Shown here: piece after piece, positions 1 to 64,000 of the stretch | Position numbering within the stretch: position 1 is the first letter of the stretch | Layout: every line of letters begins with the position of its first letter | Assembly (NCBI GenBank): GCA_045660545.1 | Contig: JAZREA010000021.1 | Span: 86,503-150,502 of the forward strand | Length of the DNA: 64,000 nucleotides | Direction: 5' to 3' | Source: Clostridia bacterium | GTDB lineage: Bacteria; Bacillota; Clostridia; Monoglobales; Firm-18 | Position numbers and translations under genes: made by a program | Notes under the pieces: generated by a model | Database searches by the model: none | What the model was told of the DNA's origin: nothing | The model's input: the letters and a program-made list of their open reading frames with translations, nothing else

Positions 1-9498: not shown

Positions 9499-9645
9499 AA
9501 ATCGACAAGATTCGATAAGAGTCTTGTCGATTTTACTTTTCACCTATTCACTCTTCACTATTCACTAAGATTGAACTTGTCGATTTGAAGTAATAAGTAA
9601 TATGTAACAGTGAAGAAGTGAGGTGCAAAATCGCAAGCGATTTTG
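9499..9645 (+). repeat. tRNA-trailer repeat, copy after tRNA-Pro
   Basis: Colinear along its length with the reverse complement of 56248-56396, which follows tRNA-Arg. Confidence 0.85.
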
Positions 9646-9738
9646 TTTTAGATTTATATTATATAGTTTAAAAATCAAATTAAGAAACCCTTGCTATTAC
9701 TACATTTACAAGTAAATCCTATAAGAACACTCGCACCA

Positions 9739-9772
9739 AAAAACAACTGATACTTTTGTATCGGTTGTTTTT
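9739..9772. terminator. Intrinsic terminator-like hairpin
   Basis: AAAAACAACTGATAC-tttt-GTATCGGTTGTTTTT followed by a T run. Confidence 0.7.
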
Positions 9773-9906
9773 TTATTTTTAAAAGGGATAACAGGATTTG
9801 AAGCTTAAGAAGGCACAAGACATTTAGGTACATATACAAATTGCTCCATAACTACGATATCATCACGGCATAATGGTTATACTACTAAAAGACTGGAGTG
9901 ATTATT

Positions 9907-11322
9907 ATGCAATTTGTTTATAAAAATCCTTATCTTAAAGGTTTTGTTCCCTATGCACTCGCGGCATTTTTAGTAGGTGTTGTAGGCGGATTTACCGCTG
10001 TTTTGGGACCTGCATTTGTCAGTGATTTAAACTTGCCGTATAACAACACGACGTGGACCGCCTTAGCTATGTCGGCCTCCACAGCAGCGTTCGCCCCAAT
10101 ACTCGGCAAGCTTGGTGACGCAATAGGAAGGCAGACAACGCTATTGATTGGTATCGCAATTTTCGCCCTCGGCAACATCCTTACGGCGATAGCGCCATCG
10201 CTATTTTTCATGATTATTGCCCGCTTTATTGTAGGAATCGGGACTGCAGCTATTGCGCCGGTTGTAATGTCATACATTGTAACAGAGTTTCCGCGTGAGA
10301 AAATAGCAAAGGGGTTTTCGTTATATATGCTTATTTCAAGCGGTGCGGTAATTTTTGGCCCTACAATCGGCGGCGTGCTTATTGAATTTTACGGCTGGAG
10401 AGTAATGATGTGGGTATGCGTTGCAATTTCCGCAATTATATTTTCCCTTTGCCTTGTGATGTACAAAAAAGAGGAACGAATCCTAAGGCCGCTTACGGAT
10501 TTTGACGGAATAGGCTCTGTGTGGGTTTTGATTTTCTTTACTCTTATGCTTTGTCTGCCGTCATTTGGTCAGAATTTTGGGGTTAGGTCGATGTGGTTTA
10601 TCGTTATTTTAATTGCATCGGTTATTTCCTTTGCCGGCCTGATTTATGCAGAAAAAAGAGCGGCAAATCCGATTCTCAGCTGGAAATTTATGAAAAGGAA
10701 AAAGTTTTTCCTCTCAGTTTTGGCTCTGTTTTTGACTCAGGGGCTTATGCAGGCGAATATGACAAATATGATTGTTTTTATCAACTACACCCAGCCTGAC
10801 AACACTATTATTTCCAGCTATGCAATTTCAATTATGTATATCGGAATGTCGATTGGTTCTGTTGTTTTAGGCCCATTGGCAGACCGCAAGGAGCCGAAAA
10901 AAGTCTTGGCCGTTTCGCTGACGCTTACGGGGATAGGGTGTGCGATAATGCTTTTGTTTGCTGCACAAACCTCGGTGATTATACTCGCTGCTTCACTTGG
11001 GATTTTAGGCTTTGGGCTTGGCGGAAACGCCGCAATATTTATGAAGGTGGTGCTTTTTGGTGTGCCTTCCGAAACTGCGGGGGCGGGAACGGGAACTTAC
11101 GGGCTGTTCCGTGACCTTGCTGCGCCCTTTGGGGTTGCAATTTTCGTACCTCTTTTTACAAACAGAGTAACAAGCCTGATAAATACAGGAGCAAATCAAG
11201 TAAACGCCGCGTTAGCTTCCGTAAAATTCCTTGCCATGGCGGAAATTCTTTGCGTAGTTTTAGGGATTGCCACAGTGCTGTTCCTGCCTCAAATTTATAC
11301 CCAAAAAGGAGAAAAAGTATGA
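9907..11322 (+). CDS. baiG: MFS transporter (about 14 TM), BaiG-like bile acid importer
   Basis: Strings GGFTAVLGPAFV, YNNTTW, APILGKLGD, ARFIVGIGTAAI, LYMLISSGAV, YTQPDN, GTGTYGLFRD match my recollection of Clostridium scindens BaiG. ATG at 9907 lies 8 nt after GGAG. Confidence 0.8.
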   Translation: MQFVYKNPYLKGFVPYALAAFLVGVVGGFTAVLGPAFVSDLNLPYNNTTWTALAMSASTAAFAPILGKLGDAIGRQTTLLIGIAIFALGNILTAIAPSLFFMIIARFIVGIGTAAIAPVVMSYIVTEFPREKIAKGFSLYMLISSGAVIFGPTIGGVLIEFYGWRVMMWVCVAISAIIFSLCLVMYKKEERILRPLTDFDGIGSVWVLIFFTLMLCLPSFGQNFGVRSMWFIVILIASVISFAGLIYAEKRAANPILSWKFMKRKKFFLSVLALFLTQGLMQANMTNMIVFINYTQPDNTIISSYAISIMYIGMSIGSVVLGPLADRKEPKKVLAVSLTLTGIGCAIMLLFAAQTSVIILAASLGILGFGLGGNAAIFMKVVLFGVPSETAGAGTGTYGLFRDLAAPFGVAIFVPLFTNRVTSLINTGANQVNAALASVKFLAMAEILCVVLGIATVLFLPQIYTQKGEKV

Positions 11323-12116
11323 GATTAAAAGATAAAGTTGCTTTAATTACTGCCTCAACACGAGGAATTGGACTTGCCATTACCAAAGCCTTTGCCAAAG
11401 AAGGTGCTTTGGTCTATATGGCGGCGAGAAATTTAGAGCTTGCAAAGCAGGAGGCTGACAAGCTGTGTTCGGAAGGCTTTGCAGTAAAATATGTTTATAA
11501 CGATGCAAGCAAGCCGGAGTCGTATAAAACCATGACAGACGAAGTTATAAAATATGCGGGACGTATTGACGTTCTGGTCAACAACTTCGGCACTTCAAAC
11601 CCGGGAAAAGACCTTGACTTTTCAAACACCGACCCGGACGTTTTCTTCGACATTGTAAATATTAATTTAAAAAGTGTATTTCTTGCGAGCAAGGAAGCCG
11701 CAAAGCATATGGCAAAAAACGGCGGCGGAAGTATTATAAACATATCGTCTGTGGGTGGTCTTGTTCCTGATATCTCGCAGATTGCATACGGAACCAGTAA
11801 GGCTGCTATTAATTACCTGACAAAGCTAATCGCCGTACACGAAGCGAAAAACAACATTCGGTGCAACGCAATCCTGCCCGGTATGACCGCAACCGACGCG
11901 GTAGAAAAAAATCTTTCACAGGATTTTAAGGAACTGTTTACACGCCACATTCCGTTTAAAAGGATGGGTACTCCCGAAGAAATTGCATCAGCCGCTGTGT
12001 ATTTTGCATCGGACGATTCTGCTTATACAACAGGGCAGATACTGACAGTCTCAGGCGGTTTCGGCCTGGCAACCCCGGTGTACACAGAGCTGTCGGAAAA
12101 ACTAAACCGCAGATAA
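11319..12116 (+). CDS. hdhA: SDR, NADP-dependent 7alpha-hydroxysteroid dehydrogenase-like
   Basis: MRLKDKV, TASTRGIG, VNNFG, catalytic YGTSK in PDISQIAYGTSKAAINYLTKLIAVHEA, YTTGQILTVSGGFGLATP match my recollection of C. scindens 7alpha-HSDH. ATGA overlap with the baiG-like stop; AAGGAG RBS. Confidence 0.82.
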   Translation: MRLKDKVALITASTRGIGLAITKAFAKEGALVYMAARNLELAKQEADKLCSEGFAVKYVYNDASKPESYKTMTDEVIKYAGRIDVLVNNFGTSNPGKDLDFSNTDPDVFFDIVNINLKSVFLASKEAAKHMAKNGGGSIINISSVGGLVPDISQIAYGTSKAAINYLTKLIAVHEAKNNIRCNAILPGMTATDAVEKNLSQDFKELFTRHIPFKRMGTPEEIASAAVYFASDDSAYTTGQILTVSGGFGLATPVYTELSEKLNRR

Positions 12117-12154
12117 AAAAACGCATATTTTAATCCGCGTAGATAAAAATTTAT

Positions 12155-12190
12155 AAAAAAAAGACTATTCTTACGAATAGTCTTTTTTTT
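12155..12190. terminator. Bidirectional terminator between the SDR gene and the tRNA cluster
   Basis: AAAAAAAAGACTATTC-ttac-GAATAGTCTTTTTTTT. Confidence 0.85.
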
Positions 12191-12265
12191 GGTGGAAGTT
12201 ATAGGGATCGAACCTATGACCCTCTGCTTGTAAGGCAGATGCTCTCCCAGCTGAGCTAAACTTCC
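12190..12265 (-). tRNA. tRNA-Val(TAC)
   Basis: GGAAGTT/AACTTCC acceptor stem, anticodon loop CT-TAC-AA, CCA. Confidence 0.96.
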
Positions 12266-12271
12266 AAAGTA

Positions 12272-12346
12272 TGGTGACCCGTAGGAGAATCGAACTCCTA
12301 TCTTCGCCGTGAAAGGGCGATGTCTTAACCGTTTGACCAACGGGCC
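12272..12346 (-). tRNA. tRNA-Glu(TTC)
   Basis: GGCCCGT/ACGGGTC acceptor stem, TCGCC-CT-TTC-AC-GGCGA, CCA. Confidence 0.96.
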
Positions 12347-12349
12347 ATC

Positions 12350-12426
12350 TGGTAGCGGCAAGTGGATTTGAACCACTGACCTAACGGGTATGAACCGTTT
12401 GCTCTAGCCAGCTGAGCTATGCCGCC
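12350..12426 (-). tRNA. tRNA-Met(CAT), elongator type
   Basis: GGCGGCA/TGCCGCT acceptor stem, AACGG-TT-CAT-AC-CCGTT. Resembles the Firmicute elongator Met rather than fMet or Ile2. Confidence 0.9.
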
Positions 12427-12458
12427 ATAAATGCAGTCGCATTCCAGCGACGAGTTTT

Positions 12459-12487
12459 ATTATATAACATTTTTATGTGTTTGTCAA
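12459..12487 (-). promoter_or_regulatory. Sigma-A promoter of the Met-Glu-Val tRNA cluster
   Basis: TTGACA-17-TATAAT. Confidence 0.85.
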
Positions 12488-12547
12488 CACTTTTTTATAT
12501 TTTTTTACGATATTGCAGGTTTTATCCTGCAATATCGTAAATATTTA

Positions 12548-14410
12548 TTATTTTTCTTCGTCTGCAACTACCGATTTTTCGTCATCCTTGTTGCCGTCAG
12601 CGCCCTTTGTGAACAGTTCTTCAAACCTTTCGGAGTCGATAGTTTCCTTTTCCAAAAGCTCCTCTGCAACAAGTTTTAGCTTATCCATATTCTGAGACAG
12701 AAGTGTTGTACAACGCTCATAAGCGTCGTCAATAATCTTTTTAATCTCAGCGTCAATTTGTGCCGCAACCTGCTCGCTGTAATCCTGTGTTCTGGAATAG
12801 TCCCTGCCGATAAACACTTCTGAGTTAGAAGATCCAAACGTCATAGGCCCTAACTTTTCGCTCATACCGTACTTAACGACCATGTTTTTAGCGATAGCGG
12901 TCGCACGCTCTATGTCGTTGGAAGCGCCTGTCGAGATGTCGTCCATAGTCAATGTCTCTGCAACACGTCCGCCAAGCAAGGTAACGATGTTATCCATCAT
13001 CTCGCGCCTAGAAGCGTAGAATTTATCCTTTTCAGGAAGCGAAAGTGTGTATCCGCCCGCTCTTCCTCTCGGGATGATCGAAATCTGATGTACCGGATCC
13101 TGCGACGGCAAAAGCCTTGTCGCAATAGCGTGGCCTGCCTCGTGGTAAGCCGTAAGCTTACGCTCGTGCTCGGTAATTACTCTGGTCTTTTTCTCAGGGC
13201 CTGCAATTACCTTTATAATCGCGTCTTCAAACTCGCTCATTGTGATTATCTTCTTGCCTCTGCGTGCAGCCAGAAGAGCCGCCTCGTTAGACAAGTTTTC
13301 AAGGTCTGCGCCAGAAAAACCGGCAGTCGTTTTAGCCAAAACGTCAAGCTTTACGTCGTCCGCCAAAGGCTTTTTCGCAGTGTGAACCTTTAAGATATCC
13401 TCTCTGCCCTTAACGTCAGGAGTTCCGACCACAATCTGACGGTCAAAACGGCCCGGTCTTAAAAGGGCGGGGTCTAATATGTCAGGACGGTTAGTCGCAG
13501 CGACTATAATTGTTCCCTGGTTTTCGCCAAAGCCGTCCATTTCAACCAAAAGCTGATTAAGCGTCTGCTCACGCTCGTCGTGTCCGCCGCCAAGGCCTGC
13601 GCCTCTGTGACGGCCTACTGCATCTATTTCGTCGATAAATACGATAGCTGCGGGGTGCTTTTTAGCCTGTTCGAACAAGTCTCTTACACGCGAAGCTCCG
13701 ACACCGACAAACATCTCTACAAAGTCCGAACCCGATATGCTGAAAAACGGCACACCTGCCTCGCCTGCAACGGCCTTTGCAAGCAATGTTTTACCCGTTC
13801 CCGGAGGGCCTACAAGAAGTATTCCCCTCGGTATTCTTGCGCCGAGCTCTCTGAATTTTGCAGGGTTTTTCAAAAACTCTACGATTTCCGCAAGCTCTTC
13901 CTTTTCTTCCTCTGCACCTGCCACATCTTTAAACGTGTGCTTTTTGTCATTTTCGTTTACCATTCTGGCCTTGGTCTTGCCAAAGGACATAACCTTGCCT
14001 CCGCCGTTGGACTGGCCCATAAACGAAAGCCAAAAGAAAATGAAAATCGCTACCATAATCACCGTCGGCAAAATGCTTATCCACCACGGGGTCTCCGCAG
14101 GTGCCTGATAATCTATCACCTCGATTTTGCCTTCGTCCATCTGCTTACGTAAAACGTCTCCAAGGTCCGCGTAGAACTGTTCCACCGGAGGGATACTTAC
14201 CTCCATGCTTGTTCCGTTGGCCAAAATCGCAGTAGCGCTTCGGTCTACCACCGTAAGACTCGTTACGTTTTCGTTTACAACCTCTGTATATAAGTCATTA
14301 TAGGTCTTTACATCTTCTGTCGGGATTGACATATACATGGTAAAAATAACCATTATAACAGCAAACAACAAAATGTAAAACCCGATGCTTTTCATATACT
14401 TTTTCATCAC
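12548..14410 (-). CDS. ftsH: ATP-dependent zinc metalloprotease FtsH
   Basis: Two N-terminal TM helices, [28 protein letters not shown]. Confidence 0.97.
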
Positions 14411-14474
14411 ATCACCTCATGCCTATTATTATTTACATAAAAAGCTATAATTAAAAGTCCTTTAATAAACAGCA

Positions 14475-15023
14475 TTATTTATTTTCGTACGCTTCCCTGG
14501 GCAAAATGCCGATGTACGGCAAGTTGCGGTACTTTTGTGCATAGTCAAGACCGTAACCAACTATAAACTCGTCCGGAATTTCAAAGCCAAGGTAATCTAT
14601 ATCAATCGGTACTAATCTTCTTGAAGGCTTGCTGAGCATTGCGGCAATTTTTACGCTTCTTGCGCCCTTTAATTCCAAAAGCTCTTTAATCTTAGTAAGC
14701 GTAAGGCCGGTGTCTACTATGTCCTCCACCACTATAACATCTTTATCGGATATGTCAAGAGATACGTCCCTTTTAATATTAATTGTTCCTGTCGAATCGG
14801 TACCTTCTCCGTAGCTTGAAGCCTCCATAACGTCAAGGTATGTATCCATTTTTAATTTTCTTATTAAATCTGCTGCAAAAGGTATGCTGCCCTTTAACAC
14901 AGGAATAACTATTACAGGAGTATCGCCGTAATCGAGATTAATCTGCTCGCCAAGCTCCTCTACCCTTTCTTGAATCTGCTGCTCTGTAAACAGTACCTCT
15001 ATCAAAATCTTGTTGTCTGTCAT
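14475..15023 (-). CDS. hpt: Hypoxanthine phosphoribosyltransferase
   Basis: VLKGS, VVEDIVDTGLTL, FIVGYGLDY. Confidence 0.95.
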   Translation of the reverse strand: MTDNKILIEVLFTEQQIQERVEELGEQINLDYGDTPVIVIPVLKGSIPFAADLIRKLKMDTYLDVMEASSYGEGTDSTGTINIKRDVSLDISDKDVIVVEDIVDTGLTLTKIKELLELKGARSVKIAAMLSKPSRRLVPIDIDYLGFEIPDEFIVGYGLDYAQKYRNLPYIGILPREAYENK

Positions 15024-15982
15024 ATTACCAGTTCTCCTTTTTCAACTTTGACAATTCTTCCTCCGGGGAGCGATTTGTGCTTGCCTCCTTCTGCACGGTC
15101 GGCAATTTTTAATATTTCGTCTATATGCGAAAGGCATACCTGATTATCTCCCGCCACTTCTTCAAGGGCGATACGCACAATTCTGCGTTTTAAAGATATA
15201 TTTAGCTTGTTAAATTCACTAAGCTTTATGCACTTTTTGTCTTCCTTTGGAGTTATAATCCTTTTCGCCTCGGCACGCGCAATTTCTTCCAAAAAAGCGT
15301 CGTCCGCAGAAAGCACATCCATCGTCCTTACAAGGCTTGAAAGGCTGCACCTTTTAAGCAACTGCGGCATAATATTGTGTCTTACGTCGTTTCGGCTGTA
15401 ATCGTCGCTGTCGTTTGTAACGTCGTGCCGATGGGGGACACTGTTTATGGCACAGTATTTTTCAATATCTTCCCTTTTAGTCTCAACAAGCGGGCGTATA
15501 ATATTGCCATTAACAGGGCGTATCCCTGTAAGGCCTGTAAGTCCGCTTCCTCTCATAAGGTGCATGAGCATACTCTCTGCACTGTCGTTGGCGTTGTGGG
15601 CTGTTGCAATTTTGGCGTTTTCAAACTTACTTGCAACTTCATCTAAAAAACCATATCTTAAAAGCCTGCCCGCCGTCTCAAAGGACAGCTTGTTTTTTTC
15701 GGCATACTCCGAGACATTAATTTTCACAGTATAGGCCTGTATGCCAAGCCTTTTTGCAAATTCAGCCACAAAGGCCTCGTCCGAGTCGGCTTCTTTTCGG
15801 AGCATATGGTTTACATGAGCACAACAAAGTTCAAAGCCTCTTATGCGTTTTAGGTTGTTAAGCACGTTTAGCATACACATAGAGTCGTAGCCGCCCGATA
15901 CCGCCGCAACAACCATATCCCCGCTATGAACCATATTATATTTATCAATTAATTCAAGAATATGCTGTTCAAAAACATTCAT
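15020..15982 (-). CDS. tilS: tRNA(Ile)-lysidine synthetase (short form)
   Basis: SGGYDS PP-loop, TAHNAND, IRPL, DVTN, RNDVRH. Directly upstream of hpt. Confidence 0.92.
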   Translation of the reverse strand: MNVFEQHILELIDKYNMVHSGDMVVAAVSGGYDSMCMLNVLNNLKRIRGFELCCAHVNHMLRKEADSDEAFVAEFAKRLGIQAYTVKINVSEYAEKNKLSFETAGRLLRYGFLDEVASKFENAKIATAHNANDSAESMLMHLMRGSGLTGLTGIRPVNGNIIRPLVETKREDIEKYCAINSVPHRHDVTNDSDDYSRNDVRHNIMPQLLKRCSLSSLVRTMDVLSADDAFLEEIARAEAKRIITPKEDKKCIKLSEFNKLNISLKRRIVRIALEEVAGDNQVCLSHIDEILKIADRAEGGKHKSLPGGRIVKVEKGELVI

Positions 15983-17319
15983 TACATTTCCTCGTGCTGA
16001 TAATCAATATTGCTGAATTTTGTAAATTCTCCCTGCCAGCCTAAGTGAACTGTACCTGTTTCACCGTTTCTGTTTTTAGCTATTATAACCTCGGCTTCGT
16101 TAGGGTTAGCCTCCTTATTATAGTAGCTGTCTCGATAAAGCATCATTACAACGTCTGCGTCCTGCTCTATCGCACCCGATTCACGAAGGTCGGAAAGCAT
16201 AGGCCTTTTGTCTGTACGTCCCTCGCTCGCACGGCTAAGCTGCGACAAAGCGATAACAGGAACGTCTAAGTCCTTCGCAATCATTTTAAGCTCTCTGGAA
16301 ATCGCAGTAATCTCTTGCTGACGGTTTTCAGTTCTTCTTGACGACTGCATAAGCTGAATGTGGTCGACAACGATAAGGTCAAGCCCACGCTCTGCCATCA
16401 GCCTGCGGCACTTCGCCCTTATATCGATTGGAGAAACCGCAGCGGTGTCGTCAACATATATATCAGCCTGCGACACCAGCGAAAGCGCAGTGGTAATTCG
16501 GCTCCAGTCGTTTGGCTGCATACCGCCGTTTCTTATCTTGGAAAGCTCTACCAAAGCTTCAGAAAACCATATTCTGTTAACTATTTCCTCGCTGCTCATC
16601 TCTAAGCTAAACACAGCGACCTTCGCCTTTACCTTCATAGCGGCATAGTGCGCAATATTAAGCGCAAACGAGGTCTTACCCATAGACGGACGCGCCGCTA
16701 TAAGTATCAAATTAGCCTTGTTAAGTCCTGAGATTTTGTCATCTATCCTATCAAATCCTGTTGGAAGTCCTGTAATCTTTTTATCACTTGCCGCAATCTC
16801 CGAAATATGTGAAAAGCTGACTGACAAAAGGTCACGAATGGGCGCAAAGCCGCTCATATCTCTGTTTTGTGACACCTCAAAAATTTCTTGCTCGGACATA
16901 TCGAGGATTGTAGCCGTCTCTTCCTTGCCCTCGTATGCAAGCTGGGATATCTTATCCGAAGCGTTAATCAGCCTTCTTCTAAGAGCGTAGTCGGAAACAA
17001 TCTTTGCGTGATACTTTACATTGGCGCTGGTTGTGACAGAGTTTGCAATATCCGCAAGATAAAGCTCACCTCCGATTTTCTCAAAGGTGCCTCTGTATTT
17101 AAGCCTTTCGGCAACAGTAATCACGTCAACGGGCCTGTCAAGGTTGAAAAGGTCCATTATAGCTTCAAATATTTCCTTGTTGCGCGGGTCGTAAAAGTCG
17201 CCCACTTTTACAGTCGAAATTACAGACGCCAGACATTCGCGGTCCATAAATATCGAACCTAATACCGACTGCTCTGCTATGGAGTTGTACGGGGTTATTC
17301 TGTCTATATGTTCGTCCAT
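15982..17319 (-). CDS. dnaB: Replicative DNA helicase
   Basis: AEQSVLG, AARPSMGKT, FSLEM, VDHIQL, LSQLSR, LSDLRESGAIEQDAD, KNRNG. Confidence 0.97.
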   Translation of the reverse strand: MDEHIDRITPYNSIAEQSVLGSIFMDRECLASVISTVKVGDFYDPRNKEIFEAIMDLFNLDRPVDVITVAERLKYRGTFEKIGGELYLADIANSVTTSANVKYHAKIVSDYALRRRLINASDKISQLAYEGKEETATILDMSEQEIFEVSQNRDMSGFAPIRDLLSVSFSHISEIAASDKKITGLPTGFDRIDDKISGLNKANLILIAARPSMGKTSFALNIAHYAAMKVKAKVAVFSLEMSSEEIVNRIWFSEALVELSKIRNGGMQPNDWSRITTALSLVSQADIYVDDTAAVSPIDIRAKCRRLMAERGLDLIVVDHIQLMQSSRRTENRQQEITAISRELKMIAKDLDVPVIALSQLSRASEGRTDKRPMLSDLRESGAIEQDADVVMMLYRDSYYNKEANPNEAEVIIAKNRNGETGTVHLGWQGEFTKFSNIDYQHEEM

Positions 17320-17346
17320 ATGACTTCACTCACTTTCAAAAAACTT

Positions 17347-17793
17347 TTACTCTGTTTCCAAAATTACGGTAACCTTTGTTGTAACCTCGGGATGAAGCTT
17401 GATTTTAACCTCGTGAGTGCCGACTGTCTTTATTCCGTCTTTTAGGTCGAACCACCTTTTATCAAGCTTGATTTTGTGCTGCTTTTCGATTTCGTCCGCT
17501 ATGTTCATCGAAGTTACAGAGCCAAAGAGCTTGCCTCCTGCCCCTGCCTTTGTCTTGATTTTTACCGAAAGGTCTCCAAGCCTCTTTGCAAGGTCCACCG
17601 CCGTATCGTATGCAACCTCTTTTTTATGGGCGATGGAGTCTTCCTTGCCCTTTAATATGTTCATGTTTGCAGCAGTAGCCTCAACAGCCAGCCCCTTGGG
17701 GAGCAGCGCATTTCTCGCAAAGCCGTCTGCCACATTTATTATCTGGCCCTTTTTACCCGAGCCCTTTACGTCCTTTAACAATATAACCTTCAT
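17347..17793 (-). CDS. rplI: 50S ribosomal protein L9
   Basis: [37 protein letters not shown]. Confidence 0.97.
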
Positions 17794-17805
17794 AATTAAT
17801 CACCC

Positions 17806-19788
17806 CTATTGTTCTGATTCATCTATTGCGTTCTTTAACATATCCACTACGTCAGGGATTGTCTTGTCCTTAAACTGTGCCCCCGCGATAGTCAGATGAC
17901 CTCCGCCGCCTATCCTTTCAAGCACAAGCTGCACATTATATTCCCCGAGCGAACGGCCGCTTACAACCACGCTGTCGGCGTTACGGCATACTACGAAAGA
18001 CGCCTTAATGTCCGATATATTAAGCAACTCGTCAGCCGCCTGGCTGGATATGATGTTAGCGTTTTCTTCCACCTCGTCCCAAGTGGAGATTGCAACCTTG
18101 CCAAGGTACTTTTCTGCGTTGGCAACAATTTTAGCACGTCTTATATACGCGGACATATCGTTTTGGAACAAGCGCTTAATATTAACAGTGTCAACGCCCA
18201 TTCTGCGTAAAAACGAAGCCGCCTCAAAGGTTCTTACGCCCGTCTTCATGCTGAAGTTTTTAGTATCAAGCACAATACCTGCGTAAACCGCCTGGGCCTC
18301 TTTCGGCGTAAACTTTGCGCCTTCCTTGATATACTGGAACACCTCTGTTACCATTTCGCACGCAGAAGACGCGTACGGCTCGTGATATGTCAAAACAGGC
18401 TTTTCAATGTAGTTGGGCCCACGCCTGTGGTGGTCGATAAGCACCTTGTCACGAACAACTTCCAAAAGTCTGCTTGCGTCAATGTACGCAGGGTTGTGTG
18501 TGTCTACGATTACCAAAAGCGCATCCTTTGTATCCATCATAAGCGCCTGTTGTTCACTGATAAAGGTATCCTTATAAGCCTCCTCGGTCATAAGCTCCGA
18601 CATAATGCGCTCTATGGTCGGTGTAGTGTCGCTTGTGATTATATACGCCTTTTTGCCATAAAGCTCTGCCATTTTGCAAACCGCCACCGAAGCGCCGAGG
18701 CTGTCGGCATCGGTGTTTTTGTGCCCTGTTACAAACACTACCGAGGACTGGTCGATAAGCTCTCTTAAAGCGTACGCAACAACACGGGACTTAACCCTTG
18801 TGCTGCGCCCCGTTCCCTCGCTGTTACCACCGAAGGAGCGCATATTTTCGTCGTCCTTTATAATTGCCTGGTCTCCGCCTCGTCCCAGAGCGATTTCAAG
18901 AGAAATCTTGGCATACTCCTCGCTCTTTTGGATTTCGGGAGCGTCGCCTATACCGATGCTTAGTGTGGGCGCTATGGATTTTTCGGTTTCAATTTTTTTA
19001 ATCTCATTTAAAATATCAAACTTGCCTGCAACGATGTTACAAACATTTTTGTTTTCGAAAATAACGTTGTATCTGTCCTTTTCAATTTTACGGACAACGC
19101 CCTCGTTGGCGCTTACCCAGTTGTTTATAGCCTGGTCTATTGCTGAATTAATCTTGCTTATTTTCTGTTGCGGAAGTTCTTTTGTTATATCGTCGTAGTT
19201 GTCGACTAATACTATGCAGTTTAGCGCGCGGTAGTCGTTGTATTTGTTATAAAACTCCACCTCACGCGAGTTGTCAATCCAGTACAGGACGAGGGAATAC
19301 GACTTCGCCCCATTGTCCATAAACTCTACTACATTTCCCGTAACCTTATAGTTTACGCCCTTGTAGCTTATGCTGATGTTAATGTTTTTGCGGTTTTCCA
19401 AAATCTTTAAGATTTCAACACCCGGAACAACGTCGGAAATGTGGTGCTCAAAGAAGTTGCCTCCCGTCATTTCCGAGAAGGCGTCGTTGTGCCACACAAT
19501 GTTGCCTGTAAGGTCTAAAACAGACAGCGGAAACGGTGTGTTAACCATAGAGTCCCTCGCCGCGTTAGCCGTGTGCATCTCCAAGCTCTGGATGTATCCC
19601 GTTATGTCGTCAAGCTTCTTTTTGCCGCCGACAAAGTGATAAACCGCCATACCTGCAACAGCTATAAAGCCCATCGCCGCAAGCACGTAATGCCCGCAAA
19701 ATATCGCAACAAGCGAAACCACAACAACAACCGCAAAGTAAATGTTGGTTTCAATTAATAATTTAGATAAAAACTTCTTGTTATTCAT
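17806..19788 (-). CDS. gdpP: c-di-AMP phosphodiesterase GdpP (TM-PAS-GGDEF-DHH-DHHA1)
   Basis: Two TM helices, GRGGDQ, GHKNTDADSLG, IDHHR, GGGGH. Upstream of rplI. Confidence 0.93.
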   Translation of the reverse strand: MNNKKFLSKLLIETNIYFAVVVVVSLVAIFCGHYVLAAMGFIAVAGMAVYHFVGGKKKLDDITGYIQSLEMHTANAARDSMVNTPFPLSVLDLTGNIVWHNDAFSEMTGGNFFEHHISDVVPGVEILKILENRKNINISISYKGVNYKVTGNVVEFMDNGAKSYSLVLYWIDNSREVEFYNKYNDYRALNCIVLVDNYDDITKELPQQKISKINSAIDQAINNWVSANEGVVRKIEKDRYNVIFENKNVCNIVAGKFDILNEIKKIETEKSIAPTLSIGIGDAPEIQKSEEYAKISLEIALGRGGDQAIIKDDENMRSFGGNSEGTGRSTRVKSRVVAYALRELIDQSSVVFVTGHKNTDADSLGASVAVCKMAELYGKKAYIITSDTTPTIERIMSELMTEEAYKDTFISEQQALMMDTKDALLVIVDTHNPAYIDASRLLEVVRDKVLIDHHRRGPNYIEKPVLTYHEPYASSACEMVTEVFQYIKEGAKFTPKEAQAVYAGIVLDTKNFSMKTGVRTFEAASFLRRMGVDTVNIKRLFQNDMSAYIRRAKIVANAEKYLGKVAISTWDEVEENANIISSQAADELLNISDIKASFVVCRNADSVVVSGRSLGEYNVQLVLERIGGGGHLTIAGAQFKDKTIPDVVDMLKNAIDESEQ

Positions 19789-19814
19789 AGTAACGAAGTC
19801 TCCTTTTTCGCGTG

Positions 19815-20564
19815 TTAGTTTTCCTTACGGATGTGTCTGTCTCTGCGCAAATCAAACAGAGCGTCCCACGCACCAAATATCAAAAACATACTGATTCCAA
19901 ATCCCATTGTAAAGAACATAAGCGTAAAAATAACTGTGTATATCAAAAACCTGACTACGCCAAGGCGAATTTTCTTTCTAAGCATAAAGTCTGTTACAGA
20001 AAGTCCACACACTCCCGTCGCGAAGATTAATATCGCGGCGAAGTTTAAAAAAGCGTATTTTAAAGTCGCGTTAATCGAAAGTCCAAAAGCCGCAAACGCC
20101 AAAACGCCAAAAAGCACACCAAGCTTTGACATTTTAAGCTCACTAAACTTCAAAAACATAGACACATCCTTTTTAAAGACAAACAAAACGCCCTTGCAAA
20201 TCATAATAAAAGCGTACGAAAAAGCAAGACACGTACAAACCAAAATAGAAGGAATCAGGGCAAAATAAGTACTCCTTACAGACTCGACAACAGCCCTTAC
20301 CATATCCATTTCATCCGCGGTATACAAAGTCTCTGACGCAAGTAAAAAGTCGTTAAACGCACCGTTAACCGTGCTGTCTATAATGCTTATTCCGTAGACA
20401 AGCTTGGCCGACAAAACACTGCACCCAAAAGACATTAAAAACAGTAAAGTGGAAAGAAAAACTCCTCTTAAAAAGGGTATTTTTTTCTTATATATCAATA
20501 CCGCCACAGGTATAACCCCGACCCTTAAAATTATTGATAAAATATATAACAAAGTCTCAAGCAT
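19815..20564 (-). CDS. YybS/DUF2232 family membrane protein
   Basis: Multi-TM protein in the conserved position before gdpP-rplI. Likely ATG at 20564 after GGGGAG; the track's longer N-terminus overlaps spoIIE. Confidence 0.75.
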   Translation of the reverse strand: MLETLLYILSIILRVGVIPVAVLIYKKKIPFLRGVFLSTLLFLMSFGCSVLSAKLVYGISIIDSTVNGAFNDFLLASETLYTADEMDMVRAVVESVRSTYFALIPSILVCTCLAFSYAFIMICKGVLFVFKKDVSMFLKFSELKMSKLGVLFGVLAFAAFGLSINATLKYAFLNFAAILIFATGVCGLSVTDFMLRKKIRLGVVRFLIYTVIFTLMFFTMGFGISMFLIFGAWDALFDLRRDRHIRKEN

Positions 20565-20732
20565 ATATATCTCCCCAATATAATATTCTTCATTATAACA
20601 TTTTTTGAAAAATAAGTCAACATCACGCACCCCGGCGATTAATTTTTGGTTTGGTGCCACGTTTCTACATAAAATATAATGGGCGGTGTTGTATAATTTA
20701 AGGTGCACAAATTTACTAAGGAGAAATTCAAG

Positions 20733-23042
20733 ATGAACAACACCAGAGCTGTTTTTAAAACCAAATCCGCTATAAATACGCCTATGCTCGTCCACTTTGC
20801 CGTGTCATTTTTGCTCGGGCGGGTGTTTTTGGCTGAGTGTATATCGCCGTTTGCGTCCGCGTACTTTTGTTCGTACTTAAAAACAAACAACAAAAGCACC
20901 TTAAAGACTGTCCTTACGGCGGTTATATCAATCGTCGGGGTTCTTACAACTTCACACAGAAACATGGTGCTAAGGTACGCTTTGGCGTTTGTTCTGTTTG
21001 GTATTGTACATATATCTGCAACAACCTTTGGCAAGGAAGGAGGAGAGGTTAAGCTATACTCCTCCGTTGCTGCCGCAAACTTCCTTTCAGGCCTTATATA
21101 CTACGCACAGATTGAGGGGTTTTGGCACAACCTTTTAATGCTTGCGATAGAAAGCGTGGCATGCTTTGTAATCCCCTTTGCCATACGAAGCTCCGCAGAA
21201 ATTGTGTGCGGTGAAAAGCCCGTCTCCGATATAACCGGTGAAGACACCGCCGCAATATATATTATACTCTGCGCAGTGGTTACTGGTTTTTGCGGAATGA
21301 GTGTGGGCAACATCGCCCTTTTCAAAACAATGAGCGCCCTTTTTATAATGATAATCGCCTTTGCGGGCGGATGCGGAGCGTCCACCACGTGCGGAGTTGG
21401 AATAGGGGTGTTAAACTCGCTTTTCGCATTCGAGCTTAACGAGTGTGCAGGGGTGTTTGGTTTTTGCGGCCTTTGTGCAGGTCTTATGAGCAAGAAAAAG
21501 CGCGCGGGCGTTATACTTGGGTTTGTCGTTTCGTCAAAGTTTCTTTCCATGTATTTCGGAGGATGGTCAGACAGCGTATTCTCCGACTTTGAAACAATAA
21601 TTGCTGTATGTCTTTTCTGCCTGATACCCTACTCGGTGCTGATGAAGGCAAAGACCTTTATTAACGCGGGCGCGTACAAAAGCGAGGAGCTTGGGCAAAA
21701 GATTGACAACGTCAGCAAAAAGCTACGGGAAATATCCGACACCTTTACGGCGCTGGCAGATATGTCAAAAGCACAAGTAAGCAAAACACCGATAAACCAC
21801 GCAGACATAAGCATATTTTACGACATGGCCGCGGACAAGGTGTGTAAAAACTGCGGGCTCAAATTTATATGCTGGAACAAGGAAGCCCACGACACGCGGG
21901 ACCTTATCAACAAAATGATGCCCGCACTTAAAAACAACGGATACATCACTTTGGAGGATATTCCTGACAGATTCAGGCAAAAATGTATAAAGAGCACTAT
22001 TTTCGTCAATGAATTAAACAGAATATATTCTCGCCTGAACATCGACCGAAGCAAAAGCGAGCACATAAACCAGGGCCAGCGCCTTATCTCGATGCAGCTT
22101 AACGGAATGTCCGAAATAGTCGACAACTTAACAAGCGGTATAGACAAAAGCATCATATTCGATAAATCAAACGAAAACGATATATACTGCCGCTTGGAAC
22201 AAGAGGGCGTTTCGTGCTCGGACATCAACGTCGTAAAGGACGAAAACAACATCACAAGAGTAACCATGAGGGTTAAGCAAAACAGCGCAAACTTCACAAG
22301 CACAAGCGCGCTGATAGAGACGGCAGTTTCCAAAACTCTGGGCAAGAGTATGGGCATAGAGTCATACACCTGCAAGAAAAACAAGTTTTTTATAACGCTA
22401 AGCGAAAGAGAACAGTTTGACATTATATACAGCTACAAAAGCATCCCAAAAAGCGGAGAAACAGTGTGCGGAGACAACGTTGCATTCGGCAAAATATCGG
22501 GAAGCAAGCAGGCATTTATTCTAAGCGACGGTATGGGCAGCGGAGAGCAGGCGTCTAAGATGTCCAAAGGCGCAATCGAGCTTTTACAAAAGTTTTTAAA
22601 CGCAGGCTTTGACAAGGAGGCGTCAGTTAATATGATAGGCGCTTCCCTGATGCTTGGCGGCAAAGAGATGTTCACGACGATTGATGCCGTAATTATAGAC
22701 CTGCTTTCTGCCGAGGTCGAGTTTGTAAAAGCAGGGGCAAACACATCGTATGTAAAGACCAAAAACAAGGTAAGAAAGCTCTCTTCAACCTCCCTGCCCG
22801 TCGGAATTATCGAAAACACCGAGATAGATACCTCCACCTACCGCGCAAACGACGGCGACATAATAGTAATGATAAGCGACGGCATACAAAGTGCAGCGGA
22901 CGACTGGTTCGAAGAATACCTTCTTAACATACACGAGGAAAATCCCGACATTATATGCTCGCTGCTTTTAGACGAGGCGCTGAGAAACAGAAAGCAAAAC
23001 GACGATATGACAATAGTGGTTATTAAAATTACTAAACGGTAA
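20733..23042 (+). CDS. spoIIE: Stage II sporulation protein E (PP2C phosphatase)
   Basis: About 10 N-terminal TM helices, VCKNC...CW motif, CGD, LSDGMGSG, TID, GSLPVG-like SLPVGI, MISDG, DDMT. ATG at 20733 after AAGGAG. Confidence 0.9.
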   Translation: MNNTRAVFKTKSAINTPMLVHFAVSFLLGRVFLAECISPFASAYFCSYLKTNNKSTLKTVLTAVISIVGVLTTSHRNMVLRYALAFVLFGIVHISATTFGKEGGEVKLYSSVAAANFLSGLIYYAQIEGFWHNLLMLAIESVACFVIPFAIRSSAEIVCGEKPVSDITGEDTAAIYIILCAVVTGFCGMSVGNIALFKTMSALFIMIIAFAGGCGASTTCGVGIGVLNSLFAFELNECAGVFGFCGLCAGLMSKKKRAGVILGFVVSSKFLSMYFGGWSDSVFSDFETIIAVCLFCLIPYSVLMKAKTFINAGAYKSEELGQKIDNVSKKLREISDTFTALADMSKAQVSKTPINHADISIFYDMAADKVCKNCGLKFICWNKEAHDTRDLINKMMPALKNNGYITLEDIPDRFRQKCIKSTIFVNELNRIYSRLNIDRSKSEHINQGQRLISMQLNGMSEIVDNLTSGIDKSIIFDKSNENDIYCRLEQEGVSCSDINVVKDENNITRVTMRVKQNSANFTSTSALIETAVSKTLGKSMGIESYTCKKNKFFITLSEREQFDIIYSYKSIPKSGETVCGDNVAFGKISGSKQAFILSDGMGSGEQASKMSKGAIELLQKFLNAGFDKEASVNMIGASLMLGGKEMFTTIDAVIIDLLSAEVEFVKAGANTSYVKTKNKVRKLSSTSLPVGIIENTEIDTSTYRANDGDIIVMISDGIQSAADDWFEEYLLNIHEENPDIICSLLLDEALRNRKQNDDMTIVVIKITKR

Positions 23043-23055
23043 GGAGCGGTTTTTT

Positions 23056-23283
23056 ATGTTTGACAATACAAAAAGGGTGCTTATAATCGACAATATCAAA
23101 AGCAGCAACATCCAACAGGCAATATTCATACTAAAAGACCGCAAGCAGTCTATCGGAGAATTTAACATATTAGACGAAGCCAACGGCATAATCCGTCAGT
23201 ACATCTACAACAACGAAACCGCCCTGACACGCGAGGTTAAAAAGAAAAAGCGCCTGTTCGGCAGGAGACGGCGCAAGGCATAA
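23056..23283 (+). CDS. Small hypothetical protein with basic C-terminal tail
   Basis: AAGGAG RBS, 13 nt after the spoIIE stop, 75 aa. Confidence 0.7.
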   Translation: MFDNTKRVLIIDNIKSSNIQQAIFILKDRKQSIGEFNILDEANGIIRQYIYNNETALTREVKKKKRLFGRRRRKA

Positions 23284-23329
23284 AACAAAACACCTCCGCA
23301 TACAAATAGGTATGCGGAGGTGTATTATT

Positions 23330-23590
23330 ATGGACACAAAAATATTCTTATATATAGCAGGAATACTTATATCCTGCGTGCTGATTGTCGTTTTTGCCAG
23401 ACCGATTCGTTCTTTCGTAAAGATTGCGATGCACTCTGCCATAGGCGGTGTGCTGATTGTGGCTTTCAACTTCATTTCCCAGCTTTTTGGCTTTTTCATA
23501 GGGGTTAACGCCCTTACAGCCATAACGGTAGGCGTTTTAGGCGCCCCGGGTTTTGTGATGCTTTTGATGTTACAGCTGATACTGAACTGA
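23330..23590 (+). CDS. bofA: Pro-sigmaK processing inhibitor BofA
   Basis: Small 2-3 TM protein with FIGVNALT...GVLGAPG signature. ATG at 23330 after GGAGGTG. Confidence 0.82.
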   Translation: MDTKIFLYIAGILISCVLIVVFARPIRSFVKIAMHSAIGGVLIVAFNFISQLFGFFIGVNALTAITVGVLGAPGFVMLLMLQLILN

Positions 23591-23597
23591 CAAGTGC

Positions 23598-25298
23598 TTA
23601 TTCCAAAAGGTCCTCGATATATCCCCAGATATCCGGGGTTTCAAACGTCTTGCTCCACGAGGCTATTCCCGCGAGGTCGTAGTCGTTTACAAGATCTACC
23701 CTTGCCTCTATCGAAGTCTTGTCCTCAATCCAGACCTTAAACACGCTGTTACCAACCGTCCATTCGGCGTAGTTTTGGCCTGTTTTTTTGTCATATACTA
23801 TTTCTGCATTGTTTTCTGCAATCCTTTTCGCTACCGTTTCCATGCCGACGGCAGACGTTTTTACAACTTTGCCGTTTACAGTCTCCCAGATTCGAGCATA
23901 AAACGGAACTCCGAGGACAAGCTTGTTAGCAGGCACCTCTTTAAGCGTAATTTCAAGCGCGTTCGTTGTCCACGGTATGTCTGCAACCGAGCCTGCCGTA
24001 GTGCTCCATGTGCCGTTTTGGTCGTACGCCATTAACATCACGTAGTCCGCGTGCTTTGCAATCGTTTTTCTGTCGTAGCACAAAGAGTATGTAGGGCTTG
24101 TAGCCTCGTACTTTGTAACGTCAACGCTCAGCACCCTTCCGATGCTGTGGCACATATCCGCCATTTCCTCTACAAACTTAGAATATACGTCTCTGTCGGA
24201 CTGGTACATATTTTCAAAGTCCAGATTGATTCCATCAAGGTCGTATTTTAATATGTATTCCTTCATTTTAGCAACACACGCCTTTCGGGCGGATGCGTTG
24301 TTTAAAAACTTGCTCGCTTTGGACTGGCTACCCTCGGTGTTAAACATCGCCCACACCTTGTAGCCCTCTGCCTTGCAGTCTTTGATATAATCCTTGTTTC
24401 CAAGGTCCGCTATATAAAGGTTAAGTTCAGGATAAAATTCGTGCTCATATGAATACGGCGTAAGCCCCGTGTTATCAACAAGCCTGAACCACGTGGGCGA
24501 AATTACGTTTAAGCCGTCCATATGGTTGCCCGTTTTGGTAACGCCCGGGCTGTAAATCTGGTGCCATGTAAGGTTAATCTTGCCCGATACGTCGGCGTCT
24601 ACCTCAGGCTTTGAGTCTACGGGCTCATCTGTGGAGGGCAAGTCATCTTCTTCCTCTTCCGGCTCCAGCTCTATCGTAGGGTCGGGTTCGTCCGTTAGCT
24701 CCTGGCTTGTGATATAGTCTAAAATTCTGCACACCATAGCCGCGGTTTCCCCTCGTGTTGCGGTAGCGTCAGGACGGAAGGTGTTGTCGGGGTAGCCCGT
24801 AATAATTCCGTTACCCACCGCCGCACATATGTAATAATAGTACTTGTCTGTGCGCTTTATGTCGCTAAATGAGGCGCTGCCGCCTCCTAAGTCTAAGGAG
24901 TTGACTATCATAACCACCATTTCTTCTCTGGTTATAAGGTCGTCAGGGCGAAAAGCGTCGCCAACTTTTTCTTCCAGGACATCCTCTTCGCTCGCCGTAC
25001 AGATATAGCTGTAACACCACTTGTCCGTCGGCACGTCTTCAAAGTACTGCTCGTCGTACGTCTGGTAGTTACCGTAGCGCATAGTTATCAAAAGCTTGAC
25101 AAACTCACCTCTTGTAATCGTGTTGTCAAGCCTGAACGTTCCGTCGGGGTATCCGTTCATTATATGAAGGTCAATTAGTCTTTGTGCGTAGCCTTCGGCC
25201 CAGCTTCCCGATATATCAGAAGCTGCAAAAGCGCTAAAAGGCGCTAAACAAAACGCCAAAGCCAATATTAAAAGAATGGATATAATTCTTTTTTTCAA
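23598..25298 (-). CDS. Secreted SLH-domain / GH18 glycoside hydrolase
   Basis: Signal peptide, SLH repeats (GYPDGTFR, GYPDNTFRP, TRGE), acidic linker, GH18 catalytic DGINLDFE, LMAYDQ. TTG at 25298 fits the AAAGGGG RBS. Confidence 0.87.
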   Translation of the reverse strand: MKKRIISILLILALAFCLAPFSAFAASDISGSWAEGYAQRLIDLHIMNGYPDGTFRLDNTITRGEFVKLLITMRYGNYQTYDEQYFEDVPTDKWCYSYICTASEEDVLEEKVGDAFRPDDLITREEMVVMIVNSLDLGGGSASFSDIKRTDKYYYYICAAVGNGIITGYPDNTFRPDATATRGETAAMVCRILDYITSQELTDEPDPTIELEPEEEEDDLPSTDEPVDSKPEVDADVSGKINLTWHQIYSPGVTKTGNHMDGLNVISPTWFRLVDNTGLTPYSYEHEFYPELNLYIADLGNKDYIKDCKAEGYKVWAMFNTEGSQSKASKFLNNASARKACVAKMKEYILKYDLDGINLDFENMYQSDRDVYSKFVEEMADMCHSIGRVLSVDVTKYEATSPTYSLCYDRKTIAKHADYVMLMAYDQNGTWSTTAGSVADIPWTTNALEITLKEVPANKLVLGVPFYARIWETVNGKVVKTSAVGMETVAKRIAENNAEIVYDKKTGQNYAEWTVGNSVFKVWIEDKTSIEARVDLVNDYDLAGIASWSKTFETPDIWGYIEDLLE

Positions 25299-25456
25299 CC
25301 TTTTGTCCCCTTTCGACAAATATACTTAAATTATAACAGACAATCTTATATTTTGACAATAGAAATTTTTTACATGTAACAAAAAATTAACTTGATTCGT
25401 TTTACCAAAAGGGGTATAATAAGCGTGAATATTGTACATATAAGGAGAATGCCGAT

Positions 25457-26302
25457 ATGAAAAACGGTTCGACTTTAGTTGTTATGGCTGCCGGTATGGG
25501 TAGCAGATTTGGCGGAATAAAGCAAATCGCTCCAATGGGCCCCAACGGCGAAATTATAATCGACTTTTCGGTATATGATGCGCATAAGGCGGGCTTTGAC
25601 AAGGCTGTGTTTATTATTAAAAAGGAAATTGAAAAGGATTTCCGTGACATATGCGGCAAGCGCATAGAGAAAATGATGGACGTAGACTATGTGTTCCAGG
25701 ACTACTCCTCGCTTCCCGACTGGTTCTCTGTCCCAAGCGACAGAGTTAAGCCTTACGGAACAGTGCACGCCCTTTTGTGCGCGAAGGACAAGGTTAAAAC
25801 ACCTTTTATCGCAATTAACGCGGACGACTATTACGGCGTAACTACACTCGGAATTATGAACGACTACCTTTTAAAAGACGGTGGTATGTGTATGGCAGGC
25901 TTTAAGCTCGGCAACACAATTACCGACAACGGCACGGTTTCCCGTGGTGTATGCGTGGTAGAAGACGGATATTTAAAAGAAATCAAAGAACACAAAGAGC
26001 TTGACAAGAACAGCGGTATCCCGCTTGATACTACGGTATCTATGAATATGTGGGGATTTAAGCCGGACATCTTCGACCTTATGGAAACATCGCTTGATAA
26101 GTTTTTAAAGAATATTAAAGACCCATTAAAAGACGAGCACATCTTAACAGACTTTATCTTCGAGCTTATTAACGAAAAGGACGCAAAGATAAAGGTGCTT
26201 GACACATTCGACAAATGGTATGGGGTTACATACAGCAAGGACACACCTATGGTGCGCGAAGCTTTGTGCGAGTTAATCAATCAGGGCAAGTACAACTGGT
26301 AA
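25457..26302 (+). CDS. Sugar-phosphate nucleotidyltransferase family protein
   Basis: MAAGMGSRFGGIKQ, KPYGT, INADDYYG, WYGVTY. Confidence 0.85.
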   Translation: MKNGSTLVVMAAGMGSRFGGIKQIAPMGPNGEIIIDFSVYDAHKAGFDKAVFIIKKEIEKDFRDICGKRIEKMMDVDYVFQDYSSLPDWFSVPSDRVKPYGTVHALLCAKDKVKTPFIAINADDYYGVTTLGIMNDYLLKDGGMCMAGFKLGNTITDNGTVSRGVCVVEDGYLKEIKEHKELDKNSGIPLDTTVSMNMWGFKPDIFDLMETSLDKFLKNIKDPLKDEHILTDFIFELINEKDAKIKVLDTFDKWYGVTYSKDTPMVREALCELINQGKYNW

Positions 26303-26306
26303 AATT

Positions 26307-26672
26307 GGCTGTGGTAAAATGCGCACACCTCGCCATATAAAAACAGGCTGTATCAAAATGATTTCATTTTGATACAGCCTGTTCTTTTATTGTGTTTTCA
26401 GCTAAGTGGTCTGTGCATTTTTCTACGCCCGCTTTTTGGGGTGGACGAAAAATAGTGCAGATTGGACAAACTAAGCCCGCAGGGGTTACCCGAAGGCGTA
26501 CATAGGTACGCCGAGCGGCGCAGTTTGTTCAAAATACAAGGCATAAAAAAACAGAAATTCGTCCTCAGACGAATTTCCGCCTTAATTATAACTTAAAAAT
26601 CAAAATTATAAGTTCTGCTACAACCACATTTTATTTTCTTGCCTTGTGTGGTCTGTGCATTTTTCGCCACCC
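26307..26672. repeat. Composite intergenic repeat, copy 2 (nested ends)
   Basis: Ends 26307-26328 and 26643-26672, internal end copy 26406-26430, 19-bp hairpin 26342-26383, core 26433-26550, hairpin 26554-26577. Confidence 0.8.
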
Positions 26673-26673
26673 A

Positions 26674-28665
26674 TTAAGAAACGTCTATCATTTCAAGATA
26701 CTTACCGCCGTTTTTAGCTATATGCTCCTTACGGCCCGAAAGGTTGTCTCCGAGTAAAAGCTCGAACTTCGCCTTAGCAAGCGCGGCGTCGTCCGGCATA
26801 ACGCGTATTAAGCGTCTCGTCTCGGGGCACATTGTGGTTAGCCACATCATATCCGGCTGGTTTTCGCCCAGACCCTTGCTGCGTTGGATTGTATATTTAA
26901 GACCCTCTATTCTGTCCAAAATCTCTGCCTTTTCCGCCTCGGTGTAGGCAAACTCGGTCTTTTCCTCCTTGCCGTCCTTGTAGTTAATTTCAAAAAGCGG
27001 AGACTCAGCGATATATACATAGCCCTTTTCAATCAGCGTCGGAACAAGCCTGTAAAGCATTGTAAGAATCAGCGTTCTTATCTGGAAGCCGTCGACGTCT
27101 GCATCGGTACAGATTATAATCTTGTTCCAGCGCAGGTTTTCAAGCTCAAAGGTGTTAAAGTCCTTGTTGTGCTTTGAACTTGCCTCTACACCACAGCCTA
27201 AAACTCTTAAAAGGTCTATTATAATCTCGCTTTTAAAGATTTTGTTGTAGTCTGCTTTTAAGCAGTTTAATATCTTACCACGAACAGGTATAACCGCCTG
27301 GAACTCGCTGTCTCGTCCAAGCTTACAGCTTGTAAGAGCAGAGTCACCCTCCACGATGTAGACCTCACGCCTTGAAACATCCTTTGTACGACAGTCGGCG
27401 AATTTTGGCACCTTTGAGAGCACGTCGTTGTTGCCTGTTAACATCTTTTTGACGTTGATTCTGGTCTTTTCGGCGTTTTCACGGCTCCTTTTGTTGATAA
27501 GCACTTGGTCTGCTATCTTTTCGGCATCGACCTTGTTTTCGATAAGATAAACGTTTAATGTCTCCTTTAAAAAGTCGGTCATAGCCTCTTGAATAAACTT
27601 GTTCGTTATAGACTTTTTGGTCTGGTTTTCGTAGCTTGTAATTGTCGAAAACGAATTACTTACCAGGCAAAGGCAGTCTTCAATATCCTCAAACTTAATC
27701 TTAGATTCATTCTTTTTATACTTGTCTGTCTGCTTAATATACTGGTCTATCACTGACACAAAAGCGCTTTTAACCGCCCTGTCAGGAGAGCCGCCGTGCT
27801 CCAAAAAGCTGGAGTTGTGGTAGTATTCAGTAAGCGTCACCTCGTTGCTGAAACAAAACGCAACAGAAAGCTTAACCTTGTAGTCCTGCTTGTCCTCGCG
27901 GTCGCGTCCTTTGCGCTCTGTCTCGTAGAAAACGGGCGTGGTAAGCGCCGTTGTAGCAACAAGCTCACCCACATAGTCGATAATTCCGTTTTCGTACAAA
28001 AACTCTTCGTCTTCAAAGTTCCCTTCCGCGTCCTCATAATGCAGAACAAACTTAACGCCCGTGTTAACCACGGCCTGCTTTTTCATAACGTTTAAGAAAT
28101 ATTCACGCGGTATATCTATGTCGGTAAAAACTTCAAGGTCGGGCTTCCAGCGAATCTTACTTCCCGTAGCCTTAAAGCGGGTAGGCTCGGACTGCAAACC
28201 GCCGATGTTTTCGCCCTTTTCAAAGTGCAGCTTGTGGATTTGTCCGTCTCTTCTTACCTCTACGTCCATATATTCCGAAGCGTACTGTGTTGCGCACGCA
28301 CCGAGTCCGTTAAGCCCCAGCGAAAACTCATAGTTTTCTCCGTCGTTGTTGTTATATTTACCGCCCGCGTACATTTCGCAAAAGATAAGCTCCCAGTTAT
28401 AGCGGTTTTCCTTTTCGTTAAAGCCTAAGGGGATACCTCGCCCAAAGTCTTCGACCTGAATACTTCCGTCGTAAAAGCGCGTAACCTCTATAACCTTTCC
28501 GTAGCCTTCTCTCGCCTCGTCGATAGAGTTTGACAAAATCTCAAAGACCGAGTGGCAACACCCGTCAAGGCCGTCCGAGCCGAAGATTACACCCGGGCGT
28601 TTTCTTACTCTGTCGGCGCCTTTTAAAACCGATATTGAGGAATCGTCATATTGATTATTTTTCAT
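26674..28665 (-). CDS. Type IIA topoisomerase subunit B (GyrB/ParE family, probably ParE-like)
   Basis: RVRKRPG, EILSNSIDE, DFGRGIP, GLNGLG, VEGDSA, PVRGKILN, TDADVDG, QRSKGLGE. Confidence 0.9.
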   Translation of the reverse strand: MKNNQYDDSSISVLKGADRVRKRPGVIFGSDGLDGCCHSVFEILSNSIDEAREGYGKVIEVTRFYDGSIQVEDFGRGIPLGFNEKENRYNWELIFCEMYAGGKYNNNDGENYEFSLGLNGLGACATQYASEYMDVEVRRDGQIHKLHFEKGENIGGLQSEPTRFKATGSKIRWKPDLEVFTDIDIPREYFLNVMKKQAVVNTGVKFVLHYEDAEGNFEDEEFLYENGIIDYVGELVATTALTTPVFYETERKGRDREDKQDYKVKLSVAFCFSNEVTLTEYYHNSSFLEHGGSPDRAVKSAFVSVIDQYIKQTDKYKKNESKIKFEDIEDCLCLVSNSFSTITSYENQTKKSITNKFIQEAMTDFLKETLNVYLIENKVDAEKIADQVLINKRSRENAEKTRINVKKMLTGNNDVLSKVPKFADCRTKDVSRREVYIVEGDSALTSCKLGRDSEFQAVIPVRGKILNCLKADYNKIFKSEIIIDLLRVLGCGVEASSKHNKDFNTFELENLRWNKIIICTDADVDGFQIRTLILTMLYRLVPTLIEKGYVYIAESPLFEINYKDGKEEKTEFAYTEAEKAEILDRIEGLKYTIQRSKGLGENQPDMMWLTTMCPETRRLIRVMPDDAALAKAKFELLLGDNLSGRKEHIAKNGGKYLEMIDVS

Positions 28666-28732
28666 AATACCTTGATTCTTCCTTTCTGTAACACCTTATA
28701 TTAAGAAGTCTGTTATTAACATATTTACGAAA

Positions 28733-28761
28733 ATTGTACCACAAAACGAGTTAATAGTCAA
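28733..28761 (-). promoter_or_regulatory. Sigma-A promoter of the topoisomerase B gene
   Basis: TTGACT-17-TACAAT, downstream of a terminator-like hairpin at 28766-28808. Confidence 0.7.
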
Positions 28762-28809
28762 TCTAAAAAACAAAAGCAGCCACAATTAAATGTGACTGCT
28801 CTTTTAACT

Positions 28810-29451
28810 TTATACATTATGTTGTATTTGAGTAATTAGTCCGTTAAGATGTTCTGTGTTGTTGTATGAATCTACTGTGAACTTGCCGTCTTCATAAGTA
28901 ACATAAGCAAGAGACGCGTTTTTAACCCAACGTTCACCATATTTCATATCGTCAAGAGTCTGGTTATTGAACTTAGTAAGCAGACATTTTACAGGAGTAG
29001 CATGGGTAGCGATAAAGACAGTTTTGCCGTCGTTTTCCTTAGCTATTCTCTCCACTTCGTCGCAAACTCGCTCCAAAAGCTCTGCCACACTCTCGCCGTT
29101 TGTGCACACAGAGTTTCCTACATCTTCGAGCCATACCTTGTAGTCATCTGCAAATATTGTTTCGAGGTCATCAAAGAGGCGGTTTTCCCAGTCGCCAGCA
29201 TATATTTCTCTTAGCTTTTCGCACTTTTCAACATCAAGACCGTGAACATCCGCAACAATCTTTGCTGTTTCGTACGCTCTTTTAAGGTCGCTTGAATAAA
29301 CCTTGTCAATATGTACGTCCTTTAAATATGCCGCAGCCATTCTGGCCTGCTCTCTGCCCTTTTCAGACAATTCCATATCAGTATAGCCTGTAAACGTGTC
29401 AGTATAGTTTCCCATACTTTCTCCGTGTCTTATTATTATTAATTTTGTCAT
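28810..29451 (-). CDS. Histidine phosphatase (PGM-like) family
   Basis: IIRHGES, VYSSDLKRA, LREIYAG, GES, ATH. Confidence 0.9.
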   Translation of the reverse strand: MTKLIIIRHGESMGNYTDTFTGYTDMELSEKGREQARMAAAYLKDVHIDKVYSSDLKRAYETAKIVADVHGLDVEKCEKLREIYAGDWENRLFDDLETIFADDYKVWLEDVGNSVCTNGESVAELLERVCDEVERIAKENDGKTVFIATHATPVKCLLTKFNNQTLDDMKYGERWVKNASLAYVTYEDGKFTVDSYNNTEHLNGLITQIQHNV

Positions 29452-29489
29452 AACAAAACTTCTCCTATTTGCATTTTGGGGGGCGGTTA

Positions 29490-29849
29490 TTAACCTTCGA
29501 TAGCCTTGGTTGCGATGATGTCCGCACCTGTTCCTAAAATATTTTCAATAATCACGCTGTGCATAGCAACAGGAAGGCTTACCTTAACCTTGCGGATTTC
29601 GTCCATGCAGTCAAGAATCAATTCCTTAGGTAACGGCTTGGAAGAACGAACCGGCAAAAGGTCGGACTCTATGCCTTCCATCTTAACTGTTGTAGTCAAA
29701 ATTCTAACAGGATGAGCATACTCTGAGCTTGCGTAGTCAAGACCTCTTTTGCAGCCGTATCCTTCTACTGTGCTAACCTGTTCTCCGTTTCCGTCAACGA
29801 TAATATGACAACCACGTGGGCAGACTGTACAAATGATTTCCTTTTTCAT
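29490..29849 (-). CDS. DUF1667 small Cys protein (putative FeS subunit)
   Basis: ICTVCPRGC...GYGCKRG, PVR. Third gene of the GlpA-like trio. Confidence 0.85.
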   Translation of the reverse strand: MKKEIICTVCPRGCHIIVDGNGEQVSTVEGYGCKRGLDYASSEYAHPVRILTTTVKMEGIESDLLPVRSSKPLPKELILDCMDEIRKVKVSLPVAMHSVIIENILGTGADIIATKAIEG

Positions 29850-31115
29850 TTATTTGTCCTCCTTTACAATCTCAACGGTAACTTCGTTTCCGGAGATTTT
29901 AGAAGAATCGAGTACCATATGATTCATCTCACCCGGATTTACGCGAAATTCTTTCTTTTCAGCAATTACGTTATCTCCACAACGCATTACCAATTTAACA
30001 TTCTCCTGCGGCGCAAGTACGCGGAAGTATACGTCGATTTTCTCATCCTCGTCAGAAAGAGCAACATACTGTGGGCACAAATAGCGAACGTTGTTTCCGC
30101 ATACCATAGCCACATCCTGCTTCTTTTTCGGGAATGTGTTGTTTGCAAAGCGTGCTGCATAAGCACCGGCTCTTTCACTTTCCGTACTAACGTTGTCTAC
30201 AAGGTCGTTAACGTGTACTACGTTACCGCATGCGAACACGCCCGGTGCAGTAGTTTCCATATACTGGTTAACAACAGGTCCGTTAGTTACAGGGTAAATT
30301 TCGATACCTGCTTTGCGTGTGATTTCGTTTTCAGGCATAAGTCCTACCGAGAACAAAACTGTATCACATTCAACAAACTCTTCTTTGTCCAAAATAGGCT
30401 GTTTCTTTTCATCAACAGGCGCTACATAAACGCCCTCTACACGCTCGTCTCCGACGATTCTTGTAATTGTGTGAGCAAGCTTCAACGGAATACCAAAGTC
30501 GTCAAGACACTGTACTCTGTTACGTGTAAGACCTGCGAGGAAGTCCATAAGCTCAACCACCATAACAACCTTAGCGCCTTCCAAAGTCATACGGCGTGCC
30601 ATAATCATTCCGATATCGCCCGAGCCTAAGATAACAACTTTCTTACCAACCATAATGTTTTGACGGTTGATAAGTCTTTGTGCAGCACCCGCTGTGTAAA
30701 GACCTGCCGGACGAGTACCCGGAACCATGATGTTGGCTCTGGTCTTTTCACGACAACCCATTGCAAGAACAATACTTCCTGCGCTTACGCGGGTCATACC
30801 GTACTTGCTGTTTGTTGCGATAACTTCCTTTTTCTCTTCGTCTATGCTAAGCACCATTGAATTTAAAAGTGTTTCTACTTTAAGTTCCTTGGCTTTTTCT
30901 ACAAATCTTGTGTAGTATTCAGGACCTGTAAGCTCTTCTTTAAAGCGCTGAAGTCCAAATCCCGGATGAATACACTGCTGCAAAATTCCGCCCAAAGCGT
31001 AGTCTCTCTCTAAAATAAGAACGTCTTTTGCTCCCTGTTCCTTTGCCGCAATAGCAGCCGCAAGACCCGCAGGACCGCCGCCAATAACAGCTACATCACA
31101 TTTTATTTCATACAT
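29850..31115 (-). CDS. FAD/NAD(P)-dependent oxidoreductase (pyridine nucleotide-disulfide type)
   Basis: IGGGPAGL, GGILQQCIHPGFG, AMGCRE, LGSGDIG, FACGNVVHV. Confidence 0.9.
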   Translation of the reverse strand: MYEIKCDVAVIGGGPAGLAAAIAAKEQGAKDVLILERDYALGGILQQCIHPGFGLQRFKEELTGPEYYTRFVEKAKELKVETLLNSMVLSIDEEKKEVIATNSKYGMTRVSAGSIVLAMGCREKTRANIMVPGTRPAGLYTAGAAQRLINRQNIMVGKKVVILGSGDIGMIMARRMTLEGAKVVMVVELMDFLAGLTRNRVQCLDDFGIPLKLAHTITRIVGDERVEGVYVAPVDEKKQPILDKEEFVECDTVLFSVGLMPENEITRKAGIEIYPVTNGPVVNQYMETTAPGVFACGNVVHVNDLVDNVSTESERAGAYAARFANNTFPKKKQDVAMVCGNNVRYLCPQYVALSDEDEKIDVYFRVLAPQENVKLVMRCGDNVIAEKKEFRVNPGEMNHMVLDSSKISGNEVTVEIVKEDK

Positions 31116-31140
31116 ATCAGCAATACTCCTTTCGGTTGGT

Positions 31141-32580
31141 CTATCGTGTGCTGCCGGTAACCATGTAAGAACCGGCGTTGTTTTTGTTGATATCTGTTGC
31201 CTTTAAATTAAGCTCGCGCGCTAATATTTCGATTACCTTAGGACCGCAGAAGCCTCCCTGACAACGTCCCATACCTGCACGTACGCGGCGCTTAATTGCG
31301 TCTACACTGCGTGCGCCCAAAGGTCTGTGGATAGCGTCAAGAATTTCTGCCTCGGTAATAGTTTCGCATCTGCAAATAACGTTGCCGTATAGCGGATTTT
31401 CACGAACAAGCTCTTCTTGTACTTCAAGAGGCTGTTCACAGAATTTGATAATACCTTTTCTCGTTTTAATAAAGTTGTCCTTTAATACAAATCCTGCACC
31501 TGCCATAAGCATCTGTTCAACAACATACTTACCCATTGACAAAGACAAGGTAAGACCGGTAGAACGAACACCCGAAAGGTTTATGTATCCTTCTAAGTCA
31601 TCATACATATCAAAGTGGAGTCCCTCAGGATTTCTGTTAGGACGAAGTCCGCTGTACTGAGTGATGGTATCTCTGATATTAACGTTTGGAATAAGGTTTC
31701 TTACATCATTAACGATGCTGTCGAGACCTTCCTTGGAGGTAGCCTTGTTAACCTTGGACTCCTGGTCTTCTGCAGTAGGTCCAACGAGCATGTTACCATG
31801 AATAGTCGGGCACATCAACTTACCCTTTGTAATTTTGGTAGGTATTGGAAGAACAATGTACTCTACCTGGCAGGATGTGTTCTTGTCAAGAATAAAGAAC
31901 TGGCCCTTTCTTGCAACAACCTTATAGTCTGCCTTGCCGACCATTTCTGCTATCTCGTCGCAGTAAAGTCCTGCGCAGTTAATAACATACTTAGTCTCTA
32001 TTTCTCCGTTGGTGGTAACAACAGTCTTTACCTTACCGTTTTCCGTAACAATATCTGTTACGCGAGTGTTAAGCATAAACTCTACGCCGTTTGCAAAAGC
32101 GTTTTCTGCCAATGCCTGAACAAAAATAAACGGGTCTATAATACTCTCTCTTGGAATGAACAGACCGCCCTTTACCTCAGGGTTAAGGTTCGGCTCCATT
32201 TCAAGAAGCTCTTTTGCGCTCTTATATTCTATATCGTATACGTGGTTTTTAAACGCCTTTTGCTTAATAGCAGGCAGCTGTTCAAACTGCTCGTCAGTAA
32301 TAGCGGGCAATATAGCACCTATTCTGCTAAACGGTACGTCCAGGTCTTTAACAACCTCATCATACATAGGGTTAGCCGCAACAACAAGCTGAGATTCCAA
32401 AGTTCCCGGAGCCGCGTCATATCCTGTATGAATAATTGCACTGTTAGACTTGGAAGCATCGCCGCCAACATCTTCATTCTTTTCAACTACAATGACGTTT
32501 ACGTTGTACTTTGAAAGTTCTCTGGCAACTGCGCAACCTACTGCACCCGCGCCAATAACCACAACATCGGTTTTTTTCAT
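31141..32580 (-). CDS. FAD-dependent dehydrogenase with BFD-like [2Fe-2S] domain (GlpA/LhgO-like)
   Basis: IGAGAVG, ASKSNSAIIHTG, C-terminal CRCE...GMGRCQGGFC. Confidence 0.9.
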   Translation of the reverse strand: MKKTDVVVIGAGAVGCAVARELSKYNVNVIVVEKNEDVGGDASKSNSAIIHTGYDAAPGTLESQLVVAANPMYDEVVKDLDVPFSRIGAILPAITDEQFEQLPAIKQKAFKNHVYDIEYKSAKELLEMEPNLNPEVKGGLFIPRESIIDPFIFVQALAENAFANGVEFMLNTRVTDIVTENGKVKTVVTTNGEIETKYVINCAGLYCDEIAEMVGKADYKVVARKGQFFILDKNTSCQVEYIVLPIPTKITKGKLMCPTIHGNMLVGPTAEDQESKVNKATSKEGLDSIVNDVRNLIPNVNIRDTITQYSGLRPNRNPEGLHFDMYDDLEGYINLSGVRSTGLTLSLSMGKYVVEQMLMAGAGFVLKDNFIKTRKGIIKFCEQPLEVQEELVRENPLYGNVICRCETITEAEILDAIHRPLGARSVDAIKRRVRAGMGRCQGGFCGPKVIEILARELNLKATDINKNNAGSYMVTGSTR

Positions 32581-32638
32581 ATTTTGATACCTTCCTCTCC
32601 ATCTACTTCAAAGTTTCACTACTAATTACAATAACATA

Positions 32639-32677
32639 TTGTCACAATGTTGTCAATATGTTGTCAACATTTTGTCA
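32639..32677. promoter_or_regulatory. Four TTGTCA direct repeats at exact 11-bp period (operator array)
   Basis: TTGTCA starts at 32639, 32650, 32661 and 32672, 59-97 nt upstream of the dehydrogenase ATG. Confidence 0.75.
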
Positions 32678-32731
32678 AAAAAATACACCTGAATATGTTA
32701 AAATTTCAAGTGTATTTTTCTGTTTGGTCAT

Positions 32732-33487
32732 TTAATCGGCAATAATCACCTTAACACCCATTTTTTCAATGTCGCTCAACATCTTTTTGGGCGCCTTTGA
32801 ATCACAAATCAAAACGTCGATATCCTCTATATCACAAACCTTGCACATAGTCTGTACTCCAAACTTGCTGAAATCCGCAAGCGCTATAACCTGGTTAGCA
32901 TTTTTTACAAGGTAGTTTCGCACAAACGCCTCCTCGGACACAAAGTCGGTAACTCCGTCTGTCGTTATTCCCCCGACACCGATAAACACTTTGTTGAAAA
33001 CAAACTTGTCCATATTATCTATCGTAAACGAGCCTGAAAGCGACAGCTCCTTTGACCTTAGCGTACCGCCGGGAATTATTACCTCGCACCCCTTTTCAGA
33101 AAGTGCTATCGCCGTTCTGATAGAGTTTGTAAAAGCATGGATGTTCTTGCCCTCGTCAAGCTGCTTGGCCAAAAGCAATACGTTTGTACCTATGTCGAAA
33201 AACACTGCGTCCTGCGAATTAATCAGCTTTTCCGCCTCGGTTGCAATAGCGAGCTTTTCGTCATAATTTAAAGATTCCCTGTTTAAGTAGTTTGGCTCTG
33301 CGGTCATAAACTTGTTGCTCGCCGCACCGCCATAGACCTTTTTAATCATACCCTGTTTTTCAAGATACGTCAGGTCTCGCCTTATAGTCTCGATAGATAC
33401 GCCAAGTCTTTTGACGAGCTCCTCGCTTTTTACAGTGCCCTCTGTATTTATTATTTCAGCAATCTGTTTTCTTCTGTCAAGATTCAT
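32732..33487 (-). CDS. DeoR/GlpR family transcriptional regulator
   Basis: HTH VSIETIRRDL, KVYGGA, FFDIGT, TNS, IPGG, DFSKFG. Confidence 0.93.
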   Translation of the reverse strand: MNLDRRKQIAEIINTEGTVKSEELVKRLGVSIETIRRDLTYLEKQGMIKKVYGGAASNKFMTAEPNYLNRESLNYDEKLAIATEAEKLINSQDAVFFDIGTNVLLLAKQLDEGKNIHAFTNSIRTAIALSEKGCEVIIPGGTLRSKELSLSGSFTIDNMDKFVFNKVFIGVGGITTDGVTDFVSEEAFVRNYLVKNANQVIALADFSKFGVQTMCKVCDIEDIDVLICDSKAPKKMLSDIEKMGVKVIIAD

Positions 33488-33511
33488 TCCATTTACTTCC
33501 CTTACAAAAGT

Positions 33512-35038
33512 TTATACGGTATGTAAATATTTTGGTGCAGAAATATCCTTTTTCTCAATTTCCTGGAAAGGATACAGCGGAGAAGGTATTTTACTAAACG
33601 GCAAGTCTTGTAAAACAGGTCCTGCTGCACCGGGAGTAGCTGTGTTGCATACCATATATGATACAGGCTCATATCCTGCACGAAGCGATGTACAAGCCTT
33701 TACAGAAACGACTCTGCACAATGTCGGCTCAATTCCAAAGCCTCTGTAAAACTGTAAGTCTCCGTTGTTCTCAGCGTTGCTTGTTAAAAGAATCTGTATT
33801 TGGCCAACGGTAATTACCGCACACTTGCCCAGATATCTGTACTGTCCACGCTCTGCCGGTCCCTGCATAGTAAATGTTCCTTTGTGAAGGCTCTTAACCT
33901 CTGCGTCTTTAACCAACACAGGCTTGCTGAGCAAAGGAGCTATACTTGCGCCAAGCTCAAAGTCGCCTATTCCGCCGACTCCAAGTTCAAATGCAAGCTC
34001 TATTGCCTTTTTGTCGTTAATGGAAACTGCCGCAGACAAAGTGTCCTTGTAAGGAAGCAGGTGTTCAATAACCGTAGCACAGTCACCACACGCACCCGCG
34101 TTTGGAGAGTCTGCCGAATCTACGATAACCACCGGCTTATCCTCAGGGTTTTTAATAGCCTCTTCGATTACCTCGTCAATCGTCATAAGAGGTTCGCCCT
34201 GTATATCTTCTCTGATATCGAACTCGTCTTCCGCAAGTTCAAGAGCAATCTTCTTAGCTTTCTCCTTGTCATCTGCAACTACAACAACAGTTGATGCAAA
34301 GTCAACAATATCCATCCAAGGCTGTGCCTGGAAAATTGTAAAGTCTATAATTTCCCCGCTGTTTTGCATAGCCCACGCCTTGTCCATAAGCTCTTTAAGC
34401 TTGCCCTTTGATGTGGTGTATGCGTGAGCAGGTGCTATAACGGGAATCCTTACGGTGCAAGCGTACATCTGCTTTCCCTCAACCTTATCCATCGCCAAAG
34501 ACGCCGCACGGCAGCCCACTTCGTAGTGGTCGATGTGCGGATATGTACGGTAACCGCATACAAAGTCCACGTTGTTAGCAAACTTGTCGGTTATGTTAGC
34601 GTGCAAATCGCAGGAAGCCGCAATCACAACGTCGTCACCAACCAAAGAACGAATGCTCGACAAAATGTCTCCGCAAACGTCGTCGCTTACATCAGAAACC
34701 GTAGCTCCGTGTAGCGAAACCACAACCGCATTAAGCGGAAGCGCTTCTTTAATAGCTTTTAGAGTCTTCTCTACAAAGCCGTCAACAACCTCGTGGCTGA
34801 CAGGAGCGCCACTTTTCGCTCTCATACGGATACCGCCGATAGCTGTATACTCCCTTTTCTTCAAGGTTTCAAGCATACCTCTTACCGTCTCTCCCGCCTT
34901 GCCGTTAGAGTTTACAAGATCTTCGCCCTCGTATATTCCTGCGCGCACAAAGTCATCATACTTTGCAAGCACAGGATTAAATGAGTTGGATTCCTGCAAA
35001 AACTCACAAACAAAAACCCTCTTTAACTGTTTGTCCAT
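33512..35038 (-). CDS. M81 family metallohydrolase (MlrC-like)
   Basis: ESNSFNP, LHGA, DLHAN, YRTYPHID, DSADSPNAG, VKAC motifs. Confidence 0.87.
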   Translation of the reverse strand: MDKQLKRVFVCEFLQESNSFNPVLAKYDDFVRAGIYEGEDLVNSNGKAGETVRGMLETLKKREYTAIGGIRMRAKSGAPVSHEVVDGFVEKTLKAIKEALPLNAVVVSLHGATVSDVSDDVCGDILSSIRSLVGDDVVIAASCDLHANITDKFANNVDFVCGYRTYPHIDHYEVGCRAASLAMDKVEGKQMYACTVRIPVIAPAHAYTTSKGKLKELMDKAWAMQNSGEIIDFTIFQAQPWMDIVDFASTVVVVADDKEKAKKIALELAEDEFDIREDIQGEPLMTIDEVIEEAIKNPEDKPVVIVDSADSPNAGACGDCATVIEHLLPYKDTLSAAVSINDKKAIELAFELGVGGIGDFELGASIAPLLSKPVLVKDAEVKSLHKGTFTMQGPAERGQYRYLGKCAVITVGQIQILLTSNAENNGDLQFYRGFGIEPTLCRVVSVKACTSLRAGYEPVSYMVCNTATPGAAGPVLQDLPFSKIPSPLYPFQEIEKKDISAPKYLHTV

Positions 35039-35189
35039 AGTTATAACTCCCCCTATATCCCTTAAATAATTAATAAATTAACCCCATAGGAATTTGCATA
35101 TTTATTCTACAACAAAACAAATGACTTGTAAAGACCCTATTTTTATGGTACTATACATATGTAGTTATTAATAATACGGATGTGATTGT

Positions 35190-35633
35190 GTGAAAACAGT
35201 GTATCTTTATACCGACGGCGCATGCAGCGGCAACCCCGGCCCGGGCGGCTACGGCGCTATTTTAAAATATAATAATTATGAAAAGGAAATCTCCGGAGGC
35301 GAGCAAAACACCACCAACAACCGAATGGAGCTTACGGCTGTTATAAAGGGGCTCGAGGCCTTGACCGAAAGGTGCCACGTCGTACTTACAAGCGACTCGA
35401 AGTATGTAATTGACGCGCTTGAAAAAGGATGGGCTATCGGTTGGAGACAAAAGGGCTGGATGCGTTCTAAAAACGAAAAGGCGCTAAACCCCGACCTTTG
35501 GGACGTTCTTTTAAAGCTCGTAGAGTACCACGAAATTGAGTACCATTGGGTTAAAGGGCACGCAGGCCATCCGGAGAACGAAAGGTGCGACGCTCTGGCT
35601 GTCGCGGCAATAGAAAAGTTTAAAAATGTGTAA
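35190..35633 (+). CDS. rnhA: Ribonuclease HI
   Basis: [49 protein letters not shown]. Confidence 0.96.
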
Positions 35634-35636
35634 AAC

Positions 35637-35710
35637 AAAGCGGAGATAAGTCATCTTATCTCCGCTTTTTTGCATAAAAAAATGGAAGAAACAAAGTTTC
35701 TTCCATTTTT
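35637..35710. terminator. Tandem terminator hairpins between convergent rnhA and tsf
   Basis: AAAGCGGAGATAAG-tcat-CTTATCTCCGCTTT, and AAAAATGGAAGAAAC-aaa-GTTTCTTCCATTTTT. Confidence 0.85.
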
Positions 35711-35723
35711 ATTTTAAAAATTA

Positions 35724-36620
35724 TTATTTAATCATGCTTGCAACTTCTGAAGCGAAGTCGTCATTTCTCTTTTCGATACCCTCGCCCTTTTCAAAGCGAA
35801 CGAAATCTACAAGCTTAACGCCCTTGGATGCAAGGTACTTTTCAACCTTAAAGTTAGAATCCTTAACGAACTCCTGCTGGTTTAAGCAGTTCTGCTCGTA
35901 GAACTTGTTAACCTTACCGATAAGCATTTTTTCCAAAATGTTTTCAGGCTTGCCTGCATTTTTCGGGTCTTCCTTCATCTGTGCCAAGATGATGTGCTTT
36001 TCGTGTTCAAGGTCTGCTTCAGGAACAGTAGTCTTGTCAAGGTAAGAAGGATTCATAGCTGCGATCTGCATTGCTACGTCTCTTGCAGCTTCCTTAGCTT
36101 CTGGGTTTGAAAGGTCGCCTTCAACCTTAACCATAACACCGATTCTTCCGCCCATGTGGATATAGTCCACAACGCTACCTTCGAAACGAGCGAACCTTCT
36201 AAGGTTCATGTTCTCGCCGATTTTAGCAATCTTCTCTGTAAGCATATCCTTGATTGTAACAGATGCATCGTCAACATAAGCGGACGAAAGCAAAGCGTCA
36301 ACGTCAGCAGGGTTTGTAGCGATAACCTGTTTTGCAATATTCTTAATAAGTTCCTGGAACTCTGCGTTTTTAGCAACAAAGTCTGTCTCAGAGTTAACTT
36401 CAACCATAGCGGCAACGTTACCGTCTACCAAGATGTCAACCATACCCTCAGAAGCTATTCTGCCGGCCTTTTTCTCAGCTGTTGCAAGACCCTTTTCTCT
36501 CAAAAAGTCCATAGCCTTGTCGAAATCGCCGTTAGTCTCTGTAAGAGCCTTTTTACAGTCCATCATACCGCAACCGGTTTTTTCACGCAAATTTTTAACA
36601 TCTGCAGCTGTAAAACTCAT
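35724..36620 (-). CDS. tsf: Elongation factor Ts
   Basis: VKNLREKTGCGMMDCKKAL, EVNSETDFVA, KIGENM. Confidence 0.97.
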   Translation of the reverse strand: MSFTAADVKNLREKTGCGMMDCKKALTETNGDFDKAMDFLREKGLATAEKKAGRIASEGMVDILVDGNVAAMVEVNSETDFVAKNAEFQELIKNIAKQVIATNPADVDALLSSAYVDDASVTIKDMLTEKIAKIGENMNLRRFARFEGSVVDYIHMGGRIGVMVKVEGDLSNPEAKEAARDVAMQIAAMNPSYLDKTTVPEADLEHEKHIILAQMKEDPKNAGKPENILEKMLIGKVNKFYEQNCLNQQEFVKDSNFKVEKYLASKGVKLVDFVRFEKGEGIEKRNDDFASEVASMIK

Positions 36621-36644
36621 ATATATAGTCTCCTTTTGATTAAA

Positions 36645-37379
36645 TTATTCAGCGTCCGCTGCTGCTTCCTCGCCAGCTTCTTCAACTGACATAGATTCGC
36701 CCTGTTTTGCTTCCAAAACAGCGTTTGCTATACATTCAACAATCAACTTAACCGCACGGATAGCGTCGTCGTTACCCGGGATAACGTAGTCAACTTCTTC
36801 CGGATCACAGTTTGTATCAACGATTGCAACAACCGGGATGTTAAGTCTCTTAGCTTCAGCCATAGCGATTTTCTCTTTACGAGGATCTACTACGAACATA
36901 ACGCCAGGCATGTTCTTCATTTCCTTAATACCGCCGAAGTTCTTTTCAAGCTTTTCCATTTCTTTTCTAAGCTTCATAACTTCTTTCTTAGGCAAAAGGT
37001 CGAAAGTGCCGTCGTCTTCCATCTTCTGTAACTGATAGAGACGGTCAATACTCTTTCTGATAGTCTTGAAGTTTGTAAGCATACCACCGAGCCAACGGTT
37101 GTTAACATAGTACATGCCAACCTTTTTAGCTTCCTCAGTGATTGCTTCTTGAGCCTGCTTCTTTGTTCCGACAAAAAGGATGTCCTTGCCGTCCAAAACA
37201 ACGTCTCTTACGAAAGCGTAAGCATCCTCAATCTTCTTTGCAGTCTTCTGCAAGTCGATGATGTGAATACCGTTTCTTTCTGTGAAAATGTACTCTGCCA
37301 TTTTCGGGTTCCATCTGCGAGTCTGGTGACCGAAGTGTACACCTGCCTCGAGCAGCTGTTTCATTGAAATTACTGCCAT
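36645..37379 (-). CDS. rpsB: 30S ribosomal protein S2
   Basis: [45 protein letters not shown] at 37379 after AGGAGG. Confidence 0.98.
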
Positions 37380-37392
37380 TTTAAAATTCCTC

Positions 37393-37496
37393 CTTGTTTT
37401 TATACCTCCGCCCTGCGTCATTTTTGTGCACAACCAAAAAAGGCAACAGCACACAAATCCGCCAAGCGTGTGTATTTTTAGCCGTTTTTACACAGC
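37393..37496 (-). promoter_or_regulatory. rpsB leader (S2 autoregulatory RNA candidate)
   Basis: About 115-nt leader ACACACGC...GGCGGAGG behind a TTGAAA-17-TATAAT promoter (37531-37503). The position and strings are typical of rpsB leaders. Confidence 0.65.
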
Positions 37497-37508
37497 CTTG
37501 TTATTATA

Positions 37509-38795
37509 TCACATATTTTTTATGATTTCAAGTGCTTTTTGCGAAATTTTTTCATATCTTTCCTTTTTATTCTTGATTCTCTCTTCCAAAGACGGCAATA
37601 TGCCGAAATTCACATTCATAGGCTGGAAGTTTTTGCCGCAGTATCCTGAGACATACTCGGCCAAAGCGCCGTGCGCCGTAGCCTTGTCGAACACCACTTT
37701 TTCCTTGCCAAGAGCCTTTTGCGCCGCGTTTATTCCGGCTACAAGTCCGCTTGCGGTGCTCTCAACATACCCCTCAACACCTGTTATCTGCCCTGCGAAG
37801 AATACGTCGGGGTGCTTTTTGACATTATATGTGTTGTCTAAAAGTTTAGGCGAGTTGATGTATGTGTTTCTGTGCATAACGCCGTAGCGCGCAAACGTTG
37901 CGTTTTCAAGACCCGGTATCATGCTAAAAACCCTTTTTTGCTCAGGGAATTTAAGGTGTGTCTGAAATCCCACGATGTTATACATAGTTCCCTCTTTGTT
38001 GTCTTGTCTAAGCTGTACAACCGCGTGATTTCTGGTACCGTCAGGTCTGTCAAGCCCAACAGGTTTTAGCGGCCCAAAGAGCAAGGTGTCCTTGCCCCTT
38101 TTCGCCATAACCTCCACAGGCATACACCCTTCAAAAACGTTGTTTTCAAAGTCTTTAAGCTCCGCGGTCTCGGCGTTTACCAAAGCTTCCCAAAACGCCT
38201 CGTACTCCTCCTTGGACATAGGGCAGTTGATGTAGTCGTCTCCGCCCTTGCCGTAGCGTGCCGCCTTGTAGGTTATGTCGTGGTCTATGCTGTCGTACAT
38301 CACAATCGGCGCGGCAGCGTCAAAAAAGTGTAGGTATTCTTCCTTGTCTGTCAGCCTTTCAATCTCGCCTATCAGCGCGTCGGAAGTCAAAGGCCCCGTA
38401 GCTATAACAACTATCCCGTCAGGGATTTTCGACACTTCCGTGTTTAAAACAAGCTCGATGTTAGGGTGGCTTTTAATCTTTTCGGTAATCATAGCCGAAA
38501 AGCCTTCTCTGTCCACCGCCAAAGCCCCGCCCGCAGGGACGCGTGTTTTGTCCGCGCACTCCATAACAAGCGAGCCTAAAAGCCTCATCTCTTCTTTTAA
38601 AAGGCCAACAGCGTTTGACAGTCCGTCAGCTCTTAGCGAATTGCTGCACACAAGCTCGGCGAGCCCGTCGCTTTTATGTGCGGGCGATTTTTTGTCCGGC
38701 TTCATTTCCAAAAGCCTTACCTTCACGCCCCTGTTTGCAGCCTGCCAAGCCGCTTCGCAGCCCGCAAGCCCTGCTCCTATAACAGTTACCGTCAT
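37509..38795 (-). CDS. trmFO: Folate/FAD-dependent tRNA m5U54 methyltransferase
   Basis: [51 protein letters not shown]. Confidence 0.96.
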
Positions 38796-40882
38796 CTGGT
38801 CTTAGTCTCCTTAACGTCTTCGTATCCACACTTTTCGTCAGCGCAATACGTCCTCTTTTTGCCTCTGAAACGGTTTTCCAAAAGTAAGCCGTTACACTTA
38901 GGGCACTTTTCTTTAAGCGGTGTGTCCCATGTCATAAAGTCGCAACCGGGGTTGTTTTCACAGCCGTAATAGGTCTTGCCCTTTTTAGATTTTTTAATCA
39001 AAATCTTGCCGTTACACTTCGGGCACTGTGCGCCCGATTCTTTGACAATCGGCTTTGCGTTTCTGCACTCGGGGAAACCGGGACACGCCAGGAATTTTCC
39101 AAACCTGCCCATCTTATACACCATCATTCGTCCGCACTTTTCGCAAGGCACGTCGGAAACCTCGTCCTCTATCTTGATGGTACCTATCGCCTCTTCCGCA
39201 AGCTTGAGCGTCTTTTCAAACGGGCCGTAAAATTCCGATATAATCTTAACCCATTCTTCCTCGCCGTCCTCGACCTTGTCGAGCTTATCCTCCATATTAG
39301 CCGTAAACTCTATGTCAACTATATCGTTAAAATGCTCTTTCATAAGGTCGGTAATAATTGTACCAAGCTCTGTTGAATAAAGGGTTTTACCCTTTCGTGA
39401 GATATAGTTTCTTGCTAAAATCGTGGTTATTGTGGGGGCGTAAGTACTCGGGCGTCCGATTCCTTCCTCCTCCATGGTACGTATCAAAGAAGCCTCTGTG
39501 TACCTCGCAGGCGGCTCGGTGAAGTGCTGAGTGTGCTCAAGCTTGGACAAATTAAGCTCCTCACCTTCCGAAAGAGACGGCAAAACTCCGTCGTCCTCTT
39601 CCTTGGTGTCCGCGCCTTCGACGTAAATCTTCATAAATCCGGCAAACTTCACGCTCGAGCCGTTTGCCTTAAATGTATATCCGTTAGCGTCTATACTTAC
39701 CGAAACAGTATCTATAACCGCAGACGCCATCTGGCTTGCGACAAAGCGCTCCCAAATCAGCTTATAAACTTTATAAAGGTCGGGAGTAACCTTGTCCTTT
39801 ATGTCCTCAGGAGTTATCGTTATGTCAGACGGTCTTATAGCTTCGTGCGCGTCCTGTGCGCCCTTTTTAGCCGCATAAACTCTTGGGGTTTTCGGGGCAT
39901 ATTCGCTACCATAAACCTGCTTTATATAGTCAAACGCCGCCGTCCTCGCCTCGTCAGATATACGCAAAGAGTCGGTTCTCATATATGTTATAAGACCGAT
40001 AGTACCCTTGCCCTTTACCTCCACGCCTTCATAAAGCTGCTGAGCACCCTGCATAGTCCTTCTGGAAGTAAAGTTAAGCTTTCTTGACGCCTCCTGCTGA
40101 AGCGTACTTGTAATGAACGGGTTAGCAGGGTTTTTAATCTTGTCCTTTTTAGCAACCGAGCTTACGATATACTTTGCTCCGTCAATTTTTTCAAGAATCT
40201 TTTTAACATCAGCCTCATTGGAAAGCTCAGTCTTTTTGCCTCCCACGCCGTAAAAGTGTGCGTTAAACTTCTTTTTGTCCCCGCTTTTGTTAAGCTTTGC
40301 GTCTATCGTCCAATATTCCTTTGGAACAAACGCCTCAATCTCTCTTTCGCGGTCGACTACAAGCCTGGTGGCAACGGACTGCACCCTGCCTGCGCTAAGG
40401 CCTTTTTTAACCTTTTTCCAAAGCAGCGGGCTGATTTTGTATCCGACAATTCTGTCCAGAATTCGACGCGCCTGCTGGGCGTCTACCAAGTCCTTGTCGA
40501 TTTCGCGAGGGTTTTTCACCGCGTTTTGTACCGCAGTTTTGGTAATCTCGTTAAAAGTAATACGGTACGTGTTTTTCTCGTCTATATCAAGGACCGACGC
40601 AAGATGCCATGAAATAGCCTCTCCCTCACGGTCAGGGTCGGTTGCGAGAAAGACTTTTTTCGACGCCTTTGCTTCCTTTTTAAGCTTAGCGAGCAAGTCT
40701 CCCTTGCCTCTGATTGTTATATATTTAGGTTCAAAATTATTCTCTACATCTATTCCAAGCTGACTTTTCGGCAAATCACGTATATGCCCGTTAGATGCAA
40801 GAACGTTGTAATTCTTGCCAAGATATTTTTTAATAGTCTTTGCTTTTGCGGGTGACTCCACCACAACAAGGTAATCAGCCAT
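38792..40882 (-). CDS. topA: DNA topoisomerase I
   Basis: [48 protein letters not shown], three C-terminal Zn ribbons. ATG at 40882. Confidence 0.97.
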
Positions 40883-40893
40883 AATATTCCTCC

Positions 40894-42012
40894 TTAACAG
40901 CATAATATGTATTGTTTGCCGGGAAGTGATTTTACAATTCCATTAAGTTCCAACATAAACAGACACTGGTTAACGACCGAAATTTCAATACCGCAGTCAA
41001 AACATATCCTGTCTATATGTGTCGGAACGTCTTTTTTAAGTACCTCTACGACCGCCCTCTGGTCAAAGGTCAGGTCTTTTAAGGCGTCGTTTTTGCGCCT
41101 TTGTTCTTTATCTTCGCTGTATATAGTCTCTGCGAGAAGTTCGGGGTTGTCATACGCCATATCAACCAGCACGTCCTTTGCGCAGGTTACAAGCCTCGCT
41201 CCCTCACGGATAAGACGGTTTGGCGCTTCGCTTAGCGGGTTGTCTGCGTTGCCGGGTACGCACATAACCTCTTTGCCCTGGTCCATAGCTAAGTTAGCAG
41301 TTATTGTAGACCCACTGGACGCCTTGCCCTCAATTACAATTACCGCCTCCGACATACCGCTTACTATTCTGTTTCGCACAGGGAAGCACGACGGCTTGGG
41401 CGCTGTGCCGGGCAGAAATTCCGTAACCACCGCTCCGTTTAGGGCAATCAACTCCTTTAAAGACTTGTTTTCGGGCGGGTAAATTATATCTATTCCGCAG
41501 CCTAAAACGGCTATCGTCTTTCCTCCTGCGCGGATTGCTCCTTCGTGCGCGGAGCTGTCTATTCCTCTTGCCATTCCGCTTATTATATAAGCCCCTGCTT
41601 TTGCAAGGTCGTGTGCCATCTTCTCTGCCATATTGTGGCCATATATGCTCGGTTTTCGCGAGCCTACTACCGCAATCGGAAGGTCGTCCGGCCCAAAAAG
41701 CTCACCCTTAACGAACAAAAGGACGGGCGCGTCGGAAATGTTTTTTAACGTCGAAGGATATTTTACATCATAAAATGTAACTATGTCAACACCCCATAGG
41801 TCGCATTTTTCGACAACACTTTTCGCTTCTTCTAAGCTTTTGTCCGCCATCTTTTCAAGATGTGCGCGACTTATCCCCTCAAAACGCGAAAGCTCCATGA
41901 TATCTGCATTATATATTTCCTTAAACGAGCCGTAATATTCACACATCTTAGGCGAAACTGCGCTTCCTGCGCCAAAGATTTTAAGCAGCCATACTGCATA
42001 GACCTTTTCCAT
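40894..42012 (-). CDS. dprA: DNA processing protein DprA
   Basis: AVVGSR, ISGMARGID, HEGA, VLGCG, FPVRNRIVSG, SGSTITA, C-terminal winged helix. Confidence 0.94.
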   Translation of the reverse strand: MEKVYAVWLLKIFGAGSAVSPKMCEYYGSFKEIYNADIMELSRFEGISRAHLEKMADKSLEEAKSVVEKCDLWGVDIVTFYDVKYPSTLKNISDAPVLLFVKGELFGPDDLPIAVVGSRKPSIYGHNMAEKMAHDLAKAGAYIISGMARGIDSSAHEGAIRAGGKTIAVLGCGIDIIYPPENKSLKELIALNGAVVTEFLPGTAPKPSCFPVRNRIVSGMSEAVIVIEGKASSGSTITANLAMDQGKEVMCVPGNADNPLSEAPNRLIREGARLVTCAKDVLVDMAYDNPELLAETIYSEDKEQRRKNDALKDLTFDQRAVVEVLKKDVPTHIDRICFDCGIEISVVNQCLFMLELNGIVKSLPGKQYILCC

Positions 42013-42016
42013 TACG

Positions 42017-42775
42017 CTACCTCTTTTTACTGATTTTTTGTCTGAATATTTCGTACATAACCACGCTGCCCGCGACGGCTGCGTTTAACGACTCAGCGCC
42101 ACCAAGCATAGGAATCTTAATGCGAATGTCAGACATTTTTGCGACCTCGTCGCTTACGCCGTGGGCCTCGTTGCCCACAACGACTGCCGTCTTTTTCGGA
42201 AAGTCCGTTTCGTAAAGGTCGGTAGATCCGTCTAAAAGGGTAGATACTAACGTATATCCCGAAAGCTTTTCTTTAAGCTCGTCCACTTCCATAAAATATA
42301 GCGGTATTCTGAAAATCGAGCCCATCGCAGAGCGCACCACCTTTGGGCTGTAAGGGTCAACCGTACCCTTTATTAAAACTACGCCGTCTACTCCGCTGCA
42401 CTCTGCCGTACGGATAAGTGTGCCAAGGTTTCCGGGGTCAGAAACGTTGTCTGCTATAAGCAAGGTGTCGCCACAAAGCTCGTCAACATCACGCATCCTC
42501 ATCTTACAAACCGCAACTATTCCCTGCGTGGTCGTCGTGTCGGAGAGCGCGCCAAACATCTTGTCGTCTATCATATATGTATCAACATCATAAAGCTCAC
42601 CCTTGTAGCTTCGAGACACAAATATATATTCAGCGTCCCCCGCTGATACAGCATCCATAACAAGCCTCTTGCCCTCCGCGATATAACGGCCCTGCTTTTG
42701 CCTTTCAGCGCGTGAAAGCAGCTTTTTAGTCTGTTTATACACCTTGTTTTCCAAAGAAGTAATTTCTTTAACCAT
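42017..42775 (-). CDS. TrmH/SpoU family RNA methyltransferase
   Basis: SDPGNLGTLIRTA, VRSAMG, VGNEAHG, IPMLGGAESLNAAVA. Confidence 0.92.
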   Translation of the reverse strand: MVKEITSLENKVYKQTKKLLSRAERQKQGRYIAEGKRLVMDAVSAGDAEYIFVSRSYKGELYDVDTYMIDDKMFGALSDTTTTQGIVAVCKMRMRDVDELCGDTLLIADNVSDPGNLGTLIRTAECSGVDGVVLIKGTVDPYSPKVVRSAMGSIFRIPLYFMEVDELKEKLSGYTLVSTLLDGSTDLYETDFPKKTAVVVGNEAHGVSDEVAKMSDIRIKIPMLGGAESLNAAVAGSVVMYEIFRQKISKKR

Positions 42776-42854
42776 GCCCCAACACCGCCAATAAAAATTT
42801 ATTCGTGTAAATGTCAAAATGGGGACGCAAACTATGCGACCCCATTAATTATAA

Positions 42855-43211
42855 TTATTTTCTTGCAGCCTTTGCAGTTTCTACCAAAGAAGCAAAAGCA
42901 GCAGCGTCAGACACTGCAATTTCAGCAAGCATCTTTCTGTTGATGTTAATACCAGCTTTTTTAAGTCCGTTCATCATTGTGCTGTAGTTCATGCCGTTAG
43001 CACGTGCAGCAGCGTTGATACGAGCGATCCAAAGCTGACGGAAATCTCTCTTTTTAAGCTTTCTGCCAACGTACGCATGAGACATAGCCTTCATAACAGC
43101 TTCATTAGCAGTTCTGAAAAGACGGCTTCTGCCACCTCTGTATCCCTTCGCAAGCTTCAATATTTTTTTATGTCTTTTTCTGGTGTGCATTGCACCTTTA
43201 ATTCTGGCCAT
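42855..43211 (-). CDS. rplT: 50S ribosomal protein L20
   Basis: [30 protein letters not shown]. Confidence 0.98.
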
Positions 43212-43244
43212 TTATATAGTCCTCCTTAGCGTCTAATAATAATC

Positions 43245-43445
43245 TTACTTGTACGGAATTAACTTCTTGATAACTGCTGCGTTTGAATCGTGGCAGTAAG
43301 CAGTCTTTCTAAGACCTCTTTTTCTCTTAGTTGTCTTTTTGTTTAAGATGTGGCTACGAAATGCGGAACCTCTTTTAACCTTACCTGAAGCAGTAAGTTT
43401 AAATCTTTTAGCCGCACCTCTGTGTGTTTTTATCTTATTAGCCAT
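43245..43445 (-). CDS. rpmI: 50S ribosomal protein L35
   Basis: [19 protein letters not shown]. Confidence 0.98.
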
Positions 43446-43495
43446 AAAGCATTCTCCTTTCGTTTAGACTCCGCACCGCGGAAAATCTTGATATA

Positions 43496-44014
43496 TTATT
43501 TTTCTCCGCCTTTCGGTGAGATAAACATTGACATATTTCTGCCTTCCATTTTTGGATTCTTCTCAACTGTGCCGACCTCTTCGGTCTCATCTTTAAAGCG
43601 CATTAAGATATCCTCGCCGAGTGAAGCGTGTGTAACCTCTCTACCTCTGAAACGAACGGTTACCTTAACCTTGTTACCACTCTTTAAAAACTTTTTAGCG
43701 TTATTAACCTTGGTGAAAAAATCGTGGTCATCAATGTTAGGTGTAAGACGAACTTCCTTTGTTTCAACGACCTTTTGGTTTTTACGCTGTTCCTTTTCCT
43801 TTTTGGCAATCTCGAAGCGATACTTGCCGTAGTCCATAATCTTGCATACAGGCGGAACTGCGTTAGGAGCAATCTTAACTAAGTCAAGGTCCTTTTCAGC
43901 GGCAATTTCAAGCGCCCTCTGAGAAGTAACTATACCCAGCTGTTCTCCCTCGCTTCCAATCAAGCGAACTTCCTTATCTTTGATTTTTTCGTTAATGATG
44001 TGCTCTTTGCTGAT
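43496..44014 (-). CDS. infC: Translation initiation factor IF-3 (likely non-canonical ATC start)
   Basis: INEKI, VRLIG, PPVCKIMDYGKY, KEVRL, FRGRE. GGGGGTG RBS, 6 nt, then ATC AGC AAA at 44014. Confidence 0.95.
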   Translation of the reverse strand: MSKEHIINEKIKDKEVRLIGSEGEQLGIVTSQRALEIAAEKDLDLVKIAPNAVPPVCKIMDYGKYRFEIAKKEKEQRKNQKVVETKEVRLTPNIDDHDFFTKVNNAKKFLKSGNKVKVTVRFRGREVTHASLGEDILMRFKDETEEVGTVEKNPKMEGRNMSMFISPKGGEK

Positions 44015-44029
44015 AACGTGCACCCCCAA

Positions 44030-44147
44030 AAATAAAAGTGTGGACAGCCAAAGCTATCCACACACAAATACAAATAAAATTTAAGATTGTGTAACCTAAA
44101 ATGCTAAGCGCGCAAATAGGTGAGAAATTGGATAACTTCTGCTTGCC
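44030..44147 (-). promoter_or_regulatory. L20 leader attenuator
   Basis: AAGCAGAAG...TTCTCACCT motif, then terminator GTGTGGATAGC/GCTGTCCACAC with U-tract. TTGACA-17-TAACCT promoter at 44181-44153. Confidence 0.8.
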
Positions 44148-44291
44148 ATAATAGGTTAACACACGAATAAGCTTTTGTCAAGGGTTTTTAATAAAAAATT
44201 TTTCACTTTTATTGACAACTTATATCGCGATTGATTTTAGCCTTAAAGTATGTTAGAATATTTAACACAAGCTTTTTAGGAGGTGGCCGGT

Positions 44292-44744
44292 ATGATGACG
44301 GTTGAAATAATCGCAGTGGGTAAAATTAAAGAGAAATTTTATATCGACGCCCTGGCGGAATATTCCAAAAGGCTTGGCCGCTACTGCAACTTTAAAATAA
44401 CGCAAGTTTCAGACTTCCCCGACGACCCGCTTGAAGCAAAACGCGAGGCAGAGCTTATACTTCCTAAAATCAAGGGCATGTGCGTACCGCTTTGCGTAGA
44501 GGGCAAGCAGATGTCCAGCGAAAAGTTTGCGGACTTTATAAAGCGTTGCTCGGTTGAAGGCAACTCGCACATCTGCTTTATAATCGGCGGCTCCAACGGG
44601 CTTGACGAGAGTGTTAAACAAAAGGGGAAACTTATGCTTTCGTTTTCCGAGATGACATTCCCCCACCAGCTTATGAGGGTTGTGCTCGCTGAGCAGATTT
44701 ACCGCGCTTTTAAAATCATAAATAACGAAACATACCACAAATAA
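44292..44744 (+). CDS. rlmH: 23S rRNA (m3Psi1915) methyltransferase
   Basis: IAVGKIKEKF, EYSKRL, FIIGGSNG, LSFSEMTFPHQLMRVVLAEQIYRA, YHK. Confidence 0.96.
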   Translation: MMTVEIIAVGKIKEKFYIDALAEYSKRLGRYCNFKITQVSDFPDDPLEAKREAELILPKIKGMCVPLCVEGKQMSSEKFADFIKRCSVEGNSHICFIIGGSNGLDESVKQKGKLMLSFSEMTFPHQLMRVVLAEQIYRAFKIINNETYHK

Positions 44745-44846
44745 CAAAGGCACTATTGACTTATAAAAATGTTGTGTTAAAATAATGTTGGATTTTAGCT
44801 CTATTTATAATAGAAGCTAAATATCGAAAAGAAACGGAGAATTAAT

Positions 44847-45746
44847 ATGAAAGATACTTTGGCAGTTGCGATTACCGACAACGCAGCCCTTAGAATATAC
44901 GCTGCAACAACCACCGCCCTCGTTTCCGAGGCACAAAGGATACACAAGACACTTCCGCTTGCTACTGCGGCTCTTGGCAGGACTCTTACCGCAGGCGCTA
45001 TGATGAGCGCTATGCAAAAGGACGAAAACGTCTCTTTGACAATCCGCTTTAACGGCGACGGCCCGTTGGGTACCTTGGTGGTTGTAACAGGAGCAGACTC
45101 TACCGTAAGAGGCTATGTTCAAAACCCCGCTGCCGACCTTCCTCTTCGCGCCGACGGCAAAATCGACGTTGGCGGCGGAATAGGCAAAAACGGCTACGTC
45201 AGCGTTATAAGGGACATGGGAAAGGGTACAAACCCGTATGTCGGACAGGTGGAAATTTCGACAGGCGAAGTCGCAGAAGACTTAACATATTACTACGCAA
45301 CCAGCGAGCAGACACCGACCGCAATCTCCCTTGGAGTTTTGGTGGACAGAGATTTTTCGCCCAAGTCGGCAGGCGGTTTTATAATCCAGATGATGCCGGG
45401 CTGGGGAGTAGACGACGAGCAGATAATATCTGCAATCGAAAAAAGACTTGCAGAAATCAAGCCTATCAGCACCTTGGTCGCAGAGGGCATGAGCGCAACA
45501 GATATTATCCAGACACTTTTAGACGGAATTACTCCGTACCATATTCTAAAAGAAACTACTCCTGCATACAAATGTAACTGTACACGTCAAAGAGTAGAGC
45601 GTGCTCTTATATCAATCGGCAAAAAAGACCTCGCATCTTTAATGGAGGACGGCAAGGACGTACCCGTAGACTGCAACTTTTGTGACAAGGTTTATTCGTT
45701 TACTGCGGAAGATATTGGGGTTCTTTTGAAAAAATGCACAAGATAG
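44847..45746 (+). CDS. hslO: Hsp33 redox-regulated chaperone
   Basis: ALGRTLTAG, GDGPLG, GEVAED, YYATSEQTPT, AGGFIIQMMPG, CNC...CNFC. Confidence 0.94.
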   Translation: MKDTLAVAITDNAALRIYAATTTALVSEAQRIHKTLPLATAALGRTLTAGAMMSAMQKDENVSLTIRFNGDGPLGTLVVVTGADSTVRGYVQNPAADLPLRADGKIDVGGGIGKNGYVSVIRDMGKGTNPYVGQVEISTGEVAEDLTYYYATSEQTPTAISLGVLVDRDFSPKSAGGFIIQMMPGWGVDDEQIISAIEKRLAEIKPISTLVAEGMSATDIIQTLLDGITPYHILKETTPAYKCNCTRQRVERALISIGKKDLASLMEDGKDVPVDCNFCDKVYSFTAEDIGVLLKKCTR

Positions 45747-45787
45747 CCATGTCTTTTAAAAAAATCATATTTTTTTGAAAAAAAGTA

Positions 45788-45816
45788 TTGACAATCCTTT
45801 TTCAATGCGATATAAT
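45788..45816 (+). promoter_or_regulatory. Sigma-A promoter of the Asp-Val-Phe-Gly-Cys tRNA cluster
   Basis: TTGACA-17-TATAAT. Confidence 0.85.
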
Positions 45817-45869
45817 ATAACTCGCTGACGGGTTGAGAGATTAGTTCCCGTTGTAGTTTTTAGAATTGT

Positions 45870-45946
45870 GGCCGAGTAGTTCAGTTGGTTAGAATGCCAG
45901 CCTGTCACGCTGGAGGTCGTGGGTTCGAGCCCCATCTCGGTCGCCA
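45870..45946 (+). tRNA. tRNA-Asp(GTC)
   Basis: CCAGC-CT-GTC-AC-GCTGG anticodon arm, GGTTCGAG T-loop, CCA. Confidence 0.97.
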
Positions 45947-45957
45947 TTTCTATTTTT

Positions 45958-46033
45958 GGGAGCATAGCTCAGCTGGGAGAGCATCTGCCTTACAAGCAGA
46001 GGGTCATAGGTTCGATCCCTATTGTTCCCACCA
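45958..46033 (+). tRNA. tRNA-Val(TAC)
   Basis: GGGAGCA/TGTTCCC acceptor stem, CT-TAC-AA loop, CCA. Confidence 0.97.
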
Positions 46034-46039
46034 ACATAT

Positions 46040-46115
46040 GCCTCTGTAGCTCAGTTGGTAGAGCATGGGACTGAAAATCCCAGTGTCAGTGGTTCGATTC
46101 CACTCGGAGGCACCA
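46040..46115 (+). tRNA. tRNA-Phe(GAA)
   Basis: TGGGA-CT-GAA-AA-TCCCA anticodon arm, CCA. Confidence 0.96.
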
Positions 46116-46124
46116 TCTTAATAT

Positions 46125-46199
46125 GCGGGAGTGGCTCAGTGGTAGAGCGTCACCTTGCCAAGGTGAACGTCGCGAGTTCGAATCTCGTCTTCCGCTCCA
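46125..46199 (+). tRNA. tRNA-Gly(GCC)
   Basis: CACC-TT-GCC-AA-GGTG anticodon arm, GCGGGAG/CTTCCGC acceptor stem, TCCA. Confidence 0.97.
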
Positions 46200-46252
46200 T
46201 AAAGACGCTTTACAATGCGTCTTTTATTTTACTAATTATTAATTTTATATAT

Positions 46253-46326
46253 GGCGCTATAGCCAAGTGGTAAGGCAGAGGCCTGCAAAGCCTTTACCCC
46301 CGGTTCAAATCCGGGTGGCGCCTCCA
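46253..46326 (+). tRNA. tRNA-Cys(GCA)
   Basis: GGCGCTA acceptor start, AGGC-CT-GCA-AA-GCCT anticodon arm, TCCA. Confidence 0.96.
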
Positions 46327-46369
46327 AAAAGAAACGACAACTTTCTTAGGAAAGTTGTCGTTTCTTTTT
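46327..46369 (+). terminator. Terminator after tRNA-Cys
   Basis: AAAAGAAACGACAACTTTC-ttag-GAAAGTTGTCGTTTCTTTT. Confidence 0.85.
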
Positions 46370-46585
46370 GTGTTCTTATCTATTAACTATTCTTTCTTCA
46401 CTTTTCACTAAAATTTTTTTAGATTCCAACCGACAATTGTCAATAAAGCCAATTGATTTTCCGATATACTTAATAGTATAATTGTCTTGCATACGATATG
46501 TGAAATTTTGTTGCACAAAACCTGCTCCCGACTGAGCAGGGCATAGGGTTTAGATAATGAACATATAGCGAAAAGGAGATTAAAT

Positions 46586-48271
46586 ATGTTATCATCACAA
46601 GAAGTTATGCAACTATTACAAAGTCTGATTTGGTTGTTGGCAGGTGTAGGTGTTTTTATTGTAGGAATGAACTTTATGGGCGACGCTTTGGAAAGAAGCG
46701 CCGGAACAGGTATGAAACGCTTGCTTGAAAGAATAAGCAATAATAGATTTTCGGGTGTTGGCATCGGTGCGGGTGTAACCGCAATTATCCAGAGTTCATC
46801 CGCAACCTCCGTAATGGTTATAGGTCTTGTTAATGCAGGAGTTATGACTCTTATGCAAGCAACGCCTATTATTATGGGTGCAAATATCGGAACAACAATC
46901 ACAGGTGTTCTTGTTGCCCTAAAAAATGACTGGTTCAATATGGCGATGTACGTTCTTGCTTTTGCAGGCGTGATGATGGGCTTTGCCAAAAAGGAAAAGG
47001 TTAAAATTGCCGGCAGCCTCTGCTGCGGTCTTGGCTTAATATTTGTTGGCCTTAATATTATGAGCAGTGAACAGGCTTTTGGAAACCCACTTGTTGAAAA
47101 TTTGTTTACCGAAATTTTCAAAAAGATTGATTTTCCTCTCCTTTTGATATTGGTGGGCGTTATCTTTACGGCGCTAATACAAAGTTCTTCTGCTTCCACA
47201 GGTGTTGTTATTACCATGGTTGGCTCAGGTGTTCTTCCGCTTGACCTGGCGTTATTTATTATTCTCGGGGCAAATATCGGCACATGTGTAACAGCTCTTC
47301 TTGCTTCTGTAGGTGCAAATGCCAACTCTAAAAGAGTTGCCCTCATACACTTTACATTTAACTCGATTGGCACGGCATTGTTTACTGTACTCATCTGGTT
47401 GTTTAGAGAGCCGGCGGTAAATTTATTGGTATCCGCCTTCCCCAAAGACGACCCGATGTCTCTGCAGATGAGAGTTTCCCTTTTCCACGTTATATTCAAC
47501 ACAACCACCACGTGCTTGTTGCTTCCGTTTACAAAACAGCTTGTTGACTATTCGTGCGCTATAATCAATGAAGATAAGGAACCCAAAAAAGAGTTAACTC
47601 TTAAATACGTTGACGAAAGACTCATTTCTACTCCCTCCATTGCGCTTATGCAGGTTAAAAAAGAAATTGATTATATGATTTCTCTGGCAGAGGAAAACAC
47701 ACGCTTAAGCTTTACGTCAATAGAAACGGGTTCTATGGATGGTAATGACCGAATTTCCGAAAACGAAAAAATTATTAACTTTACAAACAGTGCTTTAACC
47801 AGATTTTTGATTAAACTGTCTGCCGAAGTTGAGGGAAGCAACGAAGAAATTATCGGTTCATATTTCCACGTTTTAAACGACCTTGAACGTATCGGCGACC
47901 ATGCTGAGAATTTCAACGAAATTGCTATTGAAATGGCAAACAAAAACATTTCTTTCTCAGAACATGCCCTTGAGGGAATTACAAAAATGTGCAACACCGT
48001 TATGCAGATGTTTGCAATAGCATTAAATACATTTGAGACATTACATAAAGAAGAGCTAACCACCTTGACACGGTTGGAGAATAGTGTTGACGATATGAAA
48101 AAAGAATTCATTGCCGGCCACTTCGCAAGACTTGCAGAGGGTAATTGCAGTGTTGATGTAAGTCCTTATTATTCATCCGTTATAATCGGACTCGAAAGGA
48201 TTGCCGACCACCTTGTTAATGTAGGGTACAGTATTGTTGATCCTACAGGCTCTCAAAAAGATATAAATTAA
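46586..48271 (+). CDS. Na+/Pi cotransporter family protein with PhoU-like C-terminus
   Basis: Repeated QSSSA and GANIGT motifs, LNDLERIGDHAEN, LERIADHLVN. AAGGAG RBS. Confidence 0.92.
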   Translation: MLSSQEVMQLLQSLIWLLAGVGVFIVGMNFMGDALERSAGTGMKRLLERISNNRFSGVGIGAGVTAIIQSSSATSVMVIGLVNAGVMTLMQATPIIMGANIGTTITGVLVALKNDWFNMAMYVLAFAGVMMGFAKKEKVKIAGSLCCGLGLIFVGLNIMSSEQAFGNPLVENLFTEIFKKIDFPLLLILVGVIFTALIQSSSASTGVVITMVGSGVLPLDLALFIILGANIGTCVTALLASVGANANSKRVALIHFTFNSIGTALFTVLIWLFREPAVNLLVSAFPKDDPMSLQMRVSLFHVIFNTTTTCLLLPFTKQLVDYSCAIINEDKEPKKELTLKYVDERLISTPSIALMQVKKEIDYMISLAEENTRLSFTSIETGSMDGNDRISENEKIINFTNSALTRFLIKLSAEVEGSNEEIIGSYFHVLNDLERIGDHAENFNEIAIEMANKNISFSEHALEGITKMCNTVMQMFAIALNTFETLHKEELTTLTRLENSVDDMKKEFIAGHFARLAEGNCSVDVSPYYSSVIIGLERIADHLVNVGYSIVDPTGSQKDIN

Positions 48272-48304
48272 AATACACTCATATCCGTTTACAGCCATGA
48301 AATC

Positions 48305-48337
48305 AAAAACCTGCTACTTTCGTAGCAGGTTTTTTCT
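48305..48337. terminator. Bidirectional terminator between the Na/Pi and MFS genes
   Basis: AAAAACCTGCTAC-tttc-GTAGCAGGTTTTT. Confidence 0.85.
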
Positions 48338-49520
48338 ATATCTTCGCTTTTAATTTCGGTATTATAAGCGCCATCGCAATCGGGAACGCCGCCATAGTCA
48401 GCATCGCCATTTTAATTGCAAAGTCTCCGCCGCCCAAAAGGCCCGATATCCAGCCGACAAGGCTGGGCCCCGACGTGCACCCCACGTCCCCGGCAAGAGC
48501 TAAAAGGGCGAACATCGTCGTTCCTCCGTAGGATATTTTCCTCGCCGCAAGGCTGTAAACCCCTGGCCACATAATACCCACAGTAAATCCCGATACCGCA
48601 CACGCCAAAACAGACACCAAAGGGTACGGCGAAAGCGCGGCAACAAAATAGCACGCAGCGCACATAACGCTGCTTATGCCAATCGCTTTTGTAAGGTTAA
48701 GCCGCAGACTAAACCGACTGTACATAAGCCTCGACACACCCATAAGAACAGCAAAAGCGCAAGGCCCTAAAACATCTCCCAAAGTCTTTGTAACGCCAAG
48801 CCCCATCTCCGCAAAATACGACGCCCACTGAGCCATGGCAAGTTCAGACGCCCCCGCGCAAATCATTAAAACAGCCAAAAGCCAAAACATACTGTTTGTA
48901 AAAAGCGCCTTCATCGGCGAGCCGTCAGCGTCTCCTTTTAGAGTGCAAACAGGCACCTTTAAAAACAAAAGCGCGTTAAAAAGCGGTATCAAAGCCCAAA
49001 GGAAAGAAAGATAGTACCACTTTTCTACCCCAACCGCTACAAAATAGACTGTCGAAAGAGCCGTAACCGTCAGCTGCCCCCAGCAATAAAAGGAGTGTAA
49101 TATGTTCATCGTGCCTACCTTGTTAGAGGTAGGCATAGCCTCTACCATAGGGCTTACGAGCACCTCAATAAGCCCTCCGCCAACCGCATATATCACTATC
49201 GAAATAACCAAAACGGGATAAATGTTGCCGGGCGCAATAATCGGCGCAAGTCCTAAAAGACCAAGGCCCGCCGACACCGCAAAGTGCGCCATTACGATAA
49301 GAGACCTGTACCCAAACTTGTCTGTATATTTGGCCGCGGAAAAGTCCACCGCCATCTGTATTACAAAATTAATAGTTATCAAAAGCCCGATTTTTTCAAG
49401 CGATATGCCGTAATCTGTCCCAAACATAGCAAACAAAAGCGGCATAAAGTTGTTGGCTACCGCCTGAGTTACGTAGCCGACACAACAGGCATACAGGCTG
49501 TGTTTATGCGTAAACGTCAT
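48336..49520 (-). CDS. MFS transporter (12 TM, sugar-permease-like)
   Basis: AAKYTDKFGYR motif A, LHSFYCWG, ELAMAQW, ALAGDVGC. ATG at 49520 after GAGAGG. Confidence 0.85.
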   Translation of the reverse strand: MTFTHKHSLYACCVGYVTQAVANNFMPLLFAMFGTDYGISLEKIGLLITINFVIQMAVDFSAAKYTDKFGYRSLIVMAHFAVSAGLGLLGLAPIIAPGNIYPVLVISIVIYAVGGGLIEVLVSPMVEAMPTSNKVGTMNILHSFYCWGQLTVTALSTVYFVAVGVEKWYYLSFLWALIPLFNALLFLKVPVCTLKGDADGSPMKALFTNSMFWLLAVLMICAGASELAMAQWASYFAEMGLGVTKTLGDVLGPCAFAVLMGVSRLMYSRFSLRLNLTKAIGISSVMCAACYFVAALSPYPLVSVLACAVSGFTVGIMWPGVYSLAARKISYGGTTMFALLALAGDVGCTSGPSLVGWISGLLGGGDFAIKMAMLTMAAFPIAMALIIPKLKAKI

Positions 49521-49721
49521 GTCAATCCTCTCTTTTTTCACAATATAGAATATTTTAACACATTTTTACACATTTTTCAATTATCACAAAGGGAAGCTTT
49601 GTTTTTGCGTCGGTCTTTTATAAATATGTTGTAATGTCGCATTTAATTACATATATTGACGCAAAAGTGTTGACAAATATTCTTAAAATAATGTACAATA
49701 TGATAGAGGAGATATGTAATT

Positions 49722-50258
49722 ATGAGAGTTATATCAGGCATAGCAAGAGGCTGTTCTCTTACCTCTTTAGAGGGGCTTAGCACCCGACCGACAACAGACA
49801 GAGTTAAGGAAGCTATGTTTTCAATTATAAACTTCTATATTTCCCAAAGCAACGTGCTCGACCTGTTTTCAGGCAGCGGTGCTCTTGGTATCGAGGCGCT
49901 AAGCCGTGGCGCTAAAAGATGCGTCTTTGTCGAAAGTTCCGCGCAGGCGCTTGGCGTTGTTAATAAAAACCTTGAAAAAACCAAACTCAAAGATTTGGCA
50001 GTCGTTAAAAATACGGATTTTAAAAGCTTTTTATCCTCGTGTACGGAAGTGTTCGATATAATCTTGCTCGACCCGCCGTACAACAAAAAAATGTGCGACG
50101 AGGCTTTGAAGATAATATTTGACAAAGGCCTGCTTTCAGACGACGGGATTATCGTTTGCGAAACAGAGCACGGTGAAGAAATAGAAACAGAATTTTTCTT
50201 TAAAAAGAGCTATAAATACGGCAAAACACAACTTTCATTATTCAGTAAGGACGGTTAA
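49722..50258 (+). CDS. rsmD: 16S rRNA m2G966 methyltransferase
   Basis: [43 protein letters not shown]. Confidence 0.95.
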
Positions 50259-50259
50259 T

Positions 50260-50739
50260 ATGGAAAAAATAGCAATATACCCCGGAAGTTTCGACCCATG
50301 TACGCGCGGTCATCTTGATATAATCGAAAGAAGCGCAAAAGTTTTCGACAAGATAATCGTTGCGGTACTTATAAATAGCGAAAAAACCCCTGCCTTTACC
50401 CTGGAGGAAAAGCTTATGTTTTTAAAGATGTCTACAAGCCATCTTAAAAACGTGGAGGTTTGTTCATTCAACGGCCTGCTTGCAGAGTTTGCGACCCAGG
50501 TTGGGGCCAAGGTTTTAATCAAGGGTCTTCGCGCTGTTTCAGACTTTGAGTACGAGTTTCAGATGTCTCTTACCAACCGCAAAATCAACCCCGAGCTTGA
50601 AACCCTGTTCATGACCACCGCGTCGGAAAATATGTACCTAAGCTCCAGTATCGTACGCGAAATCGCACGCCTCGGCGGAGATATCGACGGAATGGTGCCG
50701 GACGTTATTAAAGATTTTATTTACAAAAAATATCAATAA
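50260..50739 (+). CDS. coaD: Phosphopantetheine adenylyltransferase
   Basis: [36 protein letters not shown]. Confidence 0.97.
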
Positions 50740-50752
50740 GGAGGACAAGACC

Positions 50753-51250
50753 ATGGAAGGTATGGAAATGTTAGACCAGTTGGAGGACATAATAGAAAGC
50801 AGTCACAACATGCCGTTTGTCGGCAAGGCGTTAATAGACAAGGACGAGCTTTTGGACCTTATACAAGAGCTGAGGCTTAAAATTCCGGATGACCTTAAAC
50901 AGGCAAAGTGGATAAAGGGCGAAAGACAAAGAATCCTGCTCGAAGCTCAAAAGGAAGCTACCGCCATCATCAAGTCCGCAGAAGACAAGATTATCTCTAT
51001 GATTAACGAAAATGAAATCACTAAAAAGGCTAACGAAGCTGCCGAGGAGATTATCAAAAACGCCAACACCAAGGCAAGAGAAATCCGAAACGCCACAAGG
51101 CAGTACGTAGACACTGCCCTTGCAGACTCGGAAAAGGTGCTTGAACGCACCCTTGCTACTTTGCACGACAACAGGCTTGCTATGCAGCAGAATCACGCCA
51201 AAAAACAGGTTCAGATCGACGACGTAATCGAGCAGGAACCTACCGAATAA
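50753..51250 (+). CDS. Conserved coiled-coil protein after coaD (ATP synthase b / V-ATPase H-like)
   Basis: LEDIIESS..MPFVGKALID, IPDDLKQAKWI, extended coiled coil. Usual clostridial rsmD-coaD context. Confidence 0.75.
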   Translation: MEGMEMLDQLEDIIESSHNMPFVGKALIDKDELLDLIQELRLKIPDDLKQAKWIKGERQRILLEAQKEATAIIKSAEDKIISMINENEITKKANEAAEEIIKNANTKAREIRNATRQYVDTALADSEKVLERTLATLHDNRLAMQQNHAKKQVQIDDVIEQEPTE

Positions 51251-51275
51251 TTCACCACAGGGGCAAAATAATTTT

Positions 51276-51908
51276 ATGAGAATCAGAAAAAAGAAAAACG
51301 CAGACAAGCGCCTTTTAAAGTGCGGAACACTTTGTGTTTCAAACCCGCAAGACTATAAGGGCAAATGGAAAAGTGTCTTTGCAAACGACAACCCCGTCCA
51401 CTTGGAAGTAGGCTGCGGCAAAGGTGCGTTTGTTGCCGGTATGGCAAAGGCTAATCCGGGCATCAACTTTATAGCCGTGGAGCTTTGCCTTGACGTAATG
51501 GTGCTTGCTGCCGAAAAGGCGCTGGAACAACAGCTACCAAACGTCAGGTACATAAACGGCGACGCCAGACTCTTAGAAGAATTTTTGGAAAAAGGCGAAT
51601 GCGACCGCATATACCTTAACTTCAGCGACCCGTGGCCCAAAAGCGGCCACAAAAAAAGACGCCTTACATACGCGTCCTTTTTAGATATTTATAAAAGAGT
51701 TTTAAAGAAAGACGGAGAAATCCACTTTAAAACCGACAACATGAAGCTGTTTGAGTTCTCGATTGAGTCTTTAAGCCAAAACGGCTGGAAAATCAAGAAC
51801 CTTTCCTTAGACCTTCATAACAGCGGCTTTTCGGGAAATGTTATGACAGAGTACGAGACCCGTTTTTCACAGATGGGCCAGCCAATCTACCGCTTAGAAG
51901 CGTACTGA
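51276..51908 (+). CDS. trmB: tRNA (guanine-N7)-methyltransferase
   Basis: LEVGCGKG, FIAVE, NFSDPWPK, RRLT, FKTDN, TEYE. Confidence 0.95.
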   Translation: MRIRKKKNADKRLLKCGTLCVSNPQDYKGKWKSVFANDNPVHLEVGCGKGAFVAGMAKANPGINFIAVELCLDVMVLAAEKALEQQLPNVRYINGDARLLEEFLEKGECDRIYLNFSDPWPKSGHKKRRLTYASFLDIYKRVLKKDGEIHFKTDNMKLFEFSIESLSQNGWKIKNLSLDLHNSGFSGNVMTEYETRFSQMGQPIYRLEAY

Positions 51909-52531
51909 TTGGAAAACAGCTCCAATATTTTAATCTTAAAGTTCACCTTACCTTTGGACGTGATTATATCATATTCGTCCTTAGTAAGCGTGGACTTTAA
52001 CTGTTCATAGCCCCTCTCGGTCAGCACCCCGTCCTCTGCCGCAAAGCAAAGCTGAGGGTATAAAACACACCACCAGTTTTGCCCCTCTCCCTCTCCGAGC
52101 AATATTCTAAGGGCGTTGTATCTGCCGCTTGGGAAGGTGGCGGACTCATACTCTCTTTGTGGAAACTCAAAGGTCCCGAACGTTGCCCTCGCCCCATAGG
52201 CGCATCCATATTTTTTTGCACTTTGGGTTGCGAATTCCTCAATATTTCTTAAGTTCTCTTTAATTATTTCGGCGGTCTGCAAGGCGCTTTTGCTTTCTCT
52301 TAGCATCGGCTCTATATATTTTGCAACATCGTCTCTGATTTTTATTTTAACCGCCTGGTCCTGCTCGCTGTCGCTGTTTGCGAGTATGTGGAACCGAACC
52401 ACGCTTTCGGAAATGTTTGCGGCAGCCTCCGTGTAATATGAACTTACATACGAGGTCATAACCACACCCAACAAAAGCGACCACAATATTTTCTTTGTTA
52501 TTTTAAGATTAATCAACCTTTCAAAAATCAT
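51887..52531 (-). CDS. spoIIR: Stage II sporulation protein R
   Basis: Signal peptide, VRFHILANSDSEQDQAVK, FPQREY, FPSGRYNALR, GEGEGQNWWCVLYPQLC. Confidence 0.93.
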   Translation of the reverse strand: MIFERLINLKITKKILWSLLLGVVMTSYVSSYYTEAAANISESVVRFHILANSDSEQDQAVKIKIRDDVAKYIEPMLRESKSALQTAEIIKENLRNIEEFATQSAKKYGCAYGARATFGTFEFPQREYESATFPSGRYNALRILLGEGEGQNWWCVLYPQLCFAAEDGVLTERGYEQLKSTLTKDEYDIITSKGKVNFKIKILELFSNQYASKR

Positions 52532-52550
52532 ATGTATCCCCCTTCGCCTT

Positions 52551-52580
52551 AATTATTGACACCATTTTTTTGCAATATAC
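52551..52580 (-). promoter_or_regulatory. Sigma-F-type promoter of spoIIR
   Basis: GTATA-N15-GTCAATAATT fits the B. subtilis sigma-F consensus GYATA-N15-GGnnAnAnT. spoIIR is a known sigma-F target. Confidence 0.6.
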
Positions 52581-52642
52581 CATTGTTTTTTTCTGCAAAA
52601 TAGTTTATAATATGAAACATCACAAACACAGGTGGTTTTATT

Positions 52643-53749
52643 ATGCCAAAAAAGATACTTATCATAAGCTCTGAATACACAGGCCGAGGACACAAAAGCA
52701 TTTCCGACGCGATGTGTGAACAATTTAATAAAATGCCCGACACCGAAGTCTCTGTTTTAGAGGGTTTTAGTATGACGGGCAAGGCGGGCATAAGAATCAG
52801 CAAGTTTTACGGCCCATTAACCCGCACTTCCAAAAAGGCGTGGGGCATCGGCTGGAACCTTGTCCAGCAAAATCCCGACCCTGTAACCAAGACGATAAAG
52901 ACTATTATAAGCAAATGCTTCGCTTCCGTAGTTCGTCGGGAAAAGCCTGACATAATCGTTTCGGTACACCCTATTTTTATCGGTTGTATTTTGGATGTTA
53001 TGGAAAAGAAAAATATCAACATCCCGTTTATCAGTATGTACGCCGACCTTGTTTCGATATCTAACCTCTGGACAGACCCAAGGGCAGATTACAGCATCTG
53101 CTATACCCAAGAAGCCATAGACCACTCGTTGTCCGTGGGCGTGCAGCCCGAGAGGATTAAAAAGTTCTCCTTCCCCATAAGAGAGCGCTTTACCTTTGGC
53201 GAGCCCGTTTCAGGAAGCCAGATGTTTAGGGCGTTTGGAACTCCTACCTTTTTAATTATGAGTGGCGGAGAAGGCTCGGGCAACATATCCAAGCTCGCAA
53301 GGCTTTTGCTTGACAACTTCAACTGCCGTGTCAAGGTGCTTGCAGGCAGGAACGAAGCCCTTCGCGAAAAGCTCGAGAAAAACGAAAAGCCAATCTATGG
53401 AGAAAGGCTTGATGTATATGGCTTTGTCGAGGCTATCGAGGAGGTTATGCTGTCCAGCGACCTCGCGTTTTTAAGAGGAAGTCCAAACACGCTGCTTGAA
53501 GCAGTCAACTGCTGCCTGCCCATGATTATAACAGACGCACTGCCCGGACAGGAGGCAGGAAACCCCGACTATTTTGTCAAAAACAACCTCGGCCGCTACG
53601 CCAAAAGCTTAAAAGATATACTAAAAACCGTAACAGAGCTTTTAGACGACGACGCCAAGGCTCTAAATGATATTAAACAAAGCCAAAAGGCGTTTAGAAA
53701 CCCAAACGCCGCAAAAGAGATAGCAGAATTTATACGCTCTTTAATTTAA
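52643..53749 (+). CDS. MGDG synthase / UgtP-like GT28 glycosyltransferase
   Basis: TGRGH, PDIIVSVHP, SGGEGSG, AGRNE, LPGQEAGNPDY. Confidence 0.87.
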   Translation: MPKKILIISSEYTGRGHKSISDAMCEQFNKMPDTEVSVLEGFSMTGKAGIRISKFYGPLTRTSKKAWGIGWNLVQQNPDPVTKTIKTIISKCFASVVRREKPDIIVSVHPIFIGCILDVMEKKNINIPFISMYADLVSISNLWTDPRADYSICYTQEAIDHSLSVGVQPERIKKFSFPIRERFTFGEPVSGSQMFRAFGTPTFLIMSGGEGSGNISKLARLLLDNFNCRVKVLAGRNEALREKLEKNEKPIYGERLDVYGFVEAIEEVMLSSDLAFLRGSPNTLLEAVNCCLPMIITDALPGQEAGNPDYFVKNNLGRYAKSLKDILKTVTELLDDDAKALNDIKQSQKAFRNPNAAKEIAEFIRSLI

Positions 53750-53854
53750 TATAAAACAAAAACGACTGCCCCAATCTGTACCAACAAAGTACAAATTGGG
53801 GCAGTCTTTAAATGGGGGGGGTTAGTAACTTTATAATCCGTCAGAAAAACTCAA

Positions 53855-54967
53855 TTAGTCTTCCCATGGGAACTTGTACTGTGTAAGACCAAGCTCATCA
53901 CGTACAGCTGTAATTTCCTTCTGTACAGACTCGTTAATAGGAACGCCCGATTCTCTTGAAAGACGAATGTCGTATTCCTTTTCGCCTGCTGTGTAGATGC
54001 GCTCAGCTCCCGGTGCCTTTTTAGAAGCACGCATGCTGCGGCTAATATCTCCTGCCTTCTTACGAGCGATATCTTCGCCTAAGAAGTGGTCAGTGTCGAT
54101 AGCAAGGAACCAGTGACCAAGCTGATAAGGACGGATGTTACCGTTTTCATCCTTACCGTCTAAGTCCTTACCGTAAGCACCGTCTTGCAAAATAGAAGAT
54201 AAAAATTCAACAACAAGCGCAAATCCGTATCCCTTGTATCCGCCAAGATCTTCACCGATTCCACCGAGTGTAGTAAGAGCAGCTGTGCCTCCACGAATCA
54301 TTTTAAGCGCTGCGCCTGCGTCGCCTTCAATCGCCTCACCGTCAAGGCCGATAACAGTACCCGGGTGAATTTCCTCGCCGATTCTTTCGTAATATTCAAC
54401 CTTACCATTTTGAGTAATAGATGTAGCGCAGTCGAAGTTAAAGTCAAACGCCTCGTCTGTCGGAACACCGATTGTAAACGGGTTGGTACCGAACATACCT
54501 TCAACACCGTGTGTAGGTGCAACAGAAGGACGTGCGTTAGTACCTGTCATACCGATACATCCTGCCTTTGTTGCCATAGATGTATAATAACCTGCGATAC
54601 CATAATGGCAAGAGTTTCTTACAGCAACCATACCCAAGCCGTACTCTTTCGCCTTCGCGATAGCCATGCTCATCGCCTTGTATCCGATAACCTGGCCCAT
54701 ACCATGGTGTCCGTCAACAACAGCAGTTGTAGGAGTTTCTTTTATAATTTCAAAGTTTGTTTCAGCCTTTTGAATTCCTGCTTTTATACGGTCAAGATAA
54801 ATAGGCTTAAAACGATTTACACCGTGAGATTCAATGCCTCTTTTGTCACTTTCCAAAAGAATGTCAGCGCAAATTACAGCATCCTCTCTCGGTATTCCGT
54901 ATCCGACAAAAGCGTCTATTACGAAATCTGTAATTGTTTTCCAATCAACAATATTTGTCTTTGCCAT
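53855..54967 (-). CDS. Ldh_2 family (type 2 malate/lactate/sulfolactate dehydrogenase-like) oxidoreductase
   Basis: RGIESHG, VDGHHGMG, VRNSCHYG, GTNP, FDCATS, YKGYGFA. ATG at 54967 after GGAGG. Confidence 0.9.
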   Translation of the reverse strand: MAKTNIVDWKTITDFVIDAFVGYGIPREDAVICADILLESDKRGIESHGVNRFKPIYLDRIKAGIQKAETNFEIIKETPTTAVVDGHHGMGQVIGYKAMSMAIAKAKEYGLGMVAVRNSCHYGIAGYYTSMATKAGCIGMTGTNARPSVAPTHGVEGMFGTNPFTIGVPTDEAFDFNFDCATSITQNGKVEYYERIGEEIHPGTVIGLDGEAIEGDAGAALKMIRGGTAALTTLGGIGEDLGGYKGYGFALVVEFLSSILQDGAYGKDLDGKDENGNIRPYQLGHWFLAIDTDHFLGEDIARKKAGDISRSMRASKKAPGAERIYTAGEKEYDIRLSRESGVPINESVQKEITAVRDELGLTQYKFPWED

Positions 54968-55111
54968 AAAAATTCCTCCCTTTTTCTTTACTTTTATAAT
55001 TAAGTATATTATAATAAAAAAAGCAGAATCGTGCAACTATATTTGCAATATTTCTCAAATTTAGATAAATTTTGTAAAAAATATGCTCAAATGAGCAAAA
55101 AGGAGCCAATT

Positions 55112-55861
55112 ATGCTTAAATCCGAAAGACAAAATCAAATATGCACCATACTAACGGAAAGACAGTTTATAACAGTAAAAGAGCTTAGCGAAAAGCTTTT
55201 TATCAGCGAATCGAGCGTGCGAAGAGACCTGGCGTCATTAGAACGCGACGGTTTTTTAAAGAGGAGCCACGGCGGAGCAAGCGTTATTAAGTCGCACGAG
55301 CTTGTCGTGCCTTTCGAGGTCCGCGCACACAAAAACATCACGGCGAAGCAGATTATCGCCAAAAAGGCCGTAAACCTTATAAACAACGGAAACGTAGTTT
55401 TTTTAGACCAGACTTCCACTTCCTTCTTTTTGGCGACGGAAATATTAAAATCTAAATCCGTAACCGTAGTAACCAACAACCGCGAAATACTCAACCTGCT
55501 TGCAGGAAGTGATTTAAACGTCATATTCACCGGCGGTGTGGTAAGCAAGTATAACAAAAACTGCCTCGTCGGCCAAAGCACGCAAAAATGCTTTGAGGAC
55601 ATTTACGCCGACATCGCATTTTTCTCTGTTAAGTCTCTATCGTCAGACGGTGTTATTACCGACTGCTCTCAGGAAGAGGTGTTTGTACGAAGGGCAATGC
55701 TCGACTCCGCTGACAAAAAGGTCTTCCTTTGCGATTCGTCCAAAATAGGCAGCCGCTCTTCTTATAAACAGTGCACCCTAAATGACGTCGACTATCTTAT
55801 TTCCGACAACGAGGCAATCACGAGTTACCACTCATTATTCCCCAGGCTTGAGATTATATAA
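55112..55861 (+). CDS. DeoR/GlpR family regulator, divergent from the Ldh_2 gene
   Basis: ISESSVRRDL, RSHGGA, FLDQTST, VTNN, TGG, CDSSKIG. ATG at 55112 after AAGGAG. Confidence 0.92.
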   Translation: MLKSERQNQICTILTERQFITVKELSEKLFISESSVRRDLASLERDGFLKRSHGGASVIKSHELVVPFEVRAHKNITAKQIIAKKAVNLINNGNVVFLDQTSTSFFLATEILKSKSVTVVTNNREILNLLAGSDLNVIFTGGVVSKYNKNCLVGQSTQKCFEDIYADIAFFSVKSLSSDGVITDCSQEEVFVRRAMLDSADKKVFLCDSSKIGSRSSYKQCTLNDVDYLISDNEAITSYHSLFPRLEII

Positions 55862-55863
55862 TT

Positions 55864-55895
55864 AAAACGACAAGGTTATAAGACCTTGTCGTTTT
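55864..55895. terminator. Bidirectional terminator between DeoR and the small ORF
   Basis: AAAACGACAAGGT-tataag-ACCTTGTCGTTTT. Confidence 0.82.
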
Positions 55896-56034
55896 CGTTT
55901 TTTAATAATTCCTCTTCCTTTTCTGCGAAACTAAGATAAATTTCTTCTGTTCTTTTTTGCGCATCACACAAAATTTCCACCGCCTCAGTAACAGAATTAA
56001 ACAGTTCAAAGTACATAGCTTTATAATCCGGCAT
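55876..56034 (-). CDS. Small 52-aa helical protein (below the ORF-track cutoff)
   Basis: AAGGAG, 7 nt, then ATG. Translation MPDYKAMYFELFNSVTEAVEILCDAQKRTEEIYLSFAEKEEELLKNENDKVL*. Confidence 0.75.
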   Translation of the reverse strand: MPDYKAMYFELFNSVTEAVEILCDAQKRTEEIYLSFAEKEEELLKNENDKVL

Positions 56035-56050
56035 AATGTTTCTCCTTTAT

Positions 56051-56203
56051 AAATAAAAAGTGCGCAGCTAAAAGCTACGCACGAAAAATGCATAGCCTCA
56101 ATGCTGCGACACATCTTTTACGCCATAAGGTGCAAAAATAGAGGATGCATTTTTACCAATATAAAATGCACCTACTATGGCTAAAATATTCAGATGTGTC
56201 GCA
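56051..56203 (-). ncRNA. Candidate ~150-nt structured leader/sRNA
   Basis: Promoter TTGCAA-17-TATACT (56237-56209), 12-bp outer stem 56192-56203/56105-56116, inner stems, and a terminator at 56051-56082. Confidence 0.62.
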
Positions 56204-56247
56204 AACACAGTATAACATACGCACAAATAAATTGCAATAAAAAAATA

Positions 56248-56396
56248 AGCTTTGCTTTCGCAAAGCTACCTTAACCTATTTCTTATTCACTATTACCTAT
56301 TACTTCCAAAAAATCGACATGTGTTTTTAGGGAATAGTGAAGGGTGAATAGTTAATAAGTAAAATCGACAAGATTCTATCGAACCTTGTCGATTTT
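56248..56396 (-). repeat. tRNA-trailer repeat, copy after tRNA-Arg
   Basis: Homologous to 9499-9645. Starts immediately after the tRNA CCA and ends in a GC-GAAA-GC hairpin with U-tract. Confidence 0.85.
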
Positions 56397-56471
56397 TGGC
56401 ACCCCCGACCGGAATCGAACCGATGACTAACCCTTAGGAGGGGCTTGTAATATCCTCTTTACTACAGGGGC
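56397..56471 (-). tRNA. tRNA-Arg(CCT)
   Basis: AGCCC-CT-CCT-AA-GGGTT anticodon arm, GGTTCGATTCC T-loop, GCCA. Promoter TTGACA-17-TAAAAT at 56532-56504. Confidence 0.94.
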
Positions 56472-56528
56472 AGGTGCTCGGGCAATAGCGCCCGACGAAT
56501 TATATTTTAAAGTAATATGGCATATTTG

Positions 56529-57638
56529 TCAAGACGTAAAATGAAGTGTTTTTCGCCTGATATACACATTCATTACAAGGCCAAGCGCCATACAGTTTGT
56601 AATCATAGACGAGCCGCCATAGCTGATAAAAGGCAGCGGAATCCCCGTAACGGGCATAAGGCCTATCGCCATACCGATATTTTCAAACGTGTGGAAAAGC
56701 CACATCGTAGCAACGCCCATACAAATATAACTTCCGAGCTCGTCCTTTGCTTCCCTCGCGATTTTTATACATCTTAAAATAATTGACATAAGCAGTATGG
56801 CAACCAAAGTACACATTATAATACCGCCCTCTTCGCCGATAACCGAGAAAATAAAGTCCGTGTGCTTCTCGGGCAGGTAACCGAGCTGGGTCTGTATTCC
56901 GTTTAAAAGCCCTTTGCCGTAAATCTGGCCCGAGCCGATGGCGATTTTGCTCTGCATAACGTGGTAGCCGTACGTCTGCGCGGCACTCTCAGGGTCTAAG
57001 AAAGCATAAATTCTATTTTTCTGGAACGTATCCAAAAAGAAAAACCACGCCAAAACACAAACAACAGCGCCCGAAGCCCCCGCCGCTATAATGTAGACTC
57101 TGTTTATGCCGGCAACAAACACCATCACAACAAAAATAAACACAAAAACCATAGCTGTTCCAAAGTCAGGCTGGAGCAAAACAAGCCCCAGAGGAACTGC
57201 AAGATGGAGCAAAAGGCCCAGCACGTTTTTAATGTAGTTAATGTCGCCTTTAACGTGGTCTAAGTGCTTTGCAAGCGTAATTATAAAAAATGTCTTAACC
57301 ATCTCCGCAGGCTGAATGTTGATGCCTCCTACCCTTATCCACCCCTTTGTACCGGTGGACTCCGAGCCTATTCCTATAATCAAAACCAAAACCAAAAGAA
57401 ACACCGACACCCCGGCAAACAGCTTCCACAAATCAGCCAGATTTTCGTAATCTATATACGCCAACGCCACCATAAGTACAAGGCCAATCGCAAGAGCGAG
57501 AGACTGAACAAGCATAAATTTTGTGCTGTTCATAGAGTTCGTCGCGCTGTATATAAACACAAAACCGACGATTACAGCCGCAGCAAAAAGCATCATAAGT
57601 ACTTTATCATATTTTTTAAAGCTTTCAAAAATACCCAT
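56529..57638 (-). CDS. rodA: SEDS protein RodA/FtsW
   Basis: KGWI, IQPAEMVK, LQPDFGTA, QSKIAIGSG, PEKHTDFIF, PVTGIPLPFISYGGSS. Confidence 0.9.
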   Translation of the reverse strand: MGIFESFKKYDKVLMMLFAAAVIVGFVFIYSATNSMNSTKFMLVQSLALAIGLVLMVALAYIDYENLADLWKLFAGVSVFLLVLVLIIGIGSESTGTKGWIRVGGINIQPAEMVKTFFIITLAKHLDHVKGDINYIKNVLGLLLHLAVPLGLVLLQPDFGTAMVFVFIFVVMVFVAGINRVYIIAAGASGAVVCVLAWFFFLDTFQKNRIYAFLDPESAAQTYGYHVMQSKIAIGSGQIYGKGLLNGIQTQLGYLPEKHTDFIFSVIGEEGGIIMCTLVAILLMSIILRCIKIAREAKDELGSYICMGVATMWLFHTFENIGMAIGLMPVTGIPLPFISYGGSSMITNCMALGLVMNVYIRRKTLHFTS

Positions 57639-57767
57639 AATCTAACCTCATTTGTTACTTTATAGCAATATTGTAGCACAAATTTTCAAAAAATAATAGA
57701 CTAATTTGAAAATATATTATATAATGTAAGTAATAACTCGAAAAAACACGATAAAGAGGTGACTCAA

Positions 57768-58172
57768 ATGTCAAAATTGTTCAGGAACTCTATGTTCGGA
57801 TACAACAAAAAAGATGTTAATGGGTACATAGAAAGAATCAGTGAAGAGTTTCAACAGCAAATAGACCAGGCCAAAGAAGAGATTAAGGCCCTGGAGAACA
57901 AAAAGACAGAAATTTACGAAATGCGCGAAAAGCTGGAAAAGGAAAAGGCCGCAATTTCCGAGGCTATTCTCTCCGCTCACGAAAAGGCGGACAAGATTAT
58001 CTCCGAGGCGCGCCAAAAGGCTGATGAGGCTCGAAAAGAGTCTGAGCAAAGGATTGCCGCAGAAAGCAGCAAGCTTGCTAAAATCAGGCGCGAAATTTTC
58101 AACATCAGACGAAACGCGATTAAAACTTTAAGCTCTCTCGAAGCAGACGAAAGCGAAGCTTCGGAGGAATAA
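57768..58172 (+). CDS. DivIVA-domain coiled-coil protein
   Basis: FRNSMFGYNKKDVNGYI resembles the DivIVA N-terminal motif and is followed by coiled coil. ATG at 57768 after GAGGTG. Confidence 0.7.
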   Translation: MSKLFRNSMFGYNKKDVNGYIERISEEFQQQIDQAKEEIKALENKKTEIYEMREKLEKEKAAISEAILSAHEKADKIISEARQKADEARKESEQRIAAESSKLAKIRREIFNIRRNAIKTLSSLEADESEASEE

Positions 58173-58243
58173 ACTTCTGTTTTCGTTTATAAAGTAACCT
58201 TTAATATTACTGTTGAGTAGTATGTAATGTAGGAGGTGCTTTT

Positions 58244-58474
58244 ATGAATGATAGAAGATGCTGCATCAGGACCTGTTGCTTTAACATTGTTCTTGCAATA
58301 GTTGGTGCTTTGTTCACATTTGGTCTGGGACTTCTTTTGGGAACGATATTTGCCGCAACTCTAACAGCTTATATCGCTTCGATAGTTGTGTTCTTGGTTG
58401 TTATGCTTATAATGTTTATCGTTTTGCTAATACTAAGGGCTTGCAGGCGTGACGAAGAAGACAGATGCTTTTAA
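58244..58474 (+). CDS. Small two-TM membrane protein with Cys-rich termini
   Basis: AGGAGGTG RBS, 76 aa, followed by terminator GTCGGTGCGA/TCGCACCGAC at 58481-58505. Confidence 0.75.
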   Translation: MNDRRCCIRTCCFNIVLAIVGALFTFGLGLLLGTIFAATLTAYIASIVVFLVVMLIMFIVLLILRACRRDEEDRCF

Positions 58475-58528
58475 ACTTTCGTCGGTGCGAAAAAATCGCA
58501 CCGACAGTTTTAATATTGAGGTGCTTTT

Positions 58529-59092
58529 ATGAATGTTTACGACTTTGACAAAACAATCTACGACGGCGACAGCTCGTTTGACTTTTATAAATATTGCCTT
58601 TTAAAATATCCGTCCGTGTGGCGCCATCTGCCCATAGTTTTGTGGTTCGGTGCGGGCTTTGCCCTCGGGATAGTTAAAAAGCACGATTTTAAAAACAGAT
58701 TTTTTAAGTTCTCTCTGCTGCTGCCGGATATAGACAAGGCGGTTTCGGCATTTTGGGACAAAAATATCTCTAAAATCAAGAAGTTTTACTTAAAAACACA
58801 AAGACCTGACGACCTGATTATAAGCGCGTCCCCAAGGTTCATTTTGGCGGAAATATGCAAAAGGCTTGGCATTACTGAGCTTCTCTGCACCGAAACAGAC
58901 CCGAAAACCGCCTCAATCATCGGCGAAAACTGCTACGGAGAGGAAAAGGTTAAAAGGTTTGACAAAGCGGGATATAAAAGAGACGAAGTCGAAAGCTTCT
59001 ACTCCGACTCCACCTCGGACTCCCCTCTTGCCGCCCTCGCAAAAGAAGCGTTTATAGTAACGGGCGAAGAGCTTACCGCTTGGAAAGAATGA
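58529..59092 (+). CDS. HAD-IB family hydrolase
   Basis: YDFDKTIYDGDS, ISASP, NCYGEEKV, YSDSTSD. Confidence 0.88.
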   Translation: MNVYDFDKTIYDGDSSFDFYKYCLLKYPSVWRHLPIVLWFGAGFALGIVKKHDFKNRFFKFSLLLPDIDKAVSAFWDKNISKIKKFYLKTQRPDDLIISASPRFILAEICKRLGITELLCTETDPKTASIIGENCYGEEKVKRFDKAGYKRDEVESFYSDSTSDSPLAALAKEAFIVTGEELTAWKE

Positions 59093-59096
59093 AAAC

Positions 59097-59135
59097 AAAA
59101 ATAAAAAACGGCAATTAATTGCCGTTTTTTTATTT
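59097..59135. terminator. Bidirectional terminator between the HAD and SulP genes
   Basis: AAAATAAAAAACGGCAAT-ta-ATTGCCGTTTTTTTATTTT near-palindrome. Confidence 0.82.
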
Positions 59136-60802
59136 TACTTGTTTATTAATAACTGTTCTGCGCGGTTTAGCGCGGCGTCAATGTTAGGGCAGAAGTTTTC
59201 AAGCCCTACTTTTTTATCAAATCCCGCCTTTTTCATCACAGAGAGTGGCTGTTCGTTAACATGAGAGAAAATCAGCGTAACGTTTTCCTTCTTCATCTTG
59301 TTATATATTGTATCAAGGGAATTAAGCGCTGACGCGTCAAGCGCAGGCACACTCCTCATACGAAGGATAACCGCGTTCTTGTTATCTAAATCAGGTAAAA
59401 AGTCCATAATCTTGTTAGACATACCAAAGAACATAGGCCCGCTTATTTCGTAAACAAGTGTGTTCTTCGGAACTGCCTTTAACGATATGTTGTCGGTGTC
59501 GCTGTTTTCGTCGTAGTCTTCCTCATACTTCCATCCGCTGATACGAGTCTCGTCCGCCATCCTCTTCATAAACAAAACTGAGGCCAAAACAAGCCCAACA
59601 CCTATCGCAACGACAAGGTCGAATATCACCGTCAAGGCAAAGGTCAAAACCAGGATAAATATGTCGCTCTTCGGCGCAGTTTTACAAATCTGTGTAAACT
59701 TGTGAAGCTCGCTCATATTATACGCAACCATAAACAATATCGCCGCAATCGTAGGCATAGGTATAAGCTTTGCGTACGGCATCAAAACCAAAACCATCAA
59801 AAGTAAGACTACCGAATGAACTATACCGGCAATCGGTGTGCGTCCGCCGTTTTTAATGTTCGCGGCAGTTCTTGCAATAGCGCCTGTGGCAGGGATACCG
59901 CCGAACAGGGCAGACATCGCGTTGCCCGCGCCCTGTGCAACAAGCTCTGCGTTAGAGTTGTGCTTGCTGCCTATCATACCGTCGGCAACAACGCAAGATA
60001 ACAACGACTCAATACCTGCCAAAATAGCTATCGTAAAAGCGTCAGGCAATACCGCACGGATTGTCCCGAGAGAAAAGTCCGGCATAGCAAAGGAAGGCAG
60101 CTTCGCACTAAGCGTCGGATAAAGGCTGCCGATTGTGTTAACTTCAAGGTCAAACACCCCTACAACCACCGCCGTTACAATAACCGCTATCAAAGAAGCG
60201 GGTATCTTTTTCATAAACTTGTCAGACACAATCAAAATCAAAAGCGCCAGCAAGCCAACAGCCAAAGCCGTGTAGTTTACAGTCGATATGTTTTCAATAA
60301 CCGCCATCATCTTTTCGCCTGTCTCTATAAGCGCAGGCCCGCCGGCGGGATATGTAAGCCCCAAAAAGTCCTTAATCTGCCCAACCGCAATCGTCACGGC
60401 AATACCCGTTGTAAAGCCTATGGTAATAGTCTGGGGTATAAAGCTTATAAGACTTCCCAAACGGAACACACCCATTATAACAAGTATAACGCCCGCTATT
60501 ATAGTCGCTGTCGCAAGTCCGCTTGTCCCGCTTGTTGCAACTATGCCTGCAACGATTGAAGCAAAAGCCGCAGTCGGACCAGCAATCTGCACACGGCTGC
60601 CGCCCAAAAACGAGATGACAAATCCCGCAACTATCGCTGTGTAAATACCCTGCTCGGGCGAAACACCCGAGGCAATCGCAAGCGCAATCGAAAGCGGAAG
60701 CGCAATAATAGCTACAATTATTCCAGCAATTATATCTTTAAAAAACTGTCCTTTTGAATAATGCTTTAATGTGTAAAACAACTTTGGTTCCAAATAGTTC
60801 AT
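59135..60802 (-). CDS. SulP family anion transporter with STAS domain
   Basis: IIALPLSIALAIASG, QIAGPTAA, IESLLS, NSNAELVAQG, ATGAIART, GPMFFG. ATG at 60802. Confidence 0.93.
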   Translation of the reverse strand: MNYLEPKLFYTLKHYSKGQFFKDIIAGIIVAIIALPLSIALAIASGVSPEQGIYTAIVAGFVISFLGGSRVQIAGPTAAFASIVAGIVATSGTSGLATATIIAGVILVIMGVFRLGSLISFIPQTITIGFTTGIAVTIAVGQIKDFLGLTYPAGGPALIETGEKMMAVIENISTVNYTALAVGLLALLILIVSDKFMKKIPASLIAVIVTAVVVGVFDLEVNTIGSLYPTLSAKLPSFAMPDFSLGTIRAVLPDAFTIAILAGIESLLSCVVADGMIGSKHNSNAELVAQGAGNAMSALFGGIPATGAIARTAANIKNGGRTPIAGIVHSVVLLLMVLVLMPYAKLIPMPTIAAILFMVAYNMSELHKFTQICKTAPKSDIFILVLTFALTVIFDLVVAIGVGLVLASVLFMKRMADETRISGWKYEEDYDENSDTDNISLKAVPKNTLVYEISGPMFFGMSNKIMDFLPDLDNKNAVILRMRSVPALDASALNSLDTIYNKMKKENVTLIFSHVNEQPLSVMKKAGFDKKVGLENFCPNIDAALNRAEQLLINK

Positions 60803-60868
60803 ACCTGCACCTCTAATCAATCATAAAACAAGTGCATCGATTTATCGATGCACTTTGTTCTTTTTTAA

Positions 60869-63496
60869 TTATTTCTCTTCTTTAAGAGCAGCCTGTGCAG
60901 CAGAAAGACGTGCAATCGGCACTCTGAACGGAGAACATGAAACGTAGTTAAGACCAATTCTGTGGCAGAACTCAACAGAAGACGGATCTCCACCATGCTC
61001 ACCACAGATACCCATCTTAATATTAGGTCTAACCTTAACAGCAGCTTCGCTCGCCATCTTCATAAGACGGCCTACGCCTGTCTGGTCAAGACGTGCAAAT
61101 GGGTCTGCTTCGAAAATCTTCTTTTCATAGTAGTAGTCAAGGAACTTACCAGCGTCATCACGTGAGAAACCGTAAGTCATCTGTGTAAGGTCGTTAGTAC
61201 CGAATGAGAAGAACTGTGCCTCTTCTGCAATAAGGTCAGCAGTAATAGCAGCACGAGGAATCTCGATCATAGTACCAACCATGTATTCCATCTTAACGTT
61301 TCTTTCTTTCAAAACGTTTTCAACTGTTTCAACGATAACTTCCTTAACGTATTTAAGCTCCTTAACTTCGCCAACCAACGGAATCATAATCTCAGGGATT
61401 ATTGTAAGTCCGTCGTTTGAAGAAACGTTTATAGCAGCTTCTACGATAGCTCTTGCCTGCATAGCAGCAATTTCAGGATATGTTACTGCAAGACGGCATC
61501 CACGGTGACCAAGCATCGGGTTAAATTCGTGGAGGTTGTTAACAGTCTCTTTAAGCTCGTCATAAGTGAGGTTCATCTCAGCAGCCAAAGCCTTGATTTC
61601 TTCATCCTCGTGTGGAAGGAATTCGTGAAGTGGTGGGTCCAAAAGACGAATTGTAACAGGAAGTCCGTTCATAGTCTTGAACAAGCCTTCGAAGTCTCCT
61701 CTTTGGATAGGCAAGAGCTTGTCCAGAGCTCTTTGTCTTTGTTCTACTGTCTTTGCAACGATCATTTCACGAACAATCGGAATTCTTGCTTCGTCAAAGA
61801 ACATATGTTCTGTACGGCAAAGGCCAATACCCTCTGCACCGAACTTGAACGCATTTAAAGCGTCCTTTGGAGTGTCGGCATTTGTACGAACTTTAAGCTT
61901 ACGGTACTTGTCCGCCCATTCCATAATTCTGCCGAACTCTCCGCTGATTGAAGCTTCAACAGTCTTAATAGCTTCGCCGTAGATGTTACCTGTTGAACCG
62001 TCAAGAGAAATCCAGTCTCCCTCTTTGTAAGTTCTGCCGGCAAGCTCGAACTTTTTGTTTTCTTCGTCCATATTGATTTCGCCGCAACCTGATACACAGC
62101 AAGTACCCATACCTCTTGCTACAACGGCAGCGTGAGATGTCATACCACCACGTACTGTAAGGATACCTTGTGAGTAGTTCATACCCTCGATATCTTCAGG
62201 AGATGTTTCAAGACGAACCAATATAACCTTTTCGCCCTTTTGTGCCCAAGCTGTTGCGTCCTCAGCAGTAAACACGATTCTACCGCAAGCAGCACCAGGG
62301 GATGCAGCCAAAGCTGTAGCAACAGGCTTAGCAGCTTTAAGTGCCGCAGCCTCAAACTGTGGATGCAAAAGTGCGTCCAACTGCTTAGGATCTATCATAA
62401 GAACAGCTTCTTTTTCGCTGATCATACCTTCGTCAACAAGGTCACAAGCAATCTTTAAAGCAGCAGCTGCTGTTCTCTTACCGTTTCTTGTCTGGAGCAT
62501 AAAGAGCTTCTTGTCTTCAATAGTAAACTCCATATCCTGCATGTCGCGGTAGTGCTTTTCCAAAGTTGAAGAAATTTCAACAAACTTGTCATAAGCCTCA
62601 GGCATAACCTGCTTTAACTGGTCGATTGTCTGCGGTGTTCTGACACCTGCAACAACGTCCTCGCCCTGTGCGTTCATCAAGAACTCACCGAAGAGCTTCT
62701 TTTCGCCTGTAGCAGGGTTTCTTGTAAACGCAACACCTGTACCGGATGTATCGCCTGTGTTACCGAATACCATCTGCTGTACGTTAACAGCTGTACCCCA
62801 GTCAGACGGAATATCGTTCATTCTTCTGTAATATATAGCACGCGGGTTGTCCCATGAACGGAAAACGGCCTTTATAGCGCCCATAAGCTGTTCTTTTGGG
62901 TCTGTCGGGAAGTCCTTACCGATCTTAGCCTTGTATTCAGCCTTAAACTGTTCAGCAAGGCTCTTCAAATCGTCTGCATCAAGGTCTGTATCAAGAGTAA
63001 CGCCCTTTTCGCCCTTCATCTTGTCGATAAGCTCTTCGAAGTACTTCTTACCCACTTCCATAACAACGTCAGAATACATCTGGATAAATCTGCGGTATGA
63101 GTCGTAAGCAAAGCGACGGTTGTTAGTCTTTTTAGCAAACGCTTCAACAACCTCGTCGTTAAGACCAAGGTTTAAGATGGTATCCATCATACCAGGCATT
63201 GAAGCTCTTGCACCTGAACGAACAGAAACCAAAAGCGGATTCTCCAAATCTCCGAACTTTTTGCCGGTAATTTCTTCAAGCTTTCCGATATACTCCATAA
63301 TTTCTGCCTGTATATCGTCGTTGATTACCTTACCGTCAGTATAATACTGTGTGCAAGCCTCTGTTGTGATAGTAAATCCCTGCGGAACAGGCATTCCAAG
63401 ACCTGTCATTTCTGCCAGGTTGGCACCCTTACCACCGAGAAGGTTTCTCATCGAGGCGTTGCCTTCGCTAAATAAATAAACAAACTTTTTAGCCAT
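60869..63496 (-). CDS. ppdK: Pyruvate phosphate dikinase
   Basis: LGGKGANLAEM, LLVSVRSGA, GGMTSHAAVVARG, GIGLCRTEHMF, SFGTNDLTQ, GICGEHGGDP. Promoter TTGACA-17-TATAAT at 63586-63558. Confidence 0.98.
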   Translation of the reverse strand: MAKKFVYLFSEGNASMRNLLGGKGANLAEMTGLGMPVPQGFTITTEACTQYYTDGKVINDDIQAEIMEYIGKLEEITGKKFGDLENPLLVSVRSGARASMPGMMDTILNLGLNDEVVEAFAKKTNNRRFAYDSYRRFIQMYSDVVMEVGKKYFEELIDKMKGEKGVTLDTDLDADDLKSLAEQFKAEYKAKIGKDFPTDPKEQLMGAIKAVFRSWDNPRAIYYRRMNDIPSDWGTAVNVQQMVFGNTGDTSGTGVAFTRNPATGEKKLFGEFLMNAQGEDVVAGVRTPQTIDQLKQVMPEAYDKFVEISSTLEKHYRDMQDMEFTIEDKKLFMLQTRNGKRTAAAALKIACDLVDEGMISEKEAVLMIDPKQLDALLHPQFEAAALKAAKPVATALAASPGAACGRIVFTAEDATAWAQKGEKVILVRLETSPEDIEGMNYSQGILTVRGGMTSHAAVVARGMGTCCVSGCGEINMDEENKKFELAGRTYKEGDWISLDGSTGNIYGEAIKTVEASISGEFGRIMEWADKYRKLKVRTNADTPKDALNAFKFGAEGIGLCRTEHMFFDEARIPIVREMIVAKTVEQRQRALDKLLPIQRGDFEGLFKTMNGLPVTIRLLDPPLHEFLPHEDEEIKALAAEMNLTYDELKETVNNLHEFNPMLGHRGCRLAVTYPEIAAMQARAIVEAAINVSSNDGLTIIPEIMIPLVGEVKELKYVKEVIVETVENVLKERNVKMEYMVGTMIEIPRAAITADLIAEEAQFFSFGTNDLTQMTYGFSRDDAGKFLDYYYEKKIFEADPFARLDQTGVGRLMKMASEAAVKVRPNIKMGICGEHGGDPSSVEFCHRIGLNYVSCSPFRVPIARLSAAQAALKEEK

Positions 63497-63665
63497 TTTT
63501 TCCCCTCCATATTTTTCTATATGTTTTTTTAAAAAATATACCTTCCTTAACTATACAATTATATAATAAATTGGTCAGGCTTGTCAATAAAATATGAAAC
63601 AAATTCCAAAAAGTGTAATATTTCTTATATTATTGTGAATAATATGTTTAAGAGGAGGGATTTTT

Positions 63666-63896
63666 TTGGACAAATTAACATATTCGGAAATAAAAAACGA
63701 CATTCAAAAAGCCAAAGAAGAGCTCTTAATCGCAAACAGGCGCTTTGAATTTGCCGAAAACAGCGAAATGGTGGATATTTGTGCACTGCAAATCGAGGTC
63801 GCAAGGAAAAAGTGTGACTACCTGATTAAGCTTGCAAAAGAGAACGGGATTATATCTGATGACGTTTCAAAGGCAAATGTTTCTGCCGTTTTATAA
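63666..63896 (+). CDS. YaaL/DUF2508 family protein
   Basis: AKEELLIANRRFEFAENSEMVDICALQIEVARKKCDYLIKLAK pattern. TTG start after AGGAGG. Confidence 0.72.
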   Translation: MDKLTYSEIKNDIQKAKEELLIANRRFEFAENSEMVDICALQIEVARKKCDYLIKLAKENGIISDDVSKANVSAVL

Positions 63897-64000
63897 ATAA
63901 ATATTTTGCTGTTTTGTGATAAAAACACACACAATTTATAGCGCATTTTTACACGTTTTTTCACAAATTAACACATAATATGCGCATTTTGTGTGAGTCT

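Follow-up and report, generated by a model that had tools for sequence, protein, structure and literature searches.

What is the sequence of about 150 bp that begins directly behind the CCA end of two different tRNA genes in this Clostridia bacterium, and is it a part of the tRNA transcription units or a guest that has settled behind them? The original prediction placed the element at positions 9499-9645 of the window (the whole 64,000-nucleotide stretch of DNA that was analysed, C21:86503-150502 in a genome of 1.55 Mb, 26 contigs, 42.6% G+C and 96.5% completeness), recognised a second copy on the opposite strand, and read the pair as a non-autonomous element targeting tRNA 3' ends or as a conserved pre-tRNA trailer RNA. 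Our results support both descriptions in part, as two sides of one thing. With a probability of roughly 65%, we favour the reading that the element is the non-coding frame of a cassette resembling the intervening sequences (IVS) of rRNA genes, whose full form carries an IVP gene, and which sits in the orientation of the tRNA exactly between the CCA of the last tRNA and the terminator of the unit. Ten tRNA genes were called in the window by ARAGORN, and the parts that the argument needs are listed here, with the evidence for each in brackets:

9352-9379, plus strand: consensus promoter of tRNA-Pro(CGG), TTGACA-16-TATAAT (promoter scan)
9422-9498, plus strand: tRNA-Pro(CGG), stand-alone, docking site of copy 1 (ARAGORN; Rfam tRNA, 69.3 bits)
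9498-9534, plus strand: H1 of copy 1, a hairpin of 15-16 bp followed by a U-run, resembling an intrinsic terminator; its first base is the A of CCA (sequence, fold, terminator scan)
9535-9575, plus strand: B of copy 1, tandem pyrimidine-rich heptamers TTCACCT ATTCACT CTTCACT ATTCACT (sequence, alignment)
9576-9586, plus strand: A'' of copy 1, CTTGTCGATTT, a second copy of the H1 3' arm and hence complementary to the H1 5' arm (own-versus-cross-type test, pair count)
9587-9624, plus strand: B' of copy 1, purine-rich heptamers GTAATAA GTAATAT .. AGTGAAG AAGTGAG, complementary to B (sequence, minimum free energy [MFE] fold)
9625-9649, plus strand: H3 of copy 1, predicted intrinsic terminator GCAAAATCGC-AAG-GCGATTTTGT with a T-run, on the tRNA strand only (terminator scan)
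9684-9738, plus strand: right-end module of copy 1 (S2 type), GAAACCCTTG..GTAAATCCTATAAGAACACTCGCACCA, ending in CGCACCA (blastn)
9738-9783, plus strand: plain A-run/hairpin/T-run terminator AAAAAACAACTGATAC-TTTT-GTATCGGTTGTTTTTT, 16 pairs (terminator scan)
12153-12189, minus strand: unoccupied site, tRNA-Val (last of a Met-Glu-Val unit) followed by the plain terminator AAAAAAAGACTATTC-GTAA-GAATAGTCTTTTTTTT (sequence)
46327-46413, plus strand: partial, diverged type II copy behind tRNA-Cys, the last gene of an Asp-Val-Phe-Gly-Cys unit (covariance model, sequence)
56239-56267, minus strand: H3 of copy 2, predicted terminator AGCTTTGC-GAAA-GCAAAGCT with a T-run, a second H3 type (terminator scan)
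56268-56307, minus strand: B' of copy 2, heptamers GGAAGTA ATAGGTA ATAGTGA ATAAGAA ATAGGTT AAGGT (sequence, alignment, fold)
56308-56319, minus strand: A'' of copy 2, TGTCGATTTTTT (sequence, own-versus-cross-type test, pair count)
56329-56360, minus strand: B of copy 2, heptamers ACTTATT AACTATT CACCCTT CACTATT CCCT (sequence, alignment)
56361-56396, minus strand: H1 of copy 2, AAAATCGACAAGGTTC-GATA-GAATCTTGTCGATTTT (sequence, fold)
56397-56471, minus strand: tRNA-Arg(CCT), stand-alone, docking site of copy 2 (ARAGORN, Rfam)
56532-56504, minus strand: promoter of tRNA-Arg(CCT) (promoter scan)

The description on which the original prediction was based holds up well. Each copy begins with the base that follows the CCA of its tRNA, Pro(CGG) at 9422-9498 or Arg(CCT) at 56397-56471, and the hairpin AAAATCGACAAG..CTTGTCGATTTT (H1), the heptamers, the central (C)TTGTCGATTT, the purine-rich heptamers and the terminal hairpin are all present at the coordinates listed above. 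The reverse complement of 56248-56396 shows the same order of parts as the Pro copy, with 83% identity over about 105 nt, while the terminal hairpin differs in sequence between the two copies and keeps its pairing, and an alignment of the two tRNAs found them unrelated beyond general tRNA similarity. The proposed extent of 9499-9645 covers the core element and is slightly short at its right edge, as the S2 module and the terminator that follows it (9684-9738 and 9738-9783) belong to the locus as well; this terminator is presumably the original one of tRNA-Pro, displaced behind the cassette. In copy 1, the 5' arm of H1 (A) reads AAAATCGACAAGATTC and the 3' arm (A') GAGTCTTGTCGATTTT, on either side of the loop gataa. 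Neither copy contains an ORF. The partial copy behind tRNA-Cys, matched by the covariance model at C21:132832-132897 with 35.8 bits, consists of an H1 (AAAAAGAAACGACAACTTTC-TTAG-GAAAGTTGTCGTTTCTTTTT) and a B array, without A'' or B'. Folding energies of the two full copies lie well below those of shuffled sequences (z = -6.4 and -7.7; none of 200 shuffles folded as well), and the terminator scan calls H1 and H3 of copy 1 and H3 of copy 2, that is 3 found versus 0.3 expected. The element in the window is far beyond chance, and real.

Comparison of copies indicates that much of this structure has been maintained at the level of RNA. Compensatory changes occur at 5 of the 14 pairs of H1 among 16 copies, and in 100 related copies, whose events are not independent, positions that depart from Watson-Crick pairing are G·T or T·G in 110 cases versus A·C or C·A in 6. 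Because pairs of the G·U type outnumber those of the A·C type to this extent, the comparative evidence points to selection on H1 as an RNA of the tRNA-sense strand. Copies of H3 differ in sequence and remain paired, with a U-run on the tRNA strand only. A'' changes together with the H1 5' arm, as each of at least 10 H1 types has a matching A'' of its own (examples are AAAATCGACAAG, AAGAAACGACAAT, AAAAATCCTCGTTC, AAAAATCCGTACAC, AAGCCCCAAGGAC and GAAATCCTTCATGC), and the A arm matches its own A'' at 10-10.8 of 11 positions versus 6.2-8.5 of 11 across types. In the alignment of 16 copies, 89.9% of the A:A'' helix can pair, and in 5 pairs both bases have changed; 0 of 500 shuffles did as well, and slid controls scored far lower. 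Over the first 14 positions, A:A' shows 92% Watson-Crick and 7% G·U pairs versus 83% and 3.5% for A:A'', which means that the local hairpin is always intact and that the long-range match is a core of about 11 bp. Chimeric exceptions, in which H1 does not match A'', were seen at loci L031, L074, L095 and L110.

The heptamer arms had been proposed to fold into a long imperfect hairpin, and this holds insofar as B and B' are complementary (ungapped B:B' helices have a mean of 17 matches of 20) and are paired with each other in the MFE folds. Their words also change together between subfamilies, from TTCACT/AGTGAA to TTCTCT/AGAGAA (with CTCTTATCT/AGATAAGAG) and TTCATT/AATGAA. A single register for such a hairpin is not borne out, as the B:B' registers of the MFE folds differ between copies, RNAalifold on the 16 copies predicted only H1 and no single B:B' register, and the B:B' mismatches are not wobble-biased (G.T 23 versus A.C 44, mostly transversions); for these reasons we claim no defined H2 helix. 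The arrays may instead be words bound by a protein. Two other explanations of A'' were considered and rejected. It is not a target-site duplication of a local terminator, given that B', H3, IVP and S are conserved beyond it and that one H1 type is found at many tRNAs per genome, and it is not the -35 box of an internal promoter, as the candidate TTGTCG-17-AGTAAT matches at only 8 of 12 positions, is absent from types III and IV, and was not called by the promoter scan.

The association with tRNA genes extends well beyond the window. The genome holds 5 full copies and 2-3 partial or diverged ones, all behind a CCA: the full copies follow tRNA-Pro(CGG), tRNA-Arg(CCT), tRNA-Gln(CUG), tRNA-Arg(CCG) and, on contig C16, a degenerate tRNA-Pro 3' end, where the alignment reaches 16 nt into a remnant of the T-arm and acceptor, and the diverged or partial copies follow tRNA-Gly(GCC) and tRNA-Cys. 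In a set of 134 distinct full-length copies, CCA is present at the 5' junction of 130, and a tRNA called by ARAGORN ends no more than 6 nt from the element start, nearly always at distance 0, in 93 of the 131 copies with enough upstream sequence. These counts show that most copies are tRNA-adjacent, as originally predicted. Copies without a called tRNA lie behind uncalled tRNA-like 3' ends or behind a CCA-ended module of 25 nt, here called S. The element uses 27 tRNA species, always follows the last gene of the unit, and has the same orientation as the tRNA in all copies. Targeting restricted to C34 anticodons (CGG, CUG, CCU and CCG in this genome) was considered and discarded, since relatives use Met, Lys(UUU), Cys, Tyr, Asn and others. 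Many genera have the element behind tRNA-Cys (23 of 93), a pattern that long vertical retention would also produce.

To map its distribution, we trained a covariance model on 16 copies. Within the order, 82 of 151 genomes carry the element, the richest with 21 copies; among 399 genomes sampled from the class, 75 do, representing at least 18 families, and many of their matches score close to the training copies. Sequence conservation is very high across many families. Related loci come from metagenome-assembled genomes of gut and rumen Clostridia (Oscillospiraceae, Acutalibacteraceae, Ca. Aphodoplasma, Fumia, Ructibacterium). No family for the element was found in Rfam 15, neither with the whole window in gathering mode nor with both kinds of locus in E-value mode, and the best Rfam scores on the element were at most 21.5 bits versus gathering scores of at least 52. 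Gathering-mode Rfam matches in the window were tRNAs and an L20 leader only. Distant-mode blastn against 50,697 phage and 72,556 plasmid records gave no match to the element, and no identity with an IS or MITE was found.

The right end of the locus is as informative as the left. Module S is conserved, measures 25 nt (GCATCTAAACCATTCGGCTCTTCCA and variants) and ends in CCA, and S-CCA is followed by a further copy of the element at some loci and by an A-run/hairpin/T-run terminator particular to the locus at others. The S2 module of the Pro copy is also found behind the C16 copy (80% over 59 nt in a blastn comparison of the two loci) and behind a type II copy in another genus (G080, locus L260). 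Genomes of a single genus differ in what lies behind tRNA-Pro(UGG), some having a plain terminator there and others a truncated or full element. The comparison of empty and occupied loci that the original prediction had called for is provided by two genomes of this genus, as G089 has tRNA-Pro(UGG)-CCA followed directly by the terminator GAAAAAAGCACTTC-ttcg-GAAGTGCTTTTTTCAA, and G083 has tRNA-CCA followed by the element, the IVP gene and S-CCA, and only then by GAAAAAAGCACTTC-gtaa-GAAGTGCTTTTTTCAA. A second such pair, G085 versus L166, shares the terminator GAAAAAAGACATCC..GGATGTCTTTTTTT; in these pairs the upstream flanks are not syntenic, and the shared terminators, which sometimes precede another repeat family, may themselves be modular or derived from another repeat family. 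The stem of the terminator behind the unoccupied tRNA-Val of the window likewise recurs behind S in another species (L164). Since the same terminator can follow either tRNA-CCA or S-CCA, the unit from H1 to S-CCA behaves as an insert between CCA and terminator. The insert is flanked by CCA(R)AAA at both junctions, which could be a duplication, a recombination core, or merely the shared CCA and the A-run of the terminator. At the tRNA-Pro(CGG) site of relatives, the terminator and the flank are unrelated.

The gene that belongs in this frame was found elsewhere in the genome. Its only 23S_rRNA_IVP gene (C2:100242-100583) begins 20 nt after the element copy of tRNA-Gln and encodes a protein of 114 aa, with matches to PF05635 (80.2 bits) and to TIGR02436, 'four helix bundle protein' (96.5 bits), and with 2RLD as the nearest solved structure; PADLOC gave no match for it. 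In 77 of 80 loci from 80 species, the element lies directly upstream of an IVP gene whose product is 72-95% identical, at a gap of 9-108 nt, or of 241-261 nt in two cases, and the remaining 3 loci are cut by contig ends or partly missing. An ARAGORN tRNA ends at the element start in 56 of these 77, representing 12 amino-acid types, and in most of the closest IVP loci S lies within a few bases of the IVP stop codon. This clade of IVP genes is therefore linked to the element in a near-obligate manner. The arrangement recurs in two further IVP clades of the order; both have a distinct element type, and in both a separate promoter stands between H3 and the gene. Distant IVP paralogues show three layouts, with the arrays swapped, with the arrays bracketing the gene, or with a fixed word alternating with mini-hairpins. 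In the opposite direction the association is loose: only 9 of 78 copies found by the model have an IVP gene downstream, and most have no gene. The two copies of the window are ORF-less shells, in which the gene was lost or was never present. The label of a non-autonomous element targeting tRNA 3' ends is thus apt in that docking behind CCA is clear and most copies do not carry the gene of the full cassette, and it missed the link to IVP; the label of a conserved pre-tRNA trailer RNA is apt in that H1 is under selection as RNA and a same-strand terminator closes the element, and it missed the S module and the covariation of A''. Literature searches on IVP, TIGR02436 and S23p proteins found no description of tRNA-linked IVP cassettes.

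The nearest known relatives of such a cassette are the intervening sequences that carry an S23p/23S_rRNA_IVP ORF in Leptospira and in helix 45 of the 23S rRNA of Coxiella burnetii, where the IVS is excised from the precursor by RNase III (PMC4990558). In both cases a small, selfish-looking insert resides in the transcription unit of a stable RNA, a PF05635 protein is the sole cargo (here in the full form only), the RNA is long and self-complementary, and the ORF tends to decay or vanish; H1, with its perfect 15-16 bp, and B:B' would moreover be candidate substrates for RNase III. The differences are equally clear. The element is found behind tRNA-CCA or S-CCA, and none of the loci read lies in an rRNA gene (helix 25 or 45); as the element lies behind the mature tRNA 3' end, the host RNA can function without any excision. 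Both of its heptamer arrays are upstream of the gene rather than bracketing it, and the A/A'/A'' motif, the internal terminator H3 and the CCA-ended right module are absent from the IVS description in PMC4990558.

Other known systems share single aspects of the layout. In diversity-generating retroelements (DGRs), the Avd protein works with a structured RNA encoded next to its gene. The protein family of the cassette does resemble Avd (PMC10053308); the locus is nevertheless no such retroelement, as the genome has no match to the reverse transcriptase model RVT_1 in a search in which the controls gave matches, and there are no template or variable repeats and no target gene. Type III toxin-antitoxin systems such as ToxIN also combine an RNA repeat array, a terminator and a small protein gene, with an excess of RNA over protein, and the layout of the element is alike. 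This candidate was rejected too, on the grounds that the protein belongs to PF05635 and is not ToxN/AbiQ-like, that PADLOC gives no match, that the arrays are inverted and made of 7-nt words rather than direct units of 36 nt, and that there is no evidence of toxicity. The small RNA 3'ETS-leuZ of E. coli derives from the trailer of a tRNA precursor, and the position of the element fits this type, in which a structured RNA starts where the last tRNA of an operon stops and extends to the operon terminator. RNAs of the 3'ETS type are however single-locus and host-specific, whereas the element is multicopy, common to many tRNAs and families, and linked to a gene.

Whether the element moves, or has moved, is the point on which the explanations part. 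Copies are more alike within a genome than between genomes (76% versus 69% identity, with 0 of 1000 permutations as high), some pairs reaching 93-99%, and tandem arrays occur at L049, L094, L151 and other loci. Together with the variation in occupancy within a genus and the near-consensus copies in many families, this fits mobility and horizontal spread better than a vertically inherited trailer owned by the host. The latter, in which the sequence would provide a terminator and a 3'ETS-type small RNA for tRNA maturation or regulation, would not move, and would have the IVP gene as a frequent neighbour, does account for the selection on H1 as RNA, for the presence of H1 and H3 as terminators on the same strand, for the invariable position behind the last tRNA, for the occupation of tRNA-Cys in many genera and for the preponderance of gene-less copies. 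We nonetheless regard it as unlikely, as it sits poorly with a tRNA that is occupied, empty or followed by another type among genomes of one genus, with copies in tandem or behind a module that is not a tRNA, and with as many as 21 copies in a genome, some of them 99% identical. Such a trailer would also have to be present in only about half of the genomes of the order and yet remain near-identical in at least 18 families of the class, over distances at which neutral intergenic DNA would be saturated, and its frequent neighbour would have to be a clade of IVP genes that is nearly always linked to the element (77 of 80).

Explanations that keep mobility and assign it to a conventional enzyme fare less well. 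A classical MITE, that is a deletion derivative of an IS or transposon whose terminal inverted repeats are recognised by a transposase with a preference for sites behind tRNA genes, should have ends that are inverted repeats of each other, and those of the element are not (left AAAATCGACAAG, right ..CTCTTCCA); all copies are moreover strictly co-oriented with the tRNA, the G.U versus A.C asymmetry points to selection on one transcribed strand, phage and plasmid records gave no match, and no full cassette contains a transposase gene. Multiple copies of about 150-250 bp, non-coding and similar within a genome, with short direct repeats of CCA(R)AAA at both junctions, are what a MITE would produce, and still we consider this origin quite improbable. 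The least credible account in our judgement, to which we give very little weight, sees leftover attachment-site arms of integrative elements, the heptamers being arm-type sites of a tyrosine integrase that targets tRNA 3' ends. The 3' ends of tRNA genes are classic targets of integrases, a degenerate tRNA-Pro 3' end precedes the C16 copy, and an inverted copy of the tRNA-Pro 3' end is present at 9785-9802 of the window; against this, the element begins after the tRNA and not inside it, the same sequence follows 27 tRNA species, the loci read have no adjacent integrase gene and ordinary genes as neighbours, and S and a terminator confine the unit to 150-700 bp.

We therefore return to the IVS-like IVP cassette docked behind tRNA-CCA, and to how it might work. 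Its full form would begin after tRNA-CCA, run through H1, B, A'', B', an optional H3, the IVP gene and S-CCA, and be closed by the terminator of the unit. The cassette is, or was, probably mobile and appears to target the junction of CCA and A-run; with its right module ending in CCA, an inserted cassette would offer a new target, and tandem arrays could arise in this way. The full forms have IVP as their only cargo, and no gene for a recombinase, transposase or reverse transcriptase accompanies the cassette. As judged from the sequence, the cassette would be transcribed from the tRNA promoter. H1 would give the tRNA a terminator at its very end again, or be cut as a duplex to release the tRNA 3' end, in the way that RNase III cuts the Coxiella IVS out of its precursor (PMC4990558), or do both. 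RNA extending past H1 would hold B, A'' and B' and end at H3, and a smaller fraction would reach the IVP gene, so that H3 would attenuate the read-through into it. Pairing of B with B' would place A'' in a loop, where it could compete with A' for the 5' arm A and make this a two-state RNA. The IVP protein may bind to the heptamer arrays, in which case words that differ from clade to clade would be understandable, and as most copies are without a gene, the shell may have a role of its own at the level of the host.

A further proposal, which we put forward tentatively and consider doubtful, is that the element and IVP form a self-contained ribonucleoprotein mobile unit of an undescribed kind. 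An Avd-like and probably pentameric protein would read the 7-nt words of its own arrays, and the RNA would alternate between two folds, the H1 hairpin and an A:A'' pseudoknot. With S imitating the 3' end of a tRNA, the unit would be copied or pasted precisely behind CCA without a transposase, integrase or reverse transcriptase of its own; the intervening sequences of rRNA and the many ORF-less heptamer hairpins known from bacteria would be further manifestations of one system. Each IVP clade seen here has its own heptamer word.

The element is best filed as a variant of the IVS/IVP kind of cassette that docks at tRNA 3' ends, is widespread in gut Clostridia, and is apparently mobile. The 23S_rRNA_IVP proteins, with their four-helix bundle, are among the commonest bacterial proteins of unknown function, and to our knowledge they have been described in two settings only, as passengers in the intervening sequences of rRNA genes and, in the case of Avd, as accessory proteins of diversity-generating retroelements. 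One clade of them now has a partner that can be tested, an RNA of about 130 nt with a covarying three-way motif and two inverted heptamer arrays, and an address, directly behind the CCA of tRNA genes; natural variants for comparison number in the hundreds. The finding also accounts for conserved sequences behind the tRNA genes of gut and rumen Clostridia that annotation pipelines leave blank, and it indicates that tiny cassettes settle at the ends of tRNA operons as they do in the helices of rRNA. Should targeting prove as exact as the junctions imply, a mechanism that works without a recognisable recombinase would be new biology.

Parts of the tRNA-associated element, which when complete comprises the H1 hairpin, a heptamer array (B), the A'' motif, a second array (B') and the H3 terminator, were also found in other arrangements, and the features of the window and of contig C16 of the same genome discussed here are the following.

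Window 9785-9802: inverted copy of a tRNA-Pro 3' part, just past the presumed native terminator
Window 12153-12189, - strand: plain tRNA-Val terminator, AAAAAAAGACTATTC-GTAA-GAATAGTCTTTTTTTT
Window 44026-44150, - strand: ribosomal protein L20 leader (Rfam RF00558, 63.9 bits)
Window 46327-46413: diverged type II H1 and heptamer array, lacking A'' and B', behind tRNA-Cys
C16:2428-2567: consensus-like promoter TTGAAA..TATACT, then about 90 nt, then the element

On C16, a full element copy is fused to a degenerate tRNA-Pro 3' piece (..AACAGTCCTGTTACCTGCACCA), in which the approximately 90 nt downstream of the promoter end, and this region appears to be a transcription unit for the element without a tRNA. 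About 30 nt 3' of the terminator of this copy, C16:2749-2795 (L043:1681-1727) matches the DUF3800-XI RNA of Rfam with 32.0 bits, slightly below the gathering score of 37.8. The H1 and array behind tRNA-Cys are a truncated shell belonging to another subfamily of the same element. A solo heptamer array without H1, a TTCACT/TTCTCT run (CTCTTCACTCTTTTCTCTTTTCACTTTTCTCTATTCACTCTTCACTTTTCTCTCTTCA), was seen on contig C8 (23325-23369, - strand), distant from any tRNA and adjoining an apparent gene start.

In the window, the reverse complement of 9785-9802, GCTTCAAATCCTGTTATCCC, matches the T-arm and acceptor 3' part of tRNA-Pro at 17 of 18 positions, and carries the T variant of the relatives' tRNA-Pro (cctgttatcccgacca); this piece may be what remains of another tRNA-Pro gene or of a former att site. 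The stem of the tRNA-Val terminator recurs, in another species (L164), in a hairpin 3' of the S module, the right end of the cassette, and plain tRNA terminators of this kind may themselves form a shared, modular family. The L20 leader is an ordinary feature, which supports the Firmicutes placement of the organism.

A second repeat type, in which a constant 6-8-nt word (GTTATAT, TGAATTG, AAATCC or ATGATGT, for example) alternates with unique GC mini-hairpins, was observed either 3' of cassettes or in the surroundings of distant IVP genes (L153, L166, L181, L199, L211, L228, L257-L259, L262, L264 and L271). It often starts immediately 3' of a tRNA/S-CCA terminator hairpin, and in L271 and L257-L259 it runs into, or flanks on both sides, other IVP paralogues.

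Between H3 and the IVP gene, clades II and V of the IVP proteins (L231-L238 and L242-L246, L256) have a promoter-like site (TTGAAT-17-TATACT, and TTGAAA..GATATAAT), whereas clade I, our genome included, has no such site there; the mode of IVP gene expression therefore seems to differ among the clades.

Follow-up and report, generated by a model that had tools for sequence, protein, structure and literature searches.

Does a BaiG-like transporter gene that overlaps a 7alpha-HSDH gene represent a stray piece of a bai operon, or a bile-acid module in its own right? Two such genes lie in the 64,000-nucleotide stretch of DNA analysed here (the window), which belongs to a 1.55 Mb genome of animal-gut Clostridia (assembly 96.55% complete). 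The initial annotation had read them as a two-gene operon with an ATGA overlap, set between a tRNA-Pro and a Met-Glu-Val tRNA cluster and bounded by terminators on both sides. The coordinates and the ARAGORN predictions agree with this layout (Table 1): the stop codon of the MFS gene and the start codon of the SDR gene share the sequence ATGA, through which translation of the SDR gene is predicted to be coupled to that of the MFS gene, and the SDR gene is preceded by an RBS, AGGAG, at 11307-11311. The terminators are likewise in place: upstream, two terminator-like hairpins (9512-9530 and 9625-9646) bring the number to three together with the one listed in Table 1, and the symmetric hairpin downstream is likely a bidirectional terminator serving both the cassette and the convergent tRNA cluster. 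Taken as a whole, the locus is quite probably best explained as a horizontally acquired bile-acid transport and 7alpha-HSDH cassette, for which we infer the transport direction, the physiological role and the expression.

Table 1. Features of the cassette and its surroundings (positions are those of the window).
Feature	Position	Strand	Description
MFS gene	9907-11322	+	ATG at 9907, TGA at 11320-11322; 471 aa; DHA2-like
SDR gene	11319-12116	+	ATG at 11319-11321, end of stop at 12116; 265 aa; classical SDR
tRNA-Pro(CGG)	9422-9498	+	ARAGORN; left edge of the segment unique to the source genome
tRNA-Val(TAC), tRNA-Glu(TTC), tRNA-Met(CAT)	12190-12426	-	ARAGORN; right edge of the unique segment
Terminator-like hairpin	9738-9773	+	16-bp stem and T-run; between tRNA-Pro and the cassette
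Downstream hairpin	12155-12190		Symmetric, 16 bp, A8/T8 on the flanks
Inverted 18-nt copy of the tRNA-Pro T-arm/acceptor end	9785-9802	-	Reverse complement TTCAAATCCTGTTATCCC
Cassette 5' leader	9870-9906	+	-10-like TATACT (9878-9883), RBS GGAG (9895-9898)

The SDR protein scores 415.9 bits against NCBIfam NF049979, the 7alpha-HSDH equivalog (cut-off 350), its next-best family reaches 213.6 bits, and it alone in the source genome exceeds the NF049979 cut-off. Its best solved structure is the 7alpha-HSDH of C. absonum (PDB 5EPO, E 6.5e-81, ∼60% identity), and over 265 aa it shares 72.8% of its residues with the G462 7alpha-HSDH; this genome carries baiB-CD-E-A-F-G-H-I, and its single NF049979 match served as the reference enzyme. 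In the C. absonum enzyme the catalytic triad is Thr145, Tyr158 and Lys162, and the 2'-phosphate is contacted by Thr15, Arg16, Arg38 and Arg194, Arg38 being named the key NADP determinant (PMC4785404). The corresponding catalytic residues S144, Y157 and K161 are kept in the window SDR, as are T14, R15 and R37, the equivalents of Thr15, Arg16 and Arg38, which are found in 64-65 of 65 homologues. The triad and the Thr/Arg/Arg set are shared with the 7alpha-HSDHs of C. scindens/Eubacterium VPI 12708 (Baron et al. 1991) and of C. absonum, whereas Thr145 and Arg194 of the latter are replaced by Ser and Asp; at the Arg194 position the G462 enzyme likewise has Asp, and 65/65 homologues have either Asp or Glu. 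An extended C-terminal GGFGLATP segment is a further shared feature. The initial reading of this protein as a clostridial 7alpha-HSDH of the NADP type is upheld by the equivalog model, by the identity to the G462 enzyme and by the 5EPO match; these support its prediction as an NADP(H)-dependent 7alpha-HSDH of the NADP clade, and from them we infer its substrate and cofactor.

Such an enzyme, located in the cytoplasm, would interconvert the 7alpha-hydroxyl and 7-oxo forms of bile acids, that is, cholate and 7-oxo-deoxycholate, or chenodeoxycholate and 7-oxo-lithocholate. It is possible, though we hold it only tentatively, that the reductive direction prevails, the 7-oxo bile acids being imported and reduced with NADPH, so that the pair would act as an electron sink and release no 7-oxo products. 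The 7alpha-HSDH reaction is reversible, conditions in the gut are strongly reducing, and the SDR keeps its NADP(H) determinants; the 7alpha-HSDH of C. scindens, its closest characterised homologue, is described as using NADPH to reduce 7-oxo-DCA in vivo (PMC12065433). However, the sequence does not reveal which way the reaction runs, and the neighbouring genes in most relatives, which act in peroxide and superoxide detoxification, consume NAD(P)H, a setting that NADPH-producing oxidation fits at least equally well.

The MFS protein matches PF07690 (E 1e-43, residues 17-409) and, below the cut-off, TIGR00711 (130.9 bits, alignment 20-435). NCBIfam holds no BaiG model, and E. muris BaiG, like the window protein, matches only TIGR00711, below its cut-off; membership of the BaiG family was therefore judged by synteny and a tree. 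To represent operon BaiG, the MFS gene occupying the baiG position was taken from each of three loci (L086, L094 and L095), whose bai operons were verified by NCBI models (BaiB, 963 vs 650 bits; BaiCD, 914 vs 825 bits). The window protein aligns end to end with all three, with full-length identities of 61.5% (L086), 59.8% (L094) and 61.1% (L095), and its length and fold agree with the BaiG type, a DHA2-like 14-TMS architecture of ∼475 aa; a rough count of hydropathy maxima yielded 16 that overlap, and the TMS number given here is not based on it. The family is discrete, full-length representatives being found at 71%, 48% and 47% identity and the following ones at 30% or less. In the tree, a quick search in which three sequences represent operon BaiG, the operon BaiG proteins group together (SH-aLRT 95), with 80 non-bai proteins forming their sister clade (96); the window MFS belongs to this second clade, outside the operon BaiG one, and ends a long terminal branch (0.18 vs ≤0.06 for its clade mates). 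The transporter had initially been called BaiG-like: the similarity stands, the orthology to operon BaiG does not, and the tree gives good support to a BaiG-family transporter of a sister clade. Close homologues carry bland annotations ('MFS transporter', 'SDR family oxidoreductase').

What such a transporter would do can be approached through BaiG of C. scindens VPI 12708, which resembles it in length (∼470-477 aa) and DHA2-like topology. BaiG is flanked by baiF and baiH in the bai operon, whereas the window MFS is coupled to an HSDH in a genome without bai genes. The MFS, of the 14-TMS type, would most likely carry unconjugated C24 bile acids across the membrane by means of the proton gradient, with uptake as an extrapolation from this one characterised protein. 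Conversely, the MFS might be a DHA2 drug:H+ antiporter that exports bile acids or the 7-oxo product, making the pair a detoxify-and-pump resistance unit, a reading that we find unlikely. DHA2 relatives are mostly exporters, the best curated families for the window protein are efflux pumps (EmrB, QacA and Tet(L)), unconjugated bile acids are able to enter cells passively, and stress-defence genes are linked to the pair in relatives. Yet the MFS is 60-61.5% identical to BaiG and less than 30% identical to any efflux pump family representative, and BaiG, the sole characterised member of the family, is reported to be a proton-motive-force-dependent importer (PMC12065433), described as the proton-dependent bile-acid transporter of baiBCDEAFGHI (Mallonee and Hylemon 1996, summarised in PMC12065433).

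The remainder of the genome has no other recognised bile-acid genes. The window contains no bai gene, as first noted, and tblastn with the E. muris operon as query extends this absence to the whole 96.55%-complete assembly: BaiB, BaiCD, BaiE, BaiF, BaiH and BaiI have no real match, the best ones being generic acyl-CoA ligases at 24-26% identity. A bai operon split over other contigs is rejected on this search; given the completeness of the assembly, a contig may nevertheless be missing. BaiB is also absent from three further genomes that carry the pair, and bile salt hydrolase (PF02275) is absent from the source genome. Among the SDRs of the source genome, no 7beta-HSDH partner was recognised; the remaining ones are a YmfI/FabG-like protein, a gluconate 5-dehydrogenase and two proteins without a family (located on C8 and C24), either of which could conceivably be such a partner. 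The suggestion that the pair carries out the first half of CDCA-to-UDCA epimerisation is, with no recognised partner, unsupported in the source genome. With neither a bai pathway, nor a bile salt hydrolase, nor a recognisable second HSDH, the cassette would act alone at the 7-position, where it would serve either to make bile acids less toxic or to pass reducing equivalents (NADP+/NADPH) between the cell and their pool.

The limits of its homology bear on the origin of the cassette. By blastn, similarity to the closest copies does not extend beyond 9870-12121, and that to the loci L007-L016 begins at 9870-9890, ∼35 nt before the MFS ATG; among L007-L016, the island that holds the cassette is 89-97% identical while the flanks are unrelated. 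The MFS and SDR proteins of these loci are 84-86% and 88-90% identical to those of the window, but their FtsH proteins only 57-66%. The cassette is found in 0 of 21 same-family genomes, whose FtsH proteins are 71-83% identical to that of the window, and a decayed fragment of it, with two stop codons, is present in G060. G006, the same-family genome nearest to the source, matches the window exactly up to the tRNA boundaries, at 9498 on the left and 12186 on the right, the right-hand part consisting of ftsH and the same three tRNAs. An empty site, hprK-tRNA-Pro joined to tRNA-Val-Glu-Met-ftsH, was sought in 22 relatives, every one of which has the two halves on separate contigs or at a distance from each other; the cassette thus sits at a synteny break, at which a clean insertion is not demonstrable. 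Composition gives no signal of transfer (GC 0.444 for the cassette vs 0.426 for the genome) and dS to the nearest relatives is ∼1, so that the acquisition would be old. The cassette-limited homology, the FtsH contrast and the absence from same-family genomes bear out the initial proposal of horizontal acquisition, and make it well supported that the cassette was acquired horizontally and is shared among distantly related gut Clostridia, a unit spread over dozens of species from animal guts.

Some of the other copies lie near a tRNA gene. A tRNA-Pro(CGG) lies ∼3 kb 5' of the MFS gene in L012, L013 and L014. In L012, the intact tRNA-Pro (3161-3237) is followed, 5.9 kb apart and with the island between them, by a 47-nt truncated direct copy (∼9147-9193), and the same truncated copy, with the conserved end of the island before it, is also found in L008, L010, L011 and L015. 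In the source genome the only tRNA-Pro repeat is the inverted 18-nt element of Table 1, which is identical to the window's own tRNA-Pro at 17/18 positions and to the truncated copies that close the island in L010, L011 and L015 at 18/18. This element is possibly a remnant of an attachment site, and site-specific integration may have taken place in the source genome. No integrase or recombinase was found inside any island copy examined, and a serine recombinase of L012 lies outside the tRNA-Pro repeats. The cassette would be the core of a small island circulating among gut Clostridia, of which the source genome would have retained the pair alone, next to tRNA-Pro(CGG) and with the inverted tRNA-Pro remnant upstream.

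Is the copy in the source genome still in use? Alignment of the upstream region with other copies shows that TGGTTATACTA...GATTGGAGTGAT is kept, and the -10-like TATACT and the RBS of the leader are retained across the aligned copies; an AT-rich element conserved 5' of the other copies is missing here. The 408 nt 5' of the cassette contain no full match to a sigma-70-type promoter on the + strand, and the three hairpins lie between the cassette and the tRNA-Pro promoter. For these three reasons, namely the lost AT-rich element, the lack of a sigma-70 match and the hairpins, the cassette may be poorly expressed in its present host. A search of sequencing runs returned a single goat gut DNA metagenome run (share 0.05) and zero RNA runs. 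It has, however, little probability of being a silent or decaying remnant of an island that has lost its promoter region and its ahpCF, SOR and ferritin neighbours. The upstream region just described, homology starting so close to the ATG, the long terminal branch of the MFS and the decayed G060 fragment would agree with decay, but both ORFs are intact with good RBSs, TATACT and the RBS are kept, and both genes are under purifying selection (dN/dS: MFS 0.10, SDR 0.05).

The pairing itself is conserved. The pair is less unusual than the initial annotation implied: among the 80 closest species loci, out of 309 related loci, the SDR gene lies directly 3' of the MFS gene in 67, with the ATGA overlap in 45, and the MFS gene occurs without the SDR gene in 12. 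Members of the MFS sister clade occur most often as this stand-alone pair. In the bai-carrying genome G462 the arrangement is another, in line with what the initial annotation had stated for C. scindens: its 7alpha-HSDH gene is isolated, without transporter or ahpC, whereas the window SDR gene starts within the stop of the transporter gene. The MFS gene stands beside a divergent ahpC-ahpF in 56 loci of the closest 80 of 309, often together with desulfoferrodoxin and ferritin genes, and in most carriers the island consists of a permuted ahpF and of ahpC, desulfoferrodoxin (superoxide reductase), MFS, SDR and ferritin genes. The habitat of the relatives is gut or rumen throughout, as MAGs, and most carriers are of hindgut or faecal origin; one cultured carrier is Hominicoprocola fusiformis CLA-AA-H188 (L071).

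These neighbours raise the speculative and rather improbable idea that the pair works within a tRNA-targeting mobile oxidative-stress island, in which oxidation of imported primary bile acids at C7 would yield NADPH for peroxide and superoxide detoxification. If this were true, host bile acids would be an electron donor for the oxygen defence of anaerobes at the mucosa, and oxidative stress would yield 7-oxo bile acids as a by-product. Least probable of all is a substrate other than bile acids (another steroid, a hydroxylated lipid or a redox-cycling compound tied to oxidative stress), which the ahpC-ahpF adjacency, the 12 MFS genes without SDR and the origin of some carriers from the rumen (as MAGs), a habitat poor in bile acids, would suit, but which is countered by the 73% identity to the G462 7alpha-HSDH, the equivalog score above the cut-off and at least 60% identity to BaiG, levels at which specificity seldom shifts, and by the hindgut or faecal source of most carriers.

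The bile-acid transport and 7alpha-HSDH cassette has partial counterparts in known systems. In the C. scindens desABCD operon a putative transporter, DesD, is co-transcribed with a cytoplasmic steroid-modifying enzyme (PMC7996314), and in Lactobacillus johnsonii the genes for BSH and a conjugated-bile-salt transporter follow the same transporter-plus-enzyme logic (Elkins et al. 2001, cited in PMC7996314); both systems differ from the window pair in enzyme chemistry and transporter family, and neither is reported to lie in a tRNA-associated island or in a peroxide/superoxide defence setting. We found no report in the literature of a BaiG-like transporter paired with a 7alpha-HSDH, and the sole 'BaiG-like' paper found concerns a different transporter, 22% identical (PMC8623032). 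The source genome, with no recognised 7beta-HSDH, differs in this respect from the C. absonum 7alpha/7beta-HSDH cluster. That cluster reportedly lies outside the bai operon together with a transport-related gene.

BaiG-family genes at ∼60% identity are thus common in gut Clostridia incapable of 7-dehydroxylation, so that metagenomic pipelines which count 'baiG' towards the bai module would over-call partial bai carriers, and the MFS sister clade deserves an annotation of its own, apart from BaiG. The cassette would provide a simple genetic marker for the formation or consumption of 7-oxo bile acids by many uncultured Clostridia of the livestock and human gut; UDCA epimerisation has its hub in these compounds, which also influence the flux of 7-dehydroxylation. 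The recurrent setting of the cassette amid peroxide and superoxide defence genes suggests that oxygen tolerance and the redox chemistry of bile acids are physiologically linked, and the cultured carrier Hominicoprocola fusiformis CLA-AA-H188 opens the system to experiment.

We established that the cassette comprises an MFS gene and an SDR gene, the start of the second overlapping the stop of the first as ATGA, and that this pair lies between tRNA-Pro and a tRNA cluster with hairpins on both sides, as the initial annotation had correctly described. In the raw sequence, GGAG stands 8 nt upstream of the MFS start codon, and the earliest possible start of this gene is a GTG at 9898.

Features of the cassette and its flanks in the window, and examples of permuted ahpF at loci of MFS relatives in other genomes (L081, L012)
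Feature	Coordinates	Strand	Remarks
MFS gene	9907-11322	+	ATG 9907; stop TGA 11320-11322 (ORF list and raw sequence)
SDR gene	11319-12116	+	ATG 11319-11321; AGGAG 7 nt upstream
tRNA-Pro(CGG)	9422-9498	+	ARAGORN
tRNA-Val, tRNA-Glu, tRNA-Met	12190-12426	-	ARAGORN
Terminator-like hairpins, upstream of cassette	9512-9530, 9625-9646, 9738-9773		Terminator scan
Symmetric A8/T8 hairpin, downstream of cassette	12155-12190		
Permuted ahpF	L081:7632-9284; L012:3727-5385		Single C-terminal thioredoxin domain

Firstly, we assessed the identity of the SDR. Besides matching the Pfam families adh_short and adh_short_C2, it reaches 415.9 bits against NF049979, the NCBIfam equivalog for 7alpha-hydroxysteroid dehydrogenase (7alpha-HSDH; cut-off 350), the next family scoring 213.6 bits, and it is the only protein of its genome above this cut-off. 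The closest solved structure is 5EPO, the NADP-dependent 7alpha-HSDH of C. absonum (E 6.5e-81, gapless over residues 2-258). In the C. absonum enzyme, the 2'-phosphate of NADP is surrounded by Thr15, Arg16, Arg38 and Arg194, and the active site consists of Thr145, Tyr158 and Lys162 (PMC4785404); T14, R15, R37, S144, Y157 and K161 are present in the window SDR, and the position of Arg194 is occupied by an Asp. The same Asp is found in the 7alpha-HSDH of G462, a genome that GTDB places in the family of Extibacter muris and that has the canonical gene order baiB-CD-E-A-F-G-H-I. The sole NF049979 match of this genome, a protein of 266 aa, shares 72.8% identity with the window SDR. The score above cut-off and this identity to the enzyme of a bai-operon genome bear out the earlier assignment of the SDR as a 7alpha-HSDH. 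Neither a transporter gene nor ahpC adjoins the G462 gene, in agreement with the earlier remark that in C. scindens-type organisms the 7alpha-HSDH gene is not paired this way.

Secondly, we analysed the relation of the MFS protein to BaiG, for which NCBIfam holds no model. The window protein matches PF07690 and, among curated families, weakly resembles DHA2 efflux pumps (TIGR00711, 130.9 bits for a cut-off of 230). Its family is discrete: when 1.84 billion representatives were searched exhaustively, full-length proteins appeared at 71%, 48% and 47% identity, then none above ~30%. Scanning of one genome per GTDB species yielded 309 relatives, the best 80 of which were analysed. Among these 80 is a protein of E. 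muris DSM 28560 (locus L086), whose gene has a CoA-transferase gene at the baiF position on one side and the gene of a BaiCD-like flavoenzyme at the baiH position on the other, while upstream the BaiB and BaiCD models are passed with 963 bits (cut-off 650) and 914 bits (cut-off 825); because of these neighbours, it is by synteny a bona fide BaiG. It shares 61.5% identity with the window MFS across all 475 residues, and the operon BaiG proteins of G182, another bai-operon genome, and G462 share 59.8% and 61.1%. In a maximum-likelihood tree with 47-48% identical proteins as outgroup, one clade unites the three operon BaiG proteins (SH-aLRT 95), and its sister clade (SH-aLRT 96) consists of 80 non-bai proteins, the window MFS among them. 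Therefore, the window MFS, though BaiG-like, belongs to a sister subfamily and is not orthologous to operon BaiG: its initial description as BaiG-like holds at the level of these identities, without extending to orthology. In L086 (4579-8085), baiB and baiCD constitute a single uninterrupted ORF of 1168 aa in which each domain exceeds its NCBIfam cut-off, unlike the separate adjacent genes of G182 and G462; this ORF reflects either a genuine gene fusion or a frameshift in the assembly.

Thirdly, we searched the whole assembly (1.55 Mb in 26 contigs, 96.55% complete) for other bile-acid genes. With E. muris BaiB/CD, BaiE, BaiF, BaiH and BaiI as queries, tblastn returned only 24-26% matches to generic acyl-CoA ligases, which extends the previously noted lack of other bai genes from the window to the assembly. 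The bile-salt-hydrolase family PF02275 is absent from the genome. Of the genome's four other SDRs, one is a YmfI/FabG-type reductase, one is a gluconate 5-dehydrogenase, and two have no family assignment. BaiB is absent too from three other pair-carrying genomes. At two loci in the E. muris family (L096 and L097, in genomes G329 and G199), a BaiB above cut-off, ~50% identical to that of E. muris, adjoins an SDR and a BaiF-like CoA-transferase (43% identity); BaiCD, E, G and H were not found nearby, and the arrangement is atypical or partial.

A survey of the gene pair, which the initial annotation had suggested, was run on the best 80 of 309 species loci and revealed that the stand-alone pair is widespread: an SDR of 63-90% identity lies directly downstream of the MFS gene at 67 of the 80 loci and is missing from 12. 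The junction is an ATGA overlap in 45 of those 67 and a 17-nt overlap in 12. Immediately upstream, 56 of the 80 loci carry a divergent ahpC and a permuted ahpF, in whose product a thioredoxin-reductase-like domain is N-terminal and a thioredoxin domain C-terminal; this order is the reverse of that of classical AhpF, and the protein resembles a fused Cp34/Cp9 peroxiredoxin-reducing system of C. pasteurianum. In many copies, ahpC and the MFS gene are also separated by a desulfoferrodoxin gene, and a ferritin gene follows the SDR gene. The window belongs to a minority class with the SDR and without ahpC (13/80 loci), and its genome lacks an AhpC homologue. The carriers are MAGs recovered from the guts of chickens, ruminants and other animals; in addition, at least one carrier, Hominicoprocola fusiformis CLA-AA-H188, is an isolate. 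A single sequencing run, a goat gut metagenome, was found for the window sequence.

The earlier proposal that the cassette was horizontally acquired is upheld by its distribution. Nucleotide homology to the ten closest loci (L007-L016), at 81%, is confined to 9870/9890-12121, and the HprK and FtsH genes are absent from these loci; the island is 89-97% identical across the ten species, with unalignable flanks. Compared with the window proteins, these species show 84-86% identity in the MFS and 88-90% in the SDR, whereas their FtsH is far more diverged (57-66%, which equals or falls short of the 63-69% seen in other families of the same order), and none of 21 same-family genomes (FtsH 71-83%) carries the MFS. 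A same-order genome (G060:C8:679-1281, locus L088) retains a decaying transporter copy, a 79%-identical fragment spanning residues 270-470 with two TAA interruptions.

In G006, the nearest same-family relative, hprK-tRNA-Pro and ftsH-tRNA-Met-Glu-Val are both kept, on separate contigs, and homology with the window stops exactly at 9498 and 12186; therefore, 9499-12185 is specific to the window's genome, where it occupies a break in synteny. At L012, the ~6-kb island ahpF-ahpC-MFS-SDR-ferritin (3238-9193) is bordered on one side by an intact tRNA-Pro(CGG) and on the other by a truncated direct copy of it, 47 nt long, spanning the anticodon loop to the 3' end. The same truncated copy follows the conserved island end in L008, L010, L011 and L015, where ARAGORN detects no tRNA. 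In the window, tRNA-Pro(CGG) and the cassette are 408 nt apart, and an inverted 18-mer at 9785-9802 equals the island version of the tRNA end at 18/18 positions. No integrase was found inside the island copies examined. A large serine recombinase with Resolvase, Recombinase and Zn-ribbon domains is encoded just outside the tRNA-Pro-bounded island of L012 (707-2374). The 3' end of its gene overlaps a tRNA-Ser(GCT) on the other strand, and the recombinase may be part of a second integrated element. The transfer of the cassette is not recent, given a dS of 0.86-1.28 to the nearest copies and a cassette GC equal to host GC in all genomes checked; both genes are under strong purifying selection (dN/dS 0.10 for MFS, 0.05 for SDR).

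On the + strand, the scan revealed no promoter of the sigma-70 type in the stretch that separates the tRNA-Pro promoter (9352-9379) from the MFS gene. Alignment of upstream regions showed that a -10-like TGGTTATACTA motif and the RBS are conserved in the window, the leader TGGTTATACTA...GATTGGAGTGAT before the MFS start (9870-9906) being shared with the distant copies L012, L013, L017 and L021. Missing from the window is the AT-rich TAAATAAATAC element that precedes TGGTTATACTA in other copies, ~20 nt further upstream than the leader; this putative regulator site may be shared with the divergent ahpC.

The best-supported reading of these sequences is that the pair would form a self-contained, horizontally acquired bile-acid cassette consisting of a transporter of the BaiG family and an NADP(H) 7alpha-HSDH, in a host predicted to be unable to deconjugate or 7-dehydroxylate bile acids. 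The SDR would interconvert the 7alpha-OH and 7-oxo forms of bile acids, a chemistry suggested by the curated model and by the resemblance to characterised enzymes (73% and 60% identity), and the MFS would take bile acids up by analogy with BaiG, the single characterised family member. Candidate benefits would be detoxification, NADPH supply or an NADPH sink. The repeated occurrence of the pair within a peroxide, superoxide and iron defence island suggests a connection with oxidative stress; we regard this as a testable minority hypothesis. Both protein families are already known, and the SDR would already get its name from NCBI's pipeline; in the literature searched, we found no description of a transporter of the BaiG family that is coupled, outside bai operons, to a 7alpha-HSDH, of the wide distribution of such a pair, or of its island context. 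The main practical consequence is that baiG-like matches do not imply a bai pathway.

Follow-up and report, generated by a model that had tools for sequence, protein, structure and literature searches.

An FngABC-type locus paired with an M81 hydrolase in a Clostridia genome without glycerol kinase

The locus described here belongs to a known type of system, FngABC, in a variant that is paired with an M81 hydrolase in genomes that lack GlpK. It lies in a 64-kb window (the whole stretch of DNA that was analysed) of a small gut Clostridia genome of 1.55 Mb, which is 96.6% complete. The reading favoured here, which we consider rather probable as a whole, combines three elements. An FngABC complex that interconverts sn-glycerol-3-phosphate (G3P) and DHAP would stand under the control of a DeoR-family regulator, the M81 hydrolase would replace GlpK as its feeder, and FngABC would also supply the G3P for lipids. 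The FngABC-M81 pairing recurs in many gut species without glycerol kinase and gives the M81 family a concrete, testable metabolic setting.

Gene layout and transcriptional control

The block consists of six open reading frames, all on the minus strand. A first-pass annotation of this DNA had listed the same six genes, and their order, coordinates and domains were recovered unchanged. From high to low coordinate, the features are:

35104..35132, minus strand: promoter-like site TTTACA-17-TAGAAT upstream of the M81 gene (consensus match only)
33512..35038, minus strand: M81 (MlrC-like) zinc hydrolase, 508 aa (PF07364, 252 bits; PF07171, 124 bits)
32732..33487, minus strand: DeoR-family regulator, 251 aa (PF08220, HTH_DeoR, 69 bits; PF00455, DeoRC, 150 bits)
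32676..32722, minus strand: 18-bp hairpin with U tract, probable terminator of the M81-deoR unit (dG -19.4 kcal/mol)
32634..32677, minus strand: four 11-bp TGACAAnnnnn repeats, candidate DeoR operator and fngA promoter (pattern match)
31141..32580, minus strand: fngA, 479 aa (PF01266, DAO, 227 bits; PF04324, Fer2_BFD, 54 bits)
29850..31115, minus strand: fngB, 421 aa (PF07992, Pyr_redox_2, 130 bits)
29490..29849, minus strand: fngC, 119 aa (PF07892, DUF1667, 105 bits)
28810..29451, minus strand: histidine phosphatase (branch 1), 213 aa (His_Phos_1, 181 bits)
28772..28803, minus strand: terminator-like hairpin (13-bp stem and T run), end of the fngABC-phosphatase unit

The M81 gene and the downstream deoR are separated by 24 bp, fngB starts 25 bp past fngA, and the phosphatase gene follows fngC after 38 bp. 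Because a hairpin follows deoR and a promoter precedes the trio, the block is divided into two transcription units, M81-deoR and fngA-fngB-fngC-phosphatase. The hairpin has a z-score of -6.99, and none of 200 shuffled sequences was as stable; the candidate promoter is embedded in the four TGACAA repeats. Housekeeping genes flank the block, with tsf/rpsB/trmFO and rnhA on one side and a GyrB/ParE-like gene on the other. The gene content confirms that the cluster itself holds no glpK, glpF or transporter, as had been stated earlier.

The regulator carries the N-terminal DeoR helix-turn-helix and the C-terminal DeoRC sensor domain of its family. It does not reach any named equivalog, the best NCBIfam matches being AgaR (189 vs a cut-off of 260) and the haloarchaeal GlpR (184 vs 300). 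For comparison, 80 loci related to this FngA were collected. Of the 75 loci with enough upstream sequence, 50 have a deoR gene immediately before fngA, and TGACAA, found in 48 of 77 loci, is the top hexamer upstream of fngA. In most loci fngA is thus preceded by a deoR gene and by an array of 11-bp TGACAA repeats. In the window the repeats run head-to-tail and overlap two TTGACA -35 boxes. The pattern was matched three times in 64 kb, each time at the fngA promoter, and a fourth repeat, TGACAAAATGT at 32667-32677, was read from the sequence. DeoR probably represses the fng promoter through these four overlapping repeats as its candidate operator. The GlpR regulon of E. coli likewise combines a DeoR-family repressor and tandem operator repeats; unlike that regulon, the present system has no glpT, glpQ, glpF or glpK.

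Identity and substrate of the trio

By its domain set, gene order, spacing of the cluster cysteines and agreement with the published description, the trio matches the Clostridial form of FngABC. The characterisation of this complex dates from October 2026; in Pyrococcus furiosus it is encoded by PF2005-2007 (Schut, Poole & Adams, Biochemistry 2026, PMC13689815). It is a soluble enzyme with two flavins, one [2Fe-2S] and one [4Fe-4S] cluster, and interconverts G3P and DHAP by an electron bifurcation that couples NAD(H) to ferredoxin (PMC13689815). The P. furiosus enzyme, the only one for which bifurcation was demonstrated, was assayed in both directions (PMC13689815). About 35% of FngA homologues, mostly from Clostridia, were assigned to the FngABC class, and 32% of the FngABC loci are without glycerol genes nearby, for which other polyols were assumed as substrates (PMC13689815).

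The three proteins of the window correspond to this description subunit by subunit. FngA combines an FAD oxidoreductase domain with a BFD-like [2Fe-2S] domain, and its four cysteines (Cys403/405/440/445) are spaced nearly as in P. furiosus FngA (Cys407/409/448/453). FngB is of the Pyr_redox_2 type with two GxGxxG motifs and is not a GlpB; its gene adjoins fngA here and follows it in every related locus. FngC, the product of the sole DUF1667 gene of this genome, is not a GlpC. It holds four candidate [4Fe-4S] ligands (Cys7/10/14/33) with a spacing identical to that of Cys9/12/16/35 in P. furiosus FngC.

P. furiosus, whose FngABC is the same complex as the G3PDH/NOX/MOX of Thermococcus kodakarensis, thus shares with the window three adjacent genes of identical order and domain content, with a cysteine spacing that is the same or nearly so. 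The P. furiosus operon also contains glpK and a glycerophosphodiesterase gene, neither of which is present here in the operon or the genome. Conversely, the M81 hydrolase, the DeoR regulator and the histidine phosphatase set the present, predicted system apart from that operon. The anaerobic G3P dehydrogenase GlpABC of E. coli was compared as well: its A subunit is homologous (FAD and BFD domains), whereas GlpB and GlpC are unrelated to the B and C subunits found here. The GlpA models for the E. coli type stay below their cut-offs (TIGR03377, 141 vs 553; NF008313, 105 vs 425). While the E. coli enzyme is quinone-linked, the enzyme described here would, by analogy with FngABC, be soluble and linked to ferredoxin and NAD.

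The substrate of FngABC in this genome is very probably G3P rather than a new polyol, to judge indirectly from the high identity to FngA copies linked to glpK and from their interleaving on the tree. The FngA of the window is 74-88% identical to the copies of the 80 related loci, the glpK-linked ones included. A true GlpK (607-679 bits vs a cut-off of 590) stands directly beside copies that are 74-84% identical, and copies immediately followed by such a GlpK reach 83-84%. On the FngA tree the GlpK-linked copies branch at the base, and L064, a copy with a true GlpK behind it, falls within the M81-linked clade (SH-aLRT support 100%). The glpK-fngABC operons of Clostridia, Thermotoga and Acetobacterium (L064, L046, L076-L094) have the upstream DeoR gene and the subunit order in common with the window. 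They carry a true GlpK and often an EutH-type permease, whereas the clade of the window mostly has M81 instead.

In the first-pass annotation the cluster was called unassigned, and the trio, correctly placed with the three-subunit G3P dehydrogenases, was thought to oxidise a non-G3P (phospho)polyol or hydroxy acid that M81 frees from an amide-linked conjugate. The match to FngABC and the tight grouping with glpK-linked copies have overtaken the first of these statements. For the proposed substrate it can be argued that the locus has no glycerol genes, that other polyols are assumed for such FngABC loci in the literature (PMC13689815), and that an EryC-like AP_endonuc_2 TIM-barrel gene follows M81 in about eight loci. 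It would, however, require a substrate switch at a very short distance, namely between copies that are 83-84% identical and nested among each other, and we regard it as very improbable. An opine/proline-type dehydrogenase and an L-2-hydroxyglutarate oxidase were likewise rejected as identities of the A subunit, FngA being close to the glpK-linked copies. For FngABC loci without glycerol genes, a clade of G3P-like enzymes tied to a zinc hydrolase offers an alternative to the assumption of other polyols.

The M81 hydrolase and its genomic partners

The M81 protein is predicted, from its sequence and structural model, to be an intact cytoplasmic zinc hydrolase. It consists of the DUF1485 N-domain and the MlrC_C domain and has the Glu/Asp/His/His ligands of MEROPS family M81: E16, D144, H146 and H168 align to the zinc ligands E39, D167, H169 and H191 of MlrC and are invariant across 30 homologues. 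Its AF2 model (pLDDT 91.6) superposes on 3IUU with TM-scores of 0.89/0.92, and no signal-like segment was seen by eye at the N-terminus. MlrC (PDB 7YLQ) and 3IUU from Mesorhizobium share both Pfam domains, the fold (TM 0.82-0.92) and the E/D/H/H ligands with this protein, at an identity of only about 24%.

To our knowledge, the only characterised M81 enzyme is the microcystinase MlrC, a peptidase acting on linearised microcystin. The protein of the window stays far below the microcystinase equivalog (NF041767, 141.7 bits vs a cut-off of 999), and the M81 genes considered here occur in G3P dehydrogenase or sugar-kinase operons of strict gut anaerobes, not in an mlr peptide-degradation cluster. 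Since a protein atlas search returned M81 clusters alone and a Foldseek search of the PDB nothing besides 3IUU and 7YLQ, the fold provides no further hint of the chemistry. A scan of metagenome contigs with the M81 protein found no relatives.

On the evidence of gene neighbourhoods, M81 is a conserved accessory of this FngABC clade where the genome has no glycerol kinase. In 35 of the 80 related loci it is located at most 7 kb from fngA; in at least 25 it is the next gene after fngC, on the same strand. On the M81 tree the Fng-linked genes fall into two clades, which mirror two FngA subclades and are each sister to M81 genes that follow FGGY kinases. GlpK is absent from all four sampled genomes with FngABC-M81 (G000, G040, G146, G123). 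M81 is not obligatory, as it is missing from about 45% of the related loci, where a CofE-like or TIM-barrel gene, a PHP-type hydrolase gene, GlpK or nothing is found instead. Two outcomes had been named beforehand as speaking together against the earlier interpretation: the grouping of the trio with glpK-linked G3P dehydrogenases, which was observed, and a lack of conservation of the link to M81, which was not.

The patchy distribution might also mean that M81 is functionally unrelated, a cytoplasmic peptidase that is carried along when a DeoR-fngABC cassette moves horizontally. Identity between different families is 85-88% for FngA but only 39-61% for M81; the M81 gene of the window precedes deoR instead of following fngC; and the family's sole characterised member is a peptidase. 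Mere co-travel does not, however, account well for the same-strand position immediately past fngC in so many loci or for a link that is held in two M81 clades in parallel with the FngA subclades. The link has moreover survived the rearrangement in this genome, and the nearest non-Fng relatives occur in DeoR/kinase loci, not in peptidase loci. We judge an unrelated M81 to be unlikely.

These relatives define a second recurrent pair, FGGY kinase and M81. In five loci an M81 paralog is the gene that comes next after a kinase of a distinct FGGY subfamily, and DeoR regulators and transporters for amino acids, peptides or dicarboxylates are encoded close by. Such DeoR-controlled loci fit the earlier suggestion that M81 may act on a sugar or polyol conjugate. 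A partner FGGY kinase was not found in this genome, where the closest candidate shares only 26% identity with the kinases coupled to M81.

In the favoured reading, M81 most likely stands in for GlpK as the feeder of FngABC. By hydrolysis of an amide- or ester-linked conjugate, which probably carries its phosphate from the start, it would release G3P or an immediate precursor. A broader proposal can be entertained only tentatively: the M81 'peptidases' of gut Clostridia would be hydrolases of phosphorylated polyol or sugar conjugates that, in FngABC-M81 operons, replace GlpK by freeing G3P from some glycerol-phosphate conjugate, with FngABC displacing the near-universal GpsA as the G3P source for membrane lipids in this reduced genome. 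M81 would then follow a dedicated FGGY kinase or precede FngABC in the pathway.

Supply of glycerol-3-phosphate and the histidine phosphatase

Besides having no recognisable GlpK or GlpF, the genome has lost gpsA. It gives no PF07479 match, and the der-plsY-gpsA site, which is conserved among relatives, is contiguous here but without gpsA, of which no remnant exists anywhere in the genome. In the same family, every one of 21 relatives has GpsA. An assembly gap was rejected as the cause: the der-plsY site lies inside a contig that extends 5 kb beyond it, and there are no N bases. PlsY has been retained. The best TIGR01311 (GlpK) match in the genome has 182 bits against a cut-off of 590; it scores highest with the XylB model, yet under the XylB cut-off as well. 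MIP channels (GlpF) have no family match in the 1.55 Mb, and GDPD, GlpT and UgpB were not found in the genome, which may still encode transporters of other types. With neither a glycerol kinase nor a facilitator, the locus is not a classical glycerol utilisation operon.

In this nearly complete genome, FngABC is the only recognisable DHAP/G3P enzyme that connects glycolysis to the glycerol phosphate of membrane lipids. The only PF01210 match is an octopine-DH-like protein with a GpsA-type N-domain, encoded beside EutH (G000 C18:37186-38292) and present in none of 25 relatives, so that this genome has gained it; it could be the real GpsA substitute. As gpsA is lost and GlpK, GlpF, GDPD, GlpT and UgpB were not found, FngABC may also have to make G3P. 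It probably also runs DHAP + 2 NADH + oxidised ferredoxin to G3P for lipid synthesis, a reaction that the P. furiosus enzyme has been found to catalyse in vitro (PMC13689815). For the same reason, the label 'catabolic' that the cluster had been given is uncertain in this genome. A repressor induced by G3P would sit awkwardly over a biosynthetic G3P source.

A replacement of gpsA would be peculiar to this genome, since GpsA is retained, and GDPD encoded, in three of the four genomes with FngABC-M81. Across 399 Clostridia genomes, FngC is found in 45 of 67 without GpsA (67%) and in 131 of 332 with GpsA (39%), an enrichment that is inflated by the relatedness among genomes. The present genome offers a natural example on which to ask whether the role of GpsA in lipid synthesis can be taken over by a bifurcating G3P enzyme.

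A different use of the same direction is conceivable, in which the complex serves as a redox valve: FngABC would reduce DHAP, the phosphatase would hydrolyse G3P to excreted glycerol, and M81 would be a bystander. Such a valve would dispose of NADH and yield reduced ferredoxin for hydrogenase. The formation of G3P and reduced ferredoxin from DHAP is indeed the faster direction of the P. furiosus enzyme in vitro (5.0 vs 2.5 U/mg; PMC13689815), GlpK and GlpF for glycerol use are missing, and the phosphatase gene shares a terminator with the closely preceding fngC. In addition, GlpK-less relatives have a second, distant FngABC clade with a HAD-IIA phosphatase (phosphoglycolate/G3P-phosphatase type) two to three genes away. 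On the other hand, a phosphorylated triose would be spent with no gain of ATP, the conserved links to M81 and DeoR would be left without explanation, and only in this genome does the phosphatase accompany this FngABC clade. A redox valve hence appears improbable.

The same comparison bears on the phosphatase itself, which the first-pass annotation had counted as a member of the cluster. None of the 80 related loci has a counterpart after fngC, so that the link is private to this genome. Its scores fall short of the CobC (138 vs 163), PspA (135 vs 350) and GpmB (78 vs 261) equivalogs. That it might be a conserved flank gene of the ParE-like gene was rejected, as four relatives showed no synteny. 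The phosphatase is one of three paralogs in the genome, and its best relatives are 44-48% identical.

Gene content of the cluster and identity of the trio

Six ORFs, all on the minus strand, fill window positions 28810-35038. The first-pass annotation had described a cluster of these six genes, and the Pfam and NCBIfam assignments bear out both their identities and their positions:

33512-35038, minus: M81 protein, 508 aa (DUF1485 and MlrC_C)
32732-33487, minus: DeoR regulator, 251 aa (HTH_DeoR and DeoRC)
31141-32580, minus: GlpA-like protein (fngA), 479 aa (DAO and BFD [2Fe-2S])
29850-31115, minus: Pyr_redox_2 flavoprotein (fngB), 421 aa
29490-29849, minus: DUF1667 protein (fngC), 119 aa
28810-29451, minus: branch-1 histidine phosphatase, 213 aa

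The neighbors are housekeeping genes, with topA-like, trmFO, rpsB, tsf and a convergent rnhA on one side and a GyrB/ParE-like gene on the other. The latter (26674-28665, minus strand) encodes a 663-aa type IIA topoisomerase B subunit that scores well under all GyrB/ParE cut-offs (508 versus 740, 494 versus 882 and 428 versus 900) and is a divergent paralog or a lineage-specific form.

The block comprises two transcription units. In the first, M81 and deoR are spaced by 24 bp and the 3' end is an 18-bp hairpin (dG -19.4 kcal/mol, z -7). The 151-bp gap between deoR and the trio contains four head-to-tail 11-bp TGACAAnnnnn repeats (32634-32677) that overlap two TTGACA -35 boxes, and a strong terminator lies 3' of the phosphatase gene.

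A full-text search for DUF1667 located the study in which PF2005-2007 of Pyrococcus furiosus were purified as FngABC (Schut, Poole and Adams, Biochemistry, October 2026, PMC13689815). This heterotrimer binds two FADs; its A subunit carries a single [2Fe-2S] cluster and its C subunit a single [4Fe-4S] cluster. Only two coupled reactions were observed and the uncoupled reaction was absent: DHAP reacts with 2 NADH and oxidised ferredoxin (5.0 U/mg), and G3P with NAD+ and reduced ferredoxin (2.5 U/mg; PMC13689815). The window trio shows the same domains, in the same gene order. Cys7/10/14/33 of its FngC reproduce the spacing of Cys9/12/16/35 in P. furiosus FngC, and Cys403/405/440/445 of its FngA come close in spacing to Cys407/409/448/453 in P. 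furiosus FngA. An E. coli-type GlpABC was rejected because the B and C subunits are neither GlpB nor GlpC. By sequence, the trio, previously regarded as unassigned, is almost certainly of a known kind, an FngABC acting on G3P.

The relatives of FngA were collected by scanning a single genome for each species, and gene content was tallied by tblastn and mapped onto the FngA tree. The 80 loci obtained (FngA 74-88% identical to that of the window) are nearly all from gut or rumen Clostridia. The basal grade (74-78% identity) consists of DeoR-EutH-GlpK-FngABC operons or variants, and its kinase is a true GlpK (679 bits, cut-off 590). The derived clade of 59 rows, which includes the window, carries M81 in most. 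Two GlpK-linked loci lie inside it, each with a kinase of 607 bits (cut-off 590): in L064 GlpK is directly 3' of fngC, and in L046 a CofE-like gene and then GlpK follow. The placement of L064 as sister of two loci linked to M81 has 100% SH-aLRT support. Given this interleaving with GlpK-linked copies and the 83-84% FngA identity to them, the predicted substrate is almost certainly G3P.

M81 as a proposed partner of FngABC

The first-pass annotation had named two outcomes that would speak against its reading, grouping of the trio with glpK-linked G3P dehydrogenases and a lack of conserved M81 co-occurrence. The trio does group in this way; the M81 link is nonetheless conserved, with M81 at most 7 kb from fngA in 35/80 loci and directly 3' of fngC on the same strand in at least 25. 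The first-pass reading is upheld in part. The Fng-linked genes fall into two clades of the M81 tree (12 and 23 rows), which mirror two FngA subclades; the sister group of each consists of M81 genes found in other contexts. Relatives of M81 are scarce, being found in 14 of the 399 sampled genomes of the class at E <= 1e-40. Copies about 50% identical occur in the DeoR-FngABC-M81 operons of genomes G040, G146 and G123. Together with G000, the genome holding the window, these are all four sampled FngABC-M81 genomes, and GlpK is absent from each (completeness at least 96%). That such genomes, which lack glycerol kinase, share a conserved FngABC-M81 operon is new here. In G202 and G279, which contain only FGGY-M81 pairs, GlpK is present.

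The window M81 enzyme looks intact. Its E16, D144, H146 and H168 align to the MlrC zinc ligands and are invariant across 30 homologues, while its AF2 model (pLDDT 91.6) can be superposed on both 3IUU and 7YLQ (TM 0.82-0.92). M81 would replace GlpK in feeding FngABC, by hydrolysis of a conjugate that is probably phosphorylated beforehand. Speculatively, the conjugate might be an aminoacyl or acyl ester of glycerol phosphate that arises when lipids or teichoic acids are turned over.

A sister FGGY-M81 gene pair is also new here. M81 paralogs at 40-49% identity lie directly 3' of an FGGY kinase in five Clostridia loci:

L100:7136-10125 (4-bp gene overlap)
L102:7350-10498
L103:6589-9811
L105:7205-10262
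L106:4228-7226

These kinases share 36-47% identity among themselves and only 22-27% with GlpK, and form a distinct subfamily that is XylB-like but under cut-off. DeoR regulators, class-V aminotransferases, malic enzyme and a LarA-type racemase surround the pairs, as do Opp-, Liv-, DcuC- and AspAlEx-type transporters (peptide, amino-acid or dicarboxylate). Because of the FngABC and FGGY-kinase neighborhoods, M81 in Clostridia is placed in loci of sugar-type kinases and DeoR and not among peptidase genes.

Supply of G3P and loss of gpsA

In G000, no GlpK above cut-off and no GDPD, MIP channel (GlpF), GlpT, UgpB or GpsA C-domain was found. PlsY, which needs G3P, is present (TIGR00023, 156 bits). 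Three relatives have the gene order der-plsY-gpsA. At the corresponding G000 site outside the window (C8:50681-54858, L113), der and plsY are in place and gpsA is missing; an unrelated 669-aa ORF without NCBIfam match follows plsY, and the contig runs 5 kb further. A gpsA remnant is undetectable genome-wide, and GpsA occurs in 21/21 same-family relatives. The gene has been lost in G000, a finding that is new here. Since the GpsA C-domain and the other G3P routes are absent, FngABC is the only recognisable DHAP/G3P enzyme of this genome.

The sole PF01210 match in G000 is an octopine-DH-like protein of 369 aa with a weak GpsA-type N-domain. Its gene follows that of an EutH-type permease outside the window (C18:35977-38292; L095:280-2598), with an AraC regulator opposite, and was found in 0/25 relatives. 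It could be an acquired GpsA substitute or part of another pathway.

A biosynthetic role of FngABC in G000 (DHAP to G3P) is plausible because the P. furiosus enzyme reduces DHAP well. As caveats, the octopine-DH-like protein could instead stand in for GpsA, G040, G146 and G123 retain GpsA and possess GDPD, and it would be strange for a biosynthetic enzyme to be controlled by a G3P-induced repressor. We infer both this physiological direction and the M81 substrate. Among the 399 Clostridia genomes, the GpsA C-domain was undetected in 67. When the counts were cross-tabulated by hand from two tables, FngC was present in 45/67 genomes without GpsA (67%) versus 131/332 with it (39%), an odds ratio of 3.1 (Fisher p 4e-5, overstated as the genomes are related). 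Whole families show the pattern, e.g. f24 (GpsA 0/7, FngC 7/7).

Regulation and associated genes

Of the 75 loci with enough upstream sequence, 50 have a DeoR gene immediately before fngA. In the 176-base stretch that precedes fngA, the commonest hexamers are TGACAA and TTGACA; 48/77 loci contain TGACAA there, typically as 2-4 repeats at 10-11 bp spacing. The extended repeat pattern has three matches in the 64-kb window, all inside the fngA promoter. We infer that DeoR binds these repeats, a candidate operator. The window DeoR reaches no NCBIfam equivalog model.

The phosphatase-fng link is private to G000. No equivalent was found 3' of fngC in the 80 related loci, and the closest relatives (44-48% identical) lack synteny with the window flanks. 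G000 contains three paralogs of this phosphatase.

Several other genes accompany this FngABC clade. A 398-aa CofE-like gene is located 3' of fngC or M81 in 14/80 loci (e.g. L086:12118-13314 and L046:3149-4345); it belongs to the F420-0:gamma-glutamyl ligase family (F420_ligase) without an NCBIfam match, and F420 production is not expected in its hosts. About 10 loci have a TIM-barrel gene of the AP_endonuc_2 family with a weak CbiR-like match, and 8 have a CehA-like PHP metallohydrolase. In L076, L077, L078, L084, L085 and L087, loci of the glpK-linked grade from Clostridium/Lachnospiraceae-type genomes, glpK-fngABC is flanked on either side by a module that encodes a gamma-glutamyltranspeptidase, an SSF symporter and an AraC regulator; the transpeptidase is a second amide-cleaving enzyme family adjoining FngABC. 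An EutH-family 'ethanolamine' permease takes the position expected of GlpF within the DeoR-EutH-GlpK-FngABC operons of L083, L085, L088, L091 and L093, and may be a glycerol uptake protein.

Relatives without GlpK (L007-L011 and L013, from G002, G040, G020, G016, G005 and G026) contain a second FngABC clade that is distant from the one in the window (31-39% identity by tblastn). Nearby, usually two to three genes off, is a phosphatase of the HAD-IIA family and the phosphoglycolate/G3P-phosphatase type, which hints at a route from G3P to glycerol.

What the first reader, a model, noticed from the sequence alone, without database searches (positions are those of the whole stretch)
56051..56237. 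Promoter, ~150-nt structured RNA, terminator, small ORF: candidate new riboregulator or RNA-peptide module
Seen on the minus strand: TTGCAA-17-TATACT puts the TSS at about 56203, exactly where a perfect 12-bp stem begins (UGCGACACAUCU/AGAUGUGUCGCA). Inside are UUUUAGCCAUA/UAUGGCGUAAAA and AGGUGCA, which can pair with either UGCACCU (56134-56128) or UGCAUCCU (56149-56142), so two folds are mutually exclusive. Then comes the terminator GUGCGUAGC/GCUGCGCAC with U-tract (56082-56051), ending just before the RBS of the 52-aa ORF. I do not recognise a known riboswitch class. Inference: either an attenuator or riboswitch gating the peptide, or a stand-alone sRNA co-inherited with it (toxin-antitoxin-like). 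This is the best candidate here for an undescribed system.
Basis: partly seen in the sequence, partly recalled or inferred. Interest (0 to 1): 0.72.

Follow-up and report, generated by a model that had tools for sequence, protein, structure and literature searches.

The report
Widespread uncatalogued switch-like leader RNA
The flagged stretch is one copy of a very common but uncatalogued RNA element of gut and rumen Clostridia that has its own promoter and can fold in two exclusive ways, one stopping transcription and one letting it run into the next gene; what flips it is unknown.

Summary
On the minus strand there is an extended -10 promoter, a ~155-nt RNA starting with a perfect 12-bp stem, an intrinsic terminator, an RBS and a 52-aa ORF.

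It is not a singleton. It belongs to a large family absent from Rfam 15:
- 3 copies in this genome.
- Hits in 115 of 151 genomes of the order, up to 19 or more copies each.
- Hits in 121 of 399 sampled Clostridia genomes (59 of 217 genera).

Covariation strongly supports P1, P2, P3 and the terminator. The apical AAAAAUGCAUNCUCU pairs with the 3' linker GGAGCUAUGCAUUUUU (pseudoknot). That same linker can instead pair with the terminator's 5' arm (antiterminator).

In 52% of copies a start codon lies 8-25 nt past the U-tract. The downstream genes are heterogeneous: small unknown proteins, surface proteins and regulators.

Best reading: a bistable transcription attenuator with an unknown trigger. 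The peptide is only one cargo; it is acidic, predicted as a single helix, and not toxin-like. Transcription could not be tested.

The parts
56209..56237 (-). Sigma-70-type promoter: -35 TTGCAA (56237-56232), 17-nt spacer, extended -10 TGtTATACT (56217-56209). The predicted TSS is about 56204-56201.
   Evidence: Sequence and promoter scan. Across 109 family copies the -35 TTG is 95/88/74% conserved and TGnTATAnT is 83-95% conserved, at a fixed distance from P1. The TSS was not tested experimentally.
56051..56203 (-). The whole leader RNA (about 153 nt), from the P1 5' end to the end of the terminator U-tract.
   Evidence: MFE -60.7 kcal/mol, z = -7.35. Covariance models R1 and R2 score it 201 and 170 bits. 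No Rfam match.
56192..56203 (-). P1 5' arm UGCGACACAUCU. It pairs with 56105-56116.
   Evidence: 11 of 12 P1 pairs show compensatory changes in 103 distinct members, and 97.8% of cells are paired.
56105..56116 (-). P1 3' arm AGAUGUGUCGCA.
56182..56191 (-). Asymmetric internal loop J1/2, GAAUAUUUUA, holding the conserved AAUA. Opposite it lies GUAAA (56117-56121). It is a possible hinge.
   Evidence: A16 and A18 are conserved at 90% or more in alignment A4. The hinge role is inference.
56176..56181 (-). P2 5' arm GCCAUA. It pairs with UAUGGC (56122-56127).
   Evidence: 6 of 6 pairs show compensatory changes.
56163..56173 (-). Segment a, AGGUGCA+UUUU. It is the 5' arm of P3 (pairing with c, 56128-56134) and also the 5' arm of the alternative a:b hairpin (pairing with 56142-56153).
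   Evidence: P3: 7 of 7 pairs compensatory. The a:b hairpin is the MFE of the nascent 66-78-nt RNA and folds with z<-2 in 97% of members. Cognate a:b duplexes beat non-cognate ones in 90% of members, p=2.6e-13.
56140..56154 (-). Segment b, AAAAAUGCAUCCUCU. It pairs either with a (a:b hairpin) or with the 3' linker (pseudoknot).
   Evidence: Pseudoknot: 95.4% of cells paired in A4. In the pattern-independent set A3, 91.2% are paired against 36-64% when slid. Cognate beats non-cognate in 82% of members, p=2.5e-11. The duplex in the window copy is -15.0 kcal/mol.
56128..56134 (-). Segment c, UGCACCU, the 3' arm of P3.
56084..56099 (-). Linker/d, GAGGCUAUGCAUUUUU. It is the 3' strand of the pseudoknot, and its part 56089-56097 is also the 5' strand of the antiterminator.
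56073..56097 (-). Antiterminator hairpin: GGCUAUGCA (56097-56089), loop UUUUUCG, UGCGUAGCU (56081-56073). 9 bp, -11.5 kcal/mol.
   Evidence: It is the MFE of the nascent 133-nt RNA. 90.5% of cells are paired in A4, against 12-58% when slid, and 31 double-change cells are seen against 13.5±5.1 expected. In A3, 88.9% are paired. Cognate beats non-cognate in 77% of members, p=1.4e-7.
56051..56082 (-). Intrinsic terminator: stem 56082-56073 with 56069-56060, loop UUU, U-tract UUUUUAUUU (56059-56051).
   Evidence: Terminator scan. 99.2% of cells paired and 6 of 9 pairs compensatory. -16.7 kcal/mol.
55876..56046 (-). RBS AGGAG (56046-56042) and a 52-aa ORF (ATG 56034, stop 55876): MPDYKAMYFELFNSVTEAVEILCDAQKRTEEIYLSFAEKEEELLKNENDKVL. 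This is the cargo of this copy.
   Evidence: ORF list. Paralogues follow both other copies in this genome. Homologues exist, unnamed. No Pfam, PHROG or NCBIfam family matches. AlphaFold predicts a single helix over residues 4-51, pLDDT 90.
55864..55895 (.). Bidirectional terminator shared by the 52-aa ORF and the convergent DeoR-family gene (55031-55861, + strand). The ORF's last codons and its stop lie inside it.
56397..56471 (-). tRNA-Arg(CCT) immediately upstream. This is context, not part of the RNA.

Best explanation
The element is a self-contained transcription unit. It has a strong sigma-A-type promoter, a bistable leader RNA and an intrinsic terminator, placed directly in front of a cargo gene. 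It acts in cis as a transcription attenuator.

OFF state. The 5' part forms a rod (P1-P2-P3, with P3 = a:c). This frees the apical segment b (AAAAAUGCAUCCUCU) to form a ~14-15-bp pseudoknot with the 3' linker (GAGGCUAUGCAUUUUU). With the linker sequestered, the terminator forms and a ~153-nt RNA is released.

ON state. Segment a stays paired with b in the a:b hairpin, which is the first structure able to form during transcription. The linker is then free to pair with the terminator's 5' arm (the antiterminator). RNA polymerase reads through into the RBS and the 52-aa ORF.

Shown here: all five helices exist, they exclude one another, and they are conserved or covary across the family; the two states are energetically balanced in the folding model; the unit abuts a cargo gene.

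Inferred: that the balance is set by a trans-acting signal (a protein, a small molecule, an RNA, or transcription kinetics). That signal is not identified.

The released RNA may also have a function of its own, because cargo-less copies are conserved.
For: Family and novelty
- 3 copies in the own genome.
- 115 of 151 genomes of the order, 1 to 19 or more copies each.
- 121 of 399 Clostridia genomes, in 59 of 217 genera.
- No Rfam family matches, and no paper in the library holds the conserved sequence strings in a relevant context.

Structure
- Nested helices plus pseudoknot: 96.1% of cells paired against 78.6% in shuffles, and 35 of 49 pairs carry double changes.
- G·U outnumbers A·C 322 to 32 in the nested helices, so selection acts on the RNA of this strand.

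Switch
- Pseudoknot, antiterminator and a:b each show cognate-specific complementarity: 82%, 77% and 90% of members, p from 1e-7 to 1e-13. Six control segment pairs stay near 50% (41-60%).
- The pseudoknot and antiterminator results hold in a set not chosen by sequence pattern.
- Rod state versus a:b state: ΔΔG 0.3±3.2 kcal/mol over 98 members. Terminator -14.6 versus antiterminator -14.9.
- Nascent-chain MFEs of the window copy go a:b, then rod, then antiterminator, then terminator.

Cis architecture
- The promoter is position-conserved.
- 75 of 103 copies have a same-strand ORF of at least 40 aa with an RBS starting within 150 nt, and 54 of 103 start 8-25 nt after the U-tract.
- The terminator stem sequence is itself conserved although P1-P3 drift freely. 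This is expected if its 5' arm has a second partner.
Against: - There is no transcript evidence. The organism is absent from the sequencing runs that could be reached, and the only clear RNA run was inconclusive.
- Antiterminator covariation is modest, because both strands are highly conserved.
- The fixed-column test of a:b is no better than shuffles. Only register-free tests support that helix.
- About a quarter of copies have no adjacent cargo: tandem arrays, and orphans kept at syntenic loci. A purely cis role does not explain these.
- The energies ignore pseudoknot topology. The pseudoknot needs a bent rod, which has not been modelled.
- The cognate-versus-non-cognate tests count related sequences, not independent events.
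- The trigger is unknown.
Confidence: 0.65

Rival explanations
1. Stand-alone trans-acting small RNA. The ~153-nt terminated transcript is the functional product, for example a regulator or a protein sponge. Read-through into the next gene is incidental.
For: - Every copy has its own promoter and a strong terminator.
- About a quarter of copies have no adjacent cargo, and there are 8 tandem pairs.
- Orphan copies at apparently orthologous loci of two species (L034 and L037, same convergent gene downstream) differ by compensatory changes in P1.
- The b and linker segments are almost the same in all copies. Non-cognate duplexes average -14.35 against -15.75 kcal/mol for cognate ones, so pairing in trans is feasible.
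Against: - The start codon lies 8-25 nt after the U-tract in 54 of 103 copies.
- A conserved antiterminator and balanced alternative states have no use in a constitutively terminated sRNA.
- No target could be proposed.
Confidence: 0.15
2. Small-molecule riboswitch of a new class. The rod plus pseudoknot is an aptamer whose ligand (perhaps a global signal such as a nucleotide second messenger) stabilises the OFF or the ON fold.
For: - Conserved unpaired nucleotides: AAUA in J1/2, GG before b, and AGCAAUC in the linker.
- A pseudoknot coupled to a terminator, as in several riboswitch classes (established knowledge).
- Isoenergetic states.
- Many copies per genome in front of surface and regulatory genes, which resembles second-messenger regulons. 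This last point is from memory and is a lead only.
Against: - The cargo has no metabolic or transport theme.
- Most of the conserved nucleotides are accounted for by multi-partner base pairing rather than by a pocket.
- No ligand can be inferred, and none was tested.
Confidence: 0.2
3. Protein-operated attenuator. An RNA-binding protein binds one of the sequence-conserved hairpins (the antiterminator with its UUUUUCG loop, the a:b hairpin, or the P1 base) and sets the state, as PyrR, LicT or TRAP do. This is a sub-case of the best explanation that names the trigger.
For: - P1's base, b, the linker and the antiterminator are conserved in sequence, not only in pairing.
- The cargo is heterogeneous, which suits a global regulator.
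Against: - No candidate protein was found.
- No copy was seen in front of a recognisable RNA-binding regulator.
- Multi-partner pairing alone can explain the sequence conservation.
Confidence: 0.25
4. Selfish or passively duplicated DNA repeat (a MITE-like palindrome or 'mobile promoter' cassette) with no RNA-level function.
For: - Multi-copy, in front of unrelated genes.
- Enriched just downstream of tRNA and tmRNA genes: 3 of 3 copies in this genome and about 8 of 45 loci elsewhere.
- A few copies lie on viral contigs.
Against: - Copies are old (about 75% identity within this genome) yet keep every helix through compensatory changes.
- G·U outnumbers A·C 10 to 1, which shows strand-specific RNA selection.
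- The non-palindromic long-range pairings covary.
- Promoter, terminator and RBS stay in register.
Confidence: 0.03
5. Type I toxin-antitoxin-like RNA-peptide module.
For: A small ORF sits next to a structured RNA, and both are inherited together in all 3 copies of this genome.
Against: - The peptide is strongly acidic, has no hydrophobic segment (sequence), and is predicted as one soluble helix.
- The RNA is on the same strand upstream, not antisense.
- The same RNA precedes about 60 unrelated cargo genes.
Confidence: 0.02

Closest known systems
Transcription-terminating riboswitches whose pseudoknot strand competes with the expression platform (for example ZTP/pfl, preQ1-I, fluoride). Recalled from established literature, not aligned here.
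   Same: A 5' structured domain closes through a long-range pseudoknot. The pseudoknot's 3' strand lies immediately upstream of an intrinsic terminator, so forming the pseudoknot decides between antiterminator and terminator. The RBS follows the terminator.
   Different: - No Rfam riboswitch model matches.
- No ligand is known.
- The cargo genes share no pathway.
- The domain is a long rod with an internal competitor hairpin (a:b), and the pseudoknot is unusually long at 14-15 bp.
- The promoter is part of the conserved unit.
Three-tier protein-dependent attenuators of Bacillota (PyrR-controlled pyr leaders: anti-antiterminator, antiterminator, terminator).
   Same: The logic is a chain of mutually exclusive helices. 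An upstream structure sequesters the antiterminator's 5' strand, which lets the terminator form.
   Different: - Here the anti-antiterminator is a loop-to-tail pseudoknot, itself gated by a further competitor (a:b against a:c).
- No PyrR-type binding loop was recognised by Rfam.
- No regulator gene is linked.
- The family has tens of copies per genome in front of unrelated genes.
T-box leaders (RF00230)
   Same: Both are found in Bacillota and Clostridia. Both have a long 5' stem, a conserved antiterminator competing with a terminator, and many copies per genome.
   Different: - The T-box model does not match any copy, although it finds genuine T-boxes in the same loci.
- The cargo is not aminoacyl-tRNA synthetases or amino-acid genes.
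- No specifier loop or T-box bulge was identified.
Putative mobile promoters and repeated 5' regulatory cassettes in front of non-homologous genes.
   Same: A homologous promoter plus leader recurs upstream of unrelated genes within one genome.
   Different: The copies are ancient and diverged, and they are held by RNA-structure selection. They carry a complete terminator/antiterminator switch, not just a promoter.

Membership tests
Any Rfam 15 family | A score at or above the family's gathering threshold against its covariance model. | tested here: not met
   Whole window at gathering threshold: only tRNAs and the L20 leader. Region 55800-56520 at E<=10: only chance-level hits, namely MIR2119 at 25.8 bits against 73 and freshwater-2 at 23.6 against 49.9. 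In 20 related loci at gathering threshold, no hit overlaps a family copy.
Riboswitch (as a kind) | A conserved structured domain with covariation, located in a 5' leader. | tested here: met
Riboswitch (as a kind) | An expression platform with mutually exclusive terminator and antiterminator coupled to the sensor domain. | tested here: met
   The antiterminator covariation is modest.
Riboswitch (as a kind) | Direct, specific binding of a small-molecule ligand. | not testable with these tools
   Needs in-line probing or ITC. No candidate ligand could be inferred.
Riboswitch (as a kind) | Downstream genes share a pathway that points to the ligand. | tested here: not met
   Among the 46 cargo proteins scanned, no Pfam family occurs in more than 3 members. 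The families seen are LRR_5, HTH_3, Zn ribbon, fn3, YpsA and others.
Protein-dependent attenuator (PyrR/LicT/TRAP type) | Alternative anti-antiterminator, antiterminator and terminator structures. | tested here: met
Protein-dependent attenuator (PyrR/LicT/TRAP type) | An identified RNA-binding regulator and its binding motif. | not tested
   No candidate protein emerged, and no phylogenetic profiling was done.
T-box leader | A match to RF00230, with specifier loop and T-box sequence, upstream of amino-acid-related genes. | tested here: not met
   RF00230 finds true T-boxes at L037:4629-4868 and L045:2274-2504 but not the family copies in those loci. The cargo is unrelated.
Type I toxin-antitoxin | A small hydrophobic or membrane toxin peptide. 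| tested here: not met
   The peptide has 14 acidic and 6 basic residues and no hydrophobic stretch. It is predicted as a single amphipathic helix.
Type I toxin-antitoxin | An antisense or overlapping RNA antitoxin. | tested here: not met
   The RNA is upstream on the same strand and is separated from the ORF by a terminator.
MITE/REP-like DNA repeat | DNA-level palindrome symmetry without strand-specific RNA constraints. | tested here: not met
   G·U against A·C is 322 to 32 in the nested helices and 165 to 20 in the pseudoknot. Non-palindromic long-range pairings covary. Target-site duplications were not examined.

The most novel reading that the evidence does not exclude
The family is a new class of global sensor. 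In one version it is a riboswitch for a signal not tied to any one pathway, such as a nucleotide second messenger or a growth-state cue. In another version it is an RNA-only network.

The RNA-only idea rests on the near-identity of the b and linker segments in all copies of a genome (non-cognate duplex -14.35 against cognate -15.75 kcal/mol). The abundant terminated leaders, and the conserved cargo-less copies, could then invade nascent sister leaders in trans. This would set termination for the whole set of up to 19 or more accessory genes at once.
Probability: 0.15. Interest if true: 0.88.

Novelty: new variant of a known kind. Interest (0 to 1): 0.7.

Why it matters
If the reading is right, this is one of the most abundant regulatory RNA families of gut and rumen Clostridia. 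It occurs in about 30% of sampled genomes of the class, with up to 19 or more copies per genome. It has no Rfam entry and no description that I could find.

It controls a large set of accessory genes whose regulation is otherwise unknown: surface proteins, small unknown proteins and transcription regulators.

Its five-helix, two-layer design is an unusually clear natural example of an energetically balanced co-transcriptional switch. A competitor hairpin gates a pseudoknot, and the pseudoknot gates an antiterminator. Finding its trigger would reveal either a new riboswitch ligand, a new RNA-binding regulator, or RNA-RNA cross-talk.

There is also a practical consequence. Public gene calls run small ORFs upstream through the terminator of this element, so annotating it would correct them.

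Tried and rejected
- Rfam: gathering and E<=10 scans of the window, and a gathering scan of 20 related loci, found nothing relevant.
- Literature: a full-text search for six conserved sequence strings gave only chance hits in unrelated papers. Keyword searches and two discovery papers (PMC8040213, PMC8632094) gave no matching named motif. The element may still be among unnamed candidates in supplementary tables, which I did not read.
- RNA-seq: no run holds this organism. Runs X11 and X25-X29 hold only relatives' copies, and at least one contig carries promoter DNA, so they are probably DNA. A search restricted to 'RNA-Seq' libraries gave nothing. One real RNA run (X30), tried with a rumen relative, had only fragments of other copies, some continuing past the terminator; this is inconclusive because DNA carry-over is possible.
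- Fixed-column covariation for the a:b helix is no better than shuffles, because its register varies between members. I replaced it with register-free duplex and folding tests.
- P1 3' arm against terminator 3' arm: the pairing potential is high (-11 kcal/mol) but it does not clearly covary (p=0.03, and 0.21 in the unbiased subset). I did not adopt it.
- Phage origin: only 2 INPHARED records and 7 IMG/VR contigs carry it.
- Peptide function: Pfam, PHROGs and NCBIfam found nothing, and homologues are unnamed. The model is a single helix, so a fold search would be meaningless and I did not run it.
- Gut-1 RNA as the identity of the upstream repeat: rejected. The Gut-1 hit in L031 is not similar in sequence to the window's element.
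Full report
**1. The observation**

- Promoter: -35 TTGCAA (56237-56232), a 17-nt spacer, and an extended -10 TGtTATACT (56217-56209). The consensus scan reports it as well.
- P1: a perfect 12-bp stem, UGCGACACAUCU (56203-56192) with AGAUGUGUCGCA (56116-56105), starting about 6 nt after the -10 box.
- P2: GCCAUA with UAUGGC.
- AGGUGCA (56173-56167), which can pair with UGCACCU (56134-56128) or with UGCAUCCU (56149-56142).
- A 10-bp GC-rich terminator with a U-tract (56082-56051).
- AGGAG at 56046-56042 and the ATG of a 52-aa ORF at 56034.

The 161-nt RNA folds at -60.7 kcal/mol. Dinucleotide shuffles average -34.5±3.6 (z = -7.35; none of 200 does as well). A tRNA-Arg(CCT) lies just upstream at 56397-56471.

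**2. It is a family, and it is not catalogued**

No Rfam 15 model matches the window at the gathering threshold. The region at E<=10 gives only chance hits to plant miRNA models and to freshwater-2.

A DNA search of the window's own genome found two more copies, on contigs C13 and C14. Each is followed by a paralogue of the small ORF. Relatives hold many more.

I built a covariance model from the window copy and its closest relative with a hand-set structure (R1). I used it to align 34 hits structurally (A3) and rebuilt the model (R2). With R2:
- the own genome has exactly 3 copies;
- 121 of 399 genomes sampled across the class have it, in 59 of 217 genera.

A pattern scan of the species-representative collection hit more than 119 contigs. 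Nearly all are gut or rumen MAGs labelled Clostridia, Eubacteriales, Acutalibacteraceae, Oscillospiraceae or Ruminococcaceae.

A gathering-threshold Rfam scan of 20 member loci found tRNAs, T-boxes, THF, glycine, Gut-1 and skipping-rope RNAs nearby, but nothing overlapping a family copy. Full-text searches for six conserved sequence strings, and several keyword searches, found no description. The element is rare in phage collections: 2 records and 7 contigs.

**3. Secondary structure**

I worked on 105 aligned members (A4; 103 distinct). The nested helices plus pseudoknot are paired in 96.1% of cells, against 78.6% in column shuffles and 32-56% when partners are slid. 35 of 49 pairs show changes on both sides.

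Per helix:
- P1: 11 of 12 pairs compensatory.
- P2: 6 of 6.
- P3: 7 of 7.
- Terminator: 6 of 9.

G·U pairs outnumber A·C mismatches 322 to 32, so selection acts on the RNA of this strand and not on a DNA palindrome. The model-fitted alignment leans somewhat towards this result.

The three copies inside this one genome already illustrate the pattern. P1-P3 differ by compensatory changes while the switch segments stay fixed.

**4.

(i) Pseudoknot. The apical segment b, AAAAAUGCAUCCUCU (56154-56140), is complementary to the 3' linker GAGGCUAUGCAUUUUU (56099-56084). The duplex is -15.0 kcal/mol.
- Across the family this pairing is kept in 95.4% of cells.
- In A3, the set not chosen by sequence pattern, it is kept in 91.2% of cells, against 36-64% when slid. 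There are 12 double-change cells against 5.2±1.8 expected.
- Examples seen directly in the sequences: AAAAACGC with GCGUUUUU in L034, L040 and L046, and CCUC/GAGG against GCUCU/GGAGC.

(ii) Antiterminator. The same linker (GGCUAUGCA, 56097-56089) pairs over 9 bp with the terminator's 5' arm (UGCGUAGCU, 56081-56073) across a UUUUUCG loop. This costs -11.5 kcal/mol, against -16.7 for the terminator.
- It is kept in 90.5% of cells in A4 and 88.9% in A3, against 12-60% when slid.
- Covariation is modest but above the shuffles.

The terminator stem is itself sequence-conserved, unlike P1-P3. That is what a second partner for its 5' arm would produce.

**5.

Segment a can pair with c (giving P3) or with b (giving the a:b hairpin). 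Because the register of a:b varies between members, a fixed-column count is uninformative. Three other results support it.
- The a-to-b stretch folds into a near-perfect 13-18-bp stem-loop with z<-2 in 97% of members.
- A register-free test compares duplex energy of a member's own two segments with that of segments from other members. Own segments are better in 90% of members for a:b (p=2.6e-13), 82% for the pseudoknot (p=2.5e-11) and 77% for the antiterminator (p=1.4e-7).
- In the same test the known helices score 95-100%, and six control segment pairs score 41-60%. The results hold in the 34 members not chosen by pattern.

This test counts related sequences rather than independent events, so the p-values overstate the evidence. 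The direction is nevertheless consistent in every test.

**6. Bistability**

With b forced single-stranded (rod/P3 state) or c forced single-stranded (a:b state), the 5' domain has the same predicted energy. ΔΔG is 0.3±3.2 kcal/mol over 98 members, and 78% lie within ±4.

The 3' part scores -14.6 kcal/mol with the terminator and -14.9 with the antiterminator. The pseudoknot duplex averages -14.5.

For the window copy, the MFE structures of growing transcripts run in this order:
- a:b hairpin at 66-78 nt;
- rod at 101 nt;
- antiterminator at 133 nt;
- terminator at 146 nt.

The logic is therefore as follows. If a:c displaces a:b in time, b captures the linker and the terminator forms (OFF). If a:b persists, the linker forms the antiterminator (ON). 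These are nearest-neighbour model results that ignore pseudoknot topology. By my estimate the pseudoknot needs the rod to bend, perhaps at the conserved AAUA bulge. That is inference.

**7. Cis architecture and cargo**

The promoter is conserved in sequence and in position in 109 copies: -35 TTG at 95/88/74%, and TGnTATAnT at 83-95%, ending about 5-7 nt before P1.

Of 103 copies with at least 300 nt of downstream sequence:
- 75 have a same-strand ORF of at least 40 aa with an RBS starting within 150 nt;
- 54 start 8-25 nt after the modelled U-tract;
- 8 are followed by another copy in tandem;
- the remainder have no adjacent cargo.

The cargo is heterogeneous. It includes BspA-type LRR, RCC1, fn3 and SLH surface proteins, XRE and AbrB regulators, zinc-ribbon membrane proteins, YpsA/SLOG proteins, an AMP-binding enzyme, and many small proteins of unknown family. 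34 of 75 are 100 aa or shorter, and 27 of the 41 longer ones have a signal- or TM-like N-terminus.

The window's peptide family (Y..LFN..T.A...L..AQ...EE.Y) is the most frequent cargo, at about 8 of 75, and it is the cargo of all three copies in this genome. It has no Pfam, PHROG or NCBIfam match and only unnamed homologues. It is acidic and is predicted as one long helix (pLDDT 90). That does not fit a type I toxin.

**8. What remains open**

Transcription could not be checked. No reachable sequencing run holds this organism, and the relatives' data were inconclusive.

The trigger is unknown. The gene context argues against a pathway-specific metabolite. A global small-molecule signal, an RNA-binding protein, transcription kinetics, or cross-talk between copies all remain possible.

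Cargo-less copies are kept at what look like orthologous loci with compensatory changes (L034 and L037). Tandem arrays also exist. Together these suggest that the released RNA may have a role of its own.

**9. Relation to earlier notes of this scan**

Other windows had been flagged with the same architecture, and two follow-up notes called it an uncatalogued attenuator family. I treated these as leads.

One phrase, 'pseudoknot 3' strand shared with the antiterminator', prompted me to look for the antiterminator. I then tested it myself. I had found the pseudoknot, the family and the covariation before that look-up.

**10. Verdict**

This is a real, highly structured element under strong selection. 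It is best read as a new family of bistable transcription-attenuating leader RNA with its own promoter. It is widespread in gut and rumen Clostridia, and its trigger is unknown.

The peptide is one cargo among many.

Noticed in passing
window 56240-56399 (-) and window 9498-9650 (+): A second, unrelated multi-copy structured element directly follows tRNA genes (tRNA-Arg 56397-56471, and the tRNA at 9422-9495).

Its layout is a 16-bp terminator-like hairpin (AAAAUCGACAAG...CUUGUCGAUUUU), then a ~70-nt imperfect hairpin built of UUCAC repeats facing GUGAA repeats, then a second terminator. It folds with z = -7.2 and -6.4.

About 6 copies occur in this genome (C2, C12, C14, C16, C21 twice) and many in relatives. 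It has no Rfam match and it is not Gut-1.
   Followed up: partly
G000 C13 (L029:3304-4055), C14 (L030:2773-3313), window 56051-56471; also L031, L033, L055, L058, L075: Copies of the leader RNA are enriched just downstream of tRNA or tmRNA genes on the same strand. This holds for all 3 copies in this genome and for about 8 of 45 loci elsewhere; my rough estimate of the chance expectation is about 2%.

In this genome the unit that was duplicated is the 3' part of the tRNA-trailing element, then the leader, then the small ORF, at about 75% identity.
   Followed up: partly
L034:2453-2615, L037:2024-2182, L063/L064/L066/L067, L071, L077; tandems in L038, L042, L052, L067, L073, L079: A subgroup has P1 GCGACUCAG/CUGAGUCGC and a shortened linker (AUCA-GAGUC). 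These copies have no downstream ORF and face a convergent gene. They recur in many genomes of one genus.

Other copies form tandem arrays of 2-3. Both observations suggest that the released RNA has a function of its own.
   Followed up: partly
P0003, P0010, P0012, P0013 (homologues of the 52-aa ORF): Public gene calls extend the small ORF upstream through the terminator and linker of the leader (N-terminal '...HFSVRGFGCALFIYKGE...'). These are almost certainly mis-called starts.
   Followed up: no
window 55864-55895: The last codons and the stop of the 52-aa ORF lie inside a 14-bp bidirectional terminator shared with the convergent DeoR-family gene (55031-55861). The C-termini of the paralogues differ accordingly.
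   Followed up: no
window 56105-56116 plus AGC, versus 56060-56082: P1's 3' arm plus AGC (GUGUCGCAGC) resembles the terminator's 5' arm (GUGCGUAGC), and P1's 5' arm resembles the terminator's 3' arm. The P1-3' to terminator-3' duplex averages -11 kcal/mol across the family but does not clearly covary. Nearly all switch segments are built from UGCR units.
   Followed up: partly
L031:2308-2375; L043:1530-1629: Known orphan RNAs sit close upstream of family copies in relatives: Gut-1 (RF01706, 52.8 bits) between a tRNA-Gly and the leader, and skipping-rope RNA (RF02924) about 470 nt upstream of another copy.
   Followed up: no
window 44026-44150 (-): A ribosomal protein L20 leader (RF00558, 63.9 bits). 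It is ordinary and fits a Bacillota/Clostridia genome.
   Followed up: no
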